Shown here: piece by piece, positions 1-64,000 of the stretch | Numbering within the stretch: the first letter of the stretch is position 1 | Layout: every line of letters starts with the position of its first letter | DNA from: Marinicella sp. | GTDB taxonomy: Bacteria > Pseudomonadota > Gammaproteobacteria > Xanthomonadales > Marinicellaceae | NCBI GenBank assembly: GCA_965230295.1 | Contig: OZ246001.1 | Coordinates: 1,312,001 to 1,376,000, forward strand | Direction: 5' to 3' | DNA length: 64,000 nucleotides | The notes under the pieces: model-generated | What the model saw: only the letters and a program-made list of their open reading frames with translations | Told to the model about the DNA's origin: nothing | The model's database searches: none | Program-made: the position numbers and the translations under genes

Positions 1-600
1 GCAAAAAACCAACTGGCCGATGCGGTCGATGCTTTTTGTGAAGGCATCGGATTCTCGCATGCACAAACTGACCGGGTGTTTGCAGCTGCAGCCCGCTGGG
101 GATTGCCGGTGAAATTACATGCAGATCAACTCAGCGACTTGGGCGGAGCTGGTTTGGTGGCCGATTATGGCGGTCTGTCTGCAGACCATGTTGAATACAC
201 CTCAATCAACAGCATCCGAAAAATGGCGGGCAATGGCACCGTAGCGACACTGTTACCCTATGCCTTTTATGCCCTGAATGAAACCCAAAAACCACCCATT
301 GAAGCGTTCAGAAAACACGGCGTTGATATGGCCATTGCCACCGATTGCAACCCAGGTACAGCCCCCACCACCAACTTGCTGCAATGCCTGCACATGGGCT
401 GTACCTTATTTGGCCTAACCGTTGAAGAGGCCATTTTGGGCGTCACCATCAACGCCGCCAAAGCGCTTGGCATTGACGATGACAAAGGCTCTATCGAAGT
501 GGGTAAAGTCGCCGAAATGGTACTGTGGGACACCACCGAAATGGCTGATTTGGTGTATTGGCAAGGGGCCAATCGGGTTAAGCAGTTGATTAAAAACTAA
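1..600 (+). CDS. hutI: Imidazolonepropionase, 3' part (5' end outside window)
   Basis: Frame open from base 1 (AKNQLADAVDAFCEGIGF); motifs KLHADQL, SADHVEY, MAIATDCNPGTAP, GSIEVGKVAE. Confidence 0.93.
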   Translation, partial: AKNQLADAVDAFCEGIGFSHAQTDRVFAAAARWGLPVKLHADQLSDLGGAGLVADYGGLSADHVEYTSINSIRKMAGNGTVATLLPYAFYALNETQKPPIEAFRKHGVDMAIATDCNPGTAPTTNLLQCLHMGCTLFGLTVEEAILGVTINAAKALGIDDDKGSIEVGKVAEMVLWDTTEMADLVYWQGANRVKQLIKN

Positions 601-604
601 CCAT

Positions 605-657
605 CGTCCACTTCGACTCCCGCCTGTGCTGAGCCTGCCGAAGTGCTCAGTGAACGG
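605..657. repeat. REP-like palindrome (cttcgact..gctcag family) with an internal second unit
   Basis: cgtccacttcgactcccgcctgtgctgagcctgccgaagtgctcagtgaacgg; near-identical reverse-complement copy at 4146-4194, simpler copy at 4112-4139. Confidence 0.75.
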
Positions 658-741
658 ATGATTGTTCTGTAAGTGAATCACAACCAAAGATATTCGTGTA
701 AGGATCGAAATCAGGTGGAATGATGGTTACGCTTGGCCACA

Positions 742-925
742 TCGTGGACTGAAGCCCATGCTCTGAACAACCCTGGAGCGCCGACTTCAGTCGGCGTTGG
801 ATTCGGTTTGAACTGCAACAACACCCAACCGCTCAATGGTCTAATTCAACAAATGGCATCCTATCATCTCATGATGGCTGCGGCTTGTCGCCTGACCATG
901 TCGTGGACCGAAGTCCACGCTCCAA
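742..925. repeat. Three REP-like palindromes (ggactgaagtcc family)
   Basis: tcgtggactgaagcccatgctc at 742, inverted ggagcgccgacttcagtcggcg near 775, tcgtggaccgaagtccacgctcc at 901. Confidence 0.65.
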
Positions 926-1016
926 TGAGTGATGACTGTTCTGCTGGCGATGCGGAAACAAAGTATGGCCCCACATGGACGTGGGAAATACTGAAATCTG
1001 TCAGAAACAAATTCAG

Positions 1017-1524
1017 TGAAGTCCCAAGACCATTCCCATACGAATTCCTGGTTGGTCAGCGTAGCTGATCAGAAGGAATCTCATTCAATGCCATGGCTGA
1101 TGTGGTCGCTTTCATTTTTTTCTTTAGAACAAAATGAATGAAGACCCAAGACCATTCCCATATGAATTCCTGGTTGGTCAGCGTAGCTGATCAGAGGGAA
1201 TCTCATTCAATGCCATGGCTGATGTGGTCGCTTTCATTTTTTTCTTTAGAACAAAATGAATGAAGACCCAAGACCATTCCCATATGAATTCCTGGTTGGT
1301 CAGCGTAGCTGATCAGAGGGAATCTCATTCAATGCCATGGCTGATGTGGTCGCTTTCATTTTTTTCTTTAGAACAAAATGAATGAAGTCCCAAGACCATT
1401 CCCATACGAATTCCTGGTTGGTCAGCGTAGCTGATCAGAAGGAATCTCATTCAATGCCATGGCTGATGTGGTCGCTTTCATTTTTTTCTTTAGAACAAAA
1501 TGAATGAAGACCCAAAGCCATTCC
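1017..1524. repeat. Tandem array: 4 full copies of a 122-bp unit plus a partial fifth
   Basis: cccaa recurs at 1023, 1145, 1267, 1389, 1511 (period 122); full copies differ at 3 positions; each unit holds two hairpins. Confidence 0.97.
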
Positions 1525-1565
1525 TATATAATCGTCGGGTTAAATAAAAATAAAGAGGGTCGTTC

Positions 1566-3074
1566 ATGGACATCATTCCAACAGCAGGATTTTCACTTGA
1601 ATCAATGGCCAGAGGTGCCGTTGGCTTATTGACCTTGATTGCCATTGCCTATGCATTCAGTAGCAACCGCAAAGGCATCAGTTGGAAGGTGGTTGGTATT
1701 GGCTTATCCATCCAGTTAACTCTCGCAATAGGTGTAATCTACATAGATTCTGTCCAGAATGGCTTCAAATGGGTAGGCTCAATTTTCATCAACATCATGG
1801 ACTTCACCAAAGCAGGTACTGGCTTCTTATTCAGCTCATTTGGCACCGGGGAAATTGAATCACCCTTAATCAATTTCGCAGTCATGATTTTACCAACCAT
1901 CATCTTTTTCTCAGCCCTGACATCGGTGTTGTTTTATTTAGGCATCATTCAGAAAATTGTCAAAGGACTGGCTTGGATGTTGACCAAAGCCCTGAAAATA
2001 TCAGGGGCCGAAAGTTTATCGGTCGCCGGTAACATCTTTTTGGGTCAAACCGAAGCACCCTTGATGATCAAAAAATATTTAGAATCGATGAATAAATCGG
2101 AAATCCTGTTGGTGATGATCGGTGGCATGGCAACTGTGGCTGGCGGCGTGTTGGCAGCCTATGTTGGATTTCTTGGTGGCGAAGACAAAGCGTTACAATT
2201 GTTTTATGCAAAACACTTGTTGGCAGCCTCAGTGATGGCGGCGCCTGGCGCAATAGTGGTTGCCAAAATCCTCTATCCTCAAACCGAAAAAATTGAATCA
2301 AACATCGAAGTGTCCAACGAAGCTGTTGGAACCAATTTCCTGGATGCTCTGGCCAACGGAACCACCGAAGGTTTGAAGTTAGCCATGAATGTAGGTGCCA
2401 TGCTGTTGGTGTTTTTCTCCTTCATTGCTTTGGTGAATTTCATCTTTAATTTTCTGGGATCAATCCTCAACACCACAGCCTTATTGGGCTTGATCGCAGG
2501 TTCGATCGCTGTAACTTTTGCCTGGATGAAATCCAGCCCTGACCTGGCTCGATGGAAAGCCGGCATTCTCGGCACCACCTTAACCTTTGCCTTGTACATG
2601 ATCGTGATGAGCATTGGTACCAACTATTACAACTTTGCTGAAGTCAGTGACAATTTCAATCAACTGATTGCTGCCAACACCTCTTACAACACCTTGTCAT
2701 TGGAGTTTATCCTGGGTCATTTATTTGCGCCCTTAATGTGGTTGATCGGTGTGGCCACCGAAGACATCACCAAATTGGGCCAGTTATTGGGTGTGAAGAT
2801 CATTGCTTCTGAATTTGTCGGCTATGAAAATCTGGCAACCTTGAAAGACACTGCACAAGAAGTGCATCTGATGTATGACAAATCCATCCTGATGGCCACT
2901 TACATGCTGTGTGGTTTTGCCAATTTTGCCTCCATCGGCATCCAAGTCGGTGGCATCGGTTCATTGGCCCCGGGTCAACGCAAAGTGCTGTCTTCATTTG
3001 GGATGAAAGCTTTACTCGGTGGCACTCTGGCCTCACTGTTCTCAGCCACCATGGCTGGTATGTTGGTGGGGTAG
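1566..3074 (+). CDS. nupC: Concentrative nucleoside transporter (CNT/NupC-NupG family)
   Basis: GNIFLGQTEAPL, GGMATVAGGVL, SVMAAPG, LCGFANFASIGIQVGG; SD-like gagggt upstream. Confidence 0.92.
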   Translation: MDIIPTAGFSLESMARGAVGLLTLIAIAYAFSSNRKGISWKVVGIGLSIQLTLAIGVIYIDSVQNGFKWVGSIFINIMDFTKAGTGFLFSSFGTGEIESPLINFAVMILPTIIFFSALTSVLFYLGIIQKIVKGLAWMLTKALKISGAESLSVAGNIFLGQTEAPLMIKKYLESMNKSEILLVMIGGMATVAGGVLAAYVGFLGGEDKALQLFYAKHLLAASVMAAPGAIVVAKILYPQTEKIESNIEVSNEAVGTNFLDALANGTTEGLKLAMNVGAMLLVFFSFIALVNFIFNFLGSILNTTALLGLIAGSIAVTFAWMKSSPDLARWKAGILGTTLTFALYMIVMSIGTNYYNFAEVSDNFNQLIAANTSYNTLSLEFILGHLFAPLMWLIGVATEDITKLGQLLGVKIIASEFVGYENLATLKDTAQEVHLMYDKSILMATYMLCGFANFASIGIQVGGIGSLAPGQRKVLSSFGMKALLGGTLASLFSATMAGMLVG

Positions 3075-3101
3075 TAATAAATCCGAATGCCAGTTAAGTC
3101 T

Positions 3102-3185
3102 TGCCATTGCGAGGAACGCAGTGACGTGGCAATCTCATGAATTTGATCAGGTGTTATGAGAATGCTGCGCAAGGCTCGCAATGAC
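3102..3185. repeat. REP-like element (gtcattgcgag...ctcgcaatgac family)
   Basis: Terminal inverted repeats; homologous copies at 24734-24823 and 41924-42006. Confidence 0.8.
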
Positions 3186-3293
3186 CAAAAACAACATCTG
3201 ATGAATCAGAACATTAAAATTCTGTGAAACAGTGGTGAATTTTGTATGACAGCGAACATAAAAACTTGCATTTTTTTCTCAGCTGGTTTGTAA

Positions 3294-3917
3294 TTGGATA
3301 AACCACTCAGGAGAAAATTGATTAAACGTCACTACCTTGGGTCGCATCAAACCCTCAGAACTGATGCATCGGGTATGCCACTTGAATGGCTAAATTGTGA
3401 ACAAGTCGCCAAGTTAATGGCATTAGATATGGTGCAGTACGAATTCGGCGCCACCCTCACCCGCCTCCACGGCGGCATCAATGCCCTTTCCGGCAAACAA
3501 AGTTACTACGACATCCCTGCCATCATCGGCACCAAAGGCTACAACAACCACATCCACAAACAACTGGCACAGTACATTCCACCACTGAACAACCAAACCC
3601 TGTTCAAGCGTGATCAAAATTTATGTTTGTATTGTGGACAAGTTTTCCACCGCCACCAACTCTCAAGAGACCACGTCACTCCGGTGTCACAGGGCGGCAA
3701 AGACGTGTGGACCAATGTGGTTACATCGTGTAAACGGTGTAATAACCACAAAGCCGATCGTACACCTTTACAAGCCAACATGCGTTTACTGGCGATTCCG
3801 TTTGCCCCGAATTACGCTGAATACATTTTTCTGCAAAACAAAAATATCATCGCTGATCAGATGAATTTCTTGATGAATCATTTTCCCAAGAAGTCACCGT
3901 TCAGGCGACGCATGTAA
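3294..3917 (+). CDS. HNH endonuclease (McrA-like, Zn-binding)
   Basis: RDQNLCLYCG..SRDHVTPVSQGG..WTNVVTSCKRCNNHKADRTP; start codon uncertain. Confidence 0.9.
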   Translation: MDKPLRRKLIKRHYLGSHQTLRTDASGMPLEWLNCEQVAKLMALDMVQYEFGATLTRLHGGINALSGKQSYYDIPAIIGTKGYNNHIHKQLAQYIPPLNNQTLFKRDQNLCLYCGQVFHRHQLSRDHVTPVSQGGKDVWTNVVTSCKRCNNHKADRTPLQANMRLLAIPFAPNYAEYIFLQNKNIIADQMNFLMNHFPKKSPFRRRM

Positions 3918-4111
3918 ATAAAGGACCGCAGAACAATGGATTGACCCTGTCTCAGGTTGAGACCCTCCTCAGACCGCCTCAAAAAAAGTCAATAACCATT
4001 CAATCCCCATCAAATTTACTGATTAGTGGCACCACCTCAGAGGTTGAATTTCACAATGTTTTCCCTAATCCGAATGTATTAAATTCCTGACTTTAGTTAA
4101 ATTTGTATGAC

Positions 4112-4351
4112 CATTCACTTCGACTCCGCTCAGTGAACGAATCATCGCTGGCTGAGCACTTCGTCAGGCTCAGCACAGGCTACAGTCGAAGCCAATCTAT
4201 TTGTCATCCCGAGCTTCGTCGAGGGATCTCCTGAAACAAGGAATGATTTGATGAAAAAAATATCTTCTTCACGAAAAGAGATTTCTCCACTCGCTACACT
4301 CGGTCGAAATGACTGATAGCTGTCATCCCGAGCACAGCCGAGGGATCTCCC
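4112..4351. repeat. Cluster of REP-like palindromes
   Basis: 4112-4139 and 4146-4194 (cttcgact..gctcag family); 4202-4313 and 4321-4351 (tgtcatcccgagc..cgagggatctc family). Confidence 0.8.
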
Positions 4352-4370
4352 TAAGCTGGGTTGAACCAAA

Positions 4371-4652
4371 TTATTGGTGTATCTTGGCCCATTCGATGAA
4401 AGGCTGAAGTTTTTCATCGGCCAACAACAGCTCCAAGGAATTCAAATGCCGACCCAAATATTTTTCGCTGTATTGTTTGTGGATAAAGGAATGACAGCGC
4501 CTACACACATCAATGCCGCGGGTGCGCATGTCTTCCCGGGTGAAGTTTTTCCTGAACCATTTGTTCTTATGACAGGTTTTGGGGATCAAGTGGTGAAACG
4601 TGATGTTGTGTTCAGAGCCGCAGAGCTGGCAATTATTATCATCTTGATGCAT
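4371..4652 (-). CDS. Small HNH-like Zn-binding protein (YisB-like)
   Basis: CQLCG..TFHHLIPK..VCRRCHSFIH..LNSLELLL..FIEW. Confidence 0.8.
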   Translation of the reverse strand: MHQDDNNCQLCGSEHNITFHHLIPKTCHKNKWFRKNFTREDMRTRGIDVCRRCHSFIHKQYSEKYLGRHLNSLELLLADEKLQPFIEWAKIHQ

Positions 4653-4691
4653 TTGAAGCCTTTAATCACACTGTAGTTATTCAAAAAGTGA

Positions 4692-4719
4692 TGTCATCCT
4701 GCGACTTGATCGCAGGATC
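4692..4719. repeat. REP-like palindrome (tgtcatcctgcgacttgatcgcaggatc)
   Basis: Self-complementary; near-identical reverse-complement copy at 24937-24967. Confidence 0.75.
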
Positions 4720-4902
4720 AAGGTGGGTGGCATTTAAATAGATTATAAGTCTTACAAAACGGACAAAACAACTGTCTGGATGCTGTGGTCTCGATCTCTG
4801 ATCCAGTCTCGATTCTAAGGCTTACGTCCATGAAAGCCGAACCAAAGCATGGCGTATCAATGTAAAACTTTTGATCGTGTGAGTTTGTGATTGTTATCTG
4901 GA

Positions 4903-6123
4903 TCAATCAATTCCCAGTTTTTTGATTTTATAGCGCAAGGCGCGAAAACTGATGCCGAGCAGATCGGCGGCTTTGGTTTTGTTGTTGTTGGTTTTGGCCA
5001 GGGCATTGGTGATTTCGCGGATTTCGATGTCTTCGATGTACTTTTCCAGGTTCATTTCTTTGTTCAGCTGAGGCTGGAATCCGGTGTTTTCTAATTGGAT
5101 GTCTTCATCTCTGATCAACTGATTCTGGCAGTTAACGGCTGCTTTTGACAACACCAGATCCAATTCTTTCATGTTCCCTGGAAAATCATATTTCTTCAGT
5201 TTGGCCAAGGCTGTGGGGTGAATTTTACAAGGCAGCTTATTCCATTTTTCTGCCAGTTGTTCCAAACGGGCTTTACATATATCACTCAAGTCATCTTTGA
5301 GTTCTAACAGGGACTTGGTTTCAATTTCACCCACCGAAATCGCCCGCAACAAAGCTTTTTTGATCCCGAGTGAATGTTTGAATTCTTCTTCACTCCAGTT
5401 GGTGGTAACGATGACACGCTGCTCTTCACCAAGCGCCTTAATGAACTTAATCAAAACGGTCTGTTGTTCTGGTTTCAACTGCTCTAGATTTTGAAAAATC
5501 AACGTGCCCTGACTGTCCGGTGTTAAGCTTTCCTCAGGGTCAGAGCAGTTAACAAATGTCATCTCTTGATTTCGCAGTGCACTGTTCTCATGGATCAGGG
5601 TGGCAATTTTCTCTTTCCAACTGCCACGGTCGCCGTAGACAATAACAGGCACTTGGCTGTGGGCATATTTATTGATCAAACTATCCAGTTCTTCAAAATA
5701 AGGTGTCTGGATATCTATGGTCGCCATTTCTTGCTGTTCATCCACTTGTTCGTGTTGTTGTAAACCGGTGATGACCAACTGGCGCAAGGTATCTAAGCTG
5801 ATGGGTTTGGTGATGAAATCATAAGCACCTTTTTTCAAGGTTTCAACAGCATGATTGATGGTTCCAAAAGCGGTGATGACCGCAATCGGCGTGTTGGGAT
5901 AATGCTCATGAACATGCTCAACCAACTCGCTGCCATTACCATCGGGCAGTTTAAAATCAGACAAACACAGGTGAAATGTGGTTTTCGACAGTTGGTACTT
6001 GGCAGCACCTAAACTCTCTGCTTTGTAAACCATAAATCCCATGCGGCTCAGTGATATTTCTAACAATTGTAAAATATCAGGTTCATCATCAACCACCAGA
6101 ATCTTTTTTTGTTCAGTTGTCAT
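4903..6123 (-). CDS. PilR/NtrC-like response regulator (receiver, degenerate AAA+, Fis HTH)
   Basis: ILVVDDEPDI..SDFKLPDG..GAYDFITKP receiver; YDFPGNMKEL; NKTKAADLLGISFRALRYKIKKLGI tail as in PilR. Confidence 0.85.
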   Translation of the reverse strand: MTTEQKKILVVDDEPDILQLLEISLSRMGFMVYKAESLGAAKYQLSKTTFHLCLSDFKLPDGNGSELVEHVHEHYPNTPIAVITAFGTINHAVETLKKGAYDFITKPISLDTLRQLVITGLQQHEQVDEQQEMATIDIQTPYFEELDSLINKYAHSQVPVIVYGDRGSWKEKIATLIHENSALRNQEMTFVNCSDPEESLTPDSQGTLIFQNLEQLKPEQQTVLIKFIKALGEEQRVIVTTNWSEEEFKHSLGIKKALLRAISVGEIETKSLLELKDDLSDICKARLEQLAEKWNKLPCKIHPTALAKLKKYDFPGNMKELDLVLSKAAVNCQNQLIRDEDIQLENTGFQPQLNKEMNLEKYIEDIEIREITNALAKTNNNKTKAADLLGISFRALRYKIKKLGID

Positions 6124-7025
6124 ACAGCTGCAGCTTCCAATAAATCTCTTCGCATCATTGGCCCAAATCTCATTTCCTCGATGAATGAAATCAGTGGCTC
6201 ATGGCTTACTCTCGATTTCATTATATCATCATTTTCAAGCGGTGCATCAAGTACAATTTTTGACAATAATTTAGACAATCGGGCATCTTCATGGTGGTTT
6301 TTGATCTTGGCCTGGCAGGATTTTGCACCCCTGAAACTGAGAAATTCAATTTCCCGATAACGCTCGAATAAGGAGTCCAAGTCATTGAAATGATTCAATA
6401 AAATACAGGCAGTCTTGGGTCCAATGCCTTTGATCCCTGGGATGTTGTCCACTTGATCTCCAGCCAATGCCAAATAATCACAGACCTGATCAGGGCGCAC
6501 ACCAAACTTTTCAGTCAGGGCATCAAAACCCAATGGTTTAGACTTGCCATAATCCCACCACCAATCATTGGCTCGGATCAATTGCGCCAGGTCTTTATCC
6601 GCACTGACCACGCATATTTGATGTCCACGTTCAGCATAAGTTTGGTGCAAAGTGCCTATCAAATCGTCGGCTTCGTAACTGTCATCAGCAAATACCGAGA
6701 CACCCAGCAAAGAGGCGAGTTTCTGACACTGTTTAAACTGGGCTATTAAATCTGCAGGAGCAGGATCACGGTTGGCTTTGTATGGGGGATAAATTTCATT
6801 ACGAAATGAAGTGGTCAAAGCCTCATCAAAGGCTGTGGCAATCAGCTTTGGCTGGGTTTGCTTGATAAAACGACACAGAAATCGGGCGAAACCATACACC
6901 GCATGATTCGAGTTGCCATGAACATCCACCAGATCTGGTGACATGGAGTAATAACTGCGAAAAACAAAAACCGACGAATCGATCAAAAAAGCCGTCGGTT
7001 TTTGTGTATCATCGCCTGCCATCAA
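6120..7025 (-). CDS. Stand-alone 5'-3' exonuclease / flap endonuclease (PolA N-terminal-like)
   Basis: FRNEIYPPYKANR, YEADDLIGT, SADKDLAQL, LAGDQVDNIPGIKGIGPKTA. Confidence 0.93.
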   Translation of the reverse strand: MMAGDDTQKPTAFLIDSSVFVFRSYYSMSPDLVDVHGNSNHAVYGFARFLCRFIKQTQPKLIATAFDEALTTSFRNEIYPPYKANRDPAPADLIAQFKQCQKLASLLGVSVFADDSYEADDLIGTLHQTYAERGHQICVVSADKDLAQLIRANDWWWDYGKSKPLGFDALTEKFGVRPDQVCDYLALAGDQVDNIPGIKGIGPKTACILLNHFNDLDSLFERYREIEFLSFRGAKSCQAKIKNHHEDARLSKLLSKIVLDAPLENDDIMKSRVSHEPLISFIEEMRFGPMMRRDLLEAAAV

Positions 7026-7034
7026 GTCTCAACC

Positions 7035-8744
7035 TCAAGTAATCAAGCCCATGGCCTCTAACTTCAACACAATGCGTTGGGTGGCCTGATCAGGGGTAAA
7101 GTTCAAGGTGTTGATGTCCATCTCTGGGTTTTTCGGCACATCATAGGGATCACTGATACCAGTGAATTCTTTGATCACACCTTTTCTGGCCAAAGCATAC
7201 AAGCCTTTGCGATCACGCTTCTCACACTCTTCTAATGGTGTAGAAACATGAATCTCAAGAAAGCCACCCAATGGCTCAATCCGTTCTCTGACTTCAGAGC
7301 GCATGCGTTCATAAGGTGCAATGGGCGCACAAATAGCGACCCCACCATTTTTGGTGATTTCGCTGGCCACATAGCCAATTCTTTGCACATTGATGTTGCG
7401 ATGTTCTCTGGAAAACCCCAACTCACTGGACAAGTGTTTGCGCACCACATCACCATCCAACAGGGTCACTGGACGGTTGATCATTTCCATCAGTTTAACC
7501 CGAAGGGCATTGGCTATGGTGGATTTGCCTGAACCCGATAAACCGGTGAAGAAAACCGTAAAGCCTTGTTTGTTTCTGGGTGGATAGCTTTTGCGCAGTT
7601 CAGCCACCACTTCAGGGTAGGAAAACCATTCTGGTATTTCTAACCCCAATTGCAGCCTGCGGCGCAACTCTGTTCCTGAAATATTCAGGATGTTTTCATC
7701 TTTCTGAATTTCAGAAACTGGGATGTACTGGGCTTTGTCTTGTGAATAGACCATCATTTCAAACTCAACCATGGCAATACCCAGTTCTTCCTCATGCTTT
7801 TTCAACAATTCCTGTGCAGCATATGGGTCATAGAATGGTTGTCCATTGGAATCATCGCCAGGTCCGGCATGATCACGTCCGACAATCAGGTGTGTACAAC
7901 CGTAGTTTTTGCGAATGATCGCATGCCACAAAGCTTCACGTGGTCCGCCCATACGCATCGCCAAGGGCAACAGTGACAAGGCAGTGGTGCGCTCAGGGTA
8001 ACGATCCATCACATTTTCATAACAACGCACGCGGGTAAAATGATCAATGTCTCCAGGTTTGGTTAAGCCCACCACAGGATGAATCAATAAATTGGCTTCC
8101 ACCCGTTGGGCTGCCCTGAAAGTCAGTTCCTGATGGGCACGGTGCATGGGGTTTCTGGTTTGAAATGCCACCACCCTAGACCAACTGAGCTTTTTGAATT
8201 TGGCCCTGATTTCCTGTGGGGTGTGGCGGTGTTGTTTGTAGTCATAATGAGTCGGTAACTGCAACCCCAATAATTCACCACCCAAGTAATATTCACCGGC
8301 TTGATTCATTAAATAATTAACCGCAGGGTGCTTTTCATCGGTGGTGCCATAGACCGCTTGTGCCTCGGCCGCTTTATCCACTTGCCATGCATCTTCAATT
8401 TTCAGTATCGCCAACACCACGCCTTCTAAATCGCGCAGGGTTAACTGCCCAGCTTCTTTGGCAGCCAGCATGGTTTTTTCATCCACATCCAAGGTAATGG
8501 GCATGGGCCACAAGGTGCCGTCAGCCAGCCGCATGTCAGCCAAAACCGCTGCATAATCGGCTTGTTTCATGAAACCTTGTAATGGCGAGAATGCCCCATT
8601 AAGCAACAGCTCAATGTCACAAATCTGACGTTCTGTCAGGTCCCAATCTGGCAGTTCGTTGGCCATTTTTTGACGCCTGTCTTTGGCTTCAGGGCTGGGT
8701 ATTAAATTAACAAGTTCGCCGCCATGGGCTGCTATGATTTTCAT
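7035..8744 (-). CDS. sat: Bifunctional sulfate adenylyltransferase / adenylylsulfate kinase (Sat-CysC)
   Basis: AFQTRNPMHRAH, GPREALWHAIIRKNYG, GRDHAG; C-terminal FTGLSGSGKST, LDGDVVR, RDRKGLY. Confidence 0.96.
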   Translation of the reverse strand: MKIIAAHGGELVNLIPSPEAKDRRQKMANELPDWDLTERQICDIELLLNGAFSPLQGFMKQADYAAVLADMRLADGTLWPMPITLDVDEKTMLAAKEAGQLTLRDLEGVVLAILKIEDAWQVDKAAEAQAVYGTTDEKHPAVNYLMNQAGEYYLGGELLGLQLPTHYDYKQHRHTPQEIRAKFKKLSWSRVVAFQTRNPMHRAHQELTFRAAQRVEANLLIHPVVGLTKPGDIDHFTRVRCYENVMDRYPERTTALSLLPLAMRMGGPREALWHAIIRKNYGCTHLIVGRDHAGPGDDSNGQPFYDPYAAQELLKKHEEELGIAMVEFEMMVYSQDKAQYIPVSEIQKDENILNISGTELRRRLQLGLEIPEWFSYPEVVAELRKSYPPRNKQGFTVFFTGLSGSGKSTIANALRVKLMEMINRPVTLLDGDVVRKHLSSELGFSREHRNINVQRIGYVASEITKNGGVAICAPIAPYERMRSEVRERIEPLGGFLEIHVSTPLEECEKRDRKGLYALARKGVIKEFTGISDPYDVPKNPEMDINTLNFTPDQATQRIVLKLEAMGLIT

Positions 8745-8751
8745 AAGTTTC

Positions 8752-10224
8752 TCAGTTTGTTTCGTTCAATTTATATTTGTTTATTTTTTGGGCAATGGTG
8801 GTGTGAGACACACCCAACTGCCTGGCGAGTTTTCTGGTCGATGGAAATTTTTGATACCAGTGTTGTAAAAAGTGTTTTTCAAATTCGCTGACGGCTTGGT
8901 TCAGTGTCATGCCTTCTAAATCGGCTTCTAGACTCATCGCACCTTCCAGGTCTAAATCACTGGATTGGATGGTACCATCAGTGGCCAACATCATCGCCTT
9001 GTAGATGGCATGACGCAGTTGGCTGGCATTACCTGGCCAATAATAACGTTTCATCTTAGCCACAGCATCCAATGAAAAAGCCATGTTTTGTCCGAGCTGT
9101 TGATTGAACTGATGTAAGAAATGTTGCATCAAAGGCTCTATGTCTTCAGGTCGATCTCGCAGCGGAGGAACATCAACTCGCAGCACATCCAACAACAGCA
9201 CCAATTCCGGCAGCAACTTCCCGGCTTGTTGGTGGTTTTCCAATTTCTGTGCCGATGAAGCCATCACCCTGATGCAATGATTTTGTTGGTGTTGTTTGAA
9301 ATAATTGAGAACTTTCTGCTGAATGTGTTGGGCCATGAACTCGATGTGGGAGAAAAACAACGTACCTGATTGGTTCAAATCTAAAATACCCGGCTTGTTG
9401 GTGACACCAAATAGCAAACTTTCCATTTCATCACTTTTCATGGCTTGGCAATCAACCACTGTAAACAGTTCATTGTCTCTTTGGCTCAAGCTATGACAAG
9501 CATGCGCCAACAGTGTCTTTCCGGTGCCCGTTTCACCAACGATGTTCAATGGCGCATCGACATTGGCCAGTGTTTTTGCTTTCTGTAAGACCGCACCAAA
9601 GGAATCTGACTGGTACACCAAACGTTCTAAACCATCGATCTCTTCACCTTGCATCACAAAACTGCTGGCTCTGATTTTATCGTAATCCCTGAACAACAAC
9701 ATGGCACCGTTCATGAGTCCTTGACCATCTTGAATACCTTGCACTTCCAGTAACATGGTACCTGCGATGGTTTTGATGTTGACAGGCAAATGAGAATTGG
9801 CTGCTGCATTGACTTTTTCTTGCCAACCTTCAGAAACAAAAACCTGCTTCATTTGCAGCGGCATTTTGTGGTTATCGGTGTGCGGTTTGAATAACGACAT
9901 GGCTTTGTCGTTGGCATATGAAATTTGACCTTTGTTATTCACGCCCAAAACCGGATCTGGCATCACTTGCATCAATGACTCCAACATGTTCTGGGTTTCT
10001 ACACCAGGCAAGACTTCAATCTGATTGACCCATTTGATGCCAGGAATTTTCATCAGCTGACTGGCTATGGTGCCCTGGATTGGTTTGTCCAAGTCCTGGG
10101 TATGCAAATAGATTTTGCCATCTTCTACTTCGACTTTAATCAGATCGGCCTGGTGACTCCTCAACAACGACAAAACATCGTCAGTGATTCCCAGTTTATT
10201 TTCTGTTGTGATGGCTAGCTTCAT
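8752..10224 (-). CDS. TyrR/PhhR-family transcriptional regulator (ACT-PAS-AAA+-HTH)
   Basis: MKLAITTENKLGIT ACT-type start; GETGTGKT; no GAFTGA; C-terminal PSTRKLARQLGVSHTTIAQKINKY characteristic of TyrR/PhhR. Confidence 0.9.
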   Translation of the reverse strand: MKLAITTENKLGITDDVLSLLRSHQADLIKVEVEDGKIYLHTQDLDKPIQGTIASQLMKIPGIKWVNQIEVLPGVETQNMLESLMQVMPDPVLGVNNKGQISYANDKAMSLFKPHTDNHKMPLQMKQVFVSEGWQEKVNAAANSHLPVNIKTIAGTMLLEVQGIQDGQGLMNGAMLLFRDYDKIRASSFVMQGEEIDGLERLVYQSDSFGAVLQKAKTLANVDAPLNIVGETGTGKTLLAHACHSLSQRDNELFTVVDCQAMKSDEMESLLFGVTNKPGILDLNQSGTLFFSHIEFMAQHIQQKVLNYFKQHQQNHCIRVMASSAQKLENHQQAGKLLPELVLLLDVLRVDVPPLRDRPEDIEPLMQHFLHQFNQQLGQNMAFSLDAVAKMKRYYWPGNASQLRHAIYKAMMLATDGTIQSSDLDLEGAMSLEADLEGMTLNQAVSEFEKHFLQHWYQKFPSTRKLARQLGVSHTTIAQKINKYKLNETN

Positions 10225-10227
10225 CTG

Positions 10228-10245
10228 TGTAAGAATTTCCGTACA
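10228..10245. promoter_or_regulatory. TyrR box (probable autorepression site)
   Basis: TGTAAG-N6-CGTACA versus consensus TGTAAA-N6-TTTACA; lies between the regulator ATG and a minus-strand TATAAT (10245-10250). Confidence 0.65.
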
Positions 10246-10271
10246 TTATATTTATTATTTACAATCAATGG

Positions 10272-10312
10272 TTTATCGTTTTTTTGACGGCTGTTGTAAT
10301 GAAAATGTTACG
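10272..10312. promoter_or_regulatory. TyrR box pair (weak plus strong) upstream of megL
   Basis: TGTAAT-N6-GTTACG at 10295-10312; weaker TTTATC-N6-TTGACG 23 bp upstream. Confidence 0.6.
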
Positions 10313-10384
10313 TATTCTAACTTGGTTGAAGGTTGGCCACAACCTAAAATGAATGCATCAGCAATAACAATTGAATCTAAGGTT

Positions 10385-11623
10385 ATGAAAACTTCTCATG
10401 AAAAACATTTTGCCACCCAAGCCATCCATGCAGGCTATGATCCAAAATCCAACCAAGGAGCCCTGACCCCACCCATTCACGTCAGTTCCACTTATGCTTT
10501 TGATACAGTTGAACAAGGCGGTGCTGCCTTCCAGGGGGAGAATGATCGATTCATCTATGCCCGGCTTGGATCACCTTCACAACAAGTACTGGAACACAGG
10601 CTGGCACAACTGGAGCAAGCAGAAGCAGCGCTGGCTACCGCATCAGGTATGGGTGCCATCACCGCCACCATGTGGGCGTTGGTGAAACCAGGCGATGAAA
10701 TCATTGCTGATTTAAGTTTATACGGCTGTACCTTCAGTTTTCTCGAACATGGCCTGAAGTCATTTGGTATCAAGATTACTTACTTGAATTTATCGGACCC
10801 TAAAAATCTGGTGGATAACATGTCCTCAAAAACCAAATTGGTCTACTCGGAAACCCCCAGTAACCCCAACATGCGACTGGTTGATATCAAGGCTTTGGCT
10901 GATGTTACAAAACAACACGATTGTAAACTGATGATTGACAACACTTATTGCACACCCTACCTGCAAAACCCATTGGCCTTAGGTGCTGATTTGGTGGTGC
11001 ATTCAGCGACCAAATACCTCAGTGGGCATGGCGATTTGATCGCAGGGTTTGTGGCTGGTACGCAAGAAGACATTGACCACATTCGCCTGTTTGGTCTGAA
11101 AGACATGACCGGTGCTGTGATTTCTGGATTCGATGTGGCCTTGTTGTTGCGGGGCATCAAAACCTTACATGTGCGAATGGAACGCCACTGCGAAAATGCC
11201 CAACAAGTGGCCGAATACCTGGACCAATCACACCATGTCAAACGCACGTTTTACCCCGGCTTAAAAAACTTTCCCCAACAAGCACTGGCGCAGCAACAAA
11301 TGCATTTGTCAGGCGGCATGATCGCCTTTGAATTACACGCAACTCGTGAACAGTCGGCAAAATTTGTAAACAGCCTGAAAATGATTTTGTGCGCAGTCAG
11401 TCTCGGTGATGCCGAGACCTTGATTCAACACCCGGCTTCCATGACCCACTCAACTTATACCGAAGAAGAATTGTTGGCCCATTTAATCAGCCCCACTTTA
11501 ATCCGATTATCAGTCGGTTTGGAACACATTGATGACATCATCGCTGATTTAGATCAGGCTTTCGAATCGGTGTTTTCTTCACCCGCAGGGGTTGCTAACA
11601 AAGGATTGGCAATTTGGGCTTGA
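10385..11623 (+). CDS. megL: Methionine gamma-lyase
   Basis: FATQAIHAG, IYARLGSP, LYGCTF (Cys typical of MGL), HSATKYLSGHGD, GLKDMTGA, AVSLGDAETLIQHPASMTHS; start set at ATG 10385. Confidence 0.92.
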   Translation: MKTSHEKHFATQAIHAGYDPKSNQGALTPPIHVSSTYAFDTVEQGGAAFQGENDRFIYARLGSPSQQVLEHRLAQLEQAEAALATASGMGAITATMWALVKPGDEIIADLSLYGCTFSFLEHGLKSFGIKITYLNLSDPKNLVDNMSSKTKLVYSETPSNPNMRLVDIKALADVTKQHDCKLMIDNTYCTPYLQNPLALGADLVVHSATKYLSGHGDLIAGFVAGTQEDIDHIRLFGLKDMTGAVISGFDVALLLRGIKTLHVRMERHCENAQQVAEYLDQSHHVKRTFYPGLKNFPQQALAQQQMHLSGGMIAFELHATREQSAKFVNSLKMILCAVSLGDAETLIQHPASMTHSTYTEEELLAHLISPTLIRLSVGLEHIDDIIADLDQAFESVFSSPAGVANKGLAIWA

Positions 11624-13503
11624 TTTTTAAGCCCAATCACCAATTCTTGTAAATAATCTGCTGTTACTTGTTCTGGGGGCACCGGATCTCCGACCAGCAT
11701 TTCGACCTTGGCCATGAACTTTCTAGGCCTGCGGTCAATGACCTTTTTGTCATAACGAGACATCATGCTACCCCATAAGTTATTCAGAGCCATCGGTACC
11801 ACCGGCACTGGTGTTTCATTGATGATGCGTTCAATGCCTTTCTTGAATTGTCCAATTTGACCATCCGGGGTTAAACCACCTTCTGGAAAAATACACACCA
11901 CATCACCATCGGCCAAGGCTTCTCGGACCGAAGCAAACGCCGCTTCCATCATTTCAGGGTCTTCTTTGGCACTGGCTATGGGAATGGTTTTAGCGGCTTT
12001 GAACAAGAATCTCATGCCAAAGGTGTTGTAAATCTTGTGGTACATCACAAAGCGAGAAGGCCTCCTGACCCGACCCATGATGATGGCAGGATCAACGAAG
12101 CTGACATGGTTACATACCAACACAACCGGGCCTTCTGCCGGTATTTTTTCCAGGCCTTTGTACTTCACTCGATAGACCATTGAAACCAACAACCAAGCGA
12201 TCAAGCGCAGGATAAATTCCGGCACAATGGTAAAAATGTACAAACACACTATGACATGCAGCACCACAGTGATCATGAATAATTCTGGAATGCTCCATCC
12301 CAACACACCCAACACCACCATGCCAAGTATCGCAGCGACCACCATAAACATGGCGTTGATGATGTTGTTACCCGCGATGATGCGTGACACTTGGGTGGCA
12401 TCCGAGCGCTCCTGAACCAAGGAATACAAAGGGACAATGTATAAGCCGCCAAATACGCCAATCATGGCCAGATCAATACAAACCCTGTAGGCGCCGGGTA
12501 CTGCCATCACTGCATTGATACCCAAGTCGCTTAATTCTGAAACAGGCCACTGGTGGCTGACCCAATACAAATCAAAACCAAACCAAGCCAGGCCAACAGC
12601 TCCCACCGGCACCAAGCCAATTTCTACCCGCCGGCCAGAGAGTTTTTCACACAACAGGGAACCCAAGCCAATACCAATTGAGAACATGGTCAACAACAAC
12701 GTCACCACATGTTCATTACCACTGAGAACGGTGCGGGAAAAATTGGGCATTTGGGCCAGAAACACCGAACCAAAAAACCAAAACCAGGAAATGCCCAGCA
12801 CGGACAAGAACACCACCCTTTTTTCTGGCAAAATGCGCAGGTTTTTGGCCGTGGCACGCCACAGGTTCCAATCCAGTTTTATGGTGGGCTCAGCGGCTAC
12901 ACACAATGGGATGTTTCGTGCTGATAAATAACCCAAAGTCGCGAAGGTCACCACCGCCGCAGAAATCGGGATGAAAGAATCCAAAGCAATCAAAATTCCA
13001 CCCAAAATCGTGCCTAACAGGATTGAGATGAAGGTACTCGCTTCGACCAAACCATTTCCACCCATCAATTCATGATTACTTAATTTTTCCGGTAAATACC
13101 CGTATTTAACTGGTCCAAATAAAGTCGACTGTGACCCCATCAAGAACAACACGAAAATCAACAACGGAACACTGTTCAAATAAAAGCCCACCGATGCCAA
13201 TAACATGATAGAAATCTCTACCATTTTGACCCGTCTGATCAAAATCGATTTTTCAAACTTATCAGCCACCTGGCCAGCAAAGGCTGAAAATAAAAAGAAT
13301 GGCAGGATAAATAAGCCAAATGCCAGGTTGGTCAGGATATCAACTTGATCTTCAGCCACCCGAAATGCAATCATGATGACCAAAGCATTCTTAAAGACAT
13401 TGTCATTGAAAGCACCAAAAAACTGGGTTAAAAAGAAGGGTAAAAAGCGACGTTGCTTGAGTAATTGAAATTGTGATTTATCTGACATGTTTAACTGGGT
13501 CAA
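11554..13503 (-). CDS. MFS transporter fused to PlsC-type acyltransferase (LplT/Aas-like)
   Basis: RRFLPFFLTQFFGAFNDNVFKNAL, FGPVKYG; C-terminal CNHVSFVD and IFPEG. Confidence 0.92.
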   Translation of the reverse strand: MTQLNMSDKSQFQLLKQRRFLPFFLTQFFGAFNDNVFKNALVIMIAFRVAEDQVDILTNLAFGLFILPFFLFSAFAGQVADKFEKSILIRRVKMVEISIMLLASVGFYLNSVPLLIFVLFLMGSQSTLFGPVKYGYLPEKLSNHELMGGNGLVEASTFISILLGTILGGILIALDSFIPISAAVVTFATLGYLSARNIPLCVAAEPTIKLDWNLWRATAKNLRILPEKRVVFLSVLGISWFWFFGSVFLAQMPNFSRTVLSGNEHVVTLLLTMFSIGIGLGSLLCEKLSGRRVEIGLVPVGAVGLAWFGFDLYWVSHQWPVSELSDLGINAVMAVPGAYRVCIDLAMIGVFGGLYIVPLYSLVQERSDATQVSRIIAGNNIINAMFMVVAAILGMVVLGVLGWSIPELFMITVVLHVIVCLYIFTIVPEFILRLIAWLLVSMVYRVKYKGLEKIPAEGPVVLVCNHVSFVDPAIIMGRVRRPSRFVMYHKIYNTFGMRFLFKAAKTIPIASAKEDPEMMEAAFASVREALADGDVVCIFPEGGLTPDGQIGQFKKGIERIINETPVPVVPMALNNLWGSMMSRYDKKVIDRRPRKFMAKVEMLVGDPVPPEQVTADYLQELVIGLKNQAQIANPLLATPAGEENTDSKA

Positions 13504-13608
13504 TAAGTAAGGTGGTCAGTTTAGCATTCCTCAGGGCTCTTGCCAGCAACATTTCAATCAGCTGCACACCAAGCAACTTCGGTGTTGTCTGGTGATACTG
13601 TAACAACA

Positions 13609-14964
13609 TCAATCTTCAATGTCTGCAACGAACTGTTTGATGACAACCGATTCAAGCACCAATGACTCGCCGGCCTCAACCAATTGATCCACTTCTGCGG
13701 TGGGCAGTTGCAAAGCAGTTTCAATCGCTGCCAGTTCCGAAGAACCAGGTTCACCCACATGACTGAAATTCAATTCCGTGGTGTAAATTTTGAAATCATC
13801 ACAATCTGCGCTGAAAAACTCCGCACAACGCCCTTGCTGCACTTCTTGTTCCCACCTTGGCACACTCAGTTCCAATAAATCCAAAGTGTCGGCATTGTAG
13901 TTTTGCGATTGGATGGTGGTGGCTGCATCTAACGTTTGGGCTGCACTGGGTGTTTTGGCTGACTTTGATAACTCTGGATTTAATGTGGCCGCTGCATTGA
14001 CCACCACAAACAAAACTTTTTTGGTGTTGGTCAAGCGATAAGCCTTGAGTGCTTTCCAAAAGTTATCGTCCTGAATATAGATTTGATTCAACAAAGCCCT
14101 GACGCCTAAATTATCAGCCACACCACCATCAACCAGATGTAGGTATGGATGCGTCTGCTTATTGCGGAAACTTCTGATCTTCAGAGCCTGGTGCTTGTAT
14201 CTGACATCGTCATGCACCGCCTTGTCCTGATAGACAAACGGATCACACCCGTCATAATTTTCCAACATCACTGGCGAAAACAAGACCGGTACCGCTGATG
14301 AAGCAGTCACGGCTTTTCCCACTGGGAACGTGGCCAAATCTGAACACAACCAGCGAAAATGATCATCAGTGAACGTGAAACCAGTCCCTGTGGCCACATC
14401 GGTGGCATTGATCAAAATACCTGGACCATCAACACGCATATCAGCGAATGTTTTGTCTTTAAAAATATGTTTTTGGTAATACTGGGTGGTCAAATCACTG
14501 CGACTGAACCCTCCCGACATGAAGCGAAACCAATTGATCGGGTTGATAAAAAAACGTCTGGCTAAACGACTTTGTAAACTAGTTTTCAAAAAATCCGACT
14601 CAAAATCGGTGAACAATTTGTCACCGAACAAACCATAATAAGCTGAAGTGAAACTGCCACCGGACACCGATGAAATCACATCCACCAAAGCCAAAAGTTC
14701 AACCTGGTGTTGGCTGTTCAGTTGTACAGGCGTGGCCCGCAACCCTTTCATCACACCATAGGCAAATGCCGCAGCCCGTGTGCCACCACCAGAAAAAGTT
14801 AAAATAACAGTCACATCGTCATTGTGTCCGTACGAGCCGAATCGTTCTGGCAATGTCAACATTTTGGAGGCTTCATTCAGAGGCTTATTCTGGGCCTGTT
14901 TGTTGGCCGCGCAGCTGAGCATCAAAATCGATGCCAGTAACAAAAAACACAATCGACTCATCAT
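13609..14964 (-). CDS. Patatin-like phospholipase, probable lipoprotein
   Basis: SGGGTRAA, SVSGGS, LVDGGVADN; LMLSC lipobox-like. Confidence 0.88.
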   Translation of the reverse strand: MMSRLCFLLLASILMLSCAANKQAQNKPLNEASKMLTLPERFGSYGHNDDVTVILTFSGGGTRAAAFAYGVMKGLRATPVQLNSQHQVELLALVDVISSVSGGSFTSAYYGLFGDKLFTDFESDFLKTSLQSRLARRFFINPINWFRFMSGGFSRSDLTTQYYQKHIFKDKTFADMRVDGPGILINATDVATGTGFTFTDDHFRWLCSDLATFPVGKAVTASSAVPVLFSPVMLENYDGCDPFVYQDKAVHDDVRYKHQALKIRSFRNKQTHPYLHLVDGGVADNLGVRALLNQIYIQDDNFWKALKAYRLTNTKKVLFVVVNAAATLNPELSKSAKTPSAAQTLDAATTIQSQNYNADTLDLLELSVPRWEQEVQQGRCAEFFSADCDDFKIYTTELNFSHVGEPGSSELAAIETALQLPTAEVDQLVEAGESLVLESVVIKQFVADIED

Positions 14965-15013
14965 CCAGTTTTCAAACCTTGGTAGCTCAAGGTCATTCTA
15001 GCATGCCTGAGCA

Positions 15014-15352
15014 TCAACCTGCTGGATGGCGCCACAAAGCCCTGAACAACAACAACCAACACAGTCCATCAAACAGGGCTATGCCAGCATACCAGAACAT
15101 CACCATGCCAGAAGTTTGCATGGCCACGGCCATGGCCCAAATGGCCACTCCCATCACTGGTATAAAAGCCAGAAAAGCCAACCAGCGCCAACCTAAATAC
15201 AAACCTTTGGCAGTCACCAAACCCAACAGACCAAAGGCCGCCATCAAGTATGTGCTGTTATGTAGACCTGCCACCAACAACAAAGTGATTTGCAACACCG
15301 AGCAAGCCACCATGCACAAGGCTGAAGAATGAAATGCTTCGTTATGATTCAT
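15014..15352 (-). CDS. Small membrane protein (about 4 TM), unknown function
   Basis: Hydrophobic 112-aa ORF whose start overlaps the upstream cytochrome gene stop. Confidence 0.65.
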   Translation of the reverse strand: MNHNEAFHSSALCMVACSVLQITLLLVAGLHNSTYLMAAFGLLGLVTAKGLYLGWRWLAFLAFIPVMGVAIWAMAVAMQTSGMVMFWYAGIALFDGLCWLLLFRALWRHPAG

Positions 15353-15986
15353 CGGCTTGCTCCTGTAAGGTTAAAGATTCGACTGGATCGTCACCAGGAC
15401 ATGGCAAACCAGCCACGCCCCATGACAGGATATCAGTCACATGCTCTTTCAATGAATAAGGCGCAGGTTCCCGATCTCCTCCTGGGTGCCAAGCCCAATG
15501 CAAGATCACATCATGACCCAAATGGGCAGCAATGTCTTCATAGGTTCGATTGCCATTGCTTTCGGGGTCTCTGAGCTGTTGACAGATTTCATCCGAACTT
15601 TTGCCAAACCAGGCCGCTTCAACAGGTGCCAAACGCCAGGGTGATTGAACACCGGGTGCTCCATGTGCGGCCTCACTTGTGCTGCTGGTGTGGCAGGTAC
15701 TGCACAACAAAGATTCAGCCCCGATGCGACTGGTTCCCGCGTTGATGTTCATACCATGGCGTTGGGTTTTCCCATAACTGGGACCCGACCACATAGGATA
15801 GGGGCTGTCGCCCACATGGCAGTTGGCACACCTGGGATGTGAAGCCACTGCATAAATCCTTTGCCAACTGACCAATCCTTGCTCTCGACTGACACTGCCC
15901 TCGGCAGGCGCCTCTGGCAACTCAAGTTCTGCAGCCAAACTGCATCCAATACCCAAAACCAACATCAGAATGATAGATTTCATCAT
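15342..15986 (-). CDS. Periplasmic c-type cytochrome of IorAB-type clusters
   Basis: Signal peptide MMKSIILMLVLG; HPRCANCH and LCSTCH; start set at ATG 15986 after ggagg. Confidence 0.82.
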   Translation of the reverse strand: MMKSIILMLVLGIGCSLAAELELPEAPAEGSVSREQGLVSWQRIYAVASHPRCANCHVGDSPYPMWSGPSYGKTQRHGMNINAGTSRIGAESLLCSTCHTSSTSEAAHGAPGVQSPWRLAPVEAAWFGKSSDEICQQLRDPESNGNRTYEDIAAHLGHDVILHWAWHPGGDREPAPYSLKEHVTDILSWGVAGLPCPGDDPVESLTLQEQADES

Positions 15987-15996
15987 GGCAGCCTCC

Positions 15997-18237
15997 TTAA
16001 ACAAAATCGATGTGATGGTTGAACGGCATTTCACGGATCCGCTGACCTGTTGCCGCAAAAATGGCATTGGCCAAGGCAGGGGCCGCCGGAGGTACAGGCG
16101 GCTCACCGATGCCCCTGACTTGTTTGGCATTTTCCAAGCCTTTGACCACAATTTTGGGGCATTGGTGCATGCGCATGCCTTCATGTTGGTGGTAATTGTG
16201 TTGCTGTGCTCGACCATCGGCATAGGTGATTTCACAATTCATGGCATGACCCAAACCCCAGACCACACCACCTTTGACCAGGTTATCGAAGTTAATTGGA
16301 TCAATCACTTGACCCACGTCAGCCACCACAGTGACTTGATCGATTCTGATTCCGCGGTCTGTGTTGGTGACCTCAACCACTTCAGCCACAGGCACCCCAA
16401 AGGATTGAACCAAAGCAATGCCCCGACCTTGGTTAGGACCCAAAGGCTGATCCCAGCCAGCAAGTTTACCGGCCTCAATCAACACTTGCTTGGCCACTTC
16501 ATCGTTACATAAACGGATGCGTTCGGCCAGCGGATCTGCGCCCGCAGCATGGATCAATTCATCCAACACACTGTCTGCAAAAAAACCGGCTGTGGATGCA
16601 CCCACTGAACGCCATGACGAAGTGGGCGCCAATTCGGGAACTCGATAGGCACTGACTTTGAAATTGGGTATCGCATACGGCAAGTTCCAGGCCCCTTCGG
16701 TGATTTGTTTGTCGGGCCCAGGCATGGGCATGTCCATGCGCTTACCTTGTGAACTGGAAGAAGATACGGTGGCCACTTGCAAGTCCATGGCCATCACTTT
16801 TCCATCGGCAACTTGACCTTGTCCTCTGGCCATGCCGATTTGCCGGGTGAAGTCTTGCGCAAAATCCTGCTCTCTGGAAAAGGTTAATTTAATGGTTTGG
16901 CCTGGCATTTGCTGACCAATTTCAGCGGCCAAAATGACATTTTCAAATTCCAATCGATGACCAAAACTACCACCAGCATACTGTTGATGAATGTGAACCC
17001 TGGATTCATCGACACCAGTGATGGCGGCGACTTTTTGTAACACAAAGCGTGGAATTTGGTGCGCCACCCACACATCAACCTGTTGTTCTGTGTATTTAAT
17101 CACTGCATTCAATGGTTCCAACGGTTGGTGAGCCACATAGGGTGCTTTGTACTCAACATCGACTTGAGCACCAGATTGCAGCGCCTCTGACGCATCTCCC
17201 TCATCTAGCCACACTTTATCCAGCCGCTCTTCGGTGAATGAATCAGCGACGGCCTGCCAATGAGCTGCCTGTTCAGCTGGGTAAGGTGCCTCTGCCCATT
17301 CGCATTGAATGGCTTCAGCCGCTTTGAAAGCACGCCATGAATTATCAGCCACCACGGCAACGCCGTTGGTCACTTTCAGTGTCTGTTTGACACCGCGCAT
17401 GATTTTGGCTTGACTGTCATCATATGAATTCAATTGAGCCCCTTTTCTTGGGTTGATGCTAACGGCAGCAAATAACATGTCCTTAAGAGACAGGTCAATC
17501 CCATAATCTAATGTCCCGGTGGACTTACTGATCACATCCAATCGTTGCATCGGCTGGCCCAACAGACGCCAATCTTTCGGATCTCTCAAGGTGTCATGGT
17601 GAACGGGTGTTATTTCAGCGGCGAGACCAGCCAATTGGGTATACGGTATGCGCTGCCCATCTGGCAACACCACGGCACCAGCGCTTGTTGTCAGTTCCTC
17701 AATGGCAACATCCGTTTGGATTGAAGCGGCCAACTTAAGTGTTTCTCGAGCTGTGGCACCAGCAACCCTTAATTTATCCAAAGAATCTGGAATGGTGGTT
17801 GAACCCCCGGTAACCTGAAAACCCATGATTTTAACCATTGATCCCATCAAACCTCGCATGGTTTCTGCAGTTAAACTGGTATCAGTCGATCTAAAAGGTA
17901 CTGTTTCTGAGGCCATGGCTGTGTTGAAATAGGCCGCATCAGGCACACCAAAACTGATGTCAAACTGGTCCATTTCCAAATCCAGTTCCTCGGCGATCAT
18001 GGCTGCTTGCACTGAGGCCACACCTTGACCCATGTCCATATGTGGAACGATCAAAGTGATCTTTTCCTCACTGATCAAGACCCAAGGATTGAATGTCGCT
18101 TCACCTTTTTTCAGACCAGCTGCCAATGGGTTATCGACCGACTTATTGGCCAAAAAAGTACCGAAGGCCACACCACCAGCTATGACTGAGGAGCCCACCA
18201 AAAAGGTGCGACGGGTGATGGTTTTCAATGCCCCCAT
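15997..18237 (-). CDS. Xanthine oxidase-family molybdopterin subunit (IorB-like), Tat-type N-terminus
   Basis: ITRRTFL, DMGQG, TGGST, GGSFG, WRSVG, GIGEPPVPPAAPALANAIFAATG. Confidence 0.93.
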   Translation of the reverse strand: MGALKTITRRTFLVGSSVIAGGVAFGTFLANKSVDNPLAAGLKKGEATFNPWVLISEEKITLIVPHMDMGQGVASVQAAMIAEELDLEMDQFDISFGVPDAAYFNTAMASETVPFRSTDTSLTAETMRGLMGSMVKIMGFQVTGGSTTIPDSLDKLRVAGATARETLKLAASIQTDVAIEELTTSAGAVVLPDGQRIPYTQLAGLAAEITPVHHDTLRDPKDWRLLGQPMQRLDVISKSTGTLDYGIDLSLKDMLFAAVSINPRKGAQLNSYDDSQAKIMRGVKQTLKVTNGVAVVADNSWRAFKAAEAIQCEWAEAPYPAEQAAHWQAVADSFTEERLDKVWLDEGDASEALQSGAQVDVEYKAPYVAHQPLEPLNAVIKYTEQQVDVWVAHQIPRFVLQKVAAITGVDESRVHIHQQYAGGSFGHRLEFENVILAAEIGQQMPGQTIKLTFSREQDFAQDFTRQIGMARGQGQVADGKVMAMDLQVATVSSSSSQGKRMDMPMPGPDKQITEGAWNLPYAIPNFKVSAYRVPELAPTSSWRSVGASTAGFFADSVLDELIHAAGADPLAERIRLCNDEVAKQVLIEAGKLAGWDQPLGPNQGRGIALVQSFGVPVAEVVEVTNTDRGIRIDQVTVVADVGQVIDPINFDNLVKGGVVWGLGHAMNCEITYADGRAQQHNYHQHEGMRMHQCPKIVVKGLENAKQVRGIGEPPVPPAAPALANAIFAATGQRIREMPFNHHIDFV

Positions 18238-18238
18238 C

Positions 18239-18709
18239 TCACACCTCCCCACGCAACTTGGCCGCTGCAGTTTTCACCGCCTCGCGGATTCTCGGATAGG
18301 TCCCACAACGACACAAGTTGGCGGACATGGCCAAATCAATGTCATCATCGCTGGGGTTGGGCTTGAATTTCAAAAATGATGCAGCTGACATGATTTGGCC
18401 AGACTGGCAATAGCCACATTGTGCCACCTGGTGTTCCACCCAAGCCGCTTGCACTGCATGCAAAGTTTCAGGGTCACCTAAACCCTCGATGGTGGTAATT
18501 TCTCGACCTGCAGCCTCACCAGCGCGTAGCTGACAGGAACGGACCGCCAGTCCATCCATGTGGACGGTACAAGCACCGCACTGAGCAATACCACAACCGT
18601 ATTTAGTGCCGGTTAAATTCAATTCATCTCTAAGCACCCACAACAAAGGCATGTCTTCTTCAACATCAACCTCATGCGAGACACCATTAATAGTTATTTG
18701 CATCATCAA
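18239..18709 (-). CDS. [2Fe-2S] small subunit (IorA-like)
   Basis: [35 protein letters not shown]. Confidence 0.95.
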
Positions 18710-18775
18710 CCCCTGAGTGTATTTCCCTATGATTTTAAACGATTTAGTGACACTTGAGCAGATGTTTACTCAGAT

Positions 18776-18883
18776 TGGCACACTTTGCCAGTCAATGGCA
18801 CACTTTGCATGTGATCAACAACCGGCTGACTAACCAGTGGCAACACTTGGCACCAATGGATGGTCAACTGGCGCCATTGGATG
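18776..18883. promoter_or_regulatory. Two pairs of direct repeats, candidate AraC-family operators
   Basis: TGGCACACTTTGC at 18776 and 18796; TGGCACCAATGGATG at 18848 and TGGCGCCATTGGATG at 18869. Confidence 0.55.
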
Positions 18884-18939
18884 ATGTGTTTTACATTGAA
18901 AAGCAGATAATTGAAACACACGAACTACGGAGCACAACC

Positions 18940-19734
18940 ATGAATAACAACACTGCACTGATCACCGGTGCTTCTGGCGGCATCGGCAAAGAACTGGCCA
19001 GAATCCACGCACAAAATGGCGGCGACATGGTATTGGTCGCCAGATCAGTCGATCAGCTGAAAGCGCTGAAAACCGAATTAGAAACTCAACATGACATCAA
19101 TGTACACGTCATTGCCGAAGACCTCAGTGTGGCAGGCGCTGCTGAGCGGGTCTTTCAAGCCACTGAAGGGAAGGGGTTGAATATTGAGATGTTGATCAAC
19201 AATGCCGGCTTTGGCTCACATGGTTTTTTTCATGAACAAAGCTTGGAAAAACAACAAGCCATGATGCACCTGAACATGGTGACCTTGACCGAATTAACCC
19301 ACAAATATTTACCAGCCATGGTGCGAAATCAACAAGGCAAAATTCTCAATGTGTCATCCACCGCCTCCTTCATTCCCGGCCCATTACAAGCGGTTTACTA
19401 CGCCACCAAAGCTTACGTGACATCATTCAGTCAAGCCTTGGCTGAAGAACTGAAAGATTCAAACATCACGGTAACTGCATTGTGTCCAGGCGCAGTGGCC
19501 ACCGGGTTTGTCGAAGCGGGTAATTTGGAGGGCGTTGATGCTTGGAAACAAGCCAAATCTGCCCGTTCGGTGGCAGCCTGTGGCTATCAAGCCATGCAAC
19601 TAGGCCAACTGTTGGCGTTCAACGAAGGTCGTTTAAAGTTTTTACTGAACTGGATCACTCCTTTGATGCCGAGACAAACACTGTTGAAAATGTCTCGACA
19701 GATGATGGAAAAGAACCTGGCTACTGAGGTATAG
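18940..19734 (+). CDS. Short-chain dehydrogenase/reductase
   Basis: TGASGGIG, LINNAGFG, YYATK; start set at ATG 18940 after ggag. Confidence 0.93.
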   Translation: MNNNTALITGASGGIGKELARIHAQNGGDMVLVARSVDQLKALKTELETQHDINVHVIAEDLSVAGAAERVFQATEGKGLNIEMLINNAGFGSHGFFHEQSLEKQQAMMHLNMVTLTELTHKYLPAMVRNQQGKILNVSSTASFIPGPLQAVYYATKAYVTSFSQALAEELKDSNITVTALCPGAVATGFVEAGNLEGVDAWKQAKSARSVAACGYQAMQLGQLLAFNEGRLKFLLNWITPLMPRQTLLKMSRQMMEKNLATEV

Positions 19735-19741
19735 TTTTGCC

Positions 19742-20734
19742 ATGAAAAGAGCCACTCATTTCACTTTTTCACCCTCCTGGAAAGTGCTGTTGAACGACAT
19801 GGGCATAGATCCGGCAGATGCTTTGGTGGCTGCCGGATTACCTGCTGACCTGTTCAACCAAGCCCATGCCCAACTATCTGCCGTAGAGTATTTTCGTTTC
19901 TGGCAAGGGATTGAACACGTAACTGGTCCGAAAAATCTGCCCCTTTTGCTGGCTGATAACTTGAGTATTGAGAGTTTTGATCCGGCCATATTTGCCAGTA
20001 TTTGCAGCCAAAACCTGAACCAGGCTGTGGTGCGAATCAGTAAATACAAACCGTTGATTGGCCCCATGGTATTAGAACCGCAAATCAATGAGCAGCAAAC
20101 CCAATTACTGATTTCTTGTTATGGCTTTGCAACATCCTTGCCACAATCGTTTGAATTGACTGAGTTGGCGTTCTATACTCAATTGGCTCGTTTGGCAACC
20201 CGATATCACATCCAACCAACAGCCCTCACTTTGTCTGAACTTCCTGAGGATATGACGCCTTATGAACATTTTTTTGGTTGTCGCTTAATGAGGGCGCCAC
20301 AAGTCAGCATCACTTTCAGTGCTGCGGATGCGAATCGGCCCTTTTTAACTTCCAATGCCACCATGTGGTCTTTTTTCAAAACCAACTTGAACCAGCGCCT
20401 GAAAGATATGGACCAAGCCGCTAAAATCAGTGACCGGGTCAAGGCTGTGTTGATTGAGGCCTTACCTTGTGGCGAATCTTCCATTGCGCTCATTGCCAAA
20501 AGGCTGGCCATGAGTAAACGTACCTTGCAGCGCAAGCTCAGTGAAGAAGCCCGAACCTATCAGTCGGTATTGCAGCAGGTCAGATCAGACCTGGCTGATC
20601 ATTACTTGCGATACTCAGAACTGCCATTGGCTGAAATTTCTTTTCTGTTGGGCTTCCAGGAAACCAACTCGTTTTTCCGCGCCTACAGCAACTGGAAAGG
20701 CATCACTCCCAGCCAGTACCGGGCAGCCCACTAA
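19742..20734 (+). CDS. AraC-family transcriptional regulator
   Basis: IAKRLAMSKRTLQRKL, EISFLLGFQETNSFFRAY..GITPSQYR. Confidence 0.93.
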   Translation: MKRATHFTFSPSWKVLLNDMGIDPADALVAAGLPADLFNQAHAQLSAVEYFRFWQGIEHVTGPKNLPLLLADNLSIESFDPAIFASICSQNLNQAVVRISKYKPLIGPMVLEPQINEQQTQLLISCYGFATSLPQSFELTELAFYTQLARLATRYHIQPTALTLSELPEDMTPYEHFFGCRLMRAPQVSITFSAADANRPFLTSNATMWSFFKTNLNQRLKDMDQAAKISDRVKAVLIEALPCGESSIALIAKRLAMSKRTLQRKLSEEARTYQSVLQQVRSDLADHYLRYSELPLAEISFLLGFQETNSFFRAYSNWKGITPSQYRAAH

Positions 20735-20785
20735 ACAACCTATTTAGTTTGGAACAGCTTCCTGCTTTTCAGCTACAATCATGAC

Positions 20786-22240
20786 ATGCGCATAGAACCC
20801 TTGACAATGGCTTTGGTGGCCGGTTTGTACTTTGCCTTCTTGATGCTGATCGCTCATTTGACTGCCAAAAAAGCCTCCAACCAAGATTACTTCATTGGCT
20901 CCAGACAATCGCCTTGGCCAGTGGTGGCTTTCGGTATGATTGGTGCCAGCTTGTCCGGGGTGACGTTCATTTCCGTACCCGGTTGGGTCGGGGGCTCACA
21001 ATTCAGTTATTTTCAAATGGTATTGGGTTACATTCTGGGTTATGTGGTTGTCGCCCAAGTGTTGCTGCCATTGTATTACCGCGGTGGTTACACCACCATC
21101 TACACCTACCTAAAAGAGCGCTTTGGCTGGCATGCGCACAAGACCGGCTCTGCTTTTTTCCTGCTGTCTCGTCTGGTCGGGTGTGCTTTTAGGCTGTACT
21201 TGGTGGCGTTGATTTTGCACACCTTTATGTTGTCGCATTTTGGCTTGCCGTTTTGGCTGACTGCGCTGATATCCATTGCCATGATCTGGGCCTATACGGT
21301 CAAAGGCGGGATCAAAACCATTGTCTGGAGTGACACCTTACAAACGACTTTCATGATCATTGCGGCGCTGGGAGCCCTGTTGTTTCTGGCCAGTAATCTG
21401 GGTGAGTGCTTCTCTGTTGGCAGTGGTTTACAACAGATGATGGACAGCAGCTTCAGCCAAATTTTCTTCTTCAATGACGGCTGGGCAGACAGCCAGAATT
21501 TTTACAAACAATTCCTCAGCGGCATTCTTATTGTGATCGTGATGACCGGCCTGGATCAGGACATGATGCAAAAAAACCTGTCCTGCAAAAACCTGCGCGC
21601 TTCACAGAAAAACATGTATGTATTTGTGGTGATTTTGGTGGCGGTGAATTTCTTGTTTTTGTTGGTCGGTGCCGGTTTGTACCTGTACGCAGATGCCTTC
21701 CAAATTGCCCTGCCAGACAAAGCCGACTTGCTGTTCCCCACCATCGCTCTGAACCACTTCCCTGTGGAACTGGCCATAGTATTTGTGCTGGGCTTATTGG
21801 CCAGTGCCTACTCCAGTGCCGATTCAGCACTGACTTCTTTGACCACCTCTTTTTACCACGATATCTTGGATCGGGACGAAAATCAAGATCCGCGACAACG
21901 CCAGCTGATTCATTTGGGGTTTTCCTTGCTGGTGGTGACCTTGGTGGTGGTGTTCTATTACCTGATGCAAACCAATGCCATTGATGCCCTACTCAAAGCC
22001 GCCAGTTACACCTACGGCCCATTGTTGGGTATGTTTGCCTTCGGCATTTTCTCCAAGCGTCATCCAAACGACCACTTGATCCCCTGGATCGCCATCACCG
22101 CACCCATCCTGTCCTGGCTACTGGCCAATTATGGAACAGCCTGGTTGGGTGGTTACCAATTCGGTTACGAAATTTTATTGATCAACGGCACTGTGGTTTA
22201 TTTGGGTATGCTATTGACCAGCAAAACCAACAATAATTAA
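20786..22240 (+). CDS. Sodium:solute symporter
   Basis: FGMIGASLSGVTFISVPG, GGIKTIVWSDTLQT, TGLDQDMMQKNL, SAYSSADSAL. Confidence 0.92.
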   Translation: MRIEPLTMALVAGLYFAFLMLIAHLTAKKASNQDYFIGSRQSPWPVVAFGMIGASLSGVTFISVPGWVGGSQFSYFQMVLGYILGYVVVAQVLLPLYYRGGYTTIYTYLKERFGWHAHKTGSAFFLLSRLVGCAFRLYLVALILHTFMLSHFGLPFWLTALISIAMIWAYTVKGGIKTIVWSDTLQTTFMIIAALGALLFLASNLGECFSVGSGLQQMMDSSFSQIFFFNDGWADSQNFYKQFLSGILIVIVMTGLDQDMMQKNLSCKNLRASQKNMYVFVVILVAVNFLFLLVGAGLYLYADAFQIALPDKADLLFPTIALNHFPVELAIVFVLGLLASAYSSADSALTSLTTSFYHDILDRDENQDPRQRQLIHLGFSLLVVTLVVVFYYLMQTNAIDALLKAASYTYGPLLGMFAFGIFSKRHPNDHLIPWIAITAPILSWLLANYGTAWLGGYQFGYEILLINGTVVYLGMLLTSKTNNN

Positions 22241-24099
22241 GGCTCGAATTGCTGGTAATGCTGTTCGCCGCTGATGATGTCATATTGCAACAGCTCGTAA
22301 TCCTGAATCCAACTGCGGTGTTGTTCCGAGATGATCGACTCTTTGTGGAATTCTTGCAAGTTATTTTGAATCTCAGTTAACAGGTTAAACAGTGGGCTTT
22401 TGGATAATTGAGCGATCGTCAAAATCTGGGAAGACAACAAATTCATACTGGTGTTTTGAGGTATTTGTTGGTTATCAAAATTATTCCAAATAAAATAAGG
22501 GACCTGGTGGCTCTTGATATACACATCCAAGGATTTCAATTCATCATTGTCATCTTTTTGTTTCATGTGTTTCAAAAATTTCCACTTGAAATGTATTCTG
22601 TTCTTGATGTTATCGGTCGAAAAATTAGCATCCAAAAAGTCCATGGCAATCGACTGTCTGAATTCAGGCAAGCCGGGCTGATGATCACCCATAACCAATA
22701 TCACCGCTGGTTCATTGTTGTTTTGGTAGTGGTTGATCAGTTGACCAATTGCCTGGTCGGCTCGGTGAAGGGCATTGATGTACGTTCTCAGTTGTGCCTG
22801 GCCACCTTCGAAGTAAGTCCCAAACACCTCTAAATCTGAATGATCGTAGGCTGGATAATCCCAGGGTCCATGGGTCGAGTTAGGAAAACTAAATATAAAT
22901 TGTGGGTCATCACTGGCTTCTGTCACTGCAATGATTTCTTCTACCAACATAGCCTCAGAAGGATAAATACCTTTGGGGTCTTTCACCATGCCTTCTTTTT
23001 GCCAAAGCGTGTAGTAGTGATCAAACCCCAGATAAGGATAGGCTTTTAAGTAGTTAAAAAAGTCCATAGATGCCACGTGAATGGCACTTGAGGTGTATCC
23101 ATGCTGCTTGAACTCACGAATCAAACTGGACATGGGTTTGTTTAAATAATCTATATACGGGATGGATTTTTCAGGCATAAAACGCATACTCAACCCAGTC
23201 AATAATTCAAATTCCGGATTGGCAGAACGACCACCAATTTCTGGCGAGATCACCAGGCCAGAAAGGCTTTGTTGTGCAAATTTTCTGAAATTTGGAATCG
23301 GATCATAACTGGTTTCGATACCCATTTGTTTGGGGTCTGCGAACGCTTCAATGAAAAAGATAATCACATCAGGCTTCAACTGGGAATCACCTGTTTTTTG
23401 TGCTGTGTATTTAGCAGCAATTTGATCGATGGTGTCTTTTGAATAGCCAGCCGGTGGCTTGATGGGTTGATGTTTCAGTACTTTGTAGTAAAAACCGAAC
23501 AAAAAACCATGACGTTGTGAAAGGTTTATCGGCAGTACTTTGCCCTCTAAACCAAATGTCTTAAAGATTGATTTTGCAATGTCATTACGCCAAACCCCCA
23601 CCAGAAAAAGCGCCACAACCAACAATGAAATTGATAAGTAACGATGTCGATGTAACACCTGATTGGGTTTGGTTTTGATGACGATCATAACCAACAAAAA
23701 CAGCAGTAAACCAATTAAAAGAAACGCCATCCAATAATCAAGCCACAAACCAGGAACCAAAAACACTTGCGCACCATGGATGATGTCAATCGGCGAAAAT
23801 AACAAGCCAAACACCTTGAACATCTCGGCATTGATTAACATGAAGACCACATAAAACCCAGTCACCAGGATCAAAGACAAGGCGATGCGGCGCAACAACA
23901 AAGCCAACATTCCCGCAGTGAGAAATATGGCCAAAGGCTCAAAAAAGTACGACGAGGTGGCAAAACTGATGGGCGATAGTTCTGTGTACCTTTCGAAGAC
24001 AGAACCCACCAACCAAAAGACCAGAAAACAGTAAATATACATGGCTGCTACTGTCAATACCCGACCAATCAGGCGTGTACTTCCTTTATTTTTTGTCAT
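22237..24099 (-). CDS. LTA-synthase-family membrane sulfatase/phosphotransferase
   Basis: N-terminal TM bundle; FFIEAF, GGRSANPEFELLTG, THGP, MGDHQP. Confidence 0.87.
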   Translation of the reverse strand: MTKNKGSTRLIGRVLTVAAMYIYCFLVFWLVGSVFERYTELSPISFATSSYFFEPLAIFLTAGMLALLLRRIALSLILVTGFYVVFMLINAEMFKVFGLLFSPIDIIHGAQVFLVPGLWLDYWMAFLLIGLLLFLLVMIVIKTKPNQVLHRHRYLSISLLVVALFLVGVWRNDIAKSIFKTFGLEGKVLPINLSQRHGFLFGFYYKVLKHQPIKPPAGYSKDTIDQIAAKYTAQKTGDSQLKPDVIIFFIEAFADPKQMGIETSYDPIPNFRKFAQQSLSGLVISPEIGGRSANPEFELLTGLSMRFMPEKSIPYIDYLNKPMSSLIREFKQHGYTSSAIHVASMDFFNYLKAYPYLGFDHYYTLWQKEGMVKDPKGIYPSEAMLVEEIIAVTEASDDPQFIFSFPNSTHGPWDYPAYDHSDLEVFGTYFEGGQAQLRTYINALHRADQAIGQLINHYQNNNEPAVILVMGDHQPGLPEFRQSIAMDFLDANFSTDNIKNRIHFKWKFLKHMKQKDDNDELKSLDVYIKSHQVPYFIWNNFDNQQIPQNTSMNLLSSQILTIAQLSKSPLFNLLTEIQNNLQEFHKESIISEQHRSWIQDYELLQYDIISGEQHYQQFEP

Positions 24100-24147
24100 G
24101 GTTGATTCAATCCGGGATTCGATGCTGCAAAGTGGACAAAGTTTACC

Positions 24148-24570
24148 TCATTCACCTCCATACTTGGCAAACAATTCAGCCCCCGTGAGGTTTTCTTCGG
24201 TGTTATCGGCAAAACTGTAGTAATCGGGTTTTTCATCGATGAAAACCTGCTGTTTGAAGACCAGATTGCTGTCGTCATCAAACAAGCCGACCGGTACCAT
24301 GTGGTGTTGGTTGCCTTTCAAACGATAAAATAAATGAGAACCACAGTTCTGACAAAATCCTCGTTCAGCCCATTCGGATGAACTGTAGGTTTTGATGTGT
24401 TCGACGCCTGAGTATTCAATGTCGGCACCGCAATTAACTTCCATAAACGGCCCACCACCCCATTGGCGACACATTTTACAATGACAAGCGCCGACCCAAT
24501 CATGCATGCTGTTGGCGGTGAAACTGACTTGGCCACACAGACAGTGACCTTGGCGAGGGGATTGTGACAT
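24148..24570 (-). CDS. GFA/CENP-V family protein
   Basis: GHCLCG, CHCKMCR, RGFCQNCGSHL. Confidence 0.92.
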   Translation of the reverse strand: MSQSPRQGHCLCGQVSFTANSMHDWVGACHCKMCRQWGGGPFMEVNCGADIEYSGVEHIKTYSSSEWAERGFCQNCGSHLFYRLKGNQHHMVPVGLFDDDSNLVFKQQVFIDEKPDYYSFADNTEENLTGAELFAKYGGE

Positions 24571-24733
24571 GGGTGTACTCCGGTTTGTTGTGTTGTGTGT
24601 CCTTTATTTTAACTCAAATCAGCTTGCATTCCAGCCAGATTCGGCATGCTTATTTGGTATACCGACATGTCATTGTTTCCATATCAGAATTCATGTGCAT
24701 TCCCAAGCTGAAGACAAGAACAAGCATAACTAC

Positions 24734-24823
24734 TGTCATTGCGAGCCACAAAGTGGCGTGCCAATCTTTTGTCTATGAAAAGGCTTTTGGAGATTGCCGC
24801 GTCGCTGCGCTCCTCGCAATGAC
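24734..24823. repeat. REP-like element (gtcattgcgag...ctcgcaatgac family)
   Basis: Terminal inverted repeats, internal caatc/gattg pairing. Confidence 0.82.
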
Positions 24824-24832
24824 TATAATCCA

Positions 24833-24967
24833 GTCATCCTCGGGCTTCCTTAAGGGGCCTACTTTTGGTGGCCCGGGGATCCAGACTTTCGATCTTTCCA
24901 GCATGATAATTTAAAATCAACTGAAACATCGCCCTCCTGGATCCTGCGATCAAGTGGCAGGATGACA
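24833..24967. repeat. REP-like inverted doublet (gtcatcct..ggatccag / ctggatcc..aggatgac)
   Basis: Inverted ends; right half matches 4692-4719. Confidence 0.75.
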
Positions 24968-24996
24968 AGAAAAATATCAGCCACTGATGTCAGTGT

Positions 24997-25710
24997 TTAA
25001 TTGCCTTCACCCACCGCCTCCTTGATCGCGGCAGCGGCCAACAGCCTGTTGGAATTCAGCGCCGGCAGTGGGCTGTTCCCTGCATGCAGCACCAATGGCA
25101 GTTCAGTACAGCCCAGAATCACTGCATCACAGCCTTGTTCGCCCAAGTCAACGATGATGTTTTGCAAGGCCTCCACCGATTGGGGATTAAAGATGCCACA
25201 GACCAACTCATCCATGATGATGTCATTCATGTCTTTAATCTGTTCATCTTTGGGGCGCAACCAACCCATGCCCAGTGCTTCGAGGTGCTCAGGATAGACA
25301 TCGCTGTTGACCAACCATCGGGTACCCAAAATACCCAACTGCTGGTAGCCACGTTTAACTGCTTGGTTGGCCACCACAGCTGCTATATGTAACCAGGGCA
25401 GTGGCGTGTGGTCCATGACATGTTCCATGGCCTGGTGAATGGTGTTATCCGGACAGATCAGGAAATCAGCGCCTTGAGCAGCCAGCTTGTTGGCTGAGGA
25501 CAACATCAAGTCACCCACCCCCTTTAAATCACCAGCCTCCAGCCTGGCCACATAGTCAGCCAATGAATGGGTGTGCATGGAGACCTCAGGATGGGCATGG
25601 GGTCCCATGAACTTAGGACTTTGAGTACAGATGGTTTTGTAACACAAGGCCGCACCTTCGGCTGAACAGCCAACAATGCCGATGTGTTTGGTTGGAATTG
25701 AATCATTCAT
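24997..25710 (-). CDS. Aspartate/glutamate racemase family protein
   Basis: LICPDNTIH and ILGCTELP two-Cys motifs, LGILGT. Confidence 0.9.
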   Translation of the reverse strand: MNDSIPTKHIGIVGCSAEGAALCYKTICTQSPKFMGPHAHPEVSMHTHSLADYVARLEAGDLKGVGDLMLSSANKLAAQGADFLICPDNTIHQAMEHVMDHTPLPWLHIAAVVANQAVKRGYQQLGILGTRWLVNSDVYPEHLEALGMGWLRPKDEQIKDMNDIIMDELVCGIFNPQSVEALQNIIVDLGEQGCDAVILGCTELPLVLHAGNSPLPALNSNRLLAAAAIKEAVGEGN

Positions 25711-25764
25711 ACAACCAGTTTAACCGCTATTAATGATGAAGTAATGCTTTAAAACAACTTGTGC

Positions 25765-25817
25765 TGTCATCCTGAGCGCAGCCGGCCGTTTCCGCTTCCT
25801 TGTTCGGTCGGAATGAC
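25765..25817. repeat. Degenerate REP-like element
   Basis: tgtcatcctgagcgcagc...ggtcggaatgac resembles 4202-4313. Confidence 0.55.
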
Positions 25818-25822
25818 TCCAT

Positions 25823-25855
25823 AAAAAAAGCCTGTGAAGCAACGCTTCACAGGCT
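25823..25855 (-). terminator. Intrinsic terminator of the ElpS-like gene
   Basis: agcctgtgaagc-aac-gcttcacaggct perfect stem followed by a T-run on the minus strand. Confidence 0.85.
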
Positions 25856-25892
25856 AAGAGGGTTAACACGTCCTGTGTTGATCAGCACTGAA

Positions 25893-27641
25893 TCAATCTA
25901 AAAATTCAGTCCAGCCATTGGTCCATGCATTGGCTTGTGATTTGAATGCACCGGCATAATTGGTCTTGTCAAAGAAAGCACCAAATTTAGTACCGTCCAT
26001 AGGCTCAACACTTGGTGTACCAGCTGTTGGGTAGATGCCATTCAAAGCAGGATCAGCCACTTGGTTACCCATTTGTGCTTCGAAGAAAGACTGAACCGTA
26101 AAGGCATCACCGTCTTCTTCTTCAAAGTTCAAAGCACAGCTGATGATGGTGTTTTCCATGGTGGCCGTGCCGGTTAATGAACCAGGTGTTCCGGCTGCAG
26201 CAAATGTGGCGCTTGAATCCAAATCCAAACATTTTTCAAAACCAGTCACAATCACATTGGTCATGTTAAAACCCGTACCGCGACGTAACACCATTCCTGT
26301 GGTGGTTTTGTTGTCAGAAGGTCCGCCAATGAAAGTCGCATTGGCAATGCTGGGTTGTGATCGTGGCGTGGCATCGTTGTTGTCTTCGAAGTTATCCGCT
26401 TCGATACCGCGCTCTTTGTCATTGGCTGCATTGGGGTCTTGTTTCACCACCAAGTACTGAACGCTGCCATTCCAACCGTGGGTCCAATCCAAAGAATCAT
26501 CTTTGATGCCGGTCAAAACCAAATGCTTGGCATTCACAGTACCGCCGAAGAATTCGATGCCGTCATCTTCGTTGGCGTGTACTTGTACATGATCAACCAC
26601 AGTACCAGAACCAACCGCTTGGAAAGCAATGCCATTCAACTCATCTTCGTCGTTGATTCTGAAACCACCGAACTGAACACGAACGTATTTCAACACACCA
26701 CTGGAATCATCAGGAATGTTACCACCGAAGTTACCTGAACCACCTTCACCAATGTCTTCACATTGCTCGAATGGCACTGAATCATCACAGATGTTGATCG
26801 GCGCTTGGCCATTGATCACCAAACCACCCCAATTACCTGCACCGGCAGACGGGTCATTGGCAGTGAAAGGACCAGTGAATACAACTGGTGCATTGACTGT
26901 ACCTTCAGCAAAGATTTTAGAACCTCGTTGTACAGCCAAGAAATCGTTACCTGTAACACCCAATACCCGAGTACCTGGCTCCACAGTCAAGTTTGCTGTC
27001 GTACCGCCATCTTCACCAACAAAAACACCACCTTGCAAGACCCAGTTGGTGTCGTTGGTCAATGTCACATCACCCGTCAAAGTACCAGAAATCGCACACG
27101 TTTTATCTTGGGCCGTTGCAGTAGCAAAAGCAGGACAACCTGTGAATTCTGTTTGGTATGGACAGACTGAAGAATCACGCAATGTACCAGCGATTTCATC
27201 AAAAGGTACCAAATCAAAACTGGTGGAAGTGTCTGAGATGAATTGACTGCTGATACCCGTTATGTTGGCGCTGATGCTGGTACAGCTTTTGACATCAAAA
27301 GTCATAGAACCGAATGCGCTCACGGTTCTGTTTTGCACCTCAGTGAATGAACCGTCAGTCACTTCAAACAGTTGAAATTCCAAAACTGATTGACCGGCAA
27401 CCACAGGTGCATTACCTGCAACCCATGTGGGTGTACCGTCATCACCATAAATAAAACCTGTGGTGAACATCAATCCGGCTTCAGGACCCGTTTTTACATA
27501 GTCCAATTGCCAACCTGTACCATTGTCTTCTGCACCACGGTACCAGTTACCTTCGAACAAACCATCTACATTGATGGCAGCAGCCGTACCTGAAACCATT
27601 AAACCGCCCAAAACAGCGGACTTTAATTTACCCAATTTCAT
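25893..27641 (-). CDS. Secreted acidic beta-helix protein, ElpS-like, with extra N-terminal domain
   Basis: Sec signal; LTVEPGT, GSKIFAEGT, WGGLVING, DSSGVLKYVRVQFGG, ELNG, VGSGTVVDHVQVH, DDGIEFFGG, DDSLDW, GIEADN. Confidence 0.75.
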   Translation of the reverse strand: MKLGKLKSAVLGGLMVSGTAAAINVDGLFEGNWYRGAEDNGTGWQLDYVKTGPEAGLMFTTGFIYGDDGTPTWVAGNAPVVAGQSVLEFQLFEVTDGSFTEVQNRTVSAFGSMTFDVKSCTSISANITGISSQFISDTSTSFDLVPFDEIAGTLRDSSVCPYQTEFTGCPAFATATAQDKTCAISGTLTGDVTLTNDTNWVLQGGVFVGEDGGTTANLTVEPGTRVLGVTGNDFLAVQRGSKIFAEGTVNAPVVFTGPFTANDPSAGAGNWGGLVINGQAPINICDDSVPFEQCEDIGEGGSGNFGGNIPDDSSGVLKYVRVQFGGFRINDEDELNGIAFQAVGSGTVVDHVQVHANEDDGIEFFGGTVNAKHLVLTGIKDDSLDWTHGWNGSVQYLVVKQDPNAANDKERGIEADNFEDNNDATPRSQPSIANATFIGGPSDNKTTTGMVLRRGTGFNMTNVIVTGFEKCLDLDSSATFAAAGTPGSLTGTATMENTIISCALNFEEEDGDAFTVQSFFEAQMGNQVADPALNGIYPTAGTPSVEPMDGTKFGAFFDKTNYAGAFKSQANAWTNGWTEFLD

Positions 27642-27676
27642 CTAAATTACCTCTGATAAGAATTCAAAAAACCGAA

Positions 27677-27732
27677 ATTCTACGCCCGGGTTGTTTCAGT
27701 TGAGTGACTGTAAGATGAAGTTTTTGTTACAA
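27677..27732 (-). promoter_or_regulatory. Pho box (four 11-bp units) plus -10 element
   Basis: Minus strand reads TTGTAAC aaaa ACTTCAT ctta CAGTCAC tcaa CTGAAAC, 10 nt, TAGAAT. Confidence 0.75.
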
Positions 27733-27782
27733 GGCCAGATTCACTCCTTATATATATGGCAATAAAAAAAAATATGTCGCAA

Positions 27783-27816
27783 AGGTAACAATACTGTCAC
27801 ATTAGGGCCCTAAAAT
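27783..27816 (+). promoter_or_regulatory. Pho box (two units) plus -10 element
   Basis: AGGTAAC aata CTGTCAC, 10 nt (attagggccc), TAAAAT. Confidence 0.7.
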
Positions 27817-27847
27817 TTGCCGCATCTTAAATTTCAAAAGAAATATC

Positions 27848-28633
27848 ATGTCGCGCATACTTAAACTGAATTCAGCTTTACAGTGGGTCAAATGGTCACT
27901 CATTATTGGTGGCTCAGCCGTAACTTTACCCGTGTTGGCACAACAAAACACCGAAGAGATTGTCAACAACCTGATCCAACTCAGGGGTCAAGTGGAAGAC
28001 TTGCAAGCAGAGATGCAAATTCTTAAGGCTGAACACACCCAGTCCATGTCTTATCTGAACACCAGAAAGACAGAGTTGGAAGCCAACATCGACCGCAAAC
28101 AACTGCAAATCAAACAAGCCCAAGCCGAAGTGGTGGATTTACAGGAAAAGATTAAAAACTTAGGCCTGGACTCAGAACAAATGATTCCTGCAGTCATGGC
28201 ATTGGCCAACGGCATCAAGCAAGGCATTGAAACAGGCATTCCATTTAAATACAAAGAAAGATCAAGTGTCATTGATGACATCAGTCGCGATCTGCAAGGC
28301 CGCAAAATCACTTCACAACATGCGATCAACCGTTTGTGGGCCTTCTTGGAAGATGAAATGCGTCTGGCCAGAGAAAATGCCATCTATTCACAAACCATCA
28401 ACTTAAACGGTGAAGATGTGTTGGTGGATGTGGCCAAATTAGGGACGGTGTTGATGTACTTCAAAACCAGAGACGACCGTTATGGACAAGCCGTCAACAA
28501 CAACGGTTGGTCCTTCAAATTATTGGATGACGAATCAGAAAGCCAGGCAGTGGCCACATTGTTTGACTCTTTGAAAAAACAAATCAGACAAGGCCTTTTC
28601 ACATTGCCTTTGAACCTCAACCAAAAAGGATAA
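27848..28633 (+). CDS. DUF3450 / TtpB-like coiled-coil periplasmic protein
   Basis: Signal peptide, coiled coil, IPFKYKER, AKLGTVLMYF; first gene of TonB operon. Confidence 0.8.
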   Translation: MSRILKLNSALQWVKWSLIIGGSAVTLPVLAQQNTEEIVNNLIQLRGQVEDLQAEMQILKAEHTQSMSYLNTRKTELEANIDRKQLQIKQAQAEVVDLQEKIKNLGLDSEQMIPAVMALANGIKQGIETGIPFKYKERSSVIDDISRDLQGRKITSQHAINRLWAFLEDEMRLARENAIYSQTINLNGEDVLVDVAKLGTVLMYFKTRDDRYGQAVNNNGWSFKLLDDESESQAVATLFDSLKKQIRQGLFTLPLNLNQKG

Positions 28634-28647
28634 TTCAGAGACCCCTC

Positions 28648-30030
28648 ATGAAGAAATTATTGTTAATCGTATGGTTGTTTTCTTGTCAATGCCTGATGGC
28701 CCAAGAAAACACAGCTGCTGTTGCTGAACCGGCTTTACCTGAAGCCGATCCTGCCCAAGCCCAACAGGACTTGTTATTGGCTTATAAAAAGGAATATGCC
28801 TTTTTAACCTCACAAGTGAACAACATCCAAAGTCGCTTGGCTGAATTCAAACAAAATGCAGCGCTGGAAAAGCGTCAAATAGAATCGCAAATCTCTGCAC
28901 TGGAAAATCAATTGTTGAATGCAGAAGCTGTGGCCAACCAGCTTGAAGAAGAAATATTTACCATTCAGCGCAATTCCGAATCAGCCCAAGACAACCAGGG
29001 ACTGATTGAATCCACCATCATTCAAGCGCAATCCACCATGAGTGAATTCGGTTTCACAGGATTTCCGCAAACCGCTGAAGCCGAACCCGGTGATTTGAGC
29101 AAGGTACAAACCCTGGTTAATTTAGCCAATAGCACCATAGCTGAACATGCCAGCATCACCAAACAACCCAGCCAATTTTTCTTGACCGATGGTACATCGG
29201 TTCAAGGTGAAATCCTGAAAGTTGGCAACATCGCTTCTTATGGATACAGCCCCTCCGGATCGGGTGTATTGGCACCGGCGGGTGAAAAACAATTCAAAGT
29301 CTGGCAAGACAGCGACCCCGATGCCGCTGCCGGTATATTCAATGGCCAAAGCAGTGGTTTGCTGCCTATTTTCTTGTATGAATCTTCCATCAAAGCCATC
29401 GAAGAGAAGCAACAAAAAACCGTGGTCAGTGTGATCAACTCAGGTGGCTTGATTGCCTGGATCATCGCCGGACTCGGCGCATTTGCTTTGTTGTTGATCA
29501 TCATGCGGGTGTTCTTTTTGAACCGGGCATCGGCCAGTACCGAAAAGTTGCTTGGCGGGGTGGTACAAAAAATTGAACAGCGTGACGTAGAAAGTGCGAT
29601 TAAATTGGCCCACAAAGAGTCCAGCTCCAGTTCCCGTGTACTGCTTTCTGCTTTGCGTAACATCGACCGTGATCGTGATCACATCGAAGACATTGTGTCT
29701 GAATCTATATTGCATGAATCGGGCCAGTTGAACCGTTTTGGCTCCTTGATCATAGTGATTGCAACCGTGGCTCCGTTACTGGGGCTGCTCGGTACAGTCA
29801 CCGGCATGATCTCTACTTTTGACATCATCACTGAATTTGGTACCGGCGATCCCAAGCTGCTTTCCAGTGGTATTTCTATCGCCTTGGTAACCACTGAAGT
29901 CGGTCTGGCCGTGGCCATCCCGGCATTGTTGTTTGGCAACATCCTATCCGGTTGGGCTGAACGCATCAAGGACGACATGGAAAAAGCCGCCCTGCGTGCC
30001 ATCAACGTGTATAAAAAAGTGTTTGCATAA
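28648..30030 (+). CDS. TtpC-like long MotA/TolQ/ExbB protein
   Basis: Signal peptide, large periplasmic region, APLLGLLGTVTGMISTF, GDPKLLSSGISIALVTTEVGL. Confidence 0.9.
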   Translation: MKKLLLIVWLFSCQCLMAQENTAAVAEPALPEADPAQAQQDLLLAYKKEYAFLTSQVNNIQSRLAEFKQNAALEKRQIESQISALENQLLNAEAVANQLEEEIFTIQRNSESAQDNQGLIESTIIQAQSTMSEFGFTGFPQTAEAEPGDLSKVQTLVNLANSTIAEHASITKQPSQFFLTDGTSVQGEILKVGNIASYGYSPSGSGVLAPAGEKQFKVWQDSDPDAAAGIFNGQSSGLLPIFLYESSIKAIEEKQQKTVVSVINSGGLIAWIIAGLGAFALLLIIMRVFFLNRASASTEKLLGGVVQKIEQRDVESAIKLAHKESSSSSRVLLSALRNIDRDRDHIEDIVSESILHESGQLNRFGSLIIVIATVAPLLGLLGTVTGMISTFDIITEFGTGDPKLLSSGISIALVTTEVGLAVAIPALLFGNILSGWAERIKDDMEKAALRAINVYKKVFA

Positions 30031-30043
30031 CCCTGGTTTGTGA

Positions 30044-30652
30044 ATGATGAGTGATTTGATTCAACAACTACAAGGGTATTTCATCTCAGGTGGCTATGTG
30101 ATGCCACCTTTGATCATCGCCACCTTGGTACTTTGGTGGACCTTGGGTTACCGCATGATGGCTCTGCGCCGTGGCTCTGTGCGAAGCACTCGGGTGATGG
30201 TTTATCGTTACATGAAAGGACAGCTGCCCAGCAACCAAGGTGTCTTGGTGCGGGTGCTTAACAAAGGCATGAAACTGCGTGCCAAAGCTTTGCCCAACTT
30301 GCGGCGCTATTTAGATGATGCCTTTGCTGAAGAATCCAACGAAATCAGGAAATACAAAGTCCTGATCACCACCATTGTATTGGTGGCTCCATTGCTGGGT
30401 TTGTTAGGTACAGTGTCTGGCATGATAGAAACCTTCGACTCTTTGGGAGACATGTCCTTGTTCTCGCAATCAGGAGGTATTGCCGGCGGAATTTCTCAGG
30501 CACTGATCACCACCCAAATGGGTTTGGCTGTGTCCATCCCGGGTTTGATCGTGAATGGCATTCTAGACAAAAAACAAAAGCAACTGGAAATTGAAATGGC
30601 ACAGCTCAAAGACTATTTGTGCAGCCCCATTCCAGGCATAGAAACTGACTGA
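30044..30652 (+). CDS. exbB: ExbB proton-channel protein
   Basis: APLLGLLGTVSGMIETF, GGISQALITTQMGL. Confidence 0.9.
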   Translation: MMSDLIQQLQGYFISGGYVMPPLIIATLVLWWTLGYRMMALRRGSVRSTRVMVYRYMKGQLPSNQGVLVRVLNKGMKLRAKALPNLRRYLDDAFAEESNEIRKYKVLITTIVLVAPLLGLLGTVSGMIETFDSLGDMSLFSQSGGIAGGISQALITTQMGLAVSIPGLIVNGILDKKQKQLEIEMAQLKDYLCSPIPGIETD

Positions 30653-30677
30653 TTGAAGCAGTCACAGAGAACCAATT

Positions 30678-31088
30678 ATGAGATACAGAGAAAGTAAAGA
30701 AACCGTCCAAGATTTGAACATATCACCGTTGATTGACATGGTGTTCATTTTGCTGATTTTTTTCATGGTGAGTACCACTTTTGTCAAGGACATGAAATTG
30801 GATCTGGAAAGACCAGCGGCATCCAGTTCCAGCACGGCTTCAACCAAAGCCGTTCGGTTGTACATCGACAATGCCGGTGAAGTTTATCTGGATGGAGAAA
30901 GCATTCGTGCTTGGGTGATTCAATCCCGACTCAGAGATTTATTGAAAACCAAAACACAGAAATCTGTGTTGGTGGTGACTGATGAAAACGTGCCTTCGGG
31001 CAAATTAGTAGAAGTGGTGGATCAAGCCCGTCTGGCCGGGGCGTCAGATGTGGGTGTGGCCACAGAAAAAGAAGTAGGAGCAGGCTGA
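30678..31088 (+). CDS. exbD: ExbD
   Basis: LNISPLIDMVFILLIFFMVSTTF. Confidence 0.94.
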   Translation: MRYRESKETVQDLNISPLIDMVFILLIFFMVSTTFVKDMKLDLERPAASSSSTASTKAVRLYIDNAGEVYLDGESIRAWVIQSRLRDLLKTKTQKSVLVVTDENVPSGKLVEVVDQARLAGASDVGVATEKEVGAG

Positions 31089-31732
31089 TGAAAAAATTAG
31101 AAAGAACCAAAAGAAATTTGGCTGCCTTCGGTTCCATGGTGTTTGGCACCGTGTTGGTTTTGGGTACTTTGATTTTGATCAATGACTCAGACAACCTGAT
31201 GGACCAAGCCAAAGGTGTTGAGGGCTCAAACATCAAAATTCAAAAACAAAAGCCCAAAGCACAACAAGAAATCAAACGGCCCAAGCCAAAACCAAAGCCC
31301 AAAAAGTCGCGACCAGCACCACCGACACCCTTACTGGGTTTAAACAGTTCTTTGGGCGGTTTGGATTTGGGCTTACCTGATTTTTCAATGGATGGATTGA
31401 ATGGCTTGGATGGCGACATTTTAGGCAATGGCAGTGGCGTGATCATGACCGATGACACCGTTGACCAATCACCCAAAGCAGTTTGGCAAGCACCGATGGT
31501 GTATCCACCCCGAGCGCGCGCCAAAGGCATTGAAGGCTATGTGGTCTTTTCATTGTTGATTGGTATCACTGGTGAAATTGAACAAGTCAAAATCGTTGAA
31601 TCTTACCCTGATGGTGTGTTTGATGAAGTGGCCATGCAAGGCATCAATGGTTGGCGTTTTGAGCCGGCCCAGTACCAAGGCCAGTCCGTTAAATCATGGG
31701 CCAAACAACGCATTCGATTCGATTTGAGTTAA
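31088..31732 (+). CDS. tonB: TonB energy transducer
   Basis: N-terminal TM, PKPKPKPK linker, YPPRARAKGIEGYV, WRFEPA. Confidence 0.93.
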   Translation: MKKLERTKRNLAAFGSMVFGTVLVLGTLILINDSDNLMDQAKGVEGSNIKIQKQKPKAQQEIKRPKPKPKPKKSRPAPPTPLLGLNSSLGGLDLGLPDFSMDGLNGLDGDILGNGSGVIMTDDTVDQSPKAVWQAPMVYPPRARAKGIEGYVVFSLLIGITGEIEQVKIVESYPDGVFDEVAMQGINGWRFEPAQYQGQSVKSWAKQRIRFDLS

Positions 31733-31754
31733 CCGCATTCTATTTGAGAAAATC

Positions 31755-32897
31755 ATGAAAAAGATGTGCTTGCTGGCTTTGATGGTGTGTACCACACCTC
31801 TGGTCTTGGCAGAAGAAAATACCGATGAAGTCAATTTTCTGGAATTGGCTTCTTTGATGTTGAAAGACAATAATTTAGATCGAGCTGAATCGGCCTTGGG
31901 ACAGGTGGATCAAGCCGCTGAAGATTTTGATGCGCAAAGATTTCAAGTGCTCACAGGCCTACTACACGTGAGGAAAGGTGCTCACCAAACAGCCATTGAT
32001 GCCTTTTTGGCTGCTAAAAATTTGGGTGAAGTGGATGCTGTGATCAATGTATATTTAGCCCAATCAGCATTCAGCCTTGAACAGTATCAATTAACTTTAG
32101 ATGCTTTGAACAGTGCCGGTGAGGCGGTGGCGAAAATCCCATCGGTTTATCACATGCGCGGCCAGGCCCATTGGCTACTTAAACAACACAACATGGCCAT
32201 GGCTGTGATGGATCAAGCCAGTTTGATCTTTCCTGATGACGCTTCATTTCAGCGCCGCAAAATATTTTACTTGATCGAACTGGGGTTGAATTCTACGGCA
32301 GCTGAGCTGGGATTGAAATACCTGGAACAACACCAAGCCGATGCCAGTGATTATGTCGGTATTGGTAATGCCCTCCGAGTCTCAGGCAACTTGATCCTGG
32401 CCTTGCGGTTTTTGGAACAAGCCAAATTGAAGTTCCCTCATAACACTGACATCATTAAAGCGTTGGCGGCTACCTACATCAGCAATCAGTCTTACCACTC
32501 AGCGGCCCAATTGGTGCACCAATTGGCCCTGACTGAACCAGCCTTGCTCAGTGAAGCCGCTGAACTGTACCGCCGAGCAGGTCAACGACACATGGCTTTG
32601 ACTTTGAACAGTTTGGTTGAAAATCAAGAAGATAAGATGAAACAACGGTTGGGTTTATTGATTGAATTAGCCAATTACGATCAAGCTGCAAGCATGGAAC
32701 AGGACATCAAACGCACCCGCATAGACAGTGATGAAAACATCCAGTATGCCATGGCCTATGCTTTGTTCAAAGTCGGTGAATATGACCGCGCAGAACACTA
32801 CCTGTCTCGCATCACCGATACTCAATTGTTCCAAAAAGCCGCAGAAGTCAGAAAAATCATGGCTGATTGCGAAACCGAACATTGGCGTTGTCAGTGA
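31755..32897 (+). CDS. TPR-repeat periplasmic protein (TtpD-like)
   Basis: Signal peptide; helical repeats such as YAMAYALFKVGEYDRAEHYL. Confidence 0.8.
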   Translation: MKKMCLLALMVCTTPLVLAEENTDEVNFLELASLMLKDNNLDRAESALGQVDQAAEDFDAQRFQVLTGLLHVRKGAHQTAIDAFLAAKNLGEVDAVINVYLAQSAFSLEQYQLTLDALNSAGEAVAKIPSVYHMRGQAHWLLKQHNMAMAVMDQASLIFPDDASFQRRKIFYLIELGLNSTAAELGLKYLEQHQADASDYVGIGNALRVSGNLILALRFLEQAKLKFPHNTDIIKALAATYISNQSYHSAAQLVHQLALTEPALLSEAAELYRRAGQRHMALTLNSLVENQEDKMKQRLGLLIELANYDQAASMEQDIKRTRIDSDENIQYAMAYALFKVGEYDRAEHYLSRITDTQLFQKAAEVRKIMADCETEHWRCQ

Positions 32898-32940
32898 CCA
32901 CCTAACCAATTCATAAAACAGCTAAAAAACCGTCAACCTT

Positions 32941-35900
32941 ATGAACAGAATGAAGAATAAATGGGTCCTTGCCATCAGTTTGCTGATGACCACCTGGGCA
33001 GCACTGGCTGAAGACGCCACCATTAACATCTATGTGTTTCTTAAAGGCAGCCCATTGAGCCAAATTGACATCTATACCGATGATCAGTTGTTGGGCAGCA
33101 CCGACGCCAGTGGGTTGGCCAAAGTCTTGGTTGCTGCTGGCGATAAATCCCTGGTATTTAAAAATGGTTCGGAAACATTGTATGAGTACCCAGTTATCCT
33201 CTTGCCAAACGAACTGTTGCAGTTGCTGGTGGATTTCAAAATTGCTGGAGATCCCAGCCCTTTGGTTGATGTTGAAAGCTCCGTGGACAAATCCGCAGTC
33301 ACCACTGTTGCTACCGAAACTGCTGTTGATACGCCCATCGTTCCTATCATTGGGGTGATCACAGATGCAGAAAACCAGCGTCCAATAGTCGGTGCCAAGG
33401 TGTATATTTCGGGACGCTCGGAACATTTGGTGACCGATGCCGATGGTCGTTTCAGTACCGAAGTGAATGCTGGGTCTTATAACATCAGTGTGCTTCATGC
33501 TCAGTTCAACAGTCAAATCAAAAATAACCTCGATATCTCCAATCCGGATGCCAATGAAGTCAATATCGAATTGACCCCTGCCGGCGCAGAATTACCCGAG
33601 TTTGTGGTGGTTGAGCCCTTCATTGAAGGTTCCCTGGCTTCGGTGCTGGAAGAGCGCCGAGCGAATAATTCTGTGGCCAACTATTTGAGCATGGAACAAA
33701 TCAGCAAATCCGGTGATTCAGATGCAGCAGGGGCATTGAAGCGGGTGACTGGCTTAACCTTGGTTGACGGTAAATTCATCTTTATTCGTGGCTTGGGTGA
33801 ACGCTACTCAAGTACCTTGCTCAATGGGGCCAATTTACCGAGCCCAGACCCCACCCGTCGGGTCGTACCATTGGATTTATTCCCGACCAGCATCATTGAA
33901 TCGATTGAAGTACAAAAAGGTTATGCGGCCCATTTACCGGCAGAGTTTGGTGGCGGATCGGTGGTATTGAGAACCATCAACGTGCCAGATGAAAATTTCT
34001 TGAATGTTGGCATCTCTTATGGTCATAACAGTCAAACCACCGGTAAAAAGGGACTGAAATACAACGGCGGTGGAAGTGATTGGACCGGATTTGATGACGG
34101 TTCCAGGGCCTTACCCAGGGTCTTGGCTGATGCCATTGCTGGTGACACCGAACTGCGCCCCAATAATCCGTTTTTTGATGGTGGGTTCTCACCTGAAGAA
34201 TTGGAATTGTTTGGAGAGTCTTTGAACACCAATTACGACCTGCGTTTTGCTGACATCGATCCAGGAATGGGGTTTGATGCTGCCGGCGGCATGCGCTTTG
34301 ATCTAGATTCAGGAATGGCACTGGGTTTCTCCGCGGCACTTGAATATGGCAATGATTTTCAAACCCGTTCGGAACTCAGGCGCAGCTACAACATTTCAAG
34401 TGGTAGCGAATTGGGGTTGGAAAGTGAAGAGGTTTCAACCACCACAACCCGAGGCATCAATGCCAGCGGGTTTTTGACCACTGGGATAGAGTTTAATGAC
34501 TTACACCAACTTTCTGCCAATTACATGTTATTGCGCAGCACCCAGGACTTTTCTGAACAAGCCGAAGGGTTCAATGAAGATTTGGGTAACTCCAGGCGCA
34601 TTTCGGAATTACGCTGGTCAGAACGAGACCTGGCTTCTTTGCAAGTATTTGGTGAGCACAGCTACCCGGTCTTCAATGACTTACAACTGAAATGGCAATA
34701 CACCGATTCAGAAGCCACGTTTGACGAACCCGATAACCGGATTTATCGGTACGACCAACGTGATGAAGGGGATTTTGTATTCTCAACCAGAAATGACAGC
34801 AACTCTCGGGTGTTCAGAGAGCTGATCGATGAAAGTCGCAACATCCGTCATGATTGGTCACTGCCCATCACCTTTGGTAATCACCATGACTTTTTGTTTC
34901 AGTTTGGACAGAACTGGGTTAAAAAAGAACGCAATTCTGACATCAGACGCTTCGTTTTTGAAGATGTTGGACCCTTGGCCAATCAAGTCGATCGTACAGA
35001 TCCATTGAGTGGTATTTTGAACCCGGATTTTATCGACCCCACTGGTTACCAGTTAATTGAAGTGACACGATCGACCGATAACTATTTTGCCAATCTAGAC
35101 ATCAAAGGCACCTATTACGGTATTGATTATGCCTACAAAGAAAATCTGAGGTTCACATTGGGTGCACGGCACGAAACTTTTGATCAATCAGTGACCACTT
35201 TCCGATTGTTTGATCCTGACCAAAGTCCCATCACTGCCAGCCTGGCCGATGACGATTGGTTCCCAGCCTTCTCATCAACCTGGATCATGAACGATTCGCA
35301 CCAATTCCGCTTTAACTTCTCGGAAACAGCAACCAGGCCAGACTTCAAAGAATTGTCGCCTGCACAGTTCAAAGACCCCGTTTTGAACCGAAATGTGATT
35401 GGAAACCCGGATTTGGTGGTCGGTAAAATCACCCATTATGATTTGCGCTGGGACAAGTATTTTTCTCCTGGTGAGTTTGTTTCATTGAGCCTGTTTTACA
35501 AAGAATTTGAAAACCCCATTGAGGTGGCGATTTTCCCGGGCACATCAAACATCATCAGTTTTCAAAATGCCTTGGCTGCAGAAAACACTGGAATTGAGCT
35601 CGAAGTGTATAAAGATTTCTCGTTCTTCGGAGATCGTTTTGCCAACTTTTATGTCAGTGCCAATTACGCATACATCGATTCTGAAATTCAATTGAATACA
35701 GACGGTCCTTCTGGTCAAACCAACAACACCCGACCCTTGCAAGGCCAGTCTCCTTATGTGGCGAATGTGCAGTTGGGTTATGACAACAAAGACCGCGGCA
35801 TCAGCGCCTCTCTGTTGTTCAACAAATTTGGAGAACGGATTTCTGAAGCCGGCACCAGTGGACGGCCAGATATCTACGAACAACCTTTCAATCAAGTGGA

Positions 35901-36060
35901 TTTTGTTTATTCACATGCTTTTGCAAGGCGATGGAAAATCAGCTTCAAAGCGCAAAACCTGCTTGATGATGAAGTGGTTTTTCTGCAAGGTGAAGAAATT
36001 ACCCGCACCTTTACCCGCGGCAGAAGCTTCAGTTTAGGCATTTCTTTTGATGTTTTCTGA
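32941..36060 (+). CDS. TonB-dependent receptor with N-terminal carboxypeptidase-regulatory-like extensions
   Basis: Plug DSDAAGALKRVTGL, FIRGLGERYS, VPLDLFP; RPLQGQSPY; AQNLLD; C-terminal Phe. Confidence 0.95.
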   Translation: MNRMKNKWVLAISLLMTTWAALAEDATINIYVFLKGSPLSQIDIYTDDQLLGSTDASGLAKVLVAAGDKSLVFKNGSETLYEYPVILLPNELLQLLVDFKIAGDPSPLVDVESSVDKSAVTTVATETAVDTPIVPIIGVITDAENQRPIVGAKVYISGRSEHLVTDADGRFSTEVNAGSYNISVLHAQFNSQIKNNLDISNPDANEVNIELTPAGAELPEFVVVEPFIEGSLASVLEERRANNSVANYLSMEQISKSGDSDAAGALKRVTGLTLVDGKFIFIRGLGERYSSTLLNGANLPSPDPTRRVVPLDLFPTSIIESIEVQKGYAAHLPAEFGGGSVVLRTINVPDENFLNVGISYGHNSQTTGKKGLKYNGGGSDWTGFDDGSRALPRVLADAIAGDTELRPNNPFFDGGFSPEELELFGESLNTNYDLRFADIDPGMGFDAAGGMRFDLDSGMALGFSAALEYGNDFQTRSELRRSYNISSGSELGLESEEVSTTTTRGINASGFLTTGIEFNDLHQLSANYMLLRSTQDFSEQAEGFNEDLGNSRRISELRWSERDLASLQVFGEHSYPVFNDLQLKWQYTDSEATFDEPDNRIYRYDQRDEGDFVFSTRNDSNSRVFRELIDESRNIRHDWSLPITFGNHHDFLFQFGQNWVKKERNSDIRRFVFEDVGPLANQVDRTDPLSGILNPDFIDPTGYQLIEVTRSTDNYFANLDIKGTYYGIDYAYKENLRFTLGARHETFDQSVTTFRLFDPDQSPITASLADDDWFPAFSSTWIMNDSHQFRFNFSETATRPDFKELSPAQFKDPVLNRNVIGNPDLVVGKITHYDLRWDKYFSPGEFVSLSLFYKEFENPIEVAIFPGTSNIISFQNALAAENTGIELEVYKDFSFFGDRFANFYVSANYAYIDSEIQLNTDGPSGQTNNTRPLQGQSPYVANVQLGYDNKDRGISASLLFNKFGERISEAGTSGRPDIYEQPFNQVDFVYSHAFARRWKISFKAQNLLDDEVVFLQGEEITRTFTRGRSFSLGISFDVF

Positions 36061-36078
36061 TTTCCTGCAAATCAATGG

Positions 36079-36107
36079 TTGTAATTCAATGTCAAACTCA
36101 ATATATT
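36079..36107 (+). promoter_or_regulatory. sigma70 promoter of the thr operon
   Basis: TTGTAA-17 nt-TATATT. Confidence 0.6.
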
Positions 36108-36113
36108 AGGGCC

Positions 36114-36176
36114 ATGCAAAACAGAATTGGCACAACCACAACCATTACCACAAGACAAAAACAGGTCATGTGCTGA
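36114..36176 (+). CDS. thrL: thr operon leader peptide MQNRIGTTTTITTRQKQVMC
   Basis: 6 Thr and 2 Ile codons clustered, followed by attenuator and thrA; absent from ORF track. Confidence 0.92.
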   Translation: MQNRIGTTTTITTRQKQVMC

Positions 36177-36192
36177 TTCGTTGAACTTTTTG

Positions 36193-36233
36193 AAAAAGCC
36201 CGTGACTTGGAAACAACTCACGGGCTTTTTTTT
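36193..36233 (+). terminator. thr attenuator terminator
   Basis: aaaaagcccgtga..tcacgggctttttttt; caggtcatgtgct in the leader can pair with agcccgtgacttg as antiterminator. Confidence 0.92.
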
Positions 36234-36263
36234 ACGCCAAAGTACGGCAATACAGATAAAACT

Positions 36264-38711
36264 ATGAAAGTGATGAAATTTGGTGGCTCTTCCCTGGCCA
36301 CAGCTGAAAAATTCAACCATGTGGTTGACTTGATAGAACAACAACAGCAACCCCTGTGTGCCGTGTTTTCAGCACCGCAAGGCATCACCAATGATTTGGT
36401 GGTTTTGATTGAGCTGATCAACCAACACCAAGAGCTGACCGCTCAACTGGATCTGATCAGCCAAAAGCTGTTAACCATCAGTACCGACTGTGCTGCCATC
36501 CGGGTCGATTTTGATGCCAGCAAGAGCCAACAACAAACCACCAATTTATTGGAACAACTGCGAACCTGGGCGCAAGGCAGCGCCATGATTGGCCATTGTC
36601 CAAAAACCACTGCGGCCCAAATCCTATCTACCGGTGAAAAATTCAGCACCTTGTTGGTGGCTACCCTGTTGCGCACCAAAAACCCAGTGACTGTATTAGA
36701 CCCCAGGCAGTTTATCTTCTCCGAGGATGATGCCGAAGAACCCATCGCTGATCTGGAACGCAGTGCCACTGCCTTCAAGCAGCATTACCCGGCACTGACT
36801 GACTTATCGGTGATGCCCGGATTTTATGGTGTTAACCCAGATGGAGAGTTGATCACTCTAGGGCGCAATGGCTCTGATTACTCTGCGGCCATATTGTCGG
36901 TCTGTGTAGCAGCAGCTGCTTGTGAAATCTGGACCGATGTCGACGGCATTTACAGCGTCGATCCCCGCTTGGTGGAACAAGCTCAGATGATTGAACAAAT
37001 GTCCTATCAGGAAGCCATGGAGTTGTCTTACTTTGGCGCCAAAGTTTTACATCCCAAAACCATCACCCCACTGGCCAAACACCAAATCAAGTGTGTGATC
37101 AAGAACACCCTCAAACCCAACCACCACGGCACTGTCATTTCAGCCGAAACCGACCAGCACAAAGCAGTCAAAGCCATTTCAAACCTGTCCGATGTCGCCA
37201 TGATCAACGTTTCGGGACCTGGCATGAAAGGCATGGTGGGCATGGCTGCCAGGGTTTTTGCAGCCATGAGTGAAGCCAATATATCAGTGATTCTGATCAG
37301 CCAATCCTCATCAGAATACAGCATCAGTTTTTGTGTCCCTGGTAACGAAGCCCAACGCGCCATACGCCACTTGAACACAGCTTTCAGGCTAGAACTGAAA
37401 AATGGTTTGTTAGAGCCCATTGATTGTCGTGATAACTTGGCCATCATCACCCTGATCGGTGATCGCATGCACCAACAAAAAGGCACCGCCAGTCGTTTTT
37501 TCAGCGCCCTTTCACACGCCCGGGTCAACATCATCGCCATTGCACAGGACTCTTCTGAGCGCAGCATATCAGCCGTGGTCAGATCAAAAAGGGTCGATGA
37601 TGCCGTGGTGATTTGTCACCAACAACTGTTCTTGAAGAAACCCAGAATTGATGCCTTCCTGATCGGCTGTGGTACCGTTGGTAAAGAATTGATCCAGCAA
37701 ATCAAAAAACAACAAGCTTGGTTACAAGATAAAAACATTGAATTGAATCTGGTAGGCATCGCCAACAGCAAGCAATGTTTACTCAAAGGCCAAGGCATCG
37801 ATCTTTCTGATTGGCAAGCTCAACTGACGGCTTGTGATGAAGGTTTGTCATTAGATCGCTTGAAACAGTTTGTGCGATCAGCACACTTGACCAACCCGGT
37901 GATCATCGACTGCACCAGTAACCAAGACATTGCCATGAATTACCTGAGTTATTTAGCCGCCAACTTTCATGTGGTGACTGCCAATAAAAAAGCCAACACT
38001 GAAAGCCTGGAGTATTATCATCAGCTGCACGACATGGCTGCACAAAGACAACGGCGATTCCTGTATGAAACCAATGTAGGTGCCGGACTACCCGTTATAG
38101 ACAACTTACAAAGCTTGCTAAGAGCGGGTGATGAATTGTTGCAATTTGAAGGCATACTGTCAGGATCTTTGTCCTACATCTTTGGCGAAATCCACCAAGG
38201 CTTGAGCTTGTCAGAAGCCACTCAGAAAGCCAGAGATTTGGGTTATACCGAGCCCAACCCAGCCGAAGATTTGAACGGCATGGATGTGGCCCGAAAAGTG
38301 TTGGTGATTGCCCGCGAAGCTGGTATGCCTTTGGAATTGTCTGATGTGGATTTACAGCCAGTGGTCCCTGAAGCATTGGCTGCCATCACCGATGGTGATG
38401 AGTTCATGACCAAGCTGCCCGATTATGACGCAGAATTTCAACAAATGATTGACGATGCAGAGGGTCAACAACAGAAACTGCGTTATGTGGCGGTCATCAA
38501 AGACAACCAATGTGCGGTTAAAATATTACCGGTGGATAAAACCCATCCTTTGTATGAAATTGAAGCGGGTGAAAATGCCTTGGCCATCAACACCCAGTAC
38601 TACCAACCCAAACCATTCATCATCCGGGGTTACGGCGCCGGTGCAGCCGTGACTGCGGCAGGCATGTTTGGCGACTTATTGAGAACCCTGGCCTGGGAAC
38701 AGGAACACTGA
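36264..38711 (+). CDS. thrA: Bifunctional aspartokinase I / homoserine dehydrogenase I
   Basis: MKVMKFGGSS, LGRNGSDYSA, WTDVDG, YETNVGAGLP, GYGAGAAVTA. Confidence 0.97.
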   Translation: MKVMKFGGSSLATAEKFNHVVDLIEQQQQPLCAVFSAPQGITNDLVVLIELINQHQELTAQLDLISQKLLTISTDCAAIRVDFDASKSQQQTTNLLEQLRTWAQGSAMIGHCPKTTAAQILSTGEKFSTLLVATLLRTKNPVTVLDPRQFIFSEDDAEEPIADLERSATAFKQHYPALTDLSVMPGFYGVNPDGELITLGRNGSDYSAAILSVCVAAAACEIWTDVDGIYSVDPRLVEQAQMIEQMSYQEAMELSYFGAKVLHPKTITPLAKHQIKCVIKNTLKPNHHGTVISAETDQHKAVKAISNLSDVAMINVSGPGMKGMVGMAARVFAAMSEANISVILISQSSSEYSISFCVPGNEAQRAIRHLNTAFRLELKNGLLEPIDCRDNLAIITLIGDRMHQQKGTASRFFSALSHARVNIIAIAQDSSERSISAVVRSKRVDDAVVICHQQLFLKKPRIDAFLIGCGTVGKELIQQIKKQQAWLQDKNIELNLVGIANSKQCLLKGQGIDLSDWQAQLTACDEGLSLDRLKQFVRSAHLTNPVIIDCTSNQDIAMNYLSYLAANFHVVTANKKANTESLEYYHQLHDMAAQRQRRFLYETNVGAGLPVIDNLQSLLRAGDELLQFEGILSGSLSYIFGEIHQGLSLSEATQKARDLGYTEPNPAEDLNGMDVARKVLVIAREAGMPLELSDVDLQPVVPEALAAITDGDEFMTKLPDYDAEFQQMIDDAEGQQQKLRYVAVIKDNQCAVKILPVDKTHPLYEIEAGENALAINTQYYQPKPFIIRGYGAGAAVTAAGMFGDLLRTLAWEQEH

Positions 38712-38712
38712 A

Positions 38713-39663
38713 ATGCATGAAGTAACAGAAGTATTTGCCCCGGTATCCATTGGTAATGTCAGTGTCGGGTTTGATTCCTTGGGTTTGGCATTGAGGCCGA
38801 CTGATGGCCGCTTATTGGGCGATGTGGTGCAGGTTGAACTGAACAACCATGAAAGTACATTTTGCTTACAAGGAGATTTTGCTGACCGCTTGCCCAAAGA
38901 CAAAGAATCGAACATTGTATGGGATGTGTTGGTGGCCTATGAAACCGCGCTCCAGAAACAAAACATCAAGCCAGTGAATATACAGATAACGCTGAAAAAG
39001 AACATCCCGGTATGCAGCGGCTTGGGTTCCAGCGCGTGCTCAGTGGTGGCTGCCTTTGTGGCCTTGAATGAATTTTATGGGCGGCCTTTTGATGACAATC
39101 AGCTGCTGAAATTGATGGGTCAGGCCGAGGCTAAAATCAGCGGATCTTTGCATTATGACAATGTCGCACCCTGTTTTTTGGGCGGTATGCAGTTGATGCT
39201 ACATGACCAGAGTCAAGTGGCGTTATCACTGCCACTGTTTGAACACATTTATTGGGTGTTGGCTTACCCTGATGTGGTGGTCAGTACACAGGCTGCCCGT
39301 GTGTTGCTGCCACCCAAGTATGACCGTTCTACCTTGATCCGTTTTGGCCAAAACCTGGCCGGTTTTGTCGCGGCCTGCTACCAGCAAGACCAGGATTTGG
39401 CCTTTGCTTTATTGAAAGACGAAATTGCTGAGCCGTATCGAGCTGAATTGCTGCCCAATTTTCATCAAACCAAAAACCAGATGCTGGCCATGAACAGCCT
39501 GGCTGTAGGTATTTCCGGATCTGGACCTACCTTGTTCTCCGCTTGTGGAGATCTTGAGTCGGCCCAACACCAGGCAGCGTGGTTACAAGCAAATTACTTA
39601 CAGACAGAATACGGTTTTGTCGCCATCTGCCAAGCCGATGCCGATGGCACACGAACCCTTTAA
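38713..39663 (+). CDS. thrB: Homoserine kinase
   Basis: GNVSVGFD, PVCSGLGSSA, HYDNVAP, ISGSGPT. Confidence 0.96.
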   Translation: MHEVTEVFAPVSIGNVSVGFDSLGLALRPTDGRLLGDVVQVELNNHESTFCLQGDFADRLPKDKESNIVWDVLVAYETALQKQNIKPVNIQITLKKNIPVCSGLGSSACSVVAAFVALNEFYGRPFDDNQLLKLMGQAEAKISGSLHYDNVAPCFLGGMQLMLHDQSQVALSLPLFEHIYWVLAYPDVVVSTQAARVLLPPKYDRSTLIRFGQNLAGFVAACYQQDQDLAFALLKDEIAEPYRAELLPNFHQTKNQMLAMNSLAVGISGSGPTLFSACGDLESAQHQAAWLQANYLQTEYGFVAICQADADGTRTL

Positions 39664-39674
39664 GGAAACCCACC

Positions 39675-40964
39675 ATGAAACTGAATAACCTCAAAGATGC
39701 TGACCAAATTGTCGATTTTGCCACCGCAGTCAAAACGGGCCTAGGCAACCAACAAGGCTTGTTTTTTCCTGCGAAGATCCCCCAGCTGGACAACATTGAT
39801 GAGTTGTTGGCCATGTCCACCCAAGCTCGAAACTTTTTCATCCTGAGGCCTTTTGTTCACGAAAACATTGACGATGACACCCTCAGGGAAATCATCGAAA
39901 TGACGTATGCTTTTCCATCACCGTTGAAAGCTGTGAACGGTCAGGTGCATTGTCTGGAATTATTTCATGGCCCGACACTGGCATTCAAAGACTTTGGCGC
40001 CCGCTTTATGGCCAATTGCTTACAACATTTCAGCACACAACAAGAAACAGGTAACGAAAAAATCACCATCCTGACTGCCACCTCTGGAGACACTGGCGCT
40101 GCAGTGGCGCATGCTTTTCATGGTTTGGACAACATTGAAGTGGTGATTTTGTTCCCCAAAGGCAAAATCAGTGAGCTGCAACAAAAAATGTTCACAACCT
40201 TGTCTGGTAACATCCGCACCATTGCGATAGATGGGGCTTTTGATGACTGTCAAAAACTGGTCAAACAAAGTTTTGATGACCTTGAACTGGTTCAGCAAGT
40301 GGGATTGAATTCGGCCAATTCGATCAACGTCAGTCGCTTGTTTGCACAGGTTTGTTACTATTTTGATGCACTGGCACAACTACCCTCAGCACAGCGTTCG
40401 CAAGCTGTGGTGGCTGTTCCCAGCGGTAATTTTGGTAACCTGTGTGCCGGCATCATCGCCAAAACCATGGGGTTACCGATCAAGCGATTCATCGCTTCTA
40501 CCAACCTCAATGACACCGTACCGCGTTACCTCAAAGACGGTGTTTGGGCTCCCAATGAAACGGTAGAAACTTTATCAAATGCCATGGATGTCAGTAAACC
40601 CAACAACTGGCCGCGCATAGAATACTTGATTGAGTCAGGACAATTTGACCGTGAACTGCTGTCAGGCTTATCGGTTGATGAAGCGGCCACTGCCGAAACT
40701 TTGAAGGACTTACATCGACAAGGCTACATCAGTGAGCCCCATGCAGCCGTTGCATACCAGGGCATCATTGGTCAACTGAAAGCCGAAGAAGTTGGCATCT
40801 TTTTGGGCACCGCCCACCCGGCCAAATTCAAAAGCACCGTAGAGGACATTTTAAAGCTTGAATTACCCCTGCCAAGGGCCATTGCTGAATGTGCAGAAAA
40901 ACCTGATTTGTCCTACAGCATAGAACCGGATTTTGCTGCACTGAAAGACTTTTTGTTGCCTTAA
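39675..40964 (+). CDS. thrC: Threonine synthase
   Basis: ELFHGPTLAFKDFG, ATSGDTGAA, VPSGNFGN, TAHPAKF; start set at ATG 39675. Confidence 0.96.
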   Translation: MKLNNLKDADQIVDFATAVKTGLGNQQGLFFPAKIPQLDNIDELLAMSTQARNFFILRPFVHENIDDDTLREIIEMTYAFPSPLKAVNGQVHCLELFHGPTLAFKDFGARFMANCLQHFSTQQETGNEKITILTATSGDTGAAVAHAFHGLDNIEVVILFPKGKISELQQKMFTTLSGNIRTIAIDGAFDDCQKLVKQSFDDLELVQQVGLNSANSINVSRLFAQVCYYFDALAQLPSAQRSQAVVAVPSGNFGNLCAGIIAKTMGLPIKRFIASTNLNDTVPRYLKDGVWAPNETVETLSNAMDVSKPNNWPRIEYLIESGQFDRELLSGLSVDEAATAETLKDLHRQGYISEPHAAVAYQGIIGQLKAEEVGIFLGTAHPAKFKSTVEDILKLELPLPRAIAECAEKPDLSYSIEPDFAALKDFLLP

Positions 40965-41072
40965 TAAGAGTCACTTGACTTCAATAAGATGGCTTTATGG
41001 AAATAAATACAGTTGGGAACAAACCATTGATTGCTCCCAACTTCACACATCAATTTGTTTCTTTAAATTACC

Positions 41073-41783
41073 TTATGCAGATCTGAACTGAAAACCAAAA
41101 GCAAACATAAAAGCACCGGCCACGATTAACATCATGCCCAGTGATGACACCAAGTCATTTTTCATGGAGTCCAGGTCTTTTTCCTCTCTGAACTCATAGA
41201 CCCGTCGACCACCAGCCACATCTGCAATGAATACATTGCCCTCATAATGAGGCAAAGTAAGAAACACCATGTTTAGCCGCTGGCGGTTATTCTTGATCCG
41301 AACTTCAGCTTCTTCTTGTGATTCATTCAGCGCCCTTATGGGATTCTTATCAAACTGATAGATCGTTTCACCCACAGCAATGATGCCTGGAGACTCATAG
41401 ATGTATTCAGATTCTGCAAAGAATATGCCTTGACCACCCATAAAGAACAAACCAATTCCCAACACAACCACCAATGAAGCCATCGTAAATCGACGCTTTA
41501 GTAAGCGATTTTGCTTTTCTTTGACTGAGGCATACTCTGCTGCGACTTCAGGAATGTGAGTTAAATGCTGATCAATGTATGACTGGCTGAGGCTGTTTAT
41601 TAAATCCATTCCAGACATGTCAAAGGCCTGAGCTATTTTATGAATCACCTCATAGGATGGGGTACCTTTGTCGTTTTCTAATTTAGACAAATAGGACTGT
41701 TCAATGCCTGTTTTACCGGCCAACTCGGGTTGGGTTAAGTTTTCTGATGTTCTGAGTAATTTTATTTTTTCACTGAGTTTCAT
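41073..41783 (-). CDS. XRE-family HTH protein with two TM segments
   Basis: LTQPELAGKTGIEQSYLSKLEND; hydrophobic segments mid-protein and at C-terminus. Confidence 0.85.
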   Translation of the reverse strand: MKLSEKIKLLRTSENLTQPELAGKTGIEQSYLSKLENDKGTPSYEVIHKIAQAFDMSGMDLINSLSQSYIDQHLTHIPEVAAEYASVKEKQNRLLKRRFTMASLVVVLGIGLFFMGGQGIFFAESEYIYESPGIIAVGETIYQFDKNPIRALNESQEEAEVRIKNNRQRLNMVFLTLPHYEGNVFIADVAGGRRVYEFREEKDLDSMKNDLVSSLGMMLIVAGAFMFAFGFQFRSA

Positions 41784-41923
41784 GATAATCCAAATTTTAT
41801 TGAGAGCTTATATTCTTAGCTGTCATAACAGGAATATACAGATGAATATATGCACATATCAACGAATTTAAGGAATACCTTCGCGACTTTTTTCTGTTTA
41901 TTCATTTTAAGGGTATAAATCAA

Positions 41924-42006
41924 GTCATTGCGGGGCAGGAACAACCACGGCAATCCCATAACTACTATCCAGATTCAGGAGATTACTTCACTGCGTTTGC
42001 AATGAC
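41924..42006. repeat. Degenerate REP-like element (gtcattgcg...gcaatgac family)
   Basis: Terminal inverted repeats, similar to 3102 and 24734 copies. Confidence 0.7.
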
Positions 42007-42010
42007 AAGT

Positions 42011-43801
42011 TCAGCTTTCTGGTTCCTGTTGTTGGGCTTCCCACAGTTCAGCATAGGCGCCTTGGGCCGCCAGCAATTCTTCATGGGAGCCTTGTTCAAT
42101 GATTTGACCTTGATCCAGCACCATGATTTGATCGGCGTGTACCACAGTAGACAAGCGGTGGGCGATCACCAAATTGGTGGTGTTTTTGGCGATTTGTTGT
42201 AAAGCATTCAGTATCATTTGTTCCGACTTACTGTCCAACGATGAAGTGGCTTCATCAAACACCATGATGGGAGGCTTTTTCAAGATGGTTCTGGCAATGG
42301 CCACCCGTTGTTTCTCTCCGCCAGACAGCTTCAACCCACGTTCTCCCACCTGGGTTGTCGTTCCATCCGGTAGTTGGGCAATGAAATCATCCAAATAAGC
42401 CATGGTGATGGCTTGTTGGACTTCATCATCACTGGCGTCAGGACGACCATAACGGATGTTTTCCTGAATGGAGTCATTGAACAACACGGTATCCTGCGGC
42501 ACAATCCCAATCGTTTGACGTAAGGATTGTTGGGTCACCTCGCTGATGTTCTGTCCGTCGATTAAGATTTGTCCTTCAGTCGGGTCATAGAACCGAAATA
42601 ACAGTTTGACCAATGTTGATTTACCCGAACCACTGGCACCAACCACCGCCAGTGTCTCACCAGCAGGCACCTTAAAACTGATGCCCTTGATGATGCCTCT
42701 ATCAACCCGGTAGTGAAAGGCCACATCTTTAAACTCTATTTCACCCTGATTGATCTGCAGCAACTTGGCACCGGGCTGATCTTTGACCTCGGGGTCAATA
42801 TCAAGGATGTTGAACATATGTTCAATGTTGATCATGGATGTTTTGATTTCCCGGTAGACAAATCCCAAAGAACCCAAAGGAATGAACAGTTGCATCATGA
42901 AGGCATTGACCAAAACAAAGTCACCGACACTCATTTCACCATTTTGAACCCCCAAAACAGCCAGTAACATCATCGCTGTCATCGACAAACTGATGATCAA
43001 AGCTTGCCCGCCATTCAAAGCAAATAATGACAACCTGTTTTTTCTTTTTGCTTGTTCCAAACGCTTCAAGTTAACATCATATCGATCGGCTTCAAAAGCT
43101 TCATTGGTGTAATATTTGACCGTTTCATAGTTCAACAATGAATCGATGGCACGGCTGCTGCTGTCTGAATCAGCGGTGTTGGCGGCCCGCAAAAAGGCTT
43201 TGCGCCAATTGGTTATGCGCACCGAAAAAACGATGTATGTGATGATCGAAATCAATGTGGTCAAACCAAAAGCCCACCCATATTGGAACAGTAAAATTCC
43301 CACCACCAACAGGATTTCTATCAGTGCCGGTAAGATGCTGAACACCATGAAGCGCAACAAAAAACTGATGCCACCCACACCACGCTCTATGTCTCTGGCA
43401 ACCCCACCTGTTTTGCGGTTCAAATGGTAATCCAAATCCAAACGATGCAGGTGCACAAACACCTGGTGTGCTATGCGCCGCATGGCCCTTTCGGTGACTC
43501 GGCCAAACAAGGTGTCCCTGATCTCACCAAACAAAACATTGGCAAAACGCAAGCCTCCATAGACAAACACCAATGCCACCGGCGCCAGTAACCACTGGGA
43601 AGTATCTGTCGGCTCACCACCCAATTGATCAACCATACCCTTGATCATGAATGGCATACCCGTGGTAGCCAATTTGGCGCCCACTAAAAACATCAGTGCC
43701 AACAGCACCCTACCTTTGTACTCAGCCAGATAAGGCACCAACTTTTTCAGCACGCCCCAGTTTTCGGATTGGTTGGTATCAGGTGGTACTTGTCCGCGCA
43801 T
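42011..43801 (-). CDS. ATM1/ABCB7-type ABC exporter
   Basis: RKTGGVARDIERG, DSLLNYETVKY, GASGSGKST, LSGGEKQRVAIAR. Confidence 0.94.
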   Translation of the reverse strand: MRGQVPPDTNQSENWGVLKKLVPYLAEYKGRVLLALMFLVGAKLATTGMPFMIKGMVDQLGGEPTDTSQWLLAPVALVFVYGGLRFANVLFGEIRDTLFGRVTERAMRRIAHQVFVHLHRLDLDYHLNRKTGGVARDIERGVGGISFLLRFMVFSILPALIEILLVVGILLFQYGWAFGLTTLISIITYIVFSVRITNWRKAFLRAANTADSDSSSRAIDSLLNYETVKYYTNEAFEADRYDVNLKRLEQAKRKNRLSLFALNGGQALIISLSMTAMMLLAVLGVQNGEMSVGDFVLVNAFMMQLFIPLGSLGFVYREIKTSMINIEHMFNILDIDPEVKDQPGAKLLQINQGEIEFKDVAFHYRVDRGIIKGISFKVPAGETLAVVGASGSGKSTLVKLLFRFYDPTEGQILIDGQNISEVTQQSLRQTIGIVPQDTVLFNDSIQENIRYGRPDASDDEVQQAITMAYLDDFIAQLPDGTTTQVGERGLKLSGGEKQRVAIARTILKKPPIMVFDEATSSLDSKSEQMILNALQQIAKNTTNLVIAHRLSTVVHADQIMVLDQGQIIEQGSHEELLAAQGAYAELWEAQQQEPES

Positions 43802-43861
43802 ATTGGATCAAAATGGTCACTACAAATTGATTCATTGTAACAGCACCTGCTGATTAGGTGG

Positions 43862-44686
43862 TCACTGAGTTTTTCGTTTGATGTATGCCACTTTTTTAAT
43901 GATGAAGCTGCGCAAAGCTTCGGTGGTTTCAGCCACCAATAATTCACGATCTTTGGCTGCCACATCAATGTGTTCACGCCACACTGCAACACTGTTATGA
44001 GTCCAAACCATCCGCATGTTAACCTGATATCCTTCGTCCAACTCGCGGACAGAACCTTCAAACATGACGTCCACATTGAGGTGTTGCGCATACTCTTTGG
44101 GGCTGTATTTTTGCTCATCTGCATGCTCCAAAGCACTCACTGCAATGGCCCGTACATCGGCTTGTCGCGCCAGCATCTGGGTCAGCTCTTCTTGGAGCAT
44201 CACAACCAAATCCTGATCATTGGAGTCGATCAATTTGAAAGGCAATGTGGCCGTTTCCAATGGCAATGTCATGGTAGGTCGTGTCAAGTAATGATACAAA
44301 ACAGCAGCCATAATCACCAACACTGCCATGCCCACAAACCACCATTTTCTGTGCTGCCAAGTTTTGCCAGACACCGTATGTGTGGTTGTTTTGATTTGAT
44401 ACCCAAAGCCACGGACTGATTCAATCAAAGTCGCCGCCTCGCCCAACTGATCACGCAAAGACTTGACCTGCTGTTTAACCGTATCACGGCTGACCACTTT
44501 CTTTTGCCACACTTGTTCCAACAATTGATCCACAGAAACCACTGCCGGCGCCTTTAGCATTAAATGGGTCAACAATTCAAAAGAGGTAGGACTGAGGCTT
44601 AGCTTCTGGTCCTTGTAGGTCACTGTTTTTAGTGCTTGGTTCAATACCAAATGATCACATTGGATGACCTGATTTGCTGATGTCAT
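43862..44686 (-). CDS. Membrane-anchored winged-helix regulator (CadC/ToxR-like) with C-terminal TolB-N/FlgO-like domain
   Basis: LLEQVW..LRDQLG..IESVRGFGY; one TM; LPF..EELTQML..LNVDVMFEGSVR; start set at ATG 44686. Confidence 0.82.
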   Translation of the reverse strand: MTSANQVIQCDHLVLNQALKTVTYKDQKLSLSPTSFELLTHLMLKAPAVVSVDQLLEQVWQKKVVSRDTVKQQVKSLRDQLGEAATLIESVRGFGYQIKTTTHTVSGKTWQHRKWWFVGMAVLVIMAAVLYHYLTRPTMTLPLETATLPFKLIDSNDQDLVVMLQEELTQMLARQADVRAIAVSALEHADEQKYSPKEYAQHLNVDVMFEGSVRELDEGYQVNMRMVWTHNSVAVWREHIDVAAKDRELLVAETTEALRSFIIKKVAYIKRKTQ

Positions 44687-44831
44687 TGTGCTGTTATGAG
44701 GCGAGGTAGGTACATGATCAACCATTCTAACCGAATCATCACCAAAACATAACGGCTTTCCCACCCAAATCTGACAGTAAAAATTGACCCATTCGATAAT
44801 ATGGTTGGTATTCAACATTGAGCATATAAAC

Positions 44832-45302
44832 ATGAAAATTGTTATACCCATCGCCATCATCTTGCTGGGCGTATTGACCCTCAACAGGGCCAATGCCGAA
44901 TGGCAATTGTTGTATCAAAATGACCGCAATGGTCAACCATTGGATGGTACCAAGACTGCCTTGTTTCAAGCGATAAGAGATGGCCATAAACTCCGGGTGG
45001 TGTGGCGCACCAGTCGCAAAAATGATCCCAAAAGCTTTGTTGAGCATGTGATTGAACCGGTGTTCGTCACCAATGCCAGTGACCTAGAGGTGTTTATACA
45101 AACACCTGAGCACATCGCACAAACCAGTTATTGGGACACTGAGCTACAAGATTTCAATGTTCCGGCAGTGGTTTGGCGAGGGTTGTTATCAACCACGGGG
45201 CGCTTCATGGCCGTGTGGTATGACCGGGGTTCAGGACAAGTGATACGCCGTTATCCTCAACGGGTCCAAATCAGCTGGTTTGCTCAAATTGAAAAAAATT
45301 AA
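44832..45302 (+). CDS. Secreted hypothetical protein (paralog 1)
   Basis: Signal peptide; WQLLY..G...G.K..L...I.DG...RVVW shared with next gene. Confidence 0.8.
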   Translation: MKIVIPIAIILLGVLTLNRANAEWQLLYQNDRNGQPLDGTKTALFQAIRDGHKLRVVWRTSRKNDPKSFVEHVIEPVFVTNASDLEVFIQTPEHIAQTSYWDTELQDFNVPAVVWRGLLSTTGRFMAVWYDRGSGQVIRRYPQRVQISWFAQIEKN

Positions 45303-45320
45303 TTCTTAAGGAGACACGTT

Positions 45321-45773
45321 ATGAAAACATCCTGGTTATTTTTGATCCTCTCAGCCACTTTGCTTACAAGCTGTACCACTTTGCCCAGCAAATCTGCTGC
45401 TGATTGGCAGCTGTTGTATCACCACAATGCCGAAGGCAAAGCCATCGCTGGTGACAAACAACGATTGATCCAAACCATATTAGACGGCAGACCAATCCGT
45501 GTGGTTTGGCCAATCAGGGATGATTTCATTCATGTGGCTGATGCTGGATTTTTGACCGTTATGAACGGTGAAGTTTTTGCCCAATTGGATGGCATTATCA
45601 GACAAATACCTGATCGAGAAACCCGCCGGAGTATCGCTTTGGATGCCAAGGAACAAAGCCAATGGCATGCGATCGTTGCCACCACAGGCCAAATACAGAG
45701 TTTTCAAAGTATCAAGTCAACTTTAGGAAGCAATCAATTCACTTATCGATGGTATGGGTTAGTTACTGAATAA
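45321..45773 (+). CDS. Hypothetical lipoprotein (paralog 2)
   Basis: LTSC lipobox, ggag SD; same motif as previous gene. Confidence 0.82.
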   Translation: MKTSWLFLILSATLLTSCTTLPSKSAADWQLLYHHNAEGKAIAGDKQRLIQTILDGRPIRVVWPIRDDFIHVADAGFLTVMNGEVFAQLDGIIRQIPDRETRRSIALDAKEQSQWHAIVATTGQIQSFQSIKSTLGSNQFTYRWYGLVTE

Positions 45774-45849
45774 AATGTCAATTGTCTGTGGCCAACCCCT
45801 CGAGAAAATTTAACGTCATTGCCTCAGGTATCAATTAAAGCAATCAACT

Positions 45850-46557
45850 TCAATCATCCAACTCACAGTGGTTGGCATCACATTTCAGTTGAGTCTTTTT
45901 TTCGACTTTTTTTCTTTGTTTGCCCAAGCTGCGGCATTTTCTTTTCAAGAATTCATCGTTGCCGTTTTCCCAATCTTGGTCACAGCCGGTGGCCATTTTA
46001 AAAGGCATGGTAAATTCTTGTTTGAAGACCACTTTGGGTGAACGCCAAGGCTCGGCTATCAGCACCACCCATTGATCGTGATTGGTCGGATCATCATCTT
46101 GATAAAAGCCCACACCTATTTGGTTTTGTAAGGCAAAAAACTCACCCTTGCCCAACACATGATCGTTGTGTTTACCGCTTTCTCGTAAGAATTCCATTGC
46201 CAATGTGGCGTTTTTCAAGTCACGGACGACAGCTTCCACCTGGTTGCCTGATACAGGATAATAATCAGCTGCCCTGAAACCACCTTTTATCAAAACCTGA
46301 TTGGGGGTGATTTCTGGATCAGCGGAGTTGTTTGCTAGCTGTTCAGCCCTTTGTTGGGCTATTTCTGCCAATAATTGGTTACATTGTAAAACCGGTCTTT
46401 GTTGGTCAGCATGATCAATGATCAACAATGCCAAATCGGCTGCTTGCTGATTCATGCCACATAGATCGACCGGATCCAGATCCTCGCTGTGAACGGGTGC
46501 GATTGATAACAGATTTAATAACAATATAAAGTAGGCAAATGTTCTGAAGGCTGTCAT
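45850..46557 (-). CDS. Secreted CAP/SCP-like protein
   Basis: Signal peptide; LAEIAQQRAEQLA, SGKHNDHVLG, IGVGFY, WVVLIA. Confidence 0.65.
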   Translation of the reverse strand: MTAFRTFAYFILLLNLLSIAPVHSEDLDPVDLCGMNQQAADLALLIIDHADQQRPVLQCNQLLAEIAQQRAEQLANNSADPEITPNQVLIKGGFRAADYYPVSGNQVEAVVRDLKNATLAMEFLRESGKHNDHVLGKGEFFALQNQIGVGFYQDDDPTNHDQWVVLIAEPWRSPKVVFKQEFTMPFKMATGCDQDWENGNDEFLKRKCRSLGKQRKKVEKKTQLKCDANHCELDD

Positions 46558-46605
46558 GCATGGATTATAGTTGACTGACTTCGTTGATGCCACAATCAGC
46601 ATTGG

Positions 46606-47784
46606 TTATTCTGTGTCGTTTTCAATCACACTGATGGCTTGGTTATTGGGCACCACCGATTCGCGGAAATGATTCAGGGCTTTGTCAGATTCTCCCTGTT
46701 CTTGGTAAATCAAACCCAACAGCTGATTCACTTCTTGACTGGGGTCTATAGCCAACACTTGCAACAGTAAACTTTCTGCCTGATCCCACTGTTTTTTGGC
46801 CACGTGCAGCTTGGCATTACACAACAGTACAGCCGCATTTTTCGGGTGTTGTACCAGCCACTTTTCTGCCACTTTCAACCGGTGATTGAGGTTGTGCGGC
46901 AAAGCTGACCAATAAACCACCAGCTGGTCATCGAACTTGGACTTTTGTGTTTTTTCAATGTAACTGGTGAGGTCTTGATAGGCACCCAGTCGCAAGCCGT
47001 TCTCACAATAGGTATGGCTGTAGTTGGCTTGTTGTTTCTTGTTCAGATCCTGCCAGATTTGTTGTAACTCCTCTTGGGATTCTGCTTCAGCAAAACGCTC
47101 CAAAGTCACTTGCTGTTTGAGTTGGTTGCTTTGTTGGTGGCTGATCAATGCCAACTTTTCAGCTTTTGGAATGGTGCTTTGTAAGCGTTTCCAATCCTTG
47201 GTTAACTGGGTGGCTTCAGTCAATAAATGCACAGCTCTGGGGTTATTCGGATAGGTTTTTAAAATCAGCTCAAGCAACGGCATGGCGCGTTCGGCTTGTC
47301 CTGATTTAATCCAGATTTCACAACGGGTCAAATCCACAGTCAAGGGGTTATCAATCACCGCTTCGGCCTGGTCCAAATGGGCTTCTGCACGGGTTAATTC
47401 TTGTTGTGCCACCGCAGCCCTGGCCGCAGCCATATAACTGAGCTCTGGGGTGGGGCTTTTTTGTACCGAAGCCAGCAACAGTTTTTCAGCTTGAGGCCAT
47501 TTACCCTCACTGAGGGCTAATAAGCCACGAGCAAACTTTTTGCGACTTTGGTTGGCTGACAAATGGTTGACTGCTTTTTTCGGTGCTTTGAGTAAACTGT
47601 AAACCAACCAAATGGCTAAAAAAACCAATGCCAACAATATACCGGCAGCAATGGCCGTCATCTGGATTTGGTATCCCAGTAATTCGACCTGAATCAAACC
47701 CGGGTTTTTCAACAATTGGGGTGTGAGCCAAGCCGCCGCCAGCAACAGCGTGACCAACAAAAATATTTTGATGATTTTGATCAT
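46606..47784 (-). CDS. hemY: HemY-like TPR membrane protein
   Basis: GLLALSEGKWPQAEKLL, YMAAARAA; coupled to hemX. Confidence 0.85.
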   Translation of the reverse strand: MIKIIKIFLLVTLLLAAAWLTPQLLKNPGLIQVELLGYQIQMTAIAAGILLALVFLAIWLVYSLLKAPKKAVNHLSANQSRKKFARGLLALSEGKWPQAEKLLLASVQKSPTPELSYMAAARAAVAQQELTRAEAHLDQAEAVIDNPLTVDLTRCEIWIKSGQAERAMPLLELILKTYPNNPRAVHLLTEATQLTKDWKRLQSTIPKAEKLALISHQQSNQLKQQVTLERFAEAESQEELQQIWQDLNKKQQANYSHTYCENGLRLGAYQDLTSYIEKTQKSKFDDQLVVYWSALPHNLNHRLKVAEKWLVQHPKNAAVLLCNAKLHVAKKQWDQAESLLLQVLAIDPSQEVNQLLGLIYQEQGESDKALNHFRESVVPNNQAISVIENDTE

Positions 47785-48911
47785 AGGTCCAAACCTTTCA
47801 GTTCTTTGATCAAAACATCAATGTTTAAATCAGCTGGCACATCTGCCACCACCTTTTGGGCTGCCAAGGATTTAATCTGTTCCACCAAAGCCTGTTCTGT
47901 TGACAGCTGTTGTGCCAACAAATTGGCTGATTGGTTTAAAGTGTCTTGCCAGCCTGTTTGCTGTTGCATGGTTAAATTCAAACCGGCTTGATACAACTGC
48001 CTATCCAATTGCATTTTTAATTCCATCAATTGCACCGACGATGTCAATTCACTGTCATCAGAGATTTTTTTGACACTGATAAACCGGTCGTACCAGTGAC
48101 CCTCATCAGCCGCCTCAACGGTGGGCAATTCCAATGACTTAACTTTTTCCACCAGATTCTGTAATGACTGTTTCAAACTGGCAGTATCTGGTGTCTCAAT
48201 TTGCCTGATGCGATTGGCCAATTGTTGTAACTGCCTGTTCATTGCGGCACTGACATGGGCAGATGACAAATAACGATCCAGGCCTGAAGCCGCTGCACCA
48301 ATTTGTCCAGTGTCCAACAATGTTTGGGTGGTTAAGAGGGTTTGTACCGTTGCTGTGCTTTGAATTTGATTCAGTAATTCCGGAGACATTTCCCGAACCC
48401 CTGAATCCAGAGACAGGCTGGTGAATTGTTGCTGTAATGCTCGAATGGTTTCAACCTGATCTTCCAGTTGTTGTTCAAGTTGTTGTAATGAGCGCTCATT
48501 GGCTGAGTTATCAAAAGGATCTGCTGCACCAGGCTGTTGATTGGCCAGATTTTTCACTTCTGCGAGACCCTGTTGAACCGCGCTCAATTGGGTTTTCAGC
48601 TGTTGAATTTCTGCTTTGGCTTCTGACAGCTGCACACCTAGCGATTGATTGGCTTGTTGCAGTTGCTCAATTTCGGCTTGTGACGAAACAGCCTGGATGG
48701 GTGAATCGTCTTGCTGCCAATTCTGATAAAACAAATAACCCGCAATCCCTAAGGCAACAACTGACAGCAATAAACTGAAGCCACTACCAGACTTTTTAAT
48801 CACCACGGCAGGCTCTGCCTGATCTTGTTCGTTTGGCTCAGTGACTGTGGTTTCAACAGCATCATCCTCTTGTTCATTGACTTCTGAGTCTTCTATTTGG
48901 TCTTTATCCAT
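47781..48911 (-). CDS. hemX: HemX-like coiled-coil membrane protein
   Basis: Acidic N-terminus, one TM, long coiled coil; ATGA overlap with hemY. Confidence 0.72.
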   Translation of the reverse strand: MDKDQIEDSEVNEQEDDAVETTVTEPNEQDQAEPAVVIKKSGSGFSLLLSVVALGIAGYLFYQNWQQDDSPIQAVSSQAEIEQLQQANQSLGVQLSEAKAEIQQLKTQLSAVQQGLAEVKNLANQQPGAADPFDNSANERSLQQLEQQLEDQVETIRALQQQFTSLSLDSGVREMSPELLNQIQSTATVQTLLTTQTLLDTGQIGAAASGLDRYLSSAHVSAAMNRQLQQLANRIRQIETPDTASLKQSLQNLVEKVKSLELPTVEAADEGHWYDRFISVKKISDDSELTSSVQLMELKMQLDRQLYQAGLNLTMQQQTGWQDTLNQSANLLAQQLSTEQALVEQIKSLAAQKVVADVPADLNIDVLIKELKGLDL

Positions 48912-49062
48912 AACAAAATAATGTTTCTAATCTTTCAATTTTAACTCAGCGACTTAAACAGATCACTGATAGAGTTGTCAGTTTGACATTAAATGTGTAT
49001 TTTTTTGCCGACTGGTTTAAACTTGGGTTTGTTAACATTTTAAATTATTTGACTGTAAACAT

Positions 49063-49389
49063 ATGAAAACAACTGTGATTTTTTGCCTATTTTTATCATT
49101 GGTCGCTTGTTCTGAAAGCAACACCACAGAAACCAACCCATCGGTTGAATCGCCCAATGGCTCAGTAGAAAAACCCAATAAGTTCAAAGTGGCCGCGATC
49201 AAAAAAGTCAAGCTGGCCAATGCTGGCTTCGATGATACACAAGCCACTTGCGTGGTCGAACAAATGACTGCTGGTGGAAAGATTGGCTTGGGCGAGATCA
49301 ATCAAATGCGCCTCGATGAGGCCAATATGTCTGACAACGCCAGTAACTTGATCGAAGCTTACCAGACAGCAATCAATCATTGTGAGTGA
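49063..49389 (+). CDS. Hypothetical lipoprotein
   Basis: LVAC lipobox; two further Cys. Confidence 0.7.
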   Translation: MKTTVIFCLFLSLVACSESNTTETNPSVESPNGSVEKPNKFKVAAIKKVKLANAGFDDTQATCVVEQMTAGGKIGLGEINQMRLDEANMSDNASNLIEAYQTAINHCE

Positions 49390-49784
49390 TGGTACCAGCT
49401 GAACAAAAAGTCCTCGGAGGCTGCTTTTGTGGCCAAATTAATTTTGAATTCACCGCCGGCGATTATCTGGTGGCCAACTGTCACTGCCACATGTGCCGAC
49501 AGACCAGTGGTGCGCCCTTCGTTACCTGGGTTGTCGTGCCAAAACCGGCATTTAAATACACCCGAGGCCAACCCAAAACATTGGTTTCATCAACCAAAGG
49601 GCGGCGTGAATTTTGTGCCGACTGTGGCACACCCATGGTGTTTTACACCACCGATCGACCTGATGATCTGGACATCACCACCGGCAGTTTGAAAACCCCT
49701 GAAGATTTCAAACCGACCCGAGCTGTTCATGAAGCATCAAAACTGAAGTGGCTACAACATACCGAAAGTCAGCAAAACAGTTAA
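49386..49784 (+). CDS. GFA/CENP-V family protein
   Basis: GGCFCG, CHCHMCR, REFCADCGTP. Confidence 0.92.
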   Translation: MMVPAEQKVLGGCFCGQINFEFTAGDYLVANCHCHMCRQTSGAPFVTWVVVPKPAFKYTRGQPKTLVSSTKGRREFCADCGTPMVFYTTDRPDDLDITTGSLKTPEDFKPTRAVHEASKLKWLQHTESQQNS

Positions 49785-51460
49785 TTTTTTCGTTTAACTA
49801 CCGTCAGCCAAGGCCTGACTTCAGCAGGCGGTTGCTGGCAGAGTAGCTCAATGGTTTCATTGTTCTTGGTTTTGACTGCAACGGTTTGACCTTGTTGACA
49901 ACGCATGCTCACTTGATCAAAGAGCACATGACCCTCCGAACCAATCGCCAAATCCATAATGTGGGTCACTTCCATACCGCTTTTTAAATGCTGACAAGAC
50001 AGGTTGGCTCCGACTGTAAATGAGTGCTTACTTTTGTGATAACTGTAACCGCCACAGTCGATCATCATTAAATGCTTGAAGGCCAATTCAGCTGCTTTTT
50101 TCGCCTGCATGGGGTGCTTTTTCTGCCCTTTGACCGTCAGACCCACCGCGGAAAATGCTTGCTGCATGAAGGCGTTTGGTCGTTCTTGTGGTTCACTCAA
50201 TAAGGTGATCAAATTAGCCACATTGCTTTGATTATCTGTTAACAGTAACAGGCTCTTAATATACTGAGATGGTGTTAAAACCAAATCAGATTGTTTGACC
50301 CTGCTCATTAAATCACGCCAAAAATCAAACAAATCTAACTGGTCATTTTTCTGTTGCACTGCCAATTCAGTAAGCCAAGCAATGGTGGCACCACATTGGT
50401 AATACACTGAAAAATTATGGTGCCCTGCAAAATGGGTAACCTGGTGTCCATTTAACAAATCCAGACAGCCATTTAAATATTGTTCATGGGCCTTCGCAGC
50501 ATCCTCTTCATCCCAAACACCTAAATAAACCAATGACCGGACTGCAAAGGCATCTGCCCCACCTTCATGAATCCAACTGGATTCTCGCTCTTCATCACTT
50601 TTTATCAATTGAGAATTCCACAAATGCGCCGCTTCATGGGCCAAAAAATGCAACAAACCTTGTAAATTTTCTGGGGATTCTTGATTCCAATCATCTCCGG
50701 TTAAATTCAACTGGATCAATCCGGGTAAAGTCCCTCCAGAATACTGAGTACCAGGGCTTTCACTGCTGGAGAAACTGAAATAAATCACAGGGGTAAAGTC
50801 CAGAGCCAAACCTGTCTTTTGTGTATAGAATTCAAACAACTTAGGTAAGCTTGAAGTCAGTTTTTGTTTCACCCAATCAGGCAACCCTCCATCGATCACA
50901 CCCATCATCCCGTCACTTTGAATGGGTTTCAATGCACCGAAATAGACATAGGTTCCTTGCCAGTTTTTATCATTCCATCGATATTCATGCTGACTCATCT
51001 GACCGTCAATAATGATGTGTGAATTCTTTTGAGGCATGAAGGTGAATTCATGAGCCATCTTTTTATCTGCTTCAGTGGCCAATAACAAATGTCCGGTATA
51101 CAACAACAATCCGCCGTCACTGAAAGCAAAGTTCAACTCGTAGTCTTTTGGCGTTGTGCGAAAATCAGAATCAAAACCAACCGACAATTGATCAAACAAT
51201 GTGCCATCAACAGATTCAATGATGTCTTGGTTGTCTTTGCCTTTTGACCATTTTAAATGGCTGCCTTTCAAACGCCATTTATCTCGAGGTAAGGACCCCA
51301 ACCGATAGAAATAAACTTGATGAACCGCATAGGGCAATTGATAATTTATTTGCCAGGCCCCTGATTCATTTTTTTGGACCTTTACTTTGATGACTGAATC
51401 ACCCTGCGCAGCACTAACAACAGATACAAAGAAAAGCAAAATAAGCCACAAAACTTTCAT
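49781..51460 (-). CDS. Secreted gluzincin metallopeptidase (M1/M61-like)
   Basis: Signal peptide; LAHEAAHLWN..WIHEGGAD; YQCGA. Confidence 0.78.
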   Translation of the reverse strand: MKVLWLILLFFVSVVSAAQGDSVIKVKVQKNESGAWQINYQLPYAVHQVYFYRLGSLPRDKWRLKGSHLKWSKGKDNQDIIESVDGTLFDQLSVGFDSDFRTTPKDYELNFAFSDGGLLLYTGHLLLATEADKKMAHEFTFMPQKNSHIIIDGQMSQHEYRWNDKNWQGTYVYFGALKPIQSDGMMGVIDGGLPDWVKQKLTSSLPKLFEFYTQKTGLALDFTPVIYFSFSSSESPGTQYSGGTLPGLIQLNLTGDDWNQESPENLQGLLHFLAHEAAHLWNSQLIKSDEERESSWIHEGGADAFAVRSLVYLGVWDEEDAAKAHEQYLNGCLDLLNGHQVTHFAGHHNFSVYYQCGATIAWLTELAVQQKNDQLDLFDFWRDLMSRVKQSDLVLTPSQYIKSLLLLTDNQSNVANLITLLSEPQERPNAFMQQAFSAVGLTVKGQKKHPMQAKKAAELAFKHLMMIDCGGYSYHKSKHSFTVGANLSCQHLKSGMEVTHIMDLAIGSEGHVLFDQVSMRCQQGQTVAVKTKNNETIELLCQQPPAEVRPWLTVVKRKN

Positions 51461-51539
51461 CACAGTCCCACCAAAATCTAAATCATACAAGTTATTTAGA
51501 CGCTGAGCACAGCATTTTGGTTACATTTAATTCCTTTGG

Positions 51540-52955
51540 TTAAACCACCATACCGCAACCATGGCGCCTGAAATCAGCCACGGCCGTGGTGGTGGCTCCT
51601 GCTTGTACGGCATTGACTCCACCAAAATACAGGTTGTGGTTGTGCCATTCACTGTTGATCGGGCATTGTTTGAGGATGGCACTGTGAGCCTCAGCAGCAA
51701 AGCCTGGTTCAATGTCCAAATGACCATTTTCAAAATGCATGCGGGGTGATTCGATGGCATGTTTCAGAATTTTCTCACCATTGACCAAATGATTGATGAC
51801 CTGAAACAAAGCTGATTTGATGCGATTTGAGCCGCCGGTGCCCATGGCATACTGACGTTCGGGATGAATGATGAGGGTCGGCGACATCATGGACCGCAGC
51901 CTTTGGTGTGAATCCCATGCAAAAAAACCTTGTGGGTTGATGTCCTCTTCTCCCAAAAAATTATTCATCATGAAGCCGGTTCCAGGTACCACATGACCAT
52001 TGCCTTCACCATTGGATAATGTCAAGCTGGCTAGGTTACCTTCACTGTCAGCCACACTCATGTGGGTGGTGCCTCTGGACACTTCTGCCATGGGGTTACG
52101 TTTCAAATCATCGGCATGTTGCATGGCTTCCAACACCGCCAATTCATCATAACGTGACTTCAGTCGTTTCAATTGTTCAACAATCAAATGACCGCCACTG
52201 CTGGGTTGTGGATTGGTATACAGCTGATGTCCGTTGATGTTCAGCTGCAAAGGATCCCGAACTTTACATTGGTATTGAGCGAAATCCTCCAGACTCATCA
52301 AGCCATTGGGCTTTCGGCTAATGACATCAGCCAATTGCCCTTGATAAAACCAGTCATGATCTGCATTTGACAGGGTGTCAAGAAATCGTGCCAACTGGAT
52401 ATTCTTCCATACAGAACCGGTGGTGAATCCTCTAAACAAGTCAATGGCTTCAGGGGTGGCTTCAAGAATCGGTTTCAGAATCATCGACACATAAGCCTGC
52501 TGGTGGTTGACTTGTATCCCTTGTTCGGCAGCGATGATCGCTGGATGCGCAATTTGCGTCAAAGGTAATGAACACAGCCGTTGATGGATTTTGAAAATGC
52601 CAGCGGGCACCCCGGGAACAGCTGCTGCAGCATGGCCAATGTGAAATTCTTGTTTGCGGGTACCAAAATCACCCATAATGGGAAAAAAATCCAATTCCTC
52701 CGGATCGATGTTATCTATGGGTTGCAGTGGCGTGTCAGAAAAAAAATCCAACAACTTGGGTGGTTGTTCAGGTCCGGCTGCCAATAAAAATCCACCACCA
52801 CCGGGTGAAGCCAACAACGGCTCTGACACAAATGACATCATCATGGCAGCCAAAATGGCATCGAAAGCGTTGCCGCCTTGACGCAGGATTTGAGCGGCTG
52901 CTTCAGCGGTTTTGGGGTGGCCGGCAGCGATGGCATGTGGGCGCGATAGAGTCAT
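51540..52955 (-). CDS. ggt: Gamma-glutamyltransferase family protein (no signal peptide)
   Basis: GGNAFDA, PGGGGF, AVPGVPAG, GTTHMSVAD, SMMSPT, GTGGSNRI. Confidence 0.88.
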   Translation of the reverse strand: MTLSRPHAIAAGHPKTAEAAAQILRQGGNAFDAILAAMMMSFVSEPLLASPGGGGFLLAAGPEQPPKLLDFFSDTPLQPIDNIDPEELDFFPIMGDFGTRKQEFHIGHAAAAVPGVPAGIFKIHQRLCSLPLTQIAHPAIIAAEQGIQVNHQQAYVSMILKPILEATPEAIDLFRGFTTGSVWKNIQLARFLDTLSNADHDWFYQGQLADVISRKPNGLMSLEDFAQYQCKVRDPLQLNINGHQLYTNPQPSSGGHLIVEQLKRLKSRYDELAVLEAMQHADDLKRNPMAEVSRGTTHMSVADSEGNLASLTLSNGEGNGHVVPGTGFMMNNFLGEEDINPQGFFAWDSHQRLRSMMSPTLIIHPERQYAMGTGGSNRIKSALFQVINHLVNGEKILKHAIESPRMHFENGHLDIEPGFAAEAHSAILKQCPINSEWHNHNLYFGGVNAVQAGATTTAVADFRRHGCGMVV

Positions 52956-53062
52956 TTGGCTTGAATGGTCGTCTAAATTCAAAATGACCATTGTATGTCA
53001 TGCCAAAACCATGTCAAAACAATTATAATAGCCACATCACTAAACCACGATTAATACTGAAA

Positions 53063-54337
53063 ATGGACAACAATCATAACCTGTTTACCCAAGCACAAAA
53101 ATTCATCCCTGGCGGCGTTAATTCGCCAGTCCGGGCATTCAAAGGCGTCGGTGGAGAGCCGCTTTTTATTGCCACAGCCCAAGGACCACGCATGATTGAT
53201 GTCAACGGCAAGTCTTATATTGATTACATCGGTAGCTGGGGGCCGATGATAGCAGGACACAGCAATGAACAGGTGCTGGCAGCTGTTCATGCTGCTGTCG
53301 ATCGAGGTCTGAGTTTTGGCGCACCGGCAGAAGCAGAAGTCACTTTGGCCGAGCAAATTTGTGCCATGATTCCATCGATTGAGCTGGTGAGGATGGTTAA
53401 CTCAGGTACGGAGGCCACCATGAGCGCCATCCGCTTGGCGCGTGGTTTCACTGGCCGCGATAAAATCATTAAATTTGAAGGTTGTTACCACGGTCATGCT
53501 GATTCTTTCTTGGTCAAAGCGGGCAGTGGGGTGTTGACCTTAGGTATTCCTGGCTCCCCTGGTGTACCCGATGCAGTGGCTGATTTGACCTTAACGGTTC
53601 CTTTCAATGATCTGGAAAGCTTAAGCCAGGTGATGACCGAAGTGGGTAATGAAGTGGCAGCCATCATTGTTGAACCCATTGCTGGCAACATGAACATGAT
53701 TGAACCCTTGCCTGGTTATTTGGAAGGCATGCGATCATTGTGTGATGAATATGGTTCTGTGTTGATTTTTGATGAAGTGATGACCGGATTTCGGGTGGCC
53801 AAAGGTGGCGCCCAGGAATTGTATGGCATCAAGCCAGACTTAACTACATTTGGTAAAGTGATCGGTGGCGGCTTACCAGTCGGTGCTTTTGGTGGTCGTC
53901 ACGACATCATGAGTCACATCGCACCCAGTGGTCCGGTATATCAAGCAGGCACTTTATCGGGTAATCCGTTGGCCATGGCAGCTGGATCAGCAATGATGAA
54001 AATCATTTCAGAACCAGATTTTTATACACAGTTAGGCGCTCAGACAAAGCAACTGACCACAGGTTTACAAGCGGTGGCCGATGAGGCTGGCGTGCCATTT
54101 TCAACCTGTCACCAAGGTGGCATGTTCGGTCTGTTCTTCACAGATCAAGCGGTACATCGATTTGAAGATTTGAGCCATTGTGATGAAGATCACTTTAAGC
54201 GATTTTTCCACGCCATGCTGGAAGCCGGGGTTTACCTGGCTCCCTCAGCTTACGAAGCCGGGTTTGTCAGTTCAAAACACACGGATGACATCATTGAACA
54301 AACCCTCGCAGCAGCGAAGGCTGCAATCAGGGCATAA
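53063..54337 (+). CDS. hemL: Glutamate-1-semialdehyde 2,1-aminomutase
   Basis: [42 protein letters not shown]. Confidence 0.97.
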
Positions 54338-54339
54338 GC

Positions 54340-56235
54340 ATGGAACCTACCGGTTGGGTCAAAGACGTTTACGATTGGATTCAAGCCAACCCCAACTGGA
54401 CAGGTATCCTGATATTTCTGTTTGCCTTCACTGAATCTATCTTACTGGTCGGCATCGTTTTTCCAGGTGCTGCATTTTTGGTCAGCCTCGGTGCTTTGAT
54501 TGGTCTGGGTATTTTGGACTTTTACACCGCCTGGATCTGGGCTTCCATGGGCGGGTTTGTGGGCGACGGGATCAGCTTTTGGATCGGTCATAAATACAAG
54601 CAACGCTTGTTAAAAATGTGGCCAATTTACAAATTTCCCGATTTAATAGCCAAAGGCCAAGACTTTTTTAGGAAATACGGTGGTATCAGTGTTTTTATCG
54701 GCCGTTTTGTAGGTCCGGTCAGGCCCATCATCCCGGCAATTGGCGGCATGATGGGGATGGGCGTTAAACGATACATCATCATCAGCGCGGTGGCTTCCAT
54801 CTTATGGGCACCCTTCTACTTACTACCAGGCATGTTGTTTGGATCGGCCATGGAAACCATGGCCAAAGTGGCTGTGAAAATGTCCGTCCTGGTGGTGGTC
54901 TTGGTGGTACTGGTTTGGGTCGCCTACTGGGTCATCAATATCTTCTATCAGCTGTTGATGCCAAGAACCTATCGCTGGTTAAGTAATTTATTGGCCTGGA
55001 CCCAAAGGCACCCCACTCTAGGGAAATTAACTTCAGGGTTGGTCGATCCCAGACAACCGGAAAAAGGCTCACTGGCGATGTTGGCGGTGCTGTTACTGGC
55101 CTTCTTGGTGGCTGCCATATGGTTTGCTGCGATCAACGACACCTTGGTGCGCTGGAACCAAAGTACGGAATCCTTCTTTTATGCATTCCATAATCCATGG
55201 ACCGTCCTGCCGATGAAATGGTTGTTGTTCCTGGGTCATGACCTGAGTGTGTTACTCATCACTTTAACGGTCGCCCTGTGGTTTTTATACCGCCGCATGA
55301 CTCTGGTGTTGAACCATTGGTTACTGCTGTCGCTGACTGCCTATGTCTTCTCTGTGCTGATCAGCAAGGCAGGACATGAAGAATGGCAGTTCTTGGCTTC
55401 TCATCATGTTTTCTGGTTCACCGCAGTGTCTTGTTTTTGGGCCATTTTGGTGGCAGGTGCCTATCCAATAAAATTCCGCAGCTGGCCTTATGTACTGTCT
55501 GGTGTGTTGATATTACTCCATGCTTTTGCCACCTTGTTTTTCTATCAAATGAACCTGACGATGGTGGTGCTGTCGATCCTGTCAGGCAGCATTTGGTCCA
55601 TGTTGATCGGTATCGCATTTCGCACCCGGAATCGCAAACAATTCCTCGGACTGCCGGTTAAAATCACCTTCATCACAACGGCCATGTTGGCGCCATTGGT
55701 GACCTGGGTCTTTTTTTCCAGTTCCACCGAGGTCACCAAACCTGCCTGGCTACTAGAACAATCCAGTGAAAAAACCACCGGATGGGCCAACACCGGTGAA
55801 CAAGAATTGGACATCACCCTGGTGGCCGAGTTGCCTGTGCTCGAGCAACAATTGAAGGCCACAGGCTGGCAATCCATTCAGCCCAGAACCTGGGGCAATG
55901 TTTACCAAGCACTGCGGGTTGAACCGGAAGCAGCCGAACTGCCATTATTTTCATACGTTCACAGGGGTGAGGTGGAACAGCTGTTGATGAGTAAAACCAC
56001 GGACGATGAATTGATCGCCTTGCGAGTTTGGCATGAACAAACTGCAGCTGATGATCAGTTCAAAGGCACCCTAACCAGACACCTGCGGGACACTGATCTG
56101 TATTTATTTAACCACTGGGGTTTTAAAAATAATGTCAGCGATAAATCCAGCCTCACTGAATCATTGAAAAACAGCCATTTCATCATCGACTTCATGGCAG
56201 ATGATTCTCTGTTAATCAGGCAAAAAAGAAAATGA
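54340..56235 (+). CDS. DedA/VTT protein with degenerate PAP2-like and LssY-C-like regions
   Basis: AFTES..GIVFPG, GDGISFWIG, FIGRFVGPVRP; multi-TM middle; soluble C-terminus. Confidence 0.85.
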   Translation: MEPTGWVKDVYDWIQANPNWTGILIFLFAFTESILLVGIVFPGAAFLVSLGALIGLGILDFYTAWIWASMGGFVGDGISFWIGHKYKQRLLKMWPIYKFPDLIAKGQDFFRKYGGISVFIGRFVGPVRPIIPAIGGMMGMGVKRYIIISAVASILWAPFYLLPGMLFGSAMETMAKVAVKMSVLVVVLVVLVWVAYWVINIFYQLLMPRTYRWLSNLLAWTQRHPTLGKLTSGLVDPRQPEKGSLAMLAVLLLAFLVAAIWFAAINDTLVRWNQSTESFFYAFHNPWTVLPMKWLLFLGHDLSVLLITLTVALWFLYRRMTLVLNHWLLLSLTAYVFSVLISKAGHEEWQFLASHHVFWFTAVSCFWAILVAGAYPIKFRSWPYVLSGVLILLHAFATLFFYQMNLTMVVLSILSGSIWSMLIGIAFRTRNRKQFLGLPVKITFITTAMLAPLVTWVFFSSSTEVTKPAWLLEQSSEKTTGWANTGEQELDITLVAELPVLEQQLKATGWQSIQPRTWGNVYQALRVEPEAAELPLFSYVHRGEVEQLLMSKTTDDELIALRVWHEQTAADDQFKGTLTRHLRDTDLYLFNHWGFKNNVSDKSSLTESLKNSHFIIDFMADDSLLIRQKRK

Positions 56236-57710
56236 AACTGTTGCTATCCATCCTAATTCTGGCTGCCGCCTCTGTGGCAGTGATTTATACGTTCAGAACA
56301 CCAGCGCCTGAAGTGTTTCATGCTGATTTTGTCGGCAGTGAAGTCTGTGGCGACTGCCATTGGATCAATTATGATGCCTGGAAAAAATCACCACACCACA
56401 ACATTGCGAGGTTACCTGCAAGTGATTCAGTTGTGGGTGATTTCTCAGATGGTGATTACTATTTCCCGCAACAGGATTTAGAAGATGAGAATGAATTGCC
56501 AGCAGCAAAAATGTACCAGCGTGCCGGGGAGTTCTTTATGGCCCTTCGCGACATAGGCACTGACAGTTATTCTGAATTTAAAATAGCCAAAGTGATAGGT
56601 TATCAATACCGACAAACCTATTTAACACAAGAAGAAGGTGGTGTGCTTAGGCGGCTGCCAATCCAATGGTCTGTACCACGTCAGGACTTTTTTGCTTATT
56701 GGAATGAACAAGAACAATCACCACAATCTGTGCATGATTTATGGGAGCAAATGAAGCCCCTGAACTCAGCCTGGAATTTATATTGTGCCAGGTGCCATAC
56801 CACCAACTTACAGGAATACAGCAAAGATCAGGCACACACCCAAGCCAATGTAGAGTGGACAGAAATTGGTGTGGGTTGTGAAGTTTGCCATGGCCCAGGC
56901 AGCAAACATGTGGACTACATGAATGGACACCCCATCAACCGCTTGGCATCATGGTTCGACCAAAACCTGTTTCAAAAGACAGCCCCTTTTATCATCAATG
57001 CCGCCAACCAACAACAAGGCTTTGCCTTGAGTGTGTGTGCCCGTTGCCACGGGGCAGACATATTCCGCAAAAGACAACCTTTGTACCGCAACTACAAACC
57101 AGGGTTTGATGCCAACGGCAACCTCAATGATTTGTCCCCCTATTTTACCGAAGCACCCCTGGAACCTGGCAGAACCTTCCCAACCATCGAGGTCTGGGAA
57201 GACGGCCGACCCAAAGGGCTGGGAACCTTGTTTCGGTCTTTTGCTGATTCCAGCCACTACCAAGCCACTGACATGCGCTGTTATACTTGCCACGACCCGC
57301 ACAACAACAAAAAACCGGCATCTACAGGACTGTTAAGACCAACTTCACAGAGCAATGAGTTTTGTATGAGTTGCCATGCACCAATTGCTGAAAATCCAGA
57401 CGCACATACAAAACACAAAGCGGGCAGTAAAGGCTCCTATTGCTATGATTGTCATATGCCCAAAAACATACTCAATCAAGTCGCCGGCGTGCCGCATTTT
57501 GTTCGCAGCCACAACATGGGATCAATCCCTAATCCCTTGTTATCAAAACGGATGGGCACCTCAAAGTCACCCAATGCCTGCCTTGAATGCCATCAAGACC
57601 AAAGCAACGATTGGGCCATCAATCATTTGCGTGATTGGGGCATGGATAAACACCTGATAGAAACAGATTTACACCTGCAGCGCAACGCCACTTCCGATAC
57701 GGTCCACTGA
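56232..57710 (+). CDS. Multiheme c-type cytochrome (8 CxxCH)
   Basis: CGDCH, CARCH, CEVCH, CARCH, CYTCH, CMSCH, CYDCH, CLECH; N-terminal anchor. Confidence 0.9.
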   Translation: MKLLLSILILAAASVAVIYTFRTPAPEVFHADFVGSEVCGDCHWINYDAWKKSPHHNIARLPASDSVVGDFSDGDYYFPQQDLEDENELPAAKMYQRAGEFFMALRDIGTDSYSEFKIAKVIGYQYRQTYLTQEEGGVLRRLPIQWSVPRQDFFAYWNEQEQSPQSVHDLWEQMKPLNSAWNLYCARCHTTNLQEYSKDQAHTQANVEWTEIGVGCEVCHGPGSKHVDYMNGHPINRLASWFDQNLFQKTAPFIINAANQQQGFALSVCARCHGADIFRKRQPLYRNYKPGFDANGNLNDLSPYFTEAPLEPGRTFPTIEVWEDGRPKGLGTLFRSFADSSHYQATDMRCYTCHDPHNNKKPASTGLLRPTSQSNEFCMSCHAPIAENPDAHTKHKAGSKGSYCYDCHMPKNILNQVAGVPHFVRSHNMGSIPNPLLSKRMGTSKSPNACLECHQDQSNDWAINHLRDWGMDKHLIETDLHLQRNATSDTVH

Positions 57711-57715
57711 CCCCT

Positions 57716-58468
57716 TCAACGGGGACTGATGAATTTAACGGTCAAATCTTTTTCAAACACATCCTGGTATCTTTGATAGGGCAGCACTTCAATCTGAGCC
57801 AAAGCCAACATCACTTCTGACGCCAGTTGTTGGTCTATGAAGCAGTCTTCCTGCAACTGGCTTTTAAAAGGTAAACCACCAGGCATTTGTTGGATGTCTA
57901 CGGTGCAAGTGCCCGAAATTTGATTCTCAACCCAGGCATTTTTAAACACCAGTACCATTTGATTCAGGTACCTGGTTAAGGTGGGATTTTCGTTATCCAA
58001 GTATTGCTTTTCGTTGTCGTTGGTGAAGGTGGCATAGAACAGGCTGCGGTAAACTTGATCAGCAAAGATCTGACTAGAAAGTTCTAATTGGTTGGGGTTC
58101 AAAATGACACTGCTGAAGGTCGGCTGCAATCCCAGCGAGTCAGAAATCGTAAGCCGCAAAGTCAATGTCTGGTCATTTTCATACAAGTCTCCTTGTAACA
58201 CATAGCGGATACCAACCAACTGCCAGGCCAACATGTTGTCCACATCTTCCGGTGCATCATAACGGAACGGCATACTGAACAAACCGGTGCTCGACAAAGC
58301 CTGGATGATGTGATTTTCTACTGTTACCGCAGGGCTGAATCCATCACCATGGTAAGTGAATGGTAACGCCACAAACTGAACCGGCTTACTTTGATCTCCC
58401 ACCACCAACAACTCAACCTCTGCTTGTGCAAGCAATGGTAAACACAACATCATAAGGACCCATTTCAT
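57716..58468 (-). CDS. Periplasmic protein: TolB N-terminal-like domain plus TolA C-terminal-like domain
   Basis: AQA-EVELLVVG..ALPF..LSSTGLF..AWQLVGI..FADQVY; then Y..KNAW..CTVDIQQMPGG..C..D..LPY..VFEKDLTVKF. Confidence 0.72.
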   Translation of the reverse strand: MKWVLMMLCLPLLAQAEVELLVVGDQSKPVQFVALPFTYHGDGFSPAVTVENHIIQALSSTGLFSMPFRYDAPEDVDNMLAWQLVGIRYVLQGDLYENDQTLTLRLTISDSLGLQPTFSSVILNPNQLELSSQIFADQVYRSLFYATFTNDNEKQYLDNENPTLTRYLNQMVLVFKNAWVENQISGTCTVDIQQMPGGLPFKSQLQEDCFIDQQLASEVMLALAQIEVLPYQRYQDVFEKDLTVKFISPR

Positions 58469-58584
58469 TCCCTCATTTTATCACAGCCTTTAATGACGTA
58501 AGCTGTCTTGGATTATTTGCCGACTGAGCAGCAGAAATCACACATTTCGGGTGATACAATGGGCATTTTTCAAAACTCAACATC

Positions 58585-59439
58585 ATGGTTAGACTCAGAA
58601 TCGGCGGCGTGCCTGAACATTACAACATACCCTGGCACATGGCACGAAAATCAGGGGCCTTACAAGCAGCTGGCATCAAACCGGAATGGACCGACTTTTA
58701 CGAAGGTACCGGCGGTATGATCCAAGCCATCAAGAATGATGAACTTGATGTGGCCATACTGCTGACTGAAGGGGCCATTTCAGGCATATCGAGAAGCGCC
58801 AATTATAAAATTGTGTCTTTTTACACCGATTCACCGATCATCTGGGGCATCCATGTTCCGGCAGAATCTGACATCACCGATGTCAACGAAATCTACCACC
58901 ACCGCTATGCCATCAGCCGTTATGGCTCTGGCTCACACCTGATGCCTTACGTCCATGCCAGACAAAAAAATTGGCCGGTTCATAAACTACAATTCAGGGT
59001 CATTAACAATTTAGATGGCGCCAGAATGGCTTTTCGCGAAGACCAGGCCGATGTGTTTTTCTGGGAAAAGTTCACCACCAAGCCGTACGTTGATAATGGC
59101 GAGTTCAGACGCATTGGCGAATGCCCAACACCATGGTCTTGTTTTGTGGTGGTGGCCAGCCACCAGACCTTAACGTTACATGCTGACAAAGTAAAAGCCT
59201 TGCTTGAGGAAACCTTCAAGCAAGCCCAAAACTTATACAACGATCCTGATCGTGTGGACATCATCTCAAAGCAATTTGATTTACTGCCTGAAGACGTCGA
59301 AGAATGGTTATCATACACCCGATGGGGCCGAAAAATTGAACTGAAAAAGGATGTGTTGGTCGAAACCACTGACACATTGAAAGATTTGGGGCTGGTGTAT
59401 CAAAAATTCGACCCTAAAAATTTATACCATGAATTTTAA
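58585..59439 (+). CDS. Type 2 periplasmic-binding-fold protein (NMT1/SsuA-like), no signal peptide
   Basis: GGVPEHYNIPW, GTGGM, LTEG, ISRYGSGSHLM, FFWEKFTTKP, TPWSCF. Confidence 0.8.
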   Translation: MVRLRIGGVPEHYNIPWHMARKSGALQAAGIKPEWTDFYEGTGGMIQAIKNDELDVAILLTEGAISGISRSANYKIVSFYTDSPIIWGIHVPAESDITDVNEIYHHRYAISRYGSGSHLMPYVHARQKNWPVHKLQFRVINNLDGARMAFREDQADVFFWEKFTTKPYVDNGEFRRIGECPTPWSCFVVVASHQTLTLHADKVKALLEETFKQAQNLYNDPDRVDIISKQFDLLPEDVEEWLSYTRWGRKIELKKDVLVETTDTLKDLGLVYQKFDPKNLYHEF

Positions 59440-59460
59440 TAAGACATAAGGGTCTGAGTC

Positions 59461-60825
59461 ATGACCAAAGGATGGTTGATAAAAACAGCATTGATTTTAT
59501 TAACAGGTCTTTTGATAAGCCATGTATTCTCTTTATGGCCTGAAAGAAAACCAATCGAAGATCGGAGTCAACATAACCTTACCGTCAGCCAGCCTAATTT
59601 AGTTACCTTTCAGAATCCAACATCACGCCGCAAAACCAAACCTGAATCCATTCAACCAAAACAACTGGACTCAGTCGAGTCAGAACCGGTTTCAAACATT
59701 GACACCAATCAATCGACAGAAAACACCCAAGCTTTAAGTTTCCTTGCTGTTTACCGCATGTATCGACAGTGGCGAACATGTCGTGATTTTCATGACATCA
59801 TCAATGACACAGTGGTCTATGATGCCCGCAGTGAACTCGAAAACAGAGCAAGGCGCATCAACAACAAAGCCAACAACGCCCCATCAGAAGTACAAATTGC
59901 TGCCTTACACAACCATGCCATCATGTGTGTTCACATCTTTCAACAAGCCCAAAAAATGGACCTGCCAGATGCAGGGTTGAAGCCTGGTTCATCTTTATCT
60001 GAACCCCACTTAACCAGTAAGCGATTTTTACGTCATTTGCGCCAGTTGAAACCACAAAATGAACAAGAACAGGCCATAGCCAACGTTTTGCAGCTGACCC
60101 ATCAATGGAACGAAGCCTTCAAAACAGTGTTACAAGTGTTGGCCGGGAATGACAGCCAAAACCCGGATTTGATCGCAGCGTTGAATCAAGAGATACAATC
60201 ATTGCGCACAGAACAATTTAAATTGCTCCGACTGCAACAAGGCACCGATAAAAAGGATGAACCCAACGAAGAACTTTTCAAGCTTTTCTTGCAAATTGAG
60301 CAGAAAGAAAAAGAAATGCAGAAACTGTTGGTGGTGGATGAAACACAATTGAAATCTGCTTTGAGTGAATTTTCTGCAAGCAACAACACCTTGTATGATC
60401 AACTGACATCAAATAATCCGGATGTGTTTTACGAAGCACACACCACACTTGAGCGCAGCAGGAACTTGACTGATCTTGGCTTAAATATGCATAAAGAAAA
60501 CGAACTGAGAGAAACGAAAAGACTATTCGTGGAATACGTGCCACCTGAAGATATCTTGCTGCAATCCATGGAGTTCAACGAACCGATATGGCTGCGCTCT
60601 TTAATTCCGTATGCCACCCAATTATACACTTGTGAACTGGGCGCCGATTGTGGCCCTGACAGCGAGTGGATCAAGCACCACTGTTTCAATGGTTTCATGA
60701 CCTTGAATCCAAAAAGTTGTGATTCAGACCTGCAAACCTATTACCAGCAGCACCTGCTCAGTCCCAACCAGTGGCAAGATGTGCAATTGATATTGATGGC
60801 CATCAGGAATCTGTATGAAACTTAA
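59461..60825 (+). CDS. Membrane-anchored hypothetical protein, array type A1
   Basis: N-terminal TM, coiled coil, YATQLYTCELGADCGPDS motif. Confidence 0.85.
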   Translation: MTKGWLIKTALILLTGLLISHVFSLWPERKPIEDRSQHNLTVSQPNLVTFQNPTSRRKTKPESIQPKQLDSVESEPVSNIDTNQSTENTQALSFLAVYRMYRQWRTCRDFHDIINDTVVYDARSELENRARRINNKANNAPSEVQIAALHNHAIMCVHIFQQAQKMDLPDAGLKPGSSLSEPHLTSKRFLRHLRQLKPQNEQEQAIANVLQLTHQWNEAFKTVLQVLAGNDSQNPDLIAALNQEIQSLRTEQFKLLRLQQGTDKKDEPNEELFKLFLQIEQKEKEMQKLLVVDETQLKSALSEFSASNNTLYDQLTSNNPDVFYEAHTTLERSRNLTDLGLNMHKENELRETKRLFVEYVPPEDILLQSMEFNEPIWLRSLIPYATQLYTCELGADCGPDSEWIKHHCFNGFMTLNPKSCDSDLQTYYQQHLLSPNQWQDVQLILMAIRNLYET

Positions 60826-61696
60826 ATTGACGATCCCGATAATGACTTTGTTTGGTCTCTGGCTGTTTTGGCTACTGCCAACCGACACTGAACTGTCACA
60901 ACAGCAGCAATCATCCACCCCCAATAAAATCAACCAACAAAAGGCTGAACCCACAACGCCAGAAAAGCCATCTACTACACAAGCTGTGCAGCTGGCCACT
61001 ACTGATAAGCAATTGGAAGCCATTCTTCAGGAGATACTTCCCATGCGCTTCAGCACTGATCCTTATATTGAATTGCATGCGTTAAGACAGGTGCTGTGGG
61101 CTTGTCATAAAGACTCTGAACCGATTGAATTGTTTAAAGTCTATGGTGAAATTCAGCAACCTCAACTCGATTGGCAAAAACGATTACAAGAAGTTTGTCT
61201 GAGTCATCGCCATCAGTATCCAACACTGCTCACTGAAATACCTGAACGCGAATGGCTCGCCAAAATAGAACCCCAAACATCTTTGGGGCACCGCATTAAA
61301 AACAAATCCAGGCTGTTGGACTCCAAAACCAGAAGGCAAGAAAATTTATATTTAATCAAAGCGGGAATCAACACCGAAAACAGTGCGCTGATCTTGAGAA
61401 ACAACCGAATGCTGGAGTACATCATGACCGACCCAACTGATTTTGCTCATGTGATCCAAAGTCAAGACTGGCGATATACCTACCAGGTGGTTGAACTGGC
61501 AACCACTTTGATAGCCTGTCGATATCAAAACGGCTTGGGCTGTGCGCCTGAGTCAGGTTTAATGATCGGCTATTGTGCACGCCGACCGGATTCATGTGGT
61601 TTCGATTTCATCACCTGGTTTCAAAACAATACGTTACCGGGCATGCAACTGGATGTAGAATTGATGCAGCAATATTTATTGGAATCCAATTCATGA
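60815..61696 (+). CDS. Membrane-anchored hypothetical protein, array type B1
   Basis: N-terminal TM; FSTDPYIEL; ACRYQNGLGC..C..CGFDF..TLPGMQ. Confidence 0.85.
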   Translation: MKLKLTIPIMTLFGLWLFWLLPTDTELSQQQQSSTPNKINQQKAEPTTPEKPSTTQAVQLATTDKQLEAILQEILPMRFSTDPYIELHALRQVLWACHKDSEPIELFKVYGEIQQPQLDWQKRLQEVCLSHRHQYPTLLTEIPEREWLAKIEPQTSLGHRIKNKSRLLDSKTRRQENLYLIKAGINTENSALILRNNRMLEYIMTDPTDFAHVIQSQDWRYTYQVVELATTLIACRYQNGLGCAPESGLMIGYCARRPDSCGFDFITWFQNNTLPGMQLDVELMQQYLLESNS

Positions 61697-63045
61697 AAAG
61701 CCTGCGGTCTTTTGTTTTCTTGTTGACAGTCATGATACTGCTATTGGCGCTATTTTGGTGGTCAGAAAGAAAGCAGGGTCAGCAACGGTCATTGAGCCAA
61801 CCCAATGTGGTATCCATGCAGACCGATGAGCCTGCCTCAACAGAAGAATCGGCATCCAATAAGCCAGCCACAACCCAACAAAGCGATGACACAATCAACG
61901 ATACAGCCATTGCCGAGCAGAACGAATCGACTCCTGAGAAAAAAGAACTCACTTATTTGGAGGTGTATCGGATGAATCGGCAGTTTGTTGCTTGCCAGGC
62001 TGAAATTTATCATTTAATCGAAGACCCCAATGACGACCCCATAAAAGTTTTACATAACAAACTGAATCGTTTAAGTGGTCAAAAACAAGTGCCATTAACG
62101 CCCACTCAACAGCAGATCAGCTCAGTAAACAAGCACCAGGAATCCTGCAGTCTGCTGTTAGAAACCATCAGAATCATGGATTTATCCCCTGAAATCACTG
62201 AGCAGGACAACAATGACAAGGCATTCAACCAAACCAAAGAACAACTGTATAACTTACTCAACGAAACCAAGCCAAAAACAACCAAAGAACAATCCATAGC
62301 AGCAGTGTTACAACTCAAAACACAGTGGCAAACACTGTTTAATGAAATCCTTGCCATATCAGAAGGTAGCGATCAAAAGAACAGTGATGCCATTGCTGAT
62401 TTGAACCGACAAGCCGGTCAATTAAAAACCACAATCAATCAACTTGTTGAAGAATTGAAACTGGCTACCGATACCGAATCATTGCAATTGGAATTGAATG
62501 AAGTTTCTAAGCAGTACGACCGGATTCAAGATGAAATAAAAGGTTTGTATTGGGTTGACACCGATGCACGAGATCAGTCCATTGCCCATTTCAATGTCAT
62601 CAATGATCAGCTTTTCAATCGTTTATCCAGTTTGGATCCAGATGTGTTTTACGAAACCCAAATGACTTTGGAAAAAAACGAGAACATCAAATATTTTGGT
62701 CATGCGCCCTATAAGGACATTGGTCTTTATGAGGCCAAAATGCCTTTTGTTGAATACGTTTCCCCAGGAGATGTGGTGATGCAAATATTGGACTTGCATG
62801 ATGATGAATTGTTTCGTTTGGTGATTCAATATGCCACCCAACTCTATCTTTGTGAATTGGGCGCCGACTGTGGGCCCGGCAGCACATGGATCAAGTACTA
62901 CTGTTTTCAGAGTTATAATGAAATTGACGCCAGGAGTTGTGATTTGGATTTGACCAGTTATTTACAAAACCACAGACTCAGCGAAAACCATTGGCAAGAT
63001 GTGATTTGGGTGCTTGAAACATTGCGAGGCCTGTATGGCCAATAA
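61693..63045 (+). CDS. Membrane-anchored hypothetical protein, array type A2
   Basis: Paralog of A1 (PDVFYE, FVEYV, YATQLYLCELGADCGPGS, WQDV); start set at ATG 61693. Confidence 0.85.
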   Translation: MKSLRSFVFLLTVMILLLALFWWSERKQGQQRSLSQPNVVSMQTDEPASTEESASNKPATTQQSDDTINDTAIAEQNESTPEKKELTYLEVYRMNRQFVACQAEIYHLIEDPNDDPIKVLHNKLNRLSGQKQVPLTPTQQQISSVNKHQESCSLLLETIRIMDLSPEITEQDNNDKAFNQTKEQLYNLLNETKPKTTKEQSIAAVLQLKTQWQTLFNEILAISEGSDQKNSDAIADLNRQAGQLKTTINQLVEELKLATDTESLQLELNEVSKQYDRIQDEIKGLYWVDTDARDQSIAHFNVINDQLFNRLSSLDPDVFYETQMTLEKNENIKYFGHAPYKDIGLYEAKMPFVEYVSPGDVVMQILDLHDDELFRLVIQYATQLYLCELGADCGPGSTWIKYYCFQSYNEIDARSCDLDLTSYLQNHRLSENHWQDVIWVLETLRGLYGQ

Positions 63046-63958
63046 AATCTGGGTGCTGTTGTTACTTGCCTCTATCGGCTTGTTGTTGTGGGTGACCCTG
63101 TGGCCGACATCAGTATTCGAGCCCAACCCAACGAACCACCTCGACAGTGACTTGAAACCGGTTTCAACACAGTCAGATGTTGTTGCAGACGTTTCTGAAA
63201 AAACAGCGCAAACCATTGCACCTGAAACCAAAAACACGCCATCTGATGGGGCTGAAAAACTCGATCCATGGCAACAAAAAGTTCTGCAAGAAATCGACTC
63301 ACGCCTGTTCAGCGACGACCCTTATGTCGAGCTGTATTCATTGGAGTTTCTCGTTGGTCAGTGCCGAGATCAAGACATAGTTGAGCGATTGTTTGTAGGT
63401 AAAGGCCCCTTTTATCAATCACAACAGCAACTGGCCAAGAAGCTTCAACAACAATGCGCTGAACTGAGAACACAATACCAGGAGTATTTGAGTTTCCCAG
63501 AACATGAACAATTGATCCAGGCTTTTGAGCCGAACAGTCGCATGGGTCGATTGTTGAAACAAGTGAACAACCCCAATTTAACCCCATTGGATCGCAGTGA
63601 ATTGTCATCATCGATTCTAAAACAAGCCATCAAAGAACGAAACAGTTCGAGCTTGATGTACTCGGTGTTCATTGCCCGCTTTGGTTCATTGACCACCTTA
63701 CCCCTGGCTGGGGTGATCAATTCAAATGATCAAGATTATATCAATCAAATGTCCAGCATGGCTTTGATGATGATGGCTTGCCAGTACCAAGGTGGCCGCA
63801 CCTGTGAAAGCACCTCTTTTTACATGATCATCATGTGTTCACAACAGCCCGCTGCCTGTGGGTTGGACTTTCCCAGTTGGTTCCAAAAAACCACTTTGCC
63901 AGGCATGCAACGGGATGTGGAAAAGTTGATGACTTTTTTCTCACAATACGGCCAATAA
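63035..63958 (+). CDS. Membrane-anchored hypothetical protein, array type B2
   Basis: Paralog of B1 (FSDDPYVEL, ACQYQGG..C..C..CGLDF..TLPGMQ); start set at ATG 63035. Confidence 0.85.
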   Translation: MANKIWVLLLLASIGLLLWVTLWPTSVFEPNPTNHLDSDLKPVSTQSDVVADVSEKTAQTIAPETKNTPSDGAEKLDPWQQKVLQEIDSRLFSDDPYVELYSLEFLVGQCRDQDIVERLFVGKGPFYQSQQQLAKKLQQQCAELRTQYQEYLSFPEHEQLIQAFEPNSRMGRLLKQVNNPNLTPLDRSELSSSILKQAIKERNSSSLMYSVFIARFGSLTTLPLAGVINSNDQDYINQMSSMALMMMACQYQGGRTCESTSFYMIIMCSQQPAACGLDFPSWFQKTTLPGMQRDVEKLMTFFSQYGQ

Positions 63959-64000
63959 CCTAAACAGCTCAATGACATCGACTCAAGTCGATGCTCCGGT

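Follow-up and report, generated by a model that had tools for sequence, protein, structure and literature searches.

A predicted PhoB-activated outer-membrane system for phosphorus scavenging, with its own Ton motor and an ElpS-type beta-helix protein, in Marinicella

Introduction

Over large parts of the ocean, growth is limited by phosphorus. To our knowledge, what is understood of how phosphorus compounds pass the bacterial outer membrane concerns mainly porins, and ElpS, a protein induced by phosphate starvation, has as far as we know remained an orphan without a known activity since 2010. A locus in a Marinicella genome brings these two matters together: in it, an ElpS-type protein and its receptor stand together with a complete motor of the TonB2/TonB3 type under promoters that are predicted to be PhoB-like. 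The question that it raises is whether a bacterium may keep a dedicated, energized route for phosphorus across its outer membrane, and what would travel along it. An earlier note on this DNA had proposed such a route. Here, we follow up that proposal with domain searches, structure prediction, promoter scans and comparison of related loci. The window is the whole stretch of DNA that was analysed, 64,000 nucleotides in length. Our literature searches returned no description of the combined system.

Layout of the locus

The locus consists of two divergent transcription units. On the minus strand, a single open reading frame of 582 aa (25893-27641) encodes the beta-helix protein, and an intrinsic-terminator-like hairpin, with a T run and a 12-pair stem in which 7 pairs are G-C, lies 3' of it (25829-25855, minus strand). 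Across a divergent intergenic region of 206 bp (27642-27847, serving both strands), seven genes follow on the plus strand: a DUF3450 (TtpB-like) gene (27848-28633; PF11932, 106 bits), a gene for a long, TtpC-like MotA/ExbB protein of 460 aa (28648-30030; PF01618 at residues 327-445), exbB (30044-30652; PF01618, 88 bits), exbD (30678-31088; PF02472, 101.5 bits), tonB (31088-31732; PF03544, 72.7 bits), a TtpD-like TPR gene (31755-32897; TPR families) and the gene for a TonB-dependent receptor of 1039 aa with CarboxypepD_reg, Plug and barrel domains (32941-36060). The N-termini of the DUF3450, TPR and beta-helix proteins are signal-peptide-like in translation. Open reading frames and domain searches thus bear out the gene content and order that the earlier note had given, with the beta-helix frame on one side and the seven-gene operon on the other. 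Domain searches detected no type II secretion (T2SS) genes within the window, and there are no sugar catabolic or transport genes at the locus and no siderophore genes near it.

Promoter anatomy and Pho boxes

Both strands of the intergenic region carry arrays of 11-bp period that end 10 nt before a -10 hexamer, and the coordinates agree with the earlier description of four units before TAGAAT on the minus strand and two before TAAAAT on the plus strand. The leftward promoter has the four-unit Pho-box-like array TGTAACA / CTTCATC / AGTCACT / TGAAACA (27692-27731, minus strand); its -10 hexamer TAGAAT (27677-27682, minus strand; column identity 0.86 over 13 loci) lies 9 nt past the last 7-mer, which is 10 nt past the GAAAC core. 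The rightward promoter of the Ton operon has the two-unit box GGTAACAatacTGTCACA (27784-27801, plus strand; matrix score 13.9), made of GGTAACA (27784-27790) and TGTCACA (27795-27801), and its -10 hexamer TAAAAT (27811-27816, plus strand; column identity 0.95) lies 10 nt past GTCAC. A sigma-70 match at 9/12 was reported for neither promoter. When the region was shuffled with its dinucleotides preserved, the plus box together with its -10 geometry arose in 1 of 5000 shuffles and the four-unit minus array in none of 5000.

How do these arrays compare with the Pho boxes of the same genome? The PhoB weight-matrix scan that had been suggested earlier places each promoter fourth in its own measure among 1918 upstream regions, with a matrix drawn from only 7 half-sites in 3 promoters of this same genome. 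Three of the four units of the minus array are individually weak (matrix scores -0.6, 3.8 and 3.7), and several of the top genome-wide matches precede genes with no link to phosphorus (subtilase, TetR, GcvT). The reference promoters were verified as belonging to phoR-pstSCAB-phoU, to a Porin_5 gene divergent from phoR and to a PhoB-like regulator. The locus arrays equal the boxes of this pstS operon, phoB and porin in unit, in the 11-bp period and in the 9-nt gap to TANNNT; for example, the pstS operon box reads TGTTACA-TGTCATA-TGTAACA, followed after 9 nt by TACAAT. The candidate regulator scores 285.4 bits against a curated cut-off of 296.2, with the next paralogue at 202.3, and PhoR has a PF11808 domain and adjoins pstSCAB-phoU. 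About ten further OmpR-type paralogues in the genome could read similar repeats.

Conservation within the family adds to this picture. Of 16 Marinicellaceae loci, which bear on the co-occurrence check named in the earlier note, 13 have all eight genes in this arrangement and the remaining 3 are cut by contig ends. The minus array is significant in 15/15 Marinicellaceae loci and the plus box in 13/15. Pho control of the locus gains support because the repeat units are conserved (column identity 0.86-0.87) while the spacers drift (0.48-0.71). Together with the matching boxes of the genome itself and the phosphorus genes that neighbour related loci (see below), this supports, at the level of sequence, the PhoB-type geometry and Pho control claimed earlier, and we infer that both divergent promoters would be activated by PhoB.

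The region has no Fur box, as the earlier note had also stated. The best Fur match, 11/19, is background because 6187 positions of the genome score at least 12/19.

The acidic beta-helix protein and its relation to ElpS

The beta-helix protein belongs to PF28492 (Beta_helix_4) by precomputed annotation (in the Atlas, its cluster scores 0.99 and every member, 100%, carries PF28492). The mature protein is strongly acidic, with a pI of 4.05 and 73 D+E against 25 K+R, and its AlphaFold2 model (pLDDT 87.9) forms a beta-helix over residues ~180-510, in accord with the acidic beta-helix protein named earlier. In a fold comparison with VIA-align, right-handed beta-helix proteins match at Z 17-23.6 over 250-320 aligned residues; NosD is the top match (Z 23.6), and alginate epimerases/lyases, pectate lyases and polygalacturonases follow at Z 19-22. 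Foldseek returned generic beta-helix matches only (best E 4.8e-4, TM ~0.2), and a sequence search of the PDB gave 0 matches at E<=1. No CAZyme or catalytic family matched the protein by Pfam, NCBIfam or PDB sequence. It is noteworthy that beta-helix folds typically belong to polysaccharide-active enzymes and that a protein this acidic is no obvious binder of anionic phosphate; both observations speak against a role in phosphorus scavenging.

The beta-helix domain (residues 165-582; 25896-27149, minus strand) is the sole one of its type in the genome. Its rows DDGIEFFGG, DDSLDW and E-x-D-N are conserved, and the columns D359, D360, E363, D381, D382, D385 and E414 are invariant across 46 sequences. 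Ahead of it lies an eight-stranded beta-barrel module (residues 24-160; 27162-27572, minus strand; model pLDDT 82.5) that is also found in 23 further reading frames of this genome (E<=1e-3). This module has no Pfam family and in the Atlas only unnamed clusters of 145-153 aa. Its best fold comparison reaches Z 8.4, and fHbp, the TbpB C-lobe and hemophilin reach Z 6-8, which is background level. No Slam gene (PF04575) was matched in the genome, nor in control genomes. The protein lacks a lipobox, there being no Cys before residue 120.

The relation to ElpS is drawn through a gene in the ElpS position. Over 429 aa, the domain shares 33% identity (E 6e-60) with a lipoprotein encoded directly before a receptor and gspC-G, and over 448 aa it shares 37% identity (E 3e-72) with a protein of Phenylobacterium (Caulobacteraceae). 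The T2SS-linked lipoprotein carries the lipobox LSAC, and the nearest named relatives of this pair are in Xanthomonas (92%), Phenylobacterium (61%) and Hyphomonas (47-48%). The layout ElpS (CC0170)/CC0171/gsp in Caulobacter, as given in PMC2996285 and PMC7777525, supplies the tie to CC0170 by synteny. On these grounds the assignment of the helix protein as ElpS-type is supported by sequence homology, and the ElpS-like secreted protein of the earlier note finds its counterpart here.

What is reported of ElpS itself bears on the function. In the account of PMC2996285, ElpS is produced under phosphate starvation, purified ElpS lacked phosphatase activity, its overproduction raised the alkaline phosphatase activity of the supernatant, and the cc0171 receptor was constitutively expressed. 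The constitutive receptor and the missing phosphatase activity weigh against phosphorus scavenging. T2SS genes and TonB receptors are described as being under PhoB control in Caulobacter (PMC11208175). By eye, no clear 11-bp array precedes the ElpS-type gene of one related locus, L060.

The Ton motor and its receptor

The order ttpB(DUF3450)-ttpC-exbB-exbD-tonB-ttpD(TPR) makes up a complete six-component system of the TonB2/TonB3 type. The genome holds 6 copies of ExbD/TolR, the locus ExbD among them, and the only DUF3450/TtpC/TPR (TtpB/TtpC/TtpD) set is that of the locus. The six-part set is complete and without a second of its kind in the genome, in keeping with the self-contained system that had been proposed.

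The receptor scores best against TIGR01782 (TonB-Xanth-Caul), and is classed as a TonB-dependent receptor only, because its 224 bits stay below the cut-off of 310. With the T2SS-linked, ElpS/CC0171-type receptor it shares 34% identity over 798 aa (E 2e-122). An extra N-terminal extension (residues ~24-135; 33010-33345, plus strand) co-occurs with the dedicated Ton set: it was found in 11/14 and 9/9 loci having the set, and in 0/10 T2SS-linked loci, 1/31 loci with the pair only and 0/3 same-order loci that lack the set. Complex prediction of TtpD (residues 20-380) with the N-terminal extension of the receptor (residues 24-230) gave scores of 0.22, 0.33 and 0.00, which fall on both sides of the mark of 0.32.

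Distribution of the module

The design of the cluster is widespread. In other families of the order the eight genes are collinear in 9/13 loci, and arrays 9 nt before TAGNNT are visible ahead of DUF3450 in several of these loci, seen without a control. Across phyla, a receptor homologue is adjacent to the helix gene in 55 of 66 sampled loci. Significant arrays precede the module in 26/39 loci, in other gamma- and alphaproteobacteria; in the remaining 13 no significant array was found, including loci of Bacteriovoracaceae, deltaproteobacteria and Planctomycetota with a full Ton set. Related loci are kin, and all such locus counts are therefore not independent. T2SS genes are absent from four same-order loci (L047, L048, L049 and L054), which have either the pair or only the helix gene.

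In 14 of 26 loci, phosphorus genes are no more than two or three genes away from the module: phoB with phoR in 6, phoR with a pstS-like gene in 2, a pstS-like gene in 2, a phosphonate-binding protein gene in 1, PHO4 in 2 and Ppx in 1. The other 12 have no phosphorus-gene neighbour. Among the genera in which phoBR and pstS-like genes adjoin the pair are culturable ones, for example Alteromonas and Rheinheimera.

A model for energized phosphorus scavenging

Based on the genes present, the conserved structure of the promoters, the homology of the pair to the ElpS type and the linkage to phosphate genes in other taxa, it appears probable that the locus is a PhoB-activated, self-energized outer-membrane system for scavenging phosphorus. 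Pho-type promoters, a complete motor and ElpS-type homology lend support to the dedicated scavenging system suggested by the earlier note. Upon phosphate starvation, phosphorylated PhoB would bind both arrays in place of a -35 element and turn on both divergent promoters. The rightward operon would supply the six-part motor (TtpB, TtpC, ExbB, ExbD, TonB and TtpD) and one receptor, and the leftward gene an acidic ElpS-family beta-helix protein exported by Sec. This protein probably leaves the periplasm via the genome's type II secretion machinery, of which one set of GspDEF genes lies outside the window. Outside the cell it may capture or cut a phosphorus-bearing substrate, most likely an anionic polymer or ester. 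The receptor, cooperating with it and driven by the dedicated motor, would draw the products into the periplasm, where PhoX-, PhoD- and PhoA-like phosphatases, for which the genome has genes, and PstSCAB would finish the task.

Alternative explanations

With the same parts and the same regulation, the cargo could instead be inorganic: an acidic helix loaded with Ca, Mg or Fe would capture polyphosphate, pyrophosphate, colloidal or mineral-bound phosphate or orthophosphate, and the receptor would import it actively. The invariant acidic residues, stacked on successive coils, could hold metal ions, and the lack of phosphatase activity in purified ElpS (within the account cited above) speaks for this reading. 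A gene for a PstS-like binding protein directly precedes the helix gene in 4/26 loci, and PHO4 phosphate carriers are nearby in 2/26 and an exopolyphosphatase in 1/26. One database protein (P0345, PF28492+PF12849) has a partial PstS-like stretch fused to PF28492, but of the 267 profile positions this fusion spans no more than 23-118, and it may have arisen from a faulty gene call. Moreover, porins normally suffice for orthophosphate, and the genome has a porin with a Pho box. We regard an inorganic cargo as unlikely.

The system may also serve to supply a metal cofactor (Fe, Ca or Zn) to the phosphatases of phosphate stress and import no phosphorus at all. Metal chelates are the classical cargo of TonB receptors, ElpS raised supernatant alkaline phosphatase when overproduced while itself being no phosphatase (same account), the best fold match, NosD, belongs to a system that matures a copper enzyme, and a 2OG-Fe(II) oxygenase gene adjoins the module in L059, L060, L089 and L109. 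The NosD match, however, is level with dozens of unrelated beta-helix proteins, the neighbouring genes are phosphate sensors and carriers and not metal genes, and a Fur box is absent. Metal supply is thus improbable.

Slightly less probable again is an ordinary polysaccharide-utilization pair for carbon, in which a beta-helix lyase or hydrolase works with the receptor and the repeats are functionless or read by another OmpR-type regulator. The resemblance to alginate- and pectin-active folds, the many OmpR-type paralogues and the 13/39 loci lacking significant arrays would suit it. Against this, the repeats agree with the boxes ahead of pstS, phoB and the porin gene in this genome in their unit, their period and their spacing to the -10; phoBR and pstS-like genes directly adjoin the pair in other genera; and the locus has neither sugar genes nor a CAZyme family match. 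Finally, an iron/siderophore TonB2 system as in Vibrio, where the V. vulnificus operon has the gene order of the locus, is very improbable given the background-level Fur match, the low scores of the receptor with models of siderophore receptors (31.9 bits) and haem receptors (39.4 bits) and the lack of siderophore genes nearby.

Wider implications

A broader idea is offered more tentatively than the scavenging model itself. The ElpS-type helix and its receptor might be a widespread, unrecognized phosphorus route of the Pho regulon across the outer membrane, reaching from Alpha- and Gammaproteobacteria to Poribacteria, Acidobacteria and Bacteroidota, with a cargo that is perhaps inorganic or metal-bound phosphorus. 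In several lineages the receptor would have recruited a private six-part motor of the TonB2/TonB3 type, with the N-terminal extension marking the coupling. This generalization is doubtful on the present evidence. If it were true, TtpB-TtpD motors would not be iron machines as such, and the orphan TonB3 system of Vibrio and ElpS would come under one explanation. In any case, the locus is a testable candidate for energized phosphorus uptake, and the culturable genera offer models for a search for the substrate.

Comparison with known systems

Like the direct 7-bp repeats of pho boxes described in PMC4971064, and like E. coli-type PhoB promoters (pstS, phoA), the arrays have an 11-bp period, stand in place of the -35 element and end ~10 nt before the -10. 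Compared with the E. coli-type consensus, the units of the locus are degenerate (GTAAC, TTCAT, GTCAC, GAAAC) and the leftward promoter has four of them.

The closest parallel for the pair is ElpS/CC0171 of Caulobacter. Helix domain and receptor are homologous to a pair in the published ElpS position, before gspC-G, and the link to phosphate starvation is common to both. Unlike the T2SS-linked ElpS type, the protein of the locus lacks a lipobox and has the additional N-terminal barrel module; its receptor has a 220-residue N-terminal extension that the ElpS/CC0171-type receptor does not have, and the genes that accompany the pair are those of a Ton motor, not of the T2SS.

For the motor, the closest known systems are TonB2 and TonB3 of Vibrio vulnificus, which, in the description of PMC6957404, have the identical six genes in the identical order, with DUF3450 first, a long TtpC and the TPR protein last. 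The TonB2 operon is reported there to be Fur-regulated and required for siderophore uptake. In contrast to TonB2, which is regulated by Fur and iron and serves many siderophore receptors, the locus has Pho boxes and no Fur box, and one receptor inside the operon. TonB3 is free of iron regulation, and no cargo is known for it.

A precedent for Ton motor genes under phosphate-starvation control is the phdA-pdtB-exbB2D2-tonB4 cluster of Pseudomonas aeruginosa, whose Ton genes are reported to be induced by phosphate starvation via pho boxes in dependence on PhoB and sigma-VreI (PMC4971064). That cluster differs in having a three-part motor, in its need for an ECF sigma factor and in its link to two-partner secretion. 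It has no DUF3450, TtpC, TPR or beta-helix protein and no receptor inside the operon, whereas the Marinicella locus has all of these.

Gene organization of the locus

The source genome is a single contig of 4.0 Mb, and the nearest named relatives of the window's proteins are from Marinicella and Marinicellaceae. The gene list that the earlier note gave for 25893-36060 was borne out by ORF and domain searches. The minus strand carries an ORF for a 582-aa protein (25893-27641), here called the helix protein, which had no match in local Pfam and NCBIfam profile searches; a strong terminator-like hairpin lies 3' of its gene. The plus strand encodes, in order, a DUF3450 protein (TtpB), a protein of 460 aa whose C-terminal domain is MotA/ExbB (TtpC), ExbB, ExbD, TonB, a TPR protein (TtpD), and a TonB-dependent receptor of 1039 aa in which CarboxypepD_reg, Plug, and barrel domains were matched. 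The spacing of these seven genes ranges from overlap up to 43 nt, and because of these short gaps they likely form a single operon. The genes thrA, thrB, and thrC lie downstream of the receptor. A domain search of the whole window found none of its remaining genes to be phosphate-linked. Two of them, a multihaem cytochrome with MtrC/MtrF-like domains (56232-57710, +) and, two genes past it, a Ca3427-like periplasmic binding protein (58585-59439, +), are seemingly unrelated to the locus.

Putative Pho boxes in the divergent intergenic region

The 206-bp region between the two transcription units (27642-27847) contains the repeats that had been read as Pho boxes. On the minus strand, TGTAACA, CTTCATC, AGTCACT, and TGAAACA follow an exact 11-bp period, with 9 nt separating the last unit from TAGAAT. 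On the plus strand, GGTAACA and TGTCACA, 11 bp apart, are followed by 9 nt and TAAAAT. The 10-nt gap to the -10 box claimed in the earlier note holds when it is measured from the GTCAC or GAAAC core.

The genome provides its own calibration. Its PhoB-like regulator scores 285.4 bits (cut-off, 296.2; next paralogue, 202.3). The genome also has the row phoR-pstS-pstC-pstA-pstB-phoU, and a Porin_5 gene is transcribed divergently to phoR. TGTTACA-TGTCATA-TGTAACA with 11-bp spacing, 9 nt, and TACAAT precede pstS, and TGTCATA-type pairs lie upstream of the porin gene and phoB. In a small weight matrix made of seven half-sites from these pstS, porin, and phoB boxes, the plus box of the locus scores 13.9 and the minus array gives 7.6, -0.6, 3.8, and 3.7 for its four units. 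When 1918 upstream regions were ranked with a 9-nt gap and TANNNT required, the plus promoter came fourth of 1918 for two units and the minus promoter fourth of 1918 for four units, in line with the proposed PhoB control. The pstS and porin promoters outrank those of the locus in both lists, which they head by construction because the matrix was built from both. In dinucleotide shuffles of the 206-bp region, the plus value was reached in 1/5000 and the minus value in 0/5000.

Some strong matches elsewhere in the genome precede genes without a phosphorus link; others precede genes for a PAP2 phosphatase, an extracellular nuclease-like protein, a choice-of-anchor I protein, and another receptor. 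By the same matrix, candidate Pho-regulon genes on the source contig (G000:C1) encode an LTD/Big_5/Exo_endo_phos nuclease-like exoprotein (1071968-1075462; box and TAAAAT), the choice-of-anchor I protein (1860919-1862472), and the PAP2 phosphatase (2048006-2048521). Upstream of the second receptor (769538-772072), at a distance of 221 nt, is a TGTCATCaaatTGTCATG pair scoring 14.5, and ExbB-/ExbD-like genes lie just 3' of this receptor. This cluster outside the window (766374-772310) may be another Pho-linked Ton cluster.

Conservation within the order

The helix protein is present in 32 of 41 related genomes (E<=1e-20). The eight genes co-occur: the window layout is complete in 13 of 16 Marinicellaceae loci, and the other three end at contig ends. 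In 15 intergenic regions (the window and 14 loci; 500 shuffles), the value of the four-unit minus array with its -10 box was reached by no shuffle in 15/15. The plus box passes in 13/15, L023 and L025 being the loci that miss the strict geometry. In an alignment of 13 sequences, identity is 0.86-0.87 in the unit columns and 0.86-0.95 in the -10 hexamers, against 0.60-0.67 in the 4-nt spacers, 0.48-0.71 in the box-to--10 spacers, and 0.57 in the mid-region. Such a pattern is that of a putative protein-binding site, with the caveat that these genomes are kin.

In other families of the order, the same eight genes lie on one strand with the helix gene directly 3' of the receptor in 9/13 loci, the receptor and helix gene occur without the rest in 3/13, and the helix gene is alone in 1/13. 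On uncontrolled inspection, several GC-rich loci (e.g. L053 and L058) have 11-bp arrays 9 nt before TAGNNT upstream of DUF3450. By table count, a match covering the helix domain (E<=1e-92) occurs in 98 of 151 genomes of the order.

The helix protein

The N-terminus of the helix protein is signal-peptide-like, and since no cysteine occurs before residue 120, the protein is not a lipoprotein. Its description as an acidic beta-helix protein stands: the mature form has a pI of 4.05, and the AlphaFold2 model (pLDDT 87.9) shows a right-handed beta-helix preceded by an N-terminal beta domain. Its precomputed family, PF28492 (Beta_helix_4 in the Atlas), comprises 5923 clusters (50% identity, E<=1e-3), and many members carry two to five tandem domain copies. 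Structure matches of the beta-helix (Z 17-23.6) include NosD, phage tailspikes, alginate epimerases, and polysaccharide lyases, with no family standing out. Invariant acidic residues lie on successive coils (DDGIEFFGG, DDSLDW, E-x-D-N).

Modelled alone, the N-terminal module (27162-27572, -) is an eight-stranded up-and-down barrel (pLDDT 82.5) with structure matches at background level only. It has no Pfam family, and stand-alone proteins of ~145 aa are found in the Atlas. The barrel recurs in 23 other genome frames, N- or C-terminal, single or tandem, for example in large secreted proteins at G000:C1:478072-481641, 1397609-1401391, and 3702267-3704639. It seems to serve secreted proteins generally as an accessory domain.

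Relationship to ElpS and CC0171

In Caulobacter, the ElpS gene cc0170 is described as lying immediately 5' of receptor gene cc0171 and gspC-N, and this layout is also reported for Xanthomonas, Sphingomonas alaskensis, and Hyphomonas (PMC2996285); according to a review, the homologue in the Xanthomonas xcs cluster is XAC0692 (PMC7777525). The published layout is found in two GC-rich genomes of the order to which the window belongs: a 508-aa protein (LSAC lipobox, Pro/Ala/Thr linker, and helix domain), an 883-aa receptor, and gspC, D, E, F, and G. The 508-aa protein is 33% identical to the helix protein over 429 residues (E 6e-60), and the receptor beside it shares 34% identity with that of the window over 798 residues (E 2e-122). 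The nearest named relatives of the 508-aa protein are from Xanthomonas phaseoli (92%), Luteimonas, Phenylobacterium (61%; 37% identical to the helix protein, E 3e-72), and Hyphomonas (47-48%). Both homologues of the window pair thus occupy the published ElpS position before gspC-G, which upholds the ElpS-like claim. By this homology to a type II secretion system (T2SS)-linked lipoprotein-receptor pair, both members are predicted to be of the same kind as ElpS and CC0171, with published synteny providing the link to CC0170 itself. Unlike its T2SS-linked homologue with an LSAC lipobox, the helix protein is not a lipoprotein.

A 2OG-Fe(II) oxygenase gene (PF13640) directly adjoins the helix gene in Xanthomonas-like and Alteromonadaceae loci (L059:10944-11864, L060:8086-9012, L089:7455-8255, L109:8654-9490) and is absent from the window. 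The oxygenase may be the module's fourth partner.

Distribution and coupling of the pair

A scan for DDG[IVF]E[FWM]FG in one genome per species found 66 distinct loci, in taxa that range from Nitrosomonas, Alteromonas, Rheinheimera, and Kordiimonas to Poribacteria, Acidobacteria, Planctomycetota, and Bacteroidota. In 55/66 the window receptor has a homologue, almost always adjoining the helix gene on the same strand. Among these 55, 14 have a DUF3450 or TPR Ton set (Pfam adds Alteromonadaceae-type sets), 10 are followed by gspD, E, and F, each of these loci being from Alphaproteobacteria or unclassified Pseudomonadota, and 31 have the pair alone.

The first ~130 residues of the window receptor (33010-33345, +) form an extension that is matched in 20/23 loci with a Ton set (11/14 and 9/9) and in 1/44 others (0/10 T2SS-linked, 1/31 pair-only, 0/3 same-order set-less). 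From this co-occurrence with the DUF3450/TPR set, the extension may serve to couple the receptor to a private motor.

Pho-box-like arrays precede the first gene in 26/39 loci tested (<=3/300 shuffles), among them most of the gammaproteobacterial loci and several of the alphaproteobacterial ones; at that threshold, none was found in the Bacteriovoracaceae, deltaproteobacterial, and Planctomycetota loci. Independently of the weight matrix, a phosphorus gene lies within two or three genes of the pair in 14/26 loci (128 flanking ORFs): phoB and phoR (6), phoR and a PstS-like protein (2), a PstS-like protein and a 2OG-Fe(II) oxygenase (2), a phosphonate-binding protein (1), PHO4 carriers (2), and an exopolyphosphatase with a metallophosphoesterase (1). 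Records of Salinimonas (L091), Pseudoalteromonadaceae (L101), and Alteromonas (L089) share a same-strand row of phoR, PstS-like, two-domain helix protein, receptor, DUF3450, TtpC-like, and ExbB, which places the module, in culturable genera, within the locus for sensing and taking up phosphate.

Proposed function and comparison with known systems

The locus is most likely a PhoB-activated uptake system, its regulation being predicted from sequence. The helix protein would be exported and, outside the cell, would act on or hold a phosphorus-bearing substrate, the product of which would be imported by the receptor. The genome has six ExbD/TolR copies and a single TtpB/TtpC/TtpD set; therefore, the motor looks private to the window receptor. 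There is one GspDEF set, and the phosphatase-like genes are PhoX-, PhoD-, and PhoA-like. Rival readings are an inorganic cargo, metal supply, use of a glycan as carbon source (judging from the model, the beta-helix fold would also suit a glycan enzyme) and, last, iron; as noticed earlier, no Fur box is apparent, the best match in the intergenic region (11/19) being at background level.

ElpS is reported to be made under phosphate starvation and to raise supernatant phosphatase activity though not itself a phosphatase (PMC2996285). By analogy, what is reported of ElpS better suits a helper than a phosphatase. A point against the PhoB reading is that in Caulobacter receptor cc0171 is reported as constitutive (PMC2996285). 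There are precedents for Pho-controlled Ton genes in P. aeruginosa (exbB2D2-tonB4; PMC4971064), and for the six-gene motor in Vibrio TonB2 and TonB3, the latter described as not iron-regulated and with no known cargo (PMC6957404). A full-text literature search found no description of the combined system. Its components are of known kinds; what is new is their union under predicted Pho boxes, the wide spread of the helix-receptor pair, and the pair's alternative coupling to a Ton motor or a T2SS.

Follow-up and report, generated by a model that had tools for sequence, protein, structure and literature searches.

An open reading frame in the 64,000-nucleotide stretch of Marinicella sp. DNA analyzed here (contig OZ246001.1, positions 1,312,001 to 1,376,000; hereafter the window) raises the question of whether TolB's N-terminal domain and TolA's C-terminal domain can be combined in a single small protein and, if so, what role such a protein may play beside the Tol-Pal system of the cell.

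The gene and its product

The product of this frame, designated here protein X, is 250 aa long. The features of its gene are collected in Table 1.

Table 1. Features of the gene encoding protein X (positions refer to the window).
Feature	Position	Strand	Basis or remarks
Whole coding sequence of X	57716..58468	(−)	ATG start (ORF list of the window); 250 aa, stop codon 57716–57718
Signal peptide, residues 1–16	58421..58468	(−)	Inspection of the sequence and of the family alignment
Mature N-terminal strand and loop, residues 17–29, equivalent of the TolA box	58382..58420	(−)	Pfam TolB_N alignment; 28 TolB N-termini
TolB N-terminal (D1) α/β domain, residues 30–150; last element a long helix (125–148)	58019..58381	(−)	Profile, BLASTP and fold matches
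Conserved linker (151–161) and TolA domain III-like domain (~158–250)	57719..58018	(−)	BLASTP, hhalign and fold matches
Two invariant cysteines (span)	57842..57907	(−)	Cys188 57905–57907; Cys209 57842–57844; codons checked in the DNA

Protein X is composed of (i) a signal peptide, (ii) a strand resembling the TolA box, (iii) a TolB N-domain and (iv) TolA domain III, with no further domain; a β-propeller, a membrane anchor and TolA domain II are all absent. The 16-residue signal peptide is the sole hydrophobic segment, and the TolB-like part follows it directly. Inspection of the N-terminus revealed a basic start, a hydrophobic core and A-x-A ahead of the mature Glu17, and this arrangement is kept in the 29 aligned members of the X family, in agreement with the initial annotation of the locus, which had assigned a signal peptide to the protein. 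No lipobox was found by inspection of the N-terminus, and the cysteine within the signal peptide varies in the family. As judged from these sequence features, X would be exported to the periplasm by means of a Sec signal.

A GAGG-type ribosome-binding motif can be read in the DNA immediately 5′ of the ATG codon. The consensus scan of positions 57400–58800 for promoters and terminators yielded 0 and 0 sites, versus 1.9 and 1.6 expected from shuffled sequences. The gene is flanked on one side by a convergent multihaem cytochrome gene (56232–57710; Pfam) and on the other by a divergent one, which encodes a Ca3427/NMT1-like binding protein (58585–59439; Pfam), and therefore looks monocistronic.

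The N-terminal half resembles TolB

The Pfam TolB_N profile (PF04052), proposed in the initial annotation as a check of the TolB-like half, aligned its positions 3–99 (of 106) with residues 20–110 of X at E 0.075; the score of 13.6 bits falls under the gathering cut-off of 22.4 bits, but a match at E ≤ 1 was obtained for all 29 aligned family members, the best at 3.6e-5. A precomputed PF04052 match is present on 1 of the 56 X homologues. In a BLASTP comparison with the TolB protein encoded in the same genome, residues 15–153 of X were matched at E 3e-4. The X family profile placed A. baumannii TolB at the top of four PDB sequences (E 0.013), and in a scan of 401 genomes it matched one TolB at E 1.7e-11 through residues 5–144. 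The single-sequence phmmer search of X against the PDB produced no meaningful match, and the NCBIfam scan of X returned one spurious match only, to a recombinase model (0.22).

The full-length AF2 model of X (mean pLDDT 77.7, pTM 0.73) rests on a shallow alignment of 29 rows (Neff ~2.3). When this model was submitted to Foldseek, ranks 1–16 were all occupied by TolB (best E 2.5e-8). VIA-align, run against 48,161 chains, superimposed residues 27–167 of the model on TolB 7mx5_B with Z 12.5 (rmsd 2.2 Å over 113 residues) and gave Z 12.4 for TolB 1c5k_A; other D1-like folds (CT253, PelC, HpaA, LpoB and others) ranked below TolB, with Z of 9.4 or less. The parallel with TolB, which had been drawn originally from E. 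coli TolB, was recovered with TolB of the same genome, with A. baumannii TolB and with 28 TolB N-termini of the order.

Protein X retains the strand with which TolB binds TolA

According to the passages of PMC7066135 that deal with the TolA–TolB contact, residues 22–34 of TolB bind TolA domain III (TolA-III) via parallel β-strand augmentation, three consecutive hydrophobic residues of this strand are essential for the binding, the interaction is weak (Kd 40–250 µM), and the binding of Pal sequesters the strand between D1 and the propeller.

The corresponding segment of X shows the pattern hydrophobic-Glu-hydrophobic-x-hydrophobic-hydrophobic-Gly, followed by a loop and Pro29; the mature protein starts with Val-Glu-Leu-Leu-Val-Val-Gly, loop, Pro-Val-Gln-Phe-Val-Ala-Leu-Pro-Phe. 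The 28 TolB N-termini of the order read hydrophobic-Glu/Thr-Ile-Asp/Glu-Ile-Ile/Val-x-Gly, loop, Pro-Ile-Ala-Val-Val-Pro-Phe, and the loop that follows the strand is two residues shorter in X than in these proteins. The Pfam TolB_N model begins at the TolA-binding strand, its position 1 being the second mature residue of TolB of the same genome. Residues 18–24 of X align with positions 1–7 of the model (Leu20 with position 3), and the three consecutive hydrophobic residues of the X strand align with the TolB positions that are essential for TolA binding.

Among the 29 family members, the strand is one of the most conserved parts of the N-terminus, with L20 and G24 invariant and L21 and V23 conserved in at least 90% of the sequences. 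This conservation could be partly structural, since the strand lies within the Pfam TolB_N model. In the AF2 model a strand is placed at residues 18–23 with moderate confidence (pLDDT 56–77). An uncontrolled complex prediction with residues 17–250 of X and TolA-III of the same genome ended in a score of 0.00, i.e. no answer, and carries no weight in either direction.

The C-terminal half has the fold of TolA domain III

BLASTP aligned residues 188–246 of X with residues 198–256 of TolA of the same genome at E 4e-7. The X family and 15 TolA-III sequences of the order were matched by hhalign over 93 columns (probability 98.8%, E 5.2e-17). When residues 150–250 were folded alone, the pLDDT was 91.4, and the Foldseek search with this lone domain placed TolA domain III at all of ranks 1–9 (best 2x9a_B, E 5.5e-5, TM 0.69), followed by the C-domains of HasB and TonB. 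In VIA-align, residues 160–249 of the X model were superimposed on TolA-III with Z 10.2 (rmsd 2.0 Å, 86 residues), the next Z being 9.5. The domain is built of helix 162–178, strands 187–193 and 202–205, helices within 207–224, and a last strand at 241–247.

The initial annotation had assigned the last 85 or so residues to TolA-III. The fold was upheld by these comparisons, and the length had to be revised to ~93 aa (158–250). The comparison with the Pfam TolA (PF06519) and TonB_2 (PF13103) profiles, also suggested there, gave no match to the X protein at E ≤ 10, so that X lies under both gathering cut-offs (25 and 22 bits, respectively). In a scan of the whole genome with the Pfam TolA model, the sole match at E ≤ 1 was the X locus (12.6 bits, E 0.45). 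Conversely, the X family profile matched frames of TolA size through residues ~157–247 in the majority of the order's genomes, at E values from 1e-7 to 1e-13.

The identity of the X C-domain to TolA is 19–24%. The columns W, C, Q-x-P-G-G, C, L-P-Y, V-F and the F of the last strand vary little or not at all across X and TolA. Cys188 and Cys209, which bracket the Q-x-P-G-G hairpin, vary neither in X nor in TolA of the order, and may form a disulphide. In the ESM Atlas, the nearest clusters were proteins described as "TonB C-terminal domain" (0.93), with only 137–143 features in common; this result is a lead consistent with the X C-domain, and nothing more. The initial claim that a TolB N-domain and TolA-III are present in a single chain is fully supported.

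The linker region (~135–172) is the most conserved stretch of X which, together with the pTM of the full-length model, suggests that the protein is a fixed two-domain body.

An exhaustive phmmer search of 1.84 billion representatives retrieved 14 proteins at E ≤ 0.001, with lengths of 74–311 aa. Seven of these are members of the X family or fragments of them, and the other seven (P0062–P0068) match only residues ~155–249. All of the latter have Pfam TonB_2 and/or TolA matches in this region, six of them above the curated cut-off; P0068 is an ordinary TolA with an anchor, a charged domain II and domain III.

In a tree of TolA-III-type domains (36 rows), the X domains formed one clade (100/100) on a long branch. 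TolA proteins of the same family formed a separate clade (98/97) among other TolA, in which X was not nested, and secreted proteins consisting of TolA-III only were scattered among TolA. The tree is unrooted. Given the divergence of the C-domain from TolA, its ligand may have changed.

Distribution, synteny and selection

We identified 56 homologues of X, 149–280 aa long (nearly all ~250 aa), which originate from Marinicella or from marine metagenomes and are unnamed or annotated as "hypothetical"; apart from the database entry of X itself, they are 47–78% identical to it. The alignment of 29 members contains 60 invariant columns. Among 401 genomes of the order, full-length X was present in 22 of the 23 Marinicella (g1) genomes sampled, in addition to the genome of the window, and the one Marinicella genome lacking it is 66%-complete. 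Two sister genera also encode full-length X, each represented by a single genome (g3, E 6e-102; g5, E 3e-36). The two other genera of the family gave TolA-type partial matches only, full-length X being found in 0 of 15 (g2) and 0 of 3 (g4) genomes. Distant full-length relatives (P0057–P0060; 28–41% identity) occur in metagenomes. No homologue longer than 311 aa was obtained in the exhaustive search, and a search dedicated to longer homologues also gave none, which is weak evidence.

Two candidate relatives were rejected. A fused variant in one genome (G182; 397-aa frame) is due to upstream read-through, the real protein being the 255-aa P0060. P0063 (222 aa), which carries TolB_N and TolA-III, was considered as a second family with the architecture of X. 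Its cluster contains no other member, its contig is 1613 bp long, and no other of the 120 relatives listed carries both domains; its C-terminal half is 70–84% identical to ordinary TolA of Pseudoxanthomonas; P0063 is probably an assembly chimera or the product of a very recent rearrangement.

At 13 loci the gene order is the binding-protein gene, X, the cytochrome gene (9 of 13), a VTT/DedA-fusion gene, hemL and a gamma-glutamyltransferase gene; across these loci X is 65–75% identical, versus 69–92% for its neighbours. The copies of g3 and g5 are located in contexts unrelated to the Marinicella locus, that of g3 being divergent to a gene for a TonB-dependent receptor. We therefore rejected the neighbourhood as a clue to the function of X, since it is conserved within Marinicella only and differs in the two sister genera.

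The median dN/dS of X was 0.114; dS was saturated in most pairs, and this value comes from the 12 pairs (of 91) in which dS was < 3. The median dN amounted to 0.19 in the D1 part, versus 0.30 in the C-domain. X is under purifying selection where this is measurable, and it is a syntenic core gene of Marinicella. Its presence in 22 of 23 genomes and that of the window, its synteny over 13 loci and its low dN/dS make it look like a housekeeping gene.

Relation to the Tol-Pal genes of the genome

In the genome of the window, tolQ, tolR, tolA (262 aa) and tolB (429 aa) are consecutive at 1.7336–1.7367 Mb, and X is located at 1.3697–1.3705 Mb. The initial statement that X has no propeller or transmembrane anchor and no tol-pal gene nearby holds at the scale of the genome, tolQRAB being ~365 kb from X, and pal and cpoB, located together at 2.166 Mb, ~800 kb from it. 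The gene pal is absent directly downstream of tolB. Domain II of TolA encoded here is rich in Pro, Lys and Glu. Because tolQRAB and pal-cpoB are intact elsewhere in the genome, X is additional to them rather than the product of a broken Tol gene.

The split arrangement of tolQRAB and pal was found throughout the family wherever it could be judged, genera lacking X included. We considered whether X is tied to this layout and rejected the idea: the split is seen in X-bearing and X-lacking genera alike, and the two genera without X (15 and 3 genomes) share it, which indicates that X is not required by the layout. A second TolB_N match in the genome (L002) was examined as a paralogue of X and rejected, as it is a CsgG-like lipoprotein.

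Comparison with known proteins

Protein X shares with TolB (7mx5, 1c5k, 2hqs) the Sec signal, the TolA-box strand and the D1 domain. It differs from TolB in lacking the six-bladed propeller, and with it the known Pal-binding surface of TolB, in its length (250 aa versus 429 aa) and in the location of its gene outside the tolQRAB cluster. The TolA-III-like domain of X is attached where the propeller of TolB would be.

The C-domain has the same fold and the same conserved core as TolA domain III (2x9a_B, 1tol, 3qdr, 6s3w, 1lr0), and, as in TolA-III, the chain terminates immediately behind its last strand, the one used for augmentation. Unlike TolA, X possesses neither the N-terminal anchor that couples to TolQ–TolR nor domain II, and domain III is preceded by TolB D1; residues 30–150 form a globular D1 fold where TolA has domain II.

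Among natural proteins, those closest to X occur in Lysobacter and relatives; they are secreted and contain TolA-III only (P0065, 123 aa; tandem forms P0062, P0064 and P0066). Like X, they combine a signal peptide with a free TolA-III, but they lack TolB D1 and the TolA-box strand. These proteins, which belong to the same order as X, are uncharacterised; P0065 has been automatically named "cell envelope integrity protein TolA". Among constructs, the nearest is an engineered fusion of g3p N1 and TolA-III (1tol), the fourth-best structural match of X (VIA-align, Z 9.5), in which a strand-donor domain and TolA-III form one chain, as the putative donor and the TolA-III-like domain do in X. In 1tol, which is artificial, a phage domain serves as the donor and binds antiparallel, whereas the donor in X, by analogy, would be of the TolB type and would bind parallel.

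Natural Tol-Pal fusions are described in the relevant sections of PMC12204202, namely TolB-Pal and PorE, which has CpoB-TolB-Pal folds. Like X, they unite Tol-Pal components in one polypeptide, but these components belong to the outer-membrane side (TolB propeller, Pal, CpoB). Full-text literature searches returned no description of a TolB-D1/TolA-III fusion, and none occurs in the pertinent parts of PMC7391070 and PMC12204202, in line with the initial impression that the architecture had not been described. X is a real new domain architecture made from known parts; it is homologous to TolB and TolA at the domain level, yet it is a full member of neither. The fusion may have arisen in two steps, in which tolA-tolB would first have been duplicated in tandem and a deletion would then have removed the stretch from the end of the D1 region of the first tolB to the start of domain III of the second tolA, a route that yields the domain order observed in X.

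Possible roles of protein X

The binding events of X considered below, as well as its physiological effect, are all ones that we infer. The role that we favour, although we give it slightly less than an even chance, is that of a soluble periplasmic accessory of Tol-Pal which uses the β-strand handshake between TolA and TolB. The N-terminal strand of X would dock on TolA-III of the cell, X thus being a further client of TolA, or else a competitor, and the C-domain would either cap the strand of X itself or hold that of TolB. Having no propeller, X would be unable to bind Pal in the manner of TolB. A modulator of this kind, which the initial annotation had also proposed, is the most economical reading, since both binding elements of the handshake are conserved. 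Moreover, the C-domain has drifted but the strand has stayed with the TolB pattern, which suggests that the partner of the strand is the conserved TolA-III. Several observations count against an accessory role: the gene neighbourhood has no link to Tol-Pal, the C-domain has diverged and forms a long-branch clade of its own, the conservation of the strand could be partly structural, and genera with the same split Tol-Pal layout do without X.

A more elaborate arrangement, which we consider unlikely, is that X is a link in a chain, TolA-III gripping the strand of X, and the C-domain of X gripping either TolB at its N-terminus or a different protein associated with the outer membrane. Two β-strand handshakes in series would in that case pass on force, or a brake on it. 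If this were true, Tol, like Ton, would be a motor with more than one client, and X would be a natural single-chain model of the full TolB D1 seated on TolA-III.

Compared with the accessory role, it is less probable, but still deserving of weight, that both modules have been re-purposed for a periplasmic job outside Tol-Pal, with the C-domain gripping an exposed TonB-box-like strand of some other envelope protein, and D1 binding a different partner (compare LpoB, PelC and LptE-like lipoproteins). The separate position of the C-domain in the 36-row tree, on a long branch away from all TolA, is consistent with such a change, as is the divergent TonB-dependent receptor gene beside X of g3. D1-like folds have many unrelated envelope roles (PelC, LpoB, HpaA, TraT, PqiC and LptE-type chains trail TolB in the fold lists), and the secreted single or tandem TolA-III-only proteins of the same order indicate that this domain is used as a free periplasmic module. 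Against this, the N-terminal half clearly matches TolB best (Z 12.5 versus at most 9.4 for other D1-like folds), and X conserves the TolB-specific N-terminal strand, which is absent from other D1-like families.

The conservation of the interdomain linker and the model pTM would also fit a self-contained complex, in which the strand binds only the C-domain of X, be it within one chain (in cis) or from copy to copy in head-to-tail fashion. Such a protein would imitate the TolA-III:TolB-D1 complex in closed form or build a periplasmic oligomer; its composite surface would be the relevant one, with no competition for TolA or TolB. The fusion of two mutual binding partners (the Rosetta-stone logic) points in the same direction, and the C-domain is attached at the very place where the strand is sequestered in TolB. 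We nevertheless find this unlikely, because it is hard to see what selection would act on in a protein that binds only itself, whereas dN/dS is ~0.11, and because a strand close to the TolB pattern combined with a drifted C-domain fits better with TolA as the partner of the strand.

Lower still we rate the proposal, made in the initial annotation, of a periplasmic decoy that soaks up g3p-type phage domains or Tol-dependent bacteriocins and so protects the cell. E. coli becomes tolerant to colicins and phage when TolA-III is over-produced in its periplasm, which would be a precedent for such protection. As described in the sections of PMC7391070 on these ligands, g3p N1 occupies the same sheet edges of TolA-III as colicins do, and TolA-III chains taken from complexes with such ligands rank best among the structural matches of the C-domain. 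As a core gene with a syntenic chromosomal position across the whole genus, under purifying selection where measurable, X does not behave as expected of a decoy, for which TolB D1 and the TolA-binding strand would in any case be superfluous. In addition, a comparison of X with PADLOC-DB and PHROGs gave 0 families at E ≤ 1 in either, and tblastn with X against 50,697 phage and 72,556 plasmid records was likewise negative. A decoy function therefore looks less likely than that of a Tol-Pal accessory.

Finally, a chance frame or the decaying relic that a tolA-tolB rearrangement left behind, to which the lack of promoter-like and terminator-like sites in the consensus scan might point, is effectively refuted by conservation (56 full-length or near-full-length homologues, 60 invariant columns in 29 members, dN/dS ~0.11), besides the confident folding of both domains and the GAGG-type motif upstream of the ATG codon.

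Significance

The general importance of X is limited by its narrow range, which comprises three genera of one marine family and a few metagenomic relatives. The handshake whose two sides it carries is the point at which proton-motive force is passed to the outer membrane during cell division, and, in the structural accounts that we consulted, this contact has been seen with a TolB peptide only. X is a ready-made construct for viewing TolB D1 together with its strand on a TolA-III fold. Considered along with the secreted TolA-III-only proteins, it represents a case of TolA-III freed from the membrane motor and reused as a periplasmic module. For the bacteria that encode it, X is an undescribed Tol-related component, which may regulate or extend Tol-Pal.

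Genes surrounding X

On one side, X (the 250-aa protein composed of a signal peptide, a TolB N-domain and TolA domain III, TolA-III) adjoins a multihaem cytochrome c gene, which was found in 9 of the 13 related loci and is absent from the remaining four (L011, L012, L014 and L019), where X directly abuts the next gene, encoding a membrane protein. The latter, a fusion containing a VTT/DedA domain (E 6e-17) and a C-terminal portion that weakly matches LssY_C (E 0.003), is conserved (72–83% identity) in every related locus extending to its gene.

On the other side, beyond the divergently oriented Ca3427/NMT1-like binding-protein gene, lie two paralogous gene pairs in tandem. Each pair encodes products of approx. 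450 aa and 300 aa, all of which carry a hydrophobic segment at the N-terminus and a conserved Cys-rich motif at the C-terminus. No Pfam model matched these proteins, apart from SpoIIIAH in one of them (17.6 bits, below the cut-off). The pairs share only 21–42% identity with the orthologous pairs at other Marinicella loci; the adjoining binding-protein gene shows 85–92% identity across these loci. The products of the pairs resemble fast-evolving envelope proteins.

Features in the window and elsewhere in the genome (G000, contig C1)
Feature	Location	Strand
VTT/DedA-fusion membrane protein, 631 aa	window 54340-56235	+
Multihaem cytochrome c	window 56232-57710	+
Tandem paralogous pairs	window 59461-63958 (59461-60825, 60815-61696, 61573/61693-63045, 63014-63958)	+
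CsgG-like lipoprotein, 259 aa	C1 2888042-2888821 (L002 1360-2139)	
tolQ-tolR-tolA-tolB	C1 1733636-1736700 (L004)	
pal and cpoB	C1 2165902-2167130 (L050, L055)	

Tol-Pal genes and TolB_N matches

The Tol-Pal genes of this genome are split, with pal and cpoB placed approx. 430 kb from the other four. Downstream of tolB, pal is absent, and a small ORF, a PLP-type decarboxylase-like gene and an esterase-like gene are found. The split is family-wide, in all cases with tolB and pal on one contig. Only one other match to the TolB_N model was found in the genome, a CsgG-like lipoprotein with a Gly-rich loop (E 4.9e-4), which belongs to the same fold clan and is not a paralogue of X.

TolA-III in other proteins

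Among the proteins matching the TolA-III part of X, the singleton P0063 (222 aa, from an ENA contig of 1613 bp) joins a canonical TolB_N (first ~73 positions, E 1.1e-17) to a TolA-III with 70–84% identity to Pseudoxanthomonas TolA. Either the assembly produced a chimera here, or a rearrangement took place very recently, of a kind that could have created X.

P0062, P0064, P0065 and P0066 are secreted proteins consisting of TolA-III alone, either as a single domain (123 aa, Lysobacter, automatically named "cell envelope integrity protein TolA") or in tandem (266–286 aa). These proteins seem to form a class, not yet described, of TolA-III modules that occur free in the periplasm, in the same order as X (Xanthomonadales).
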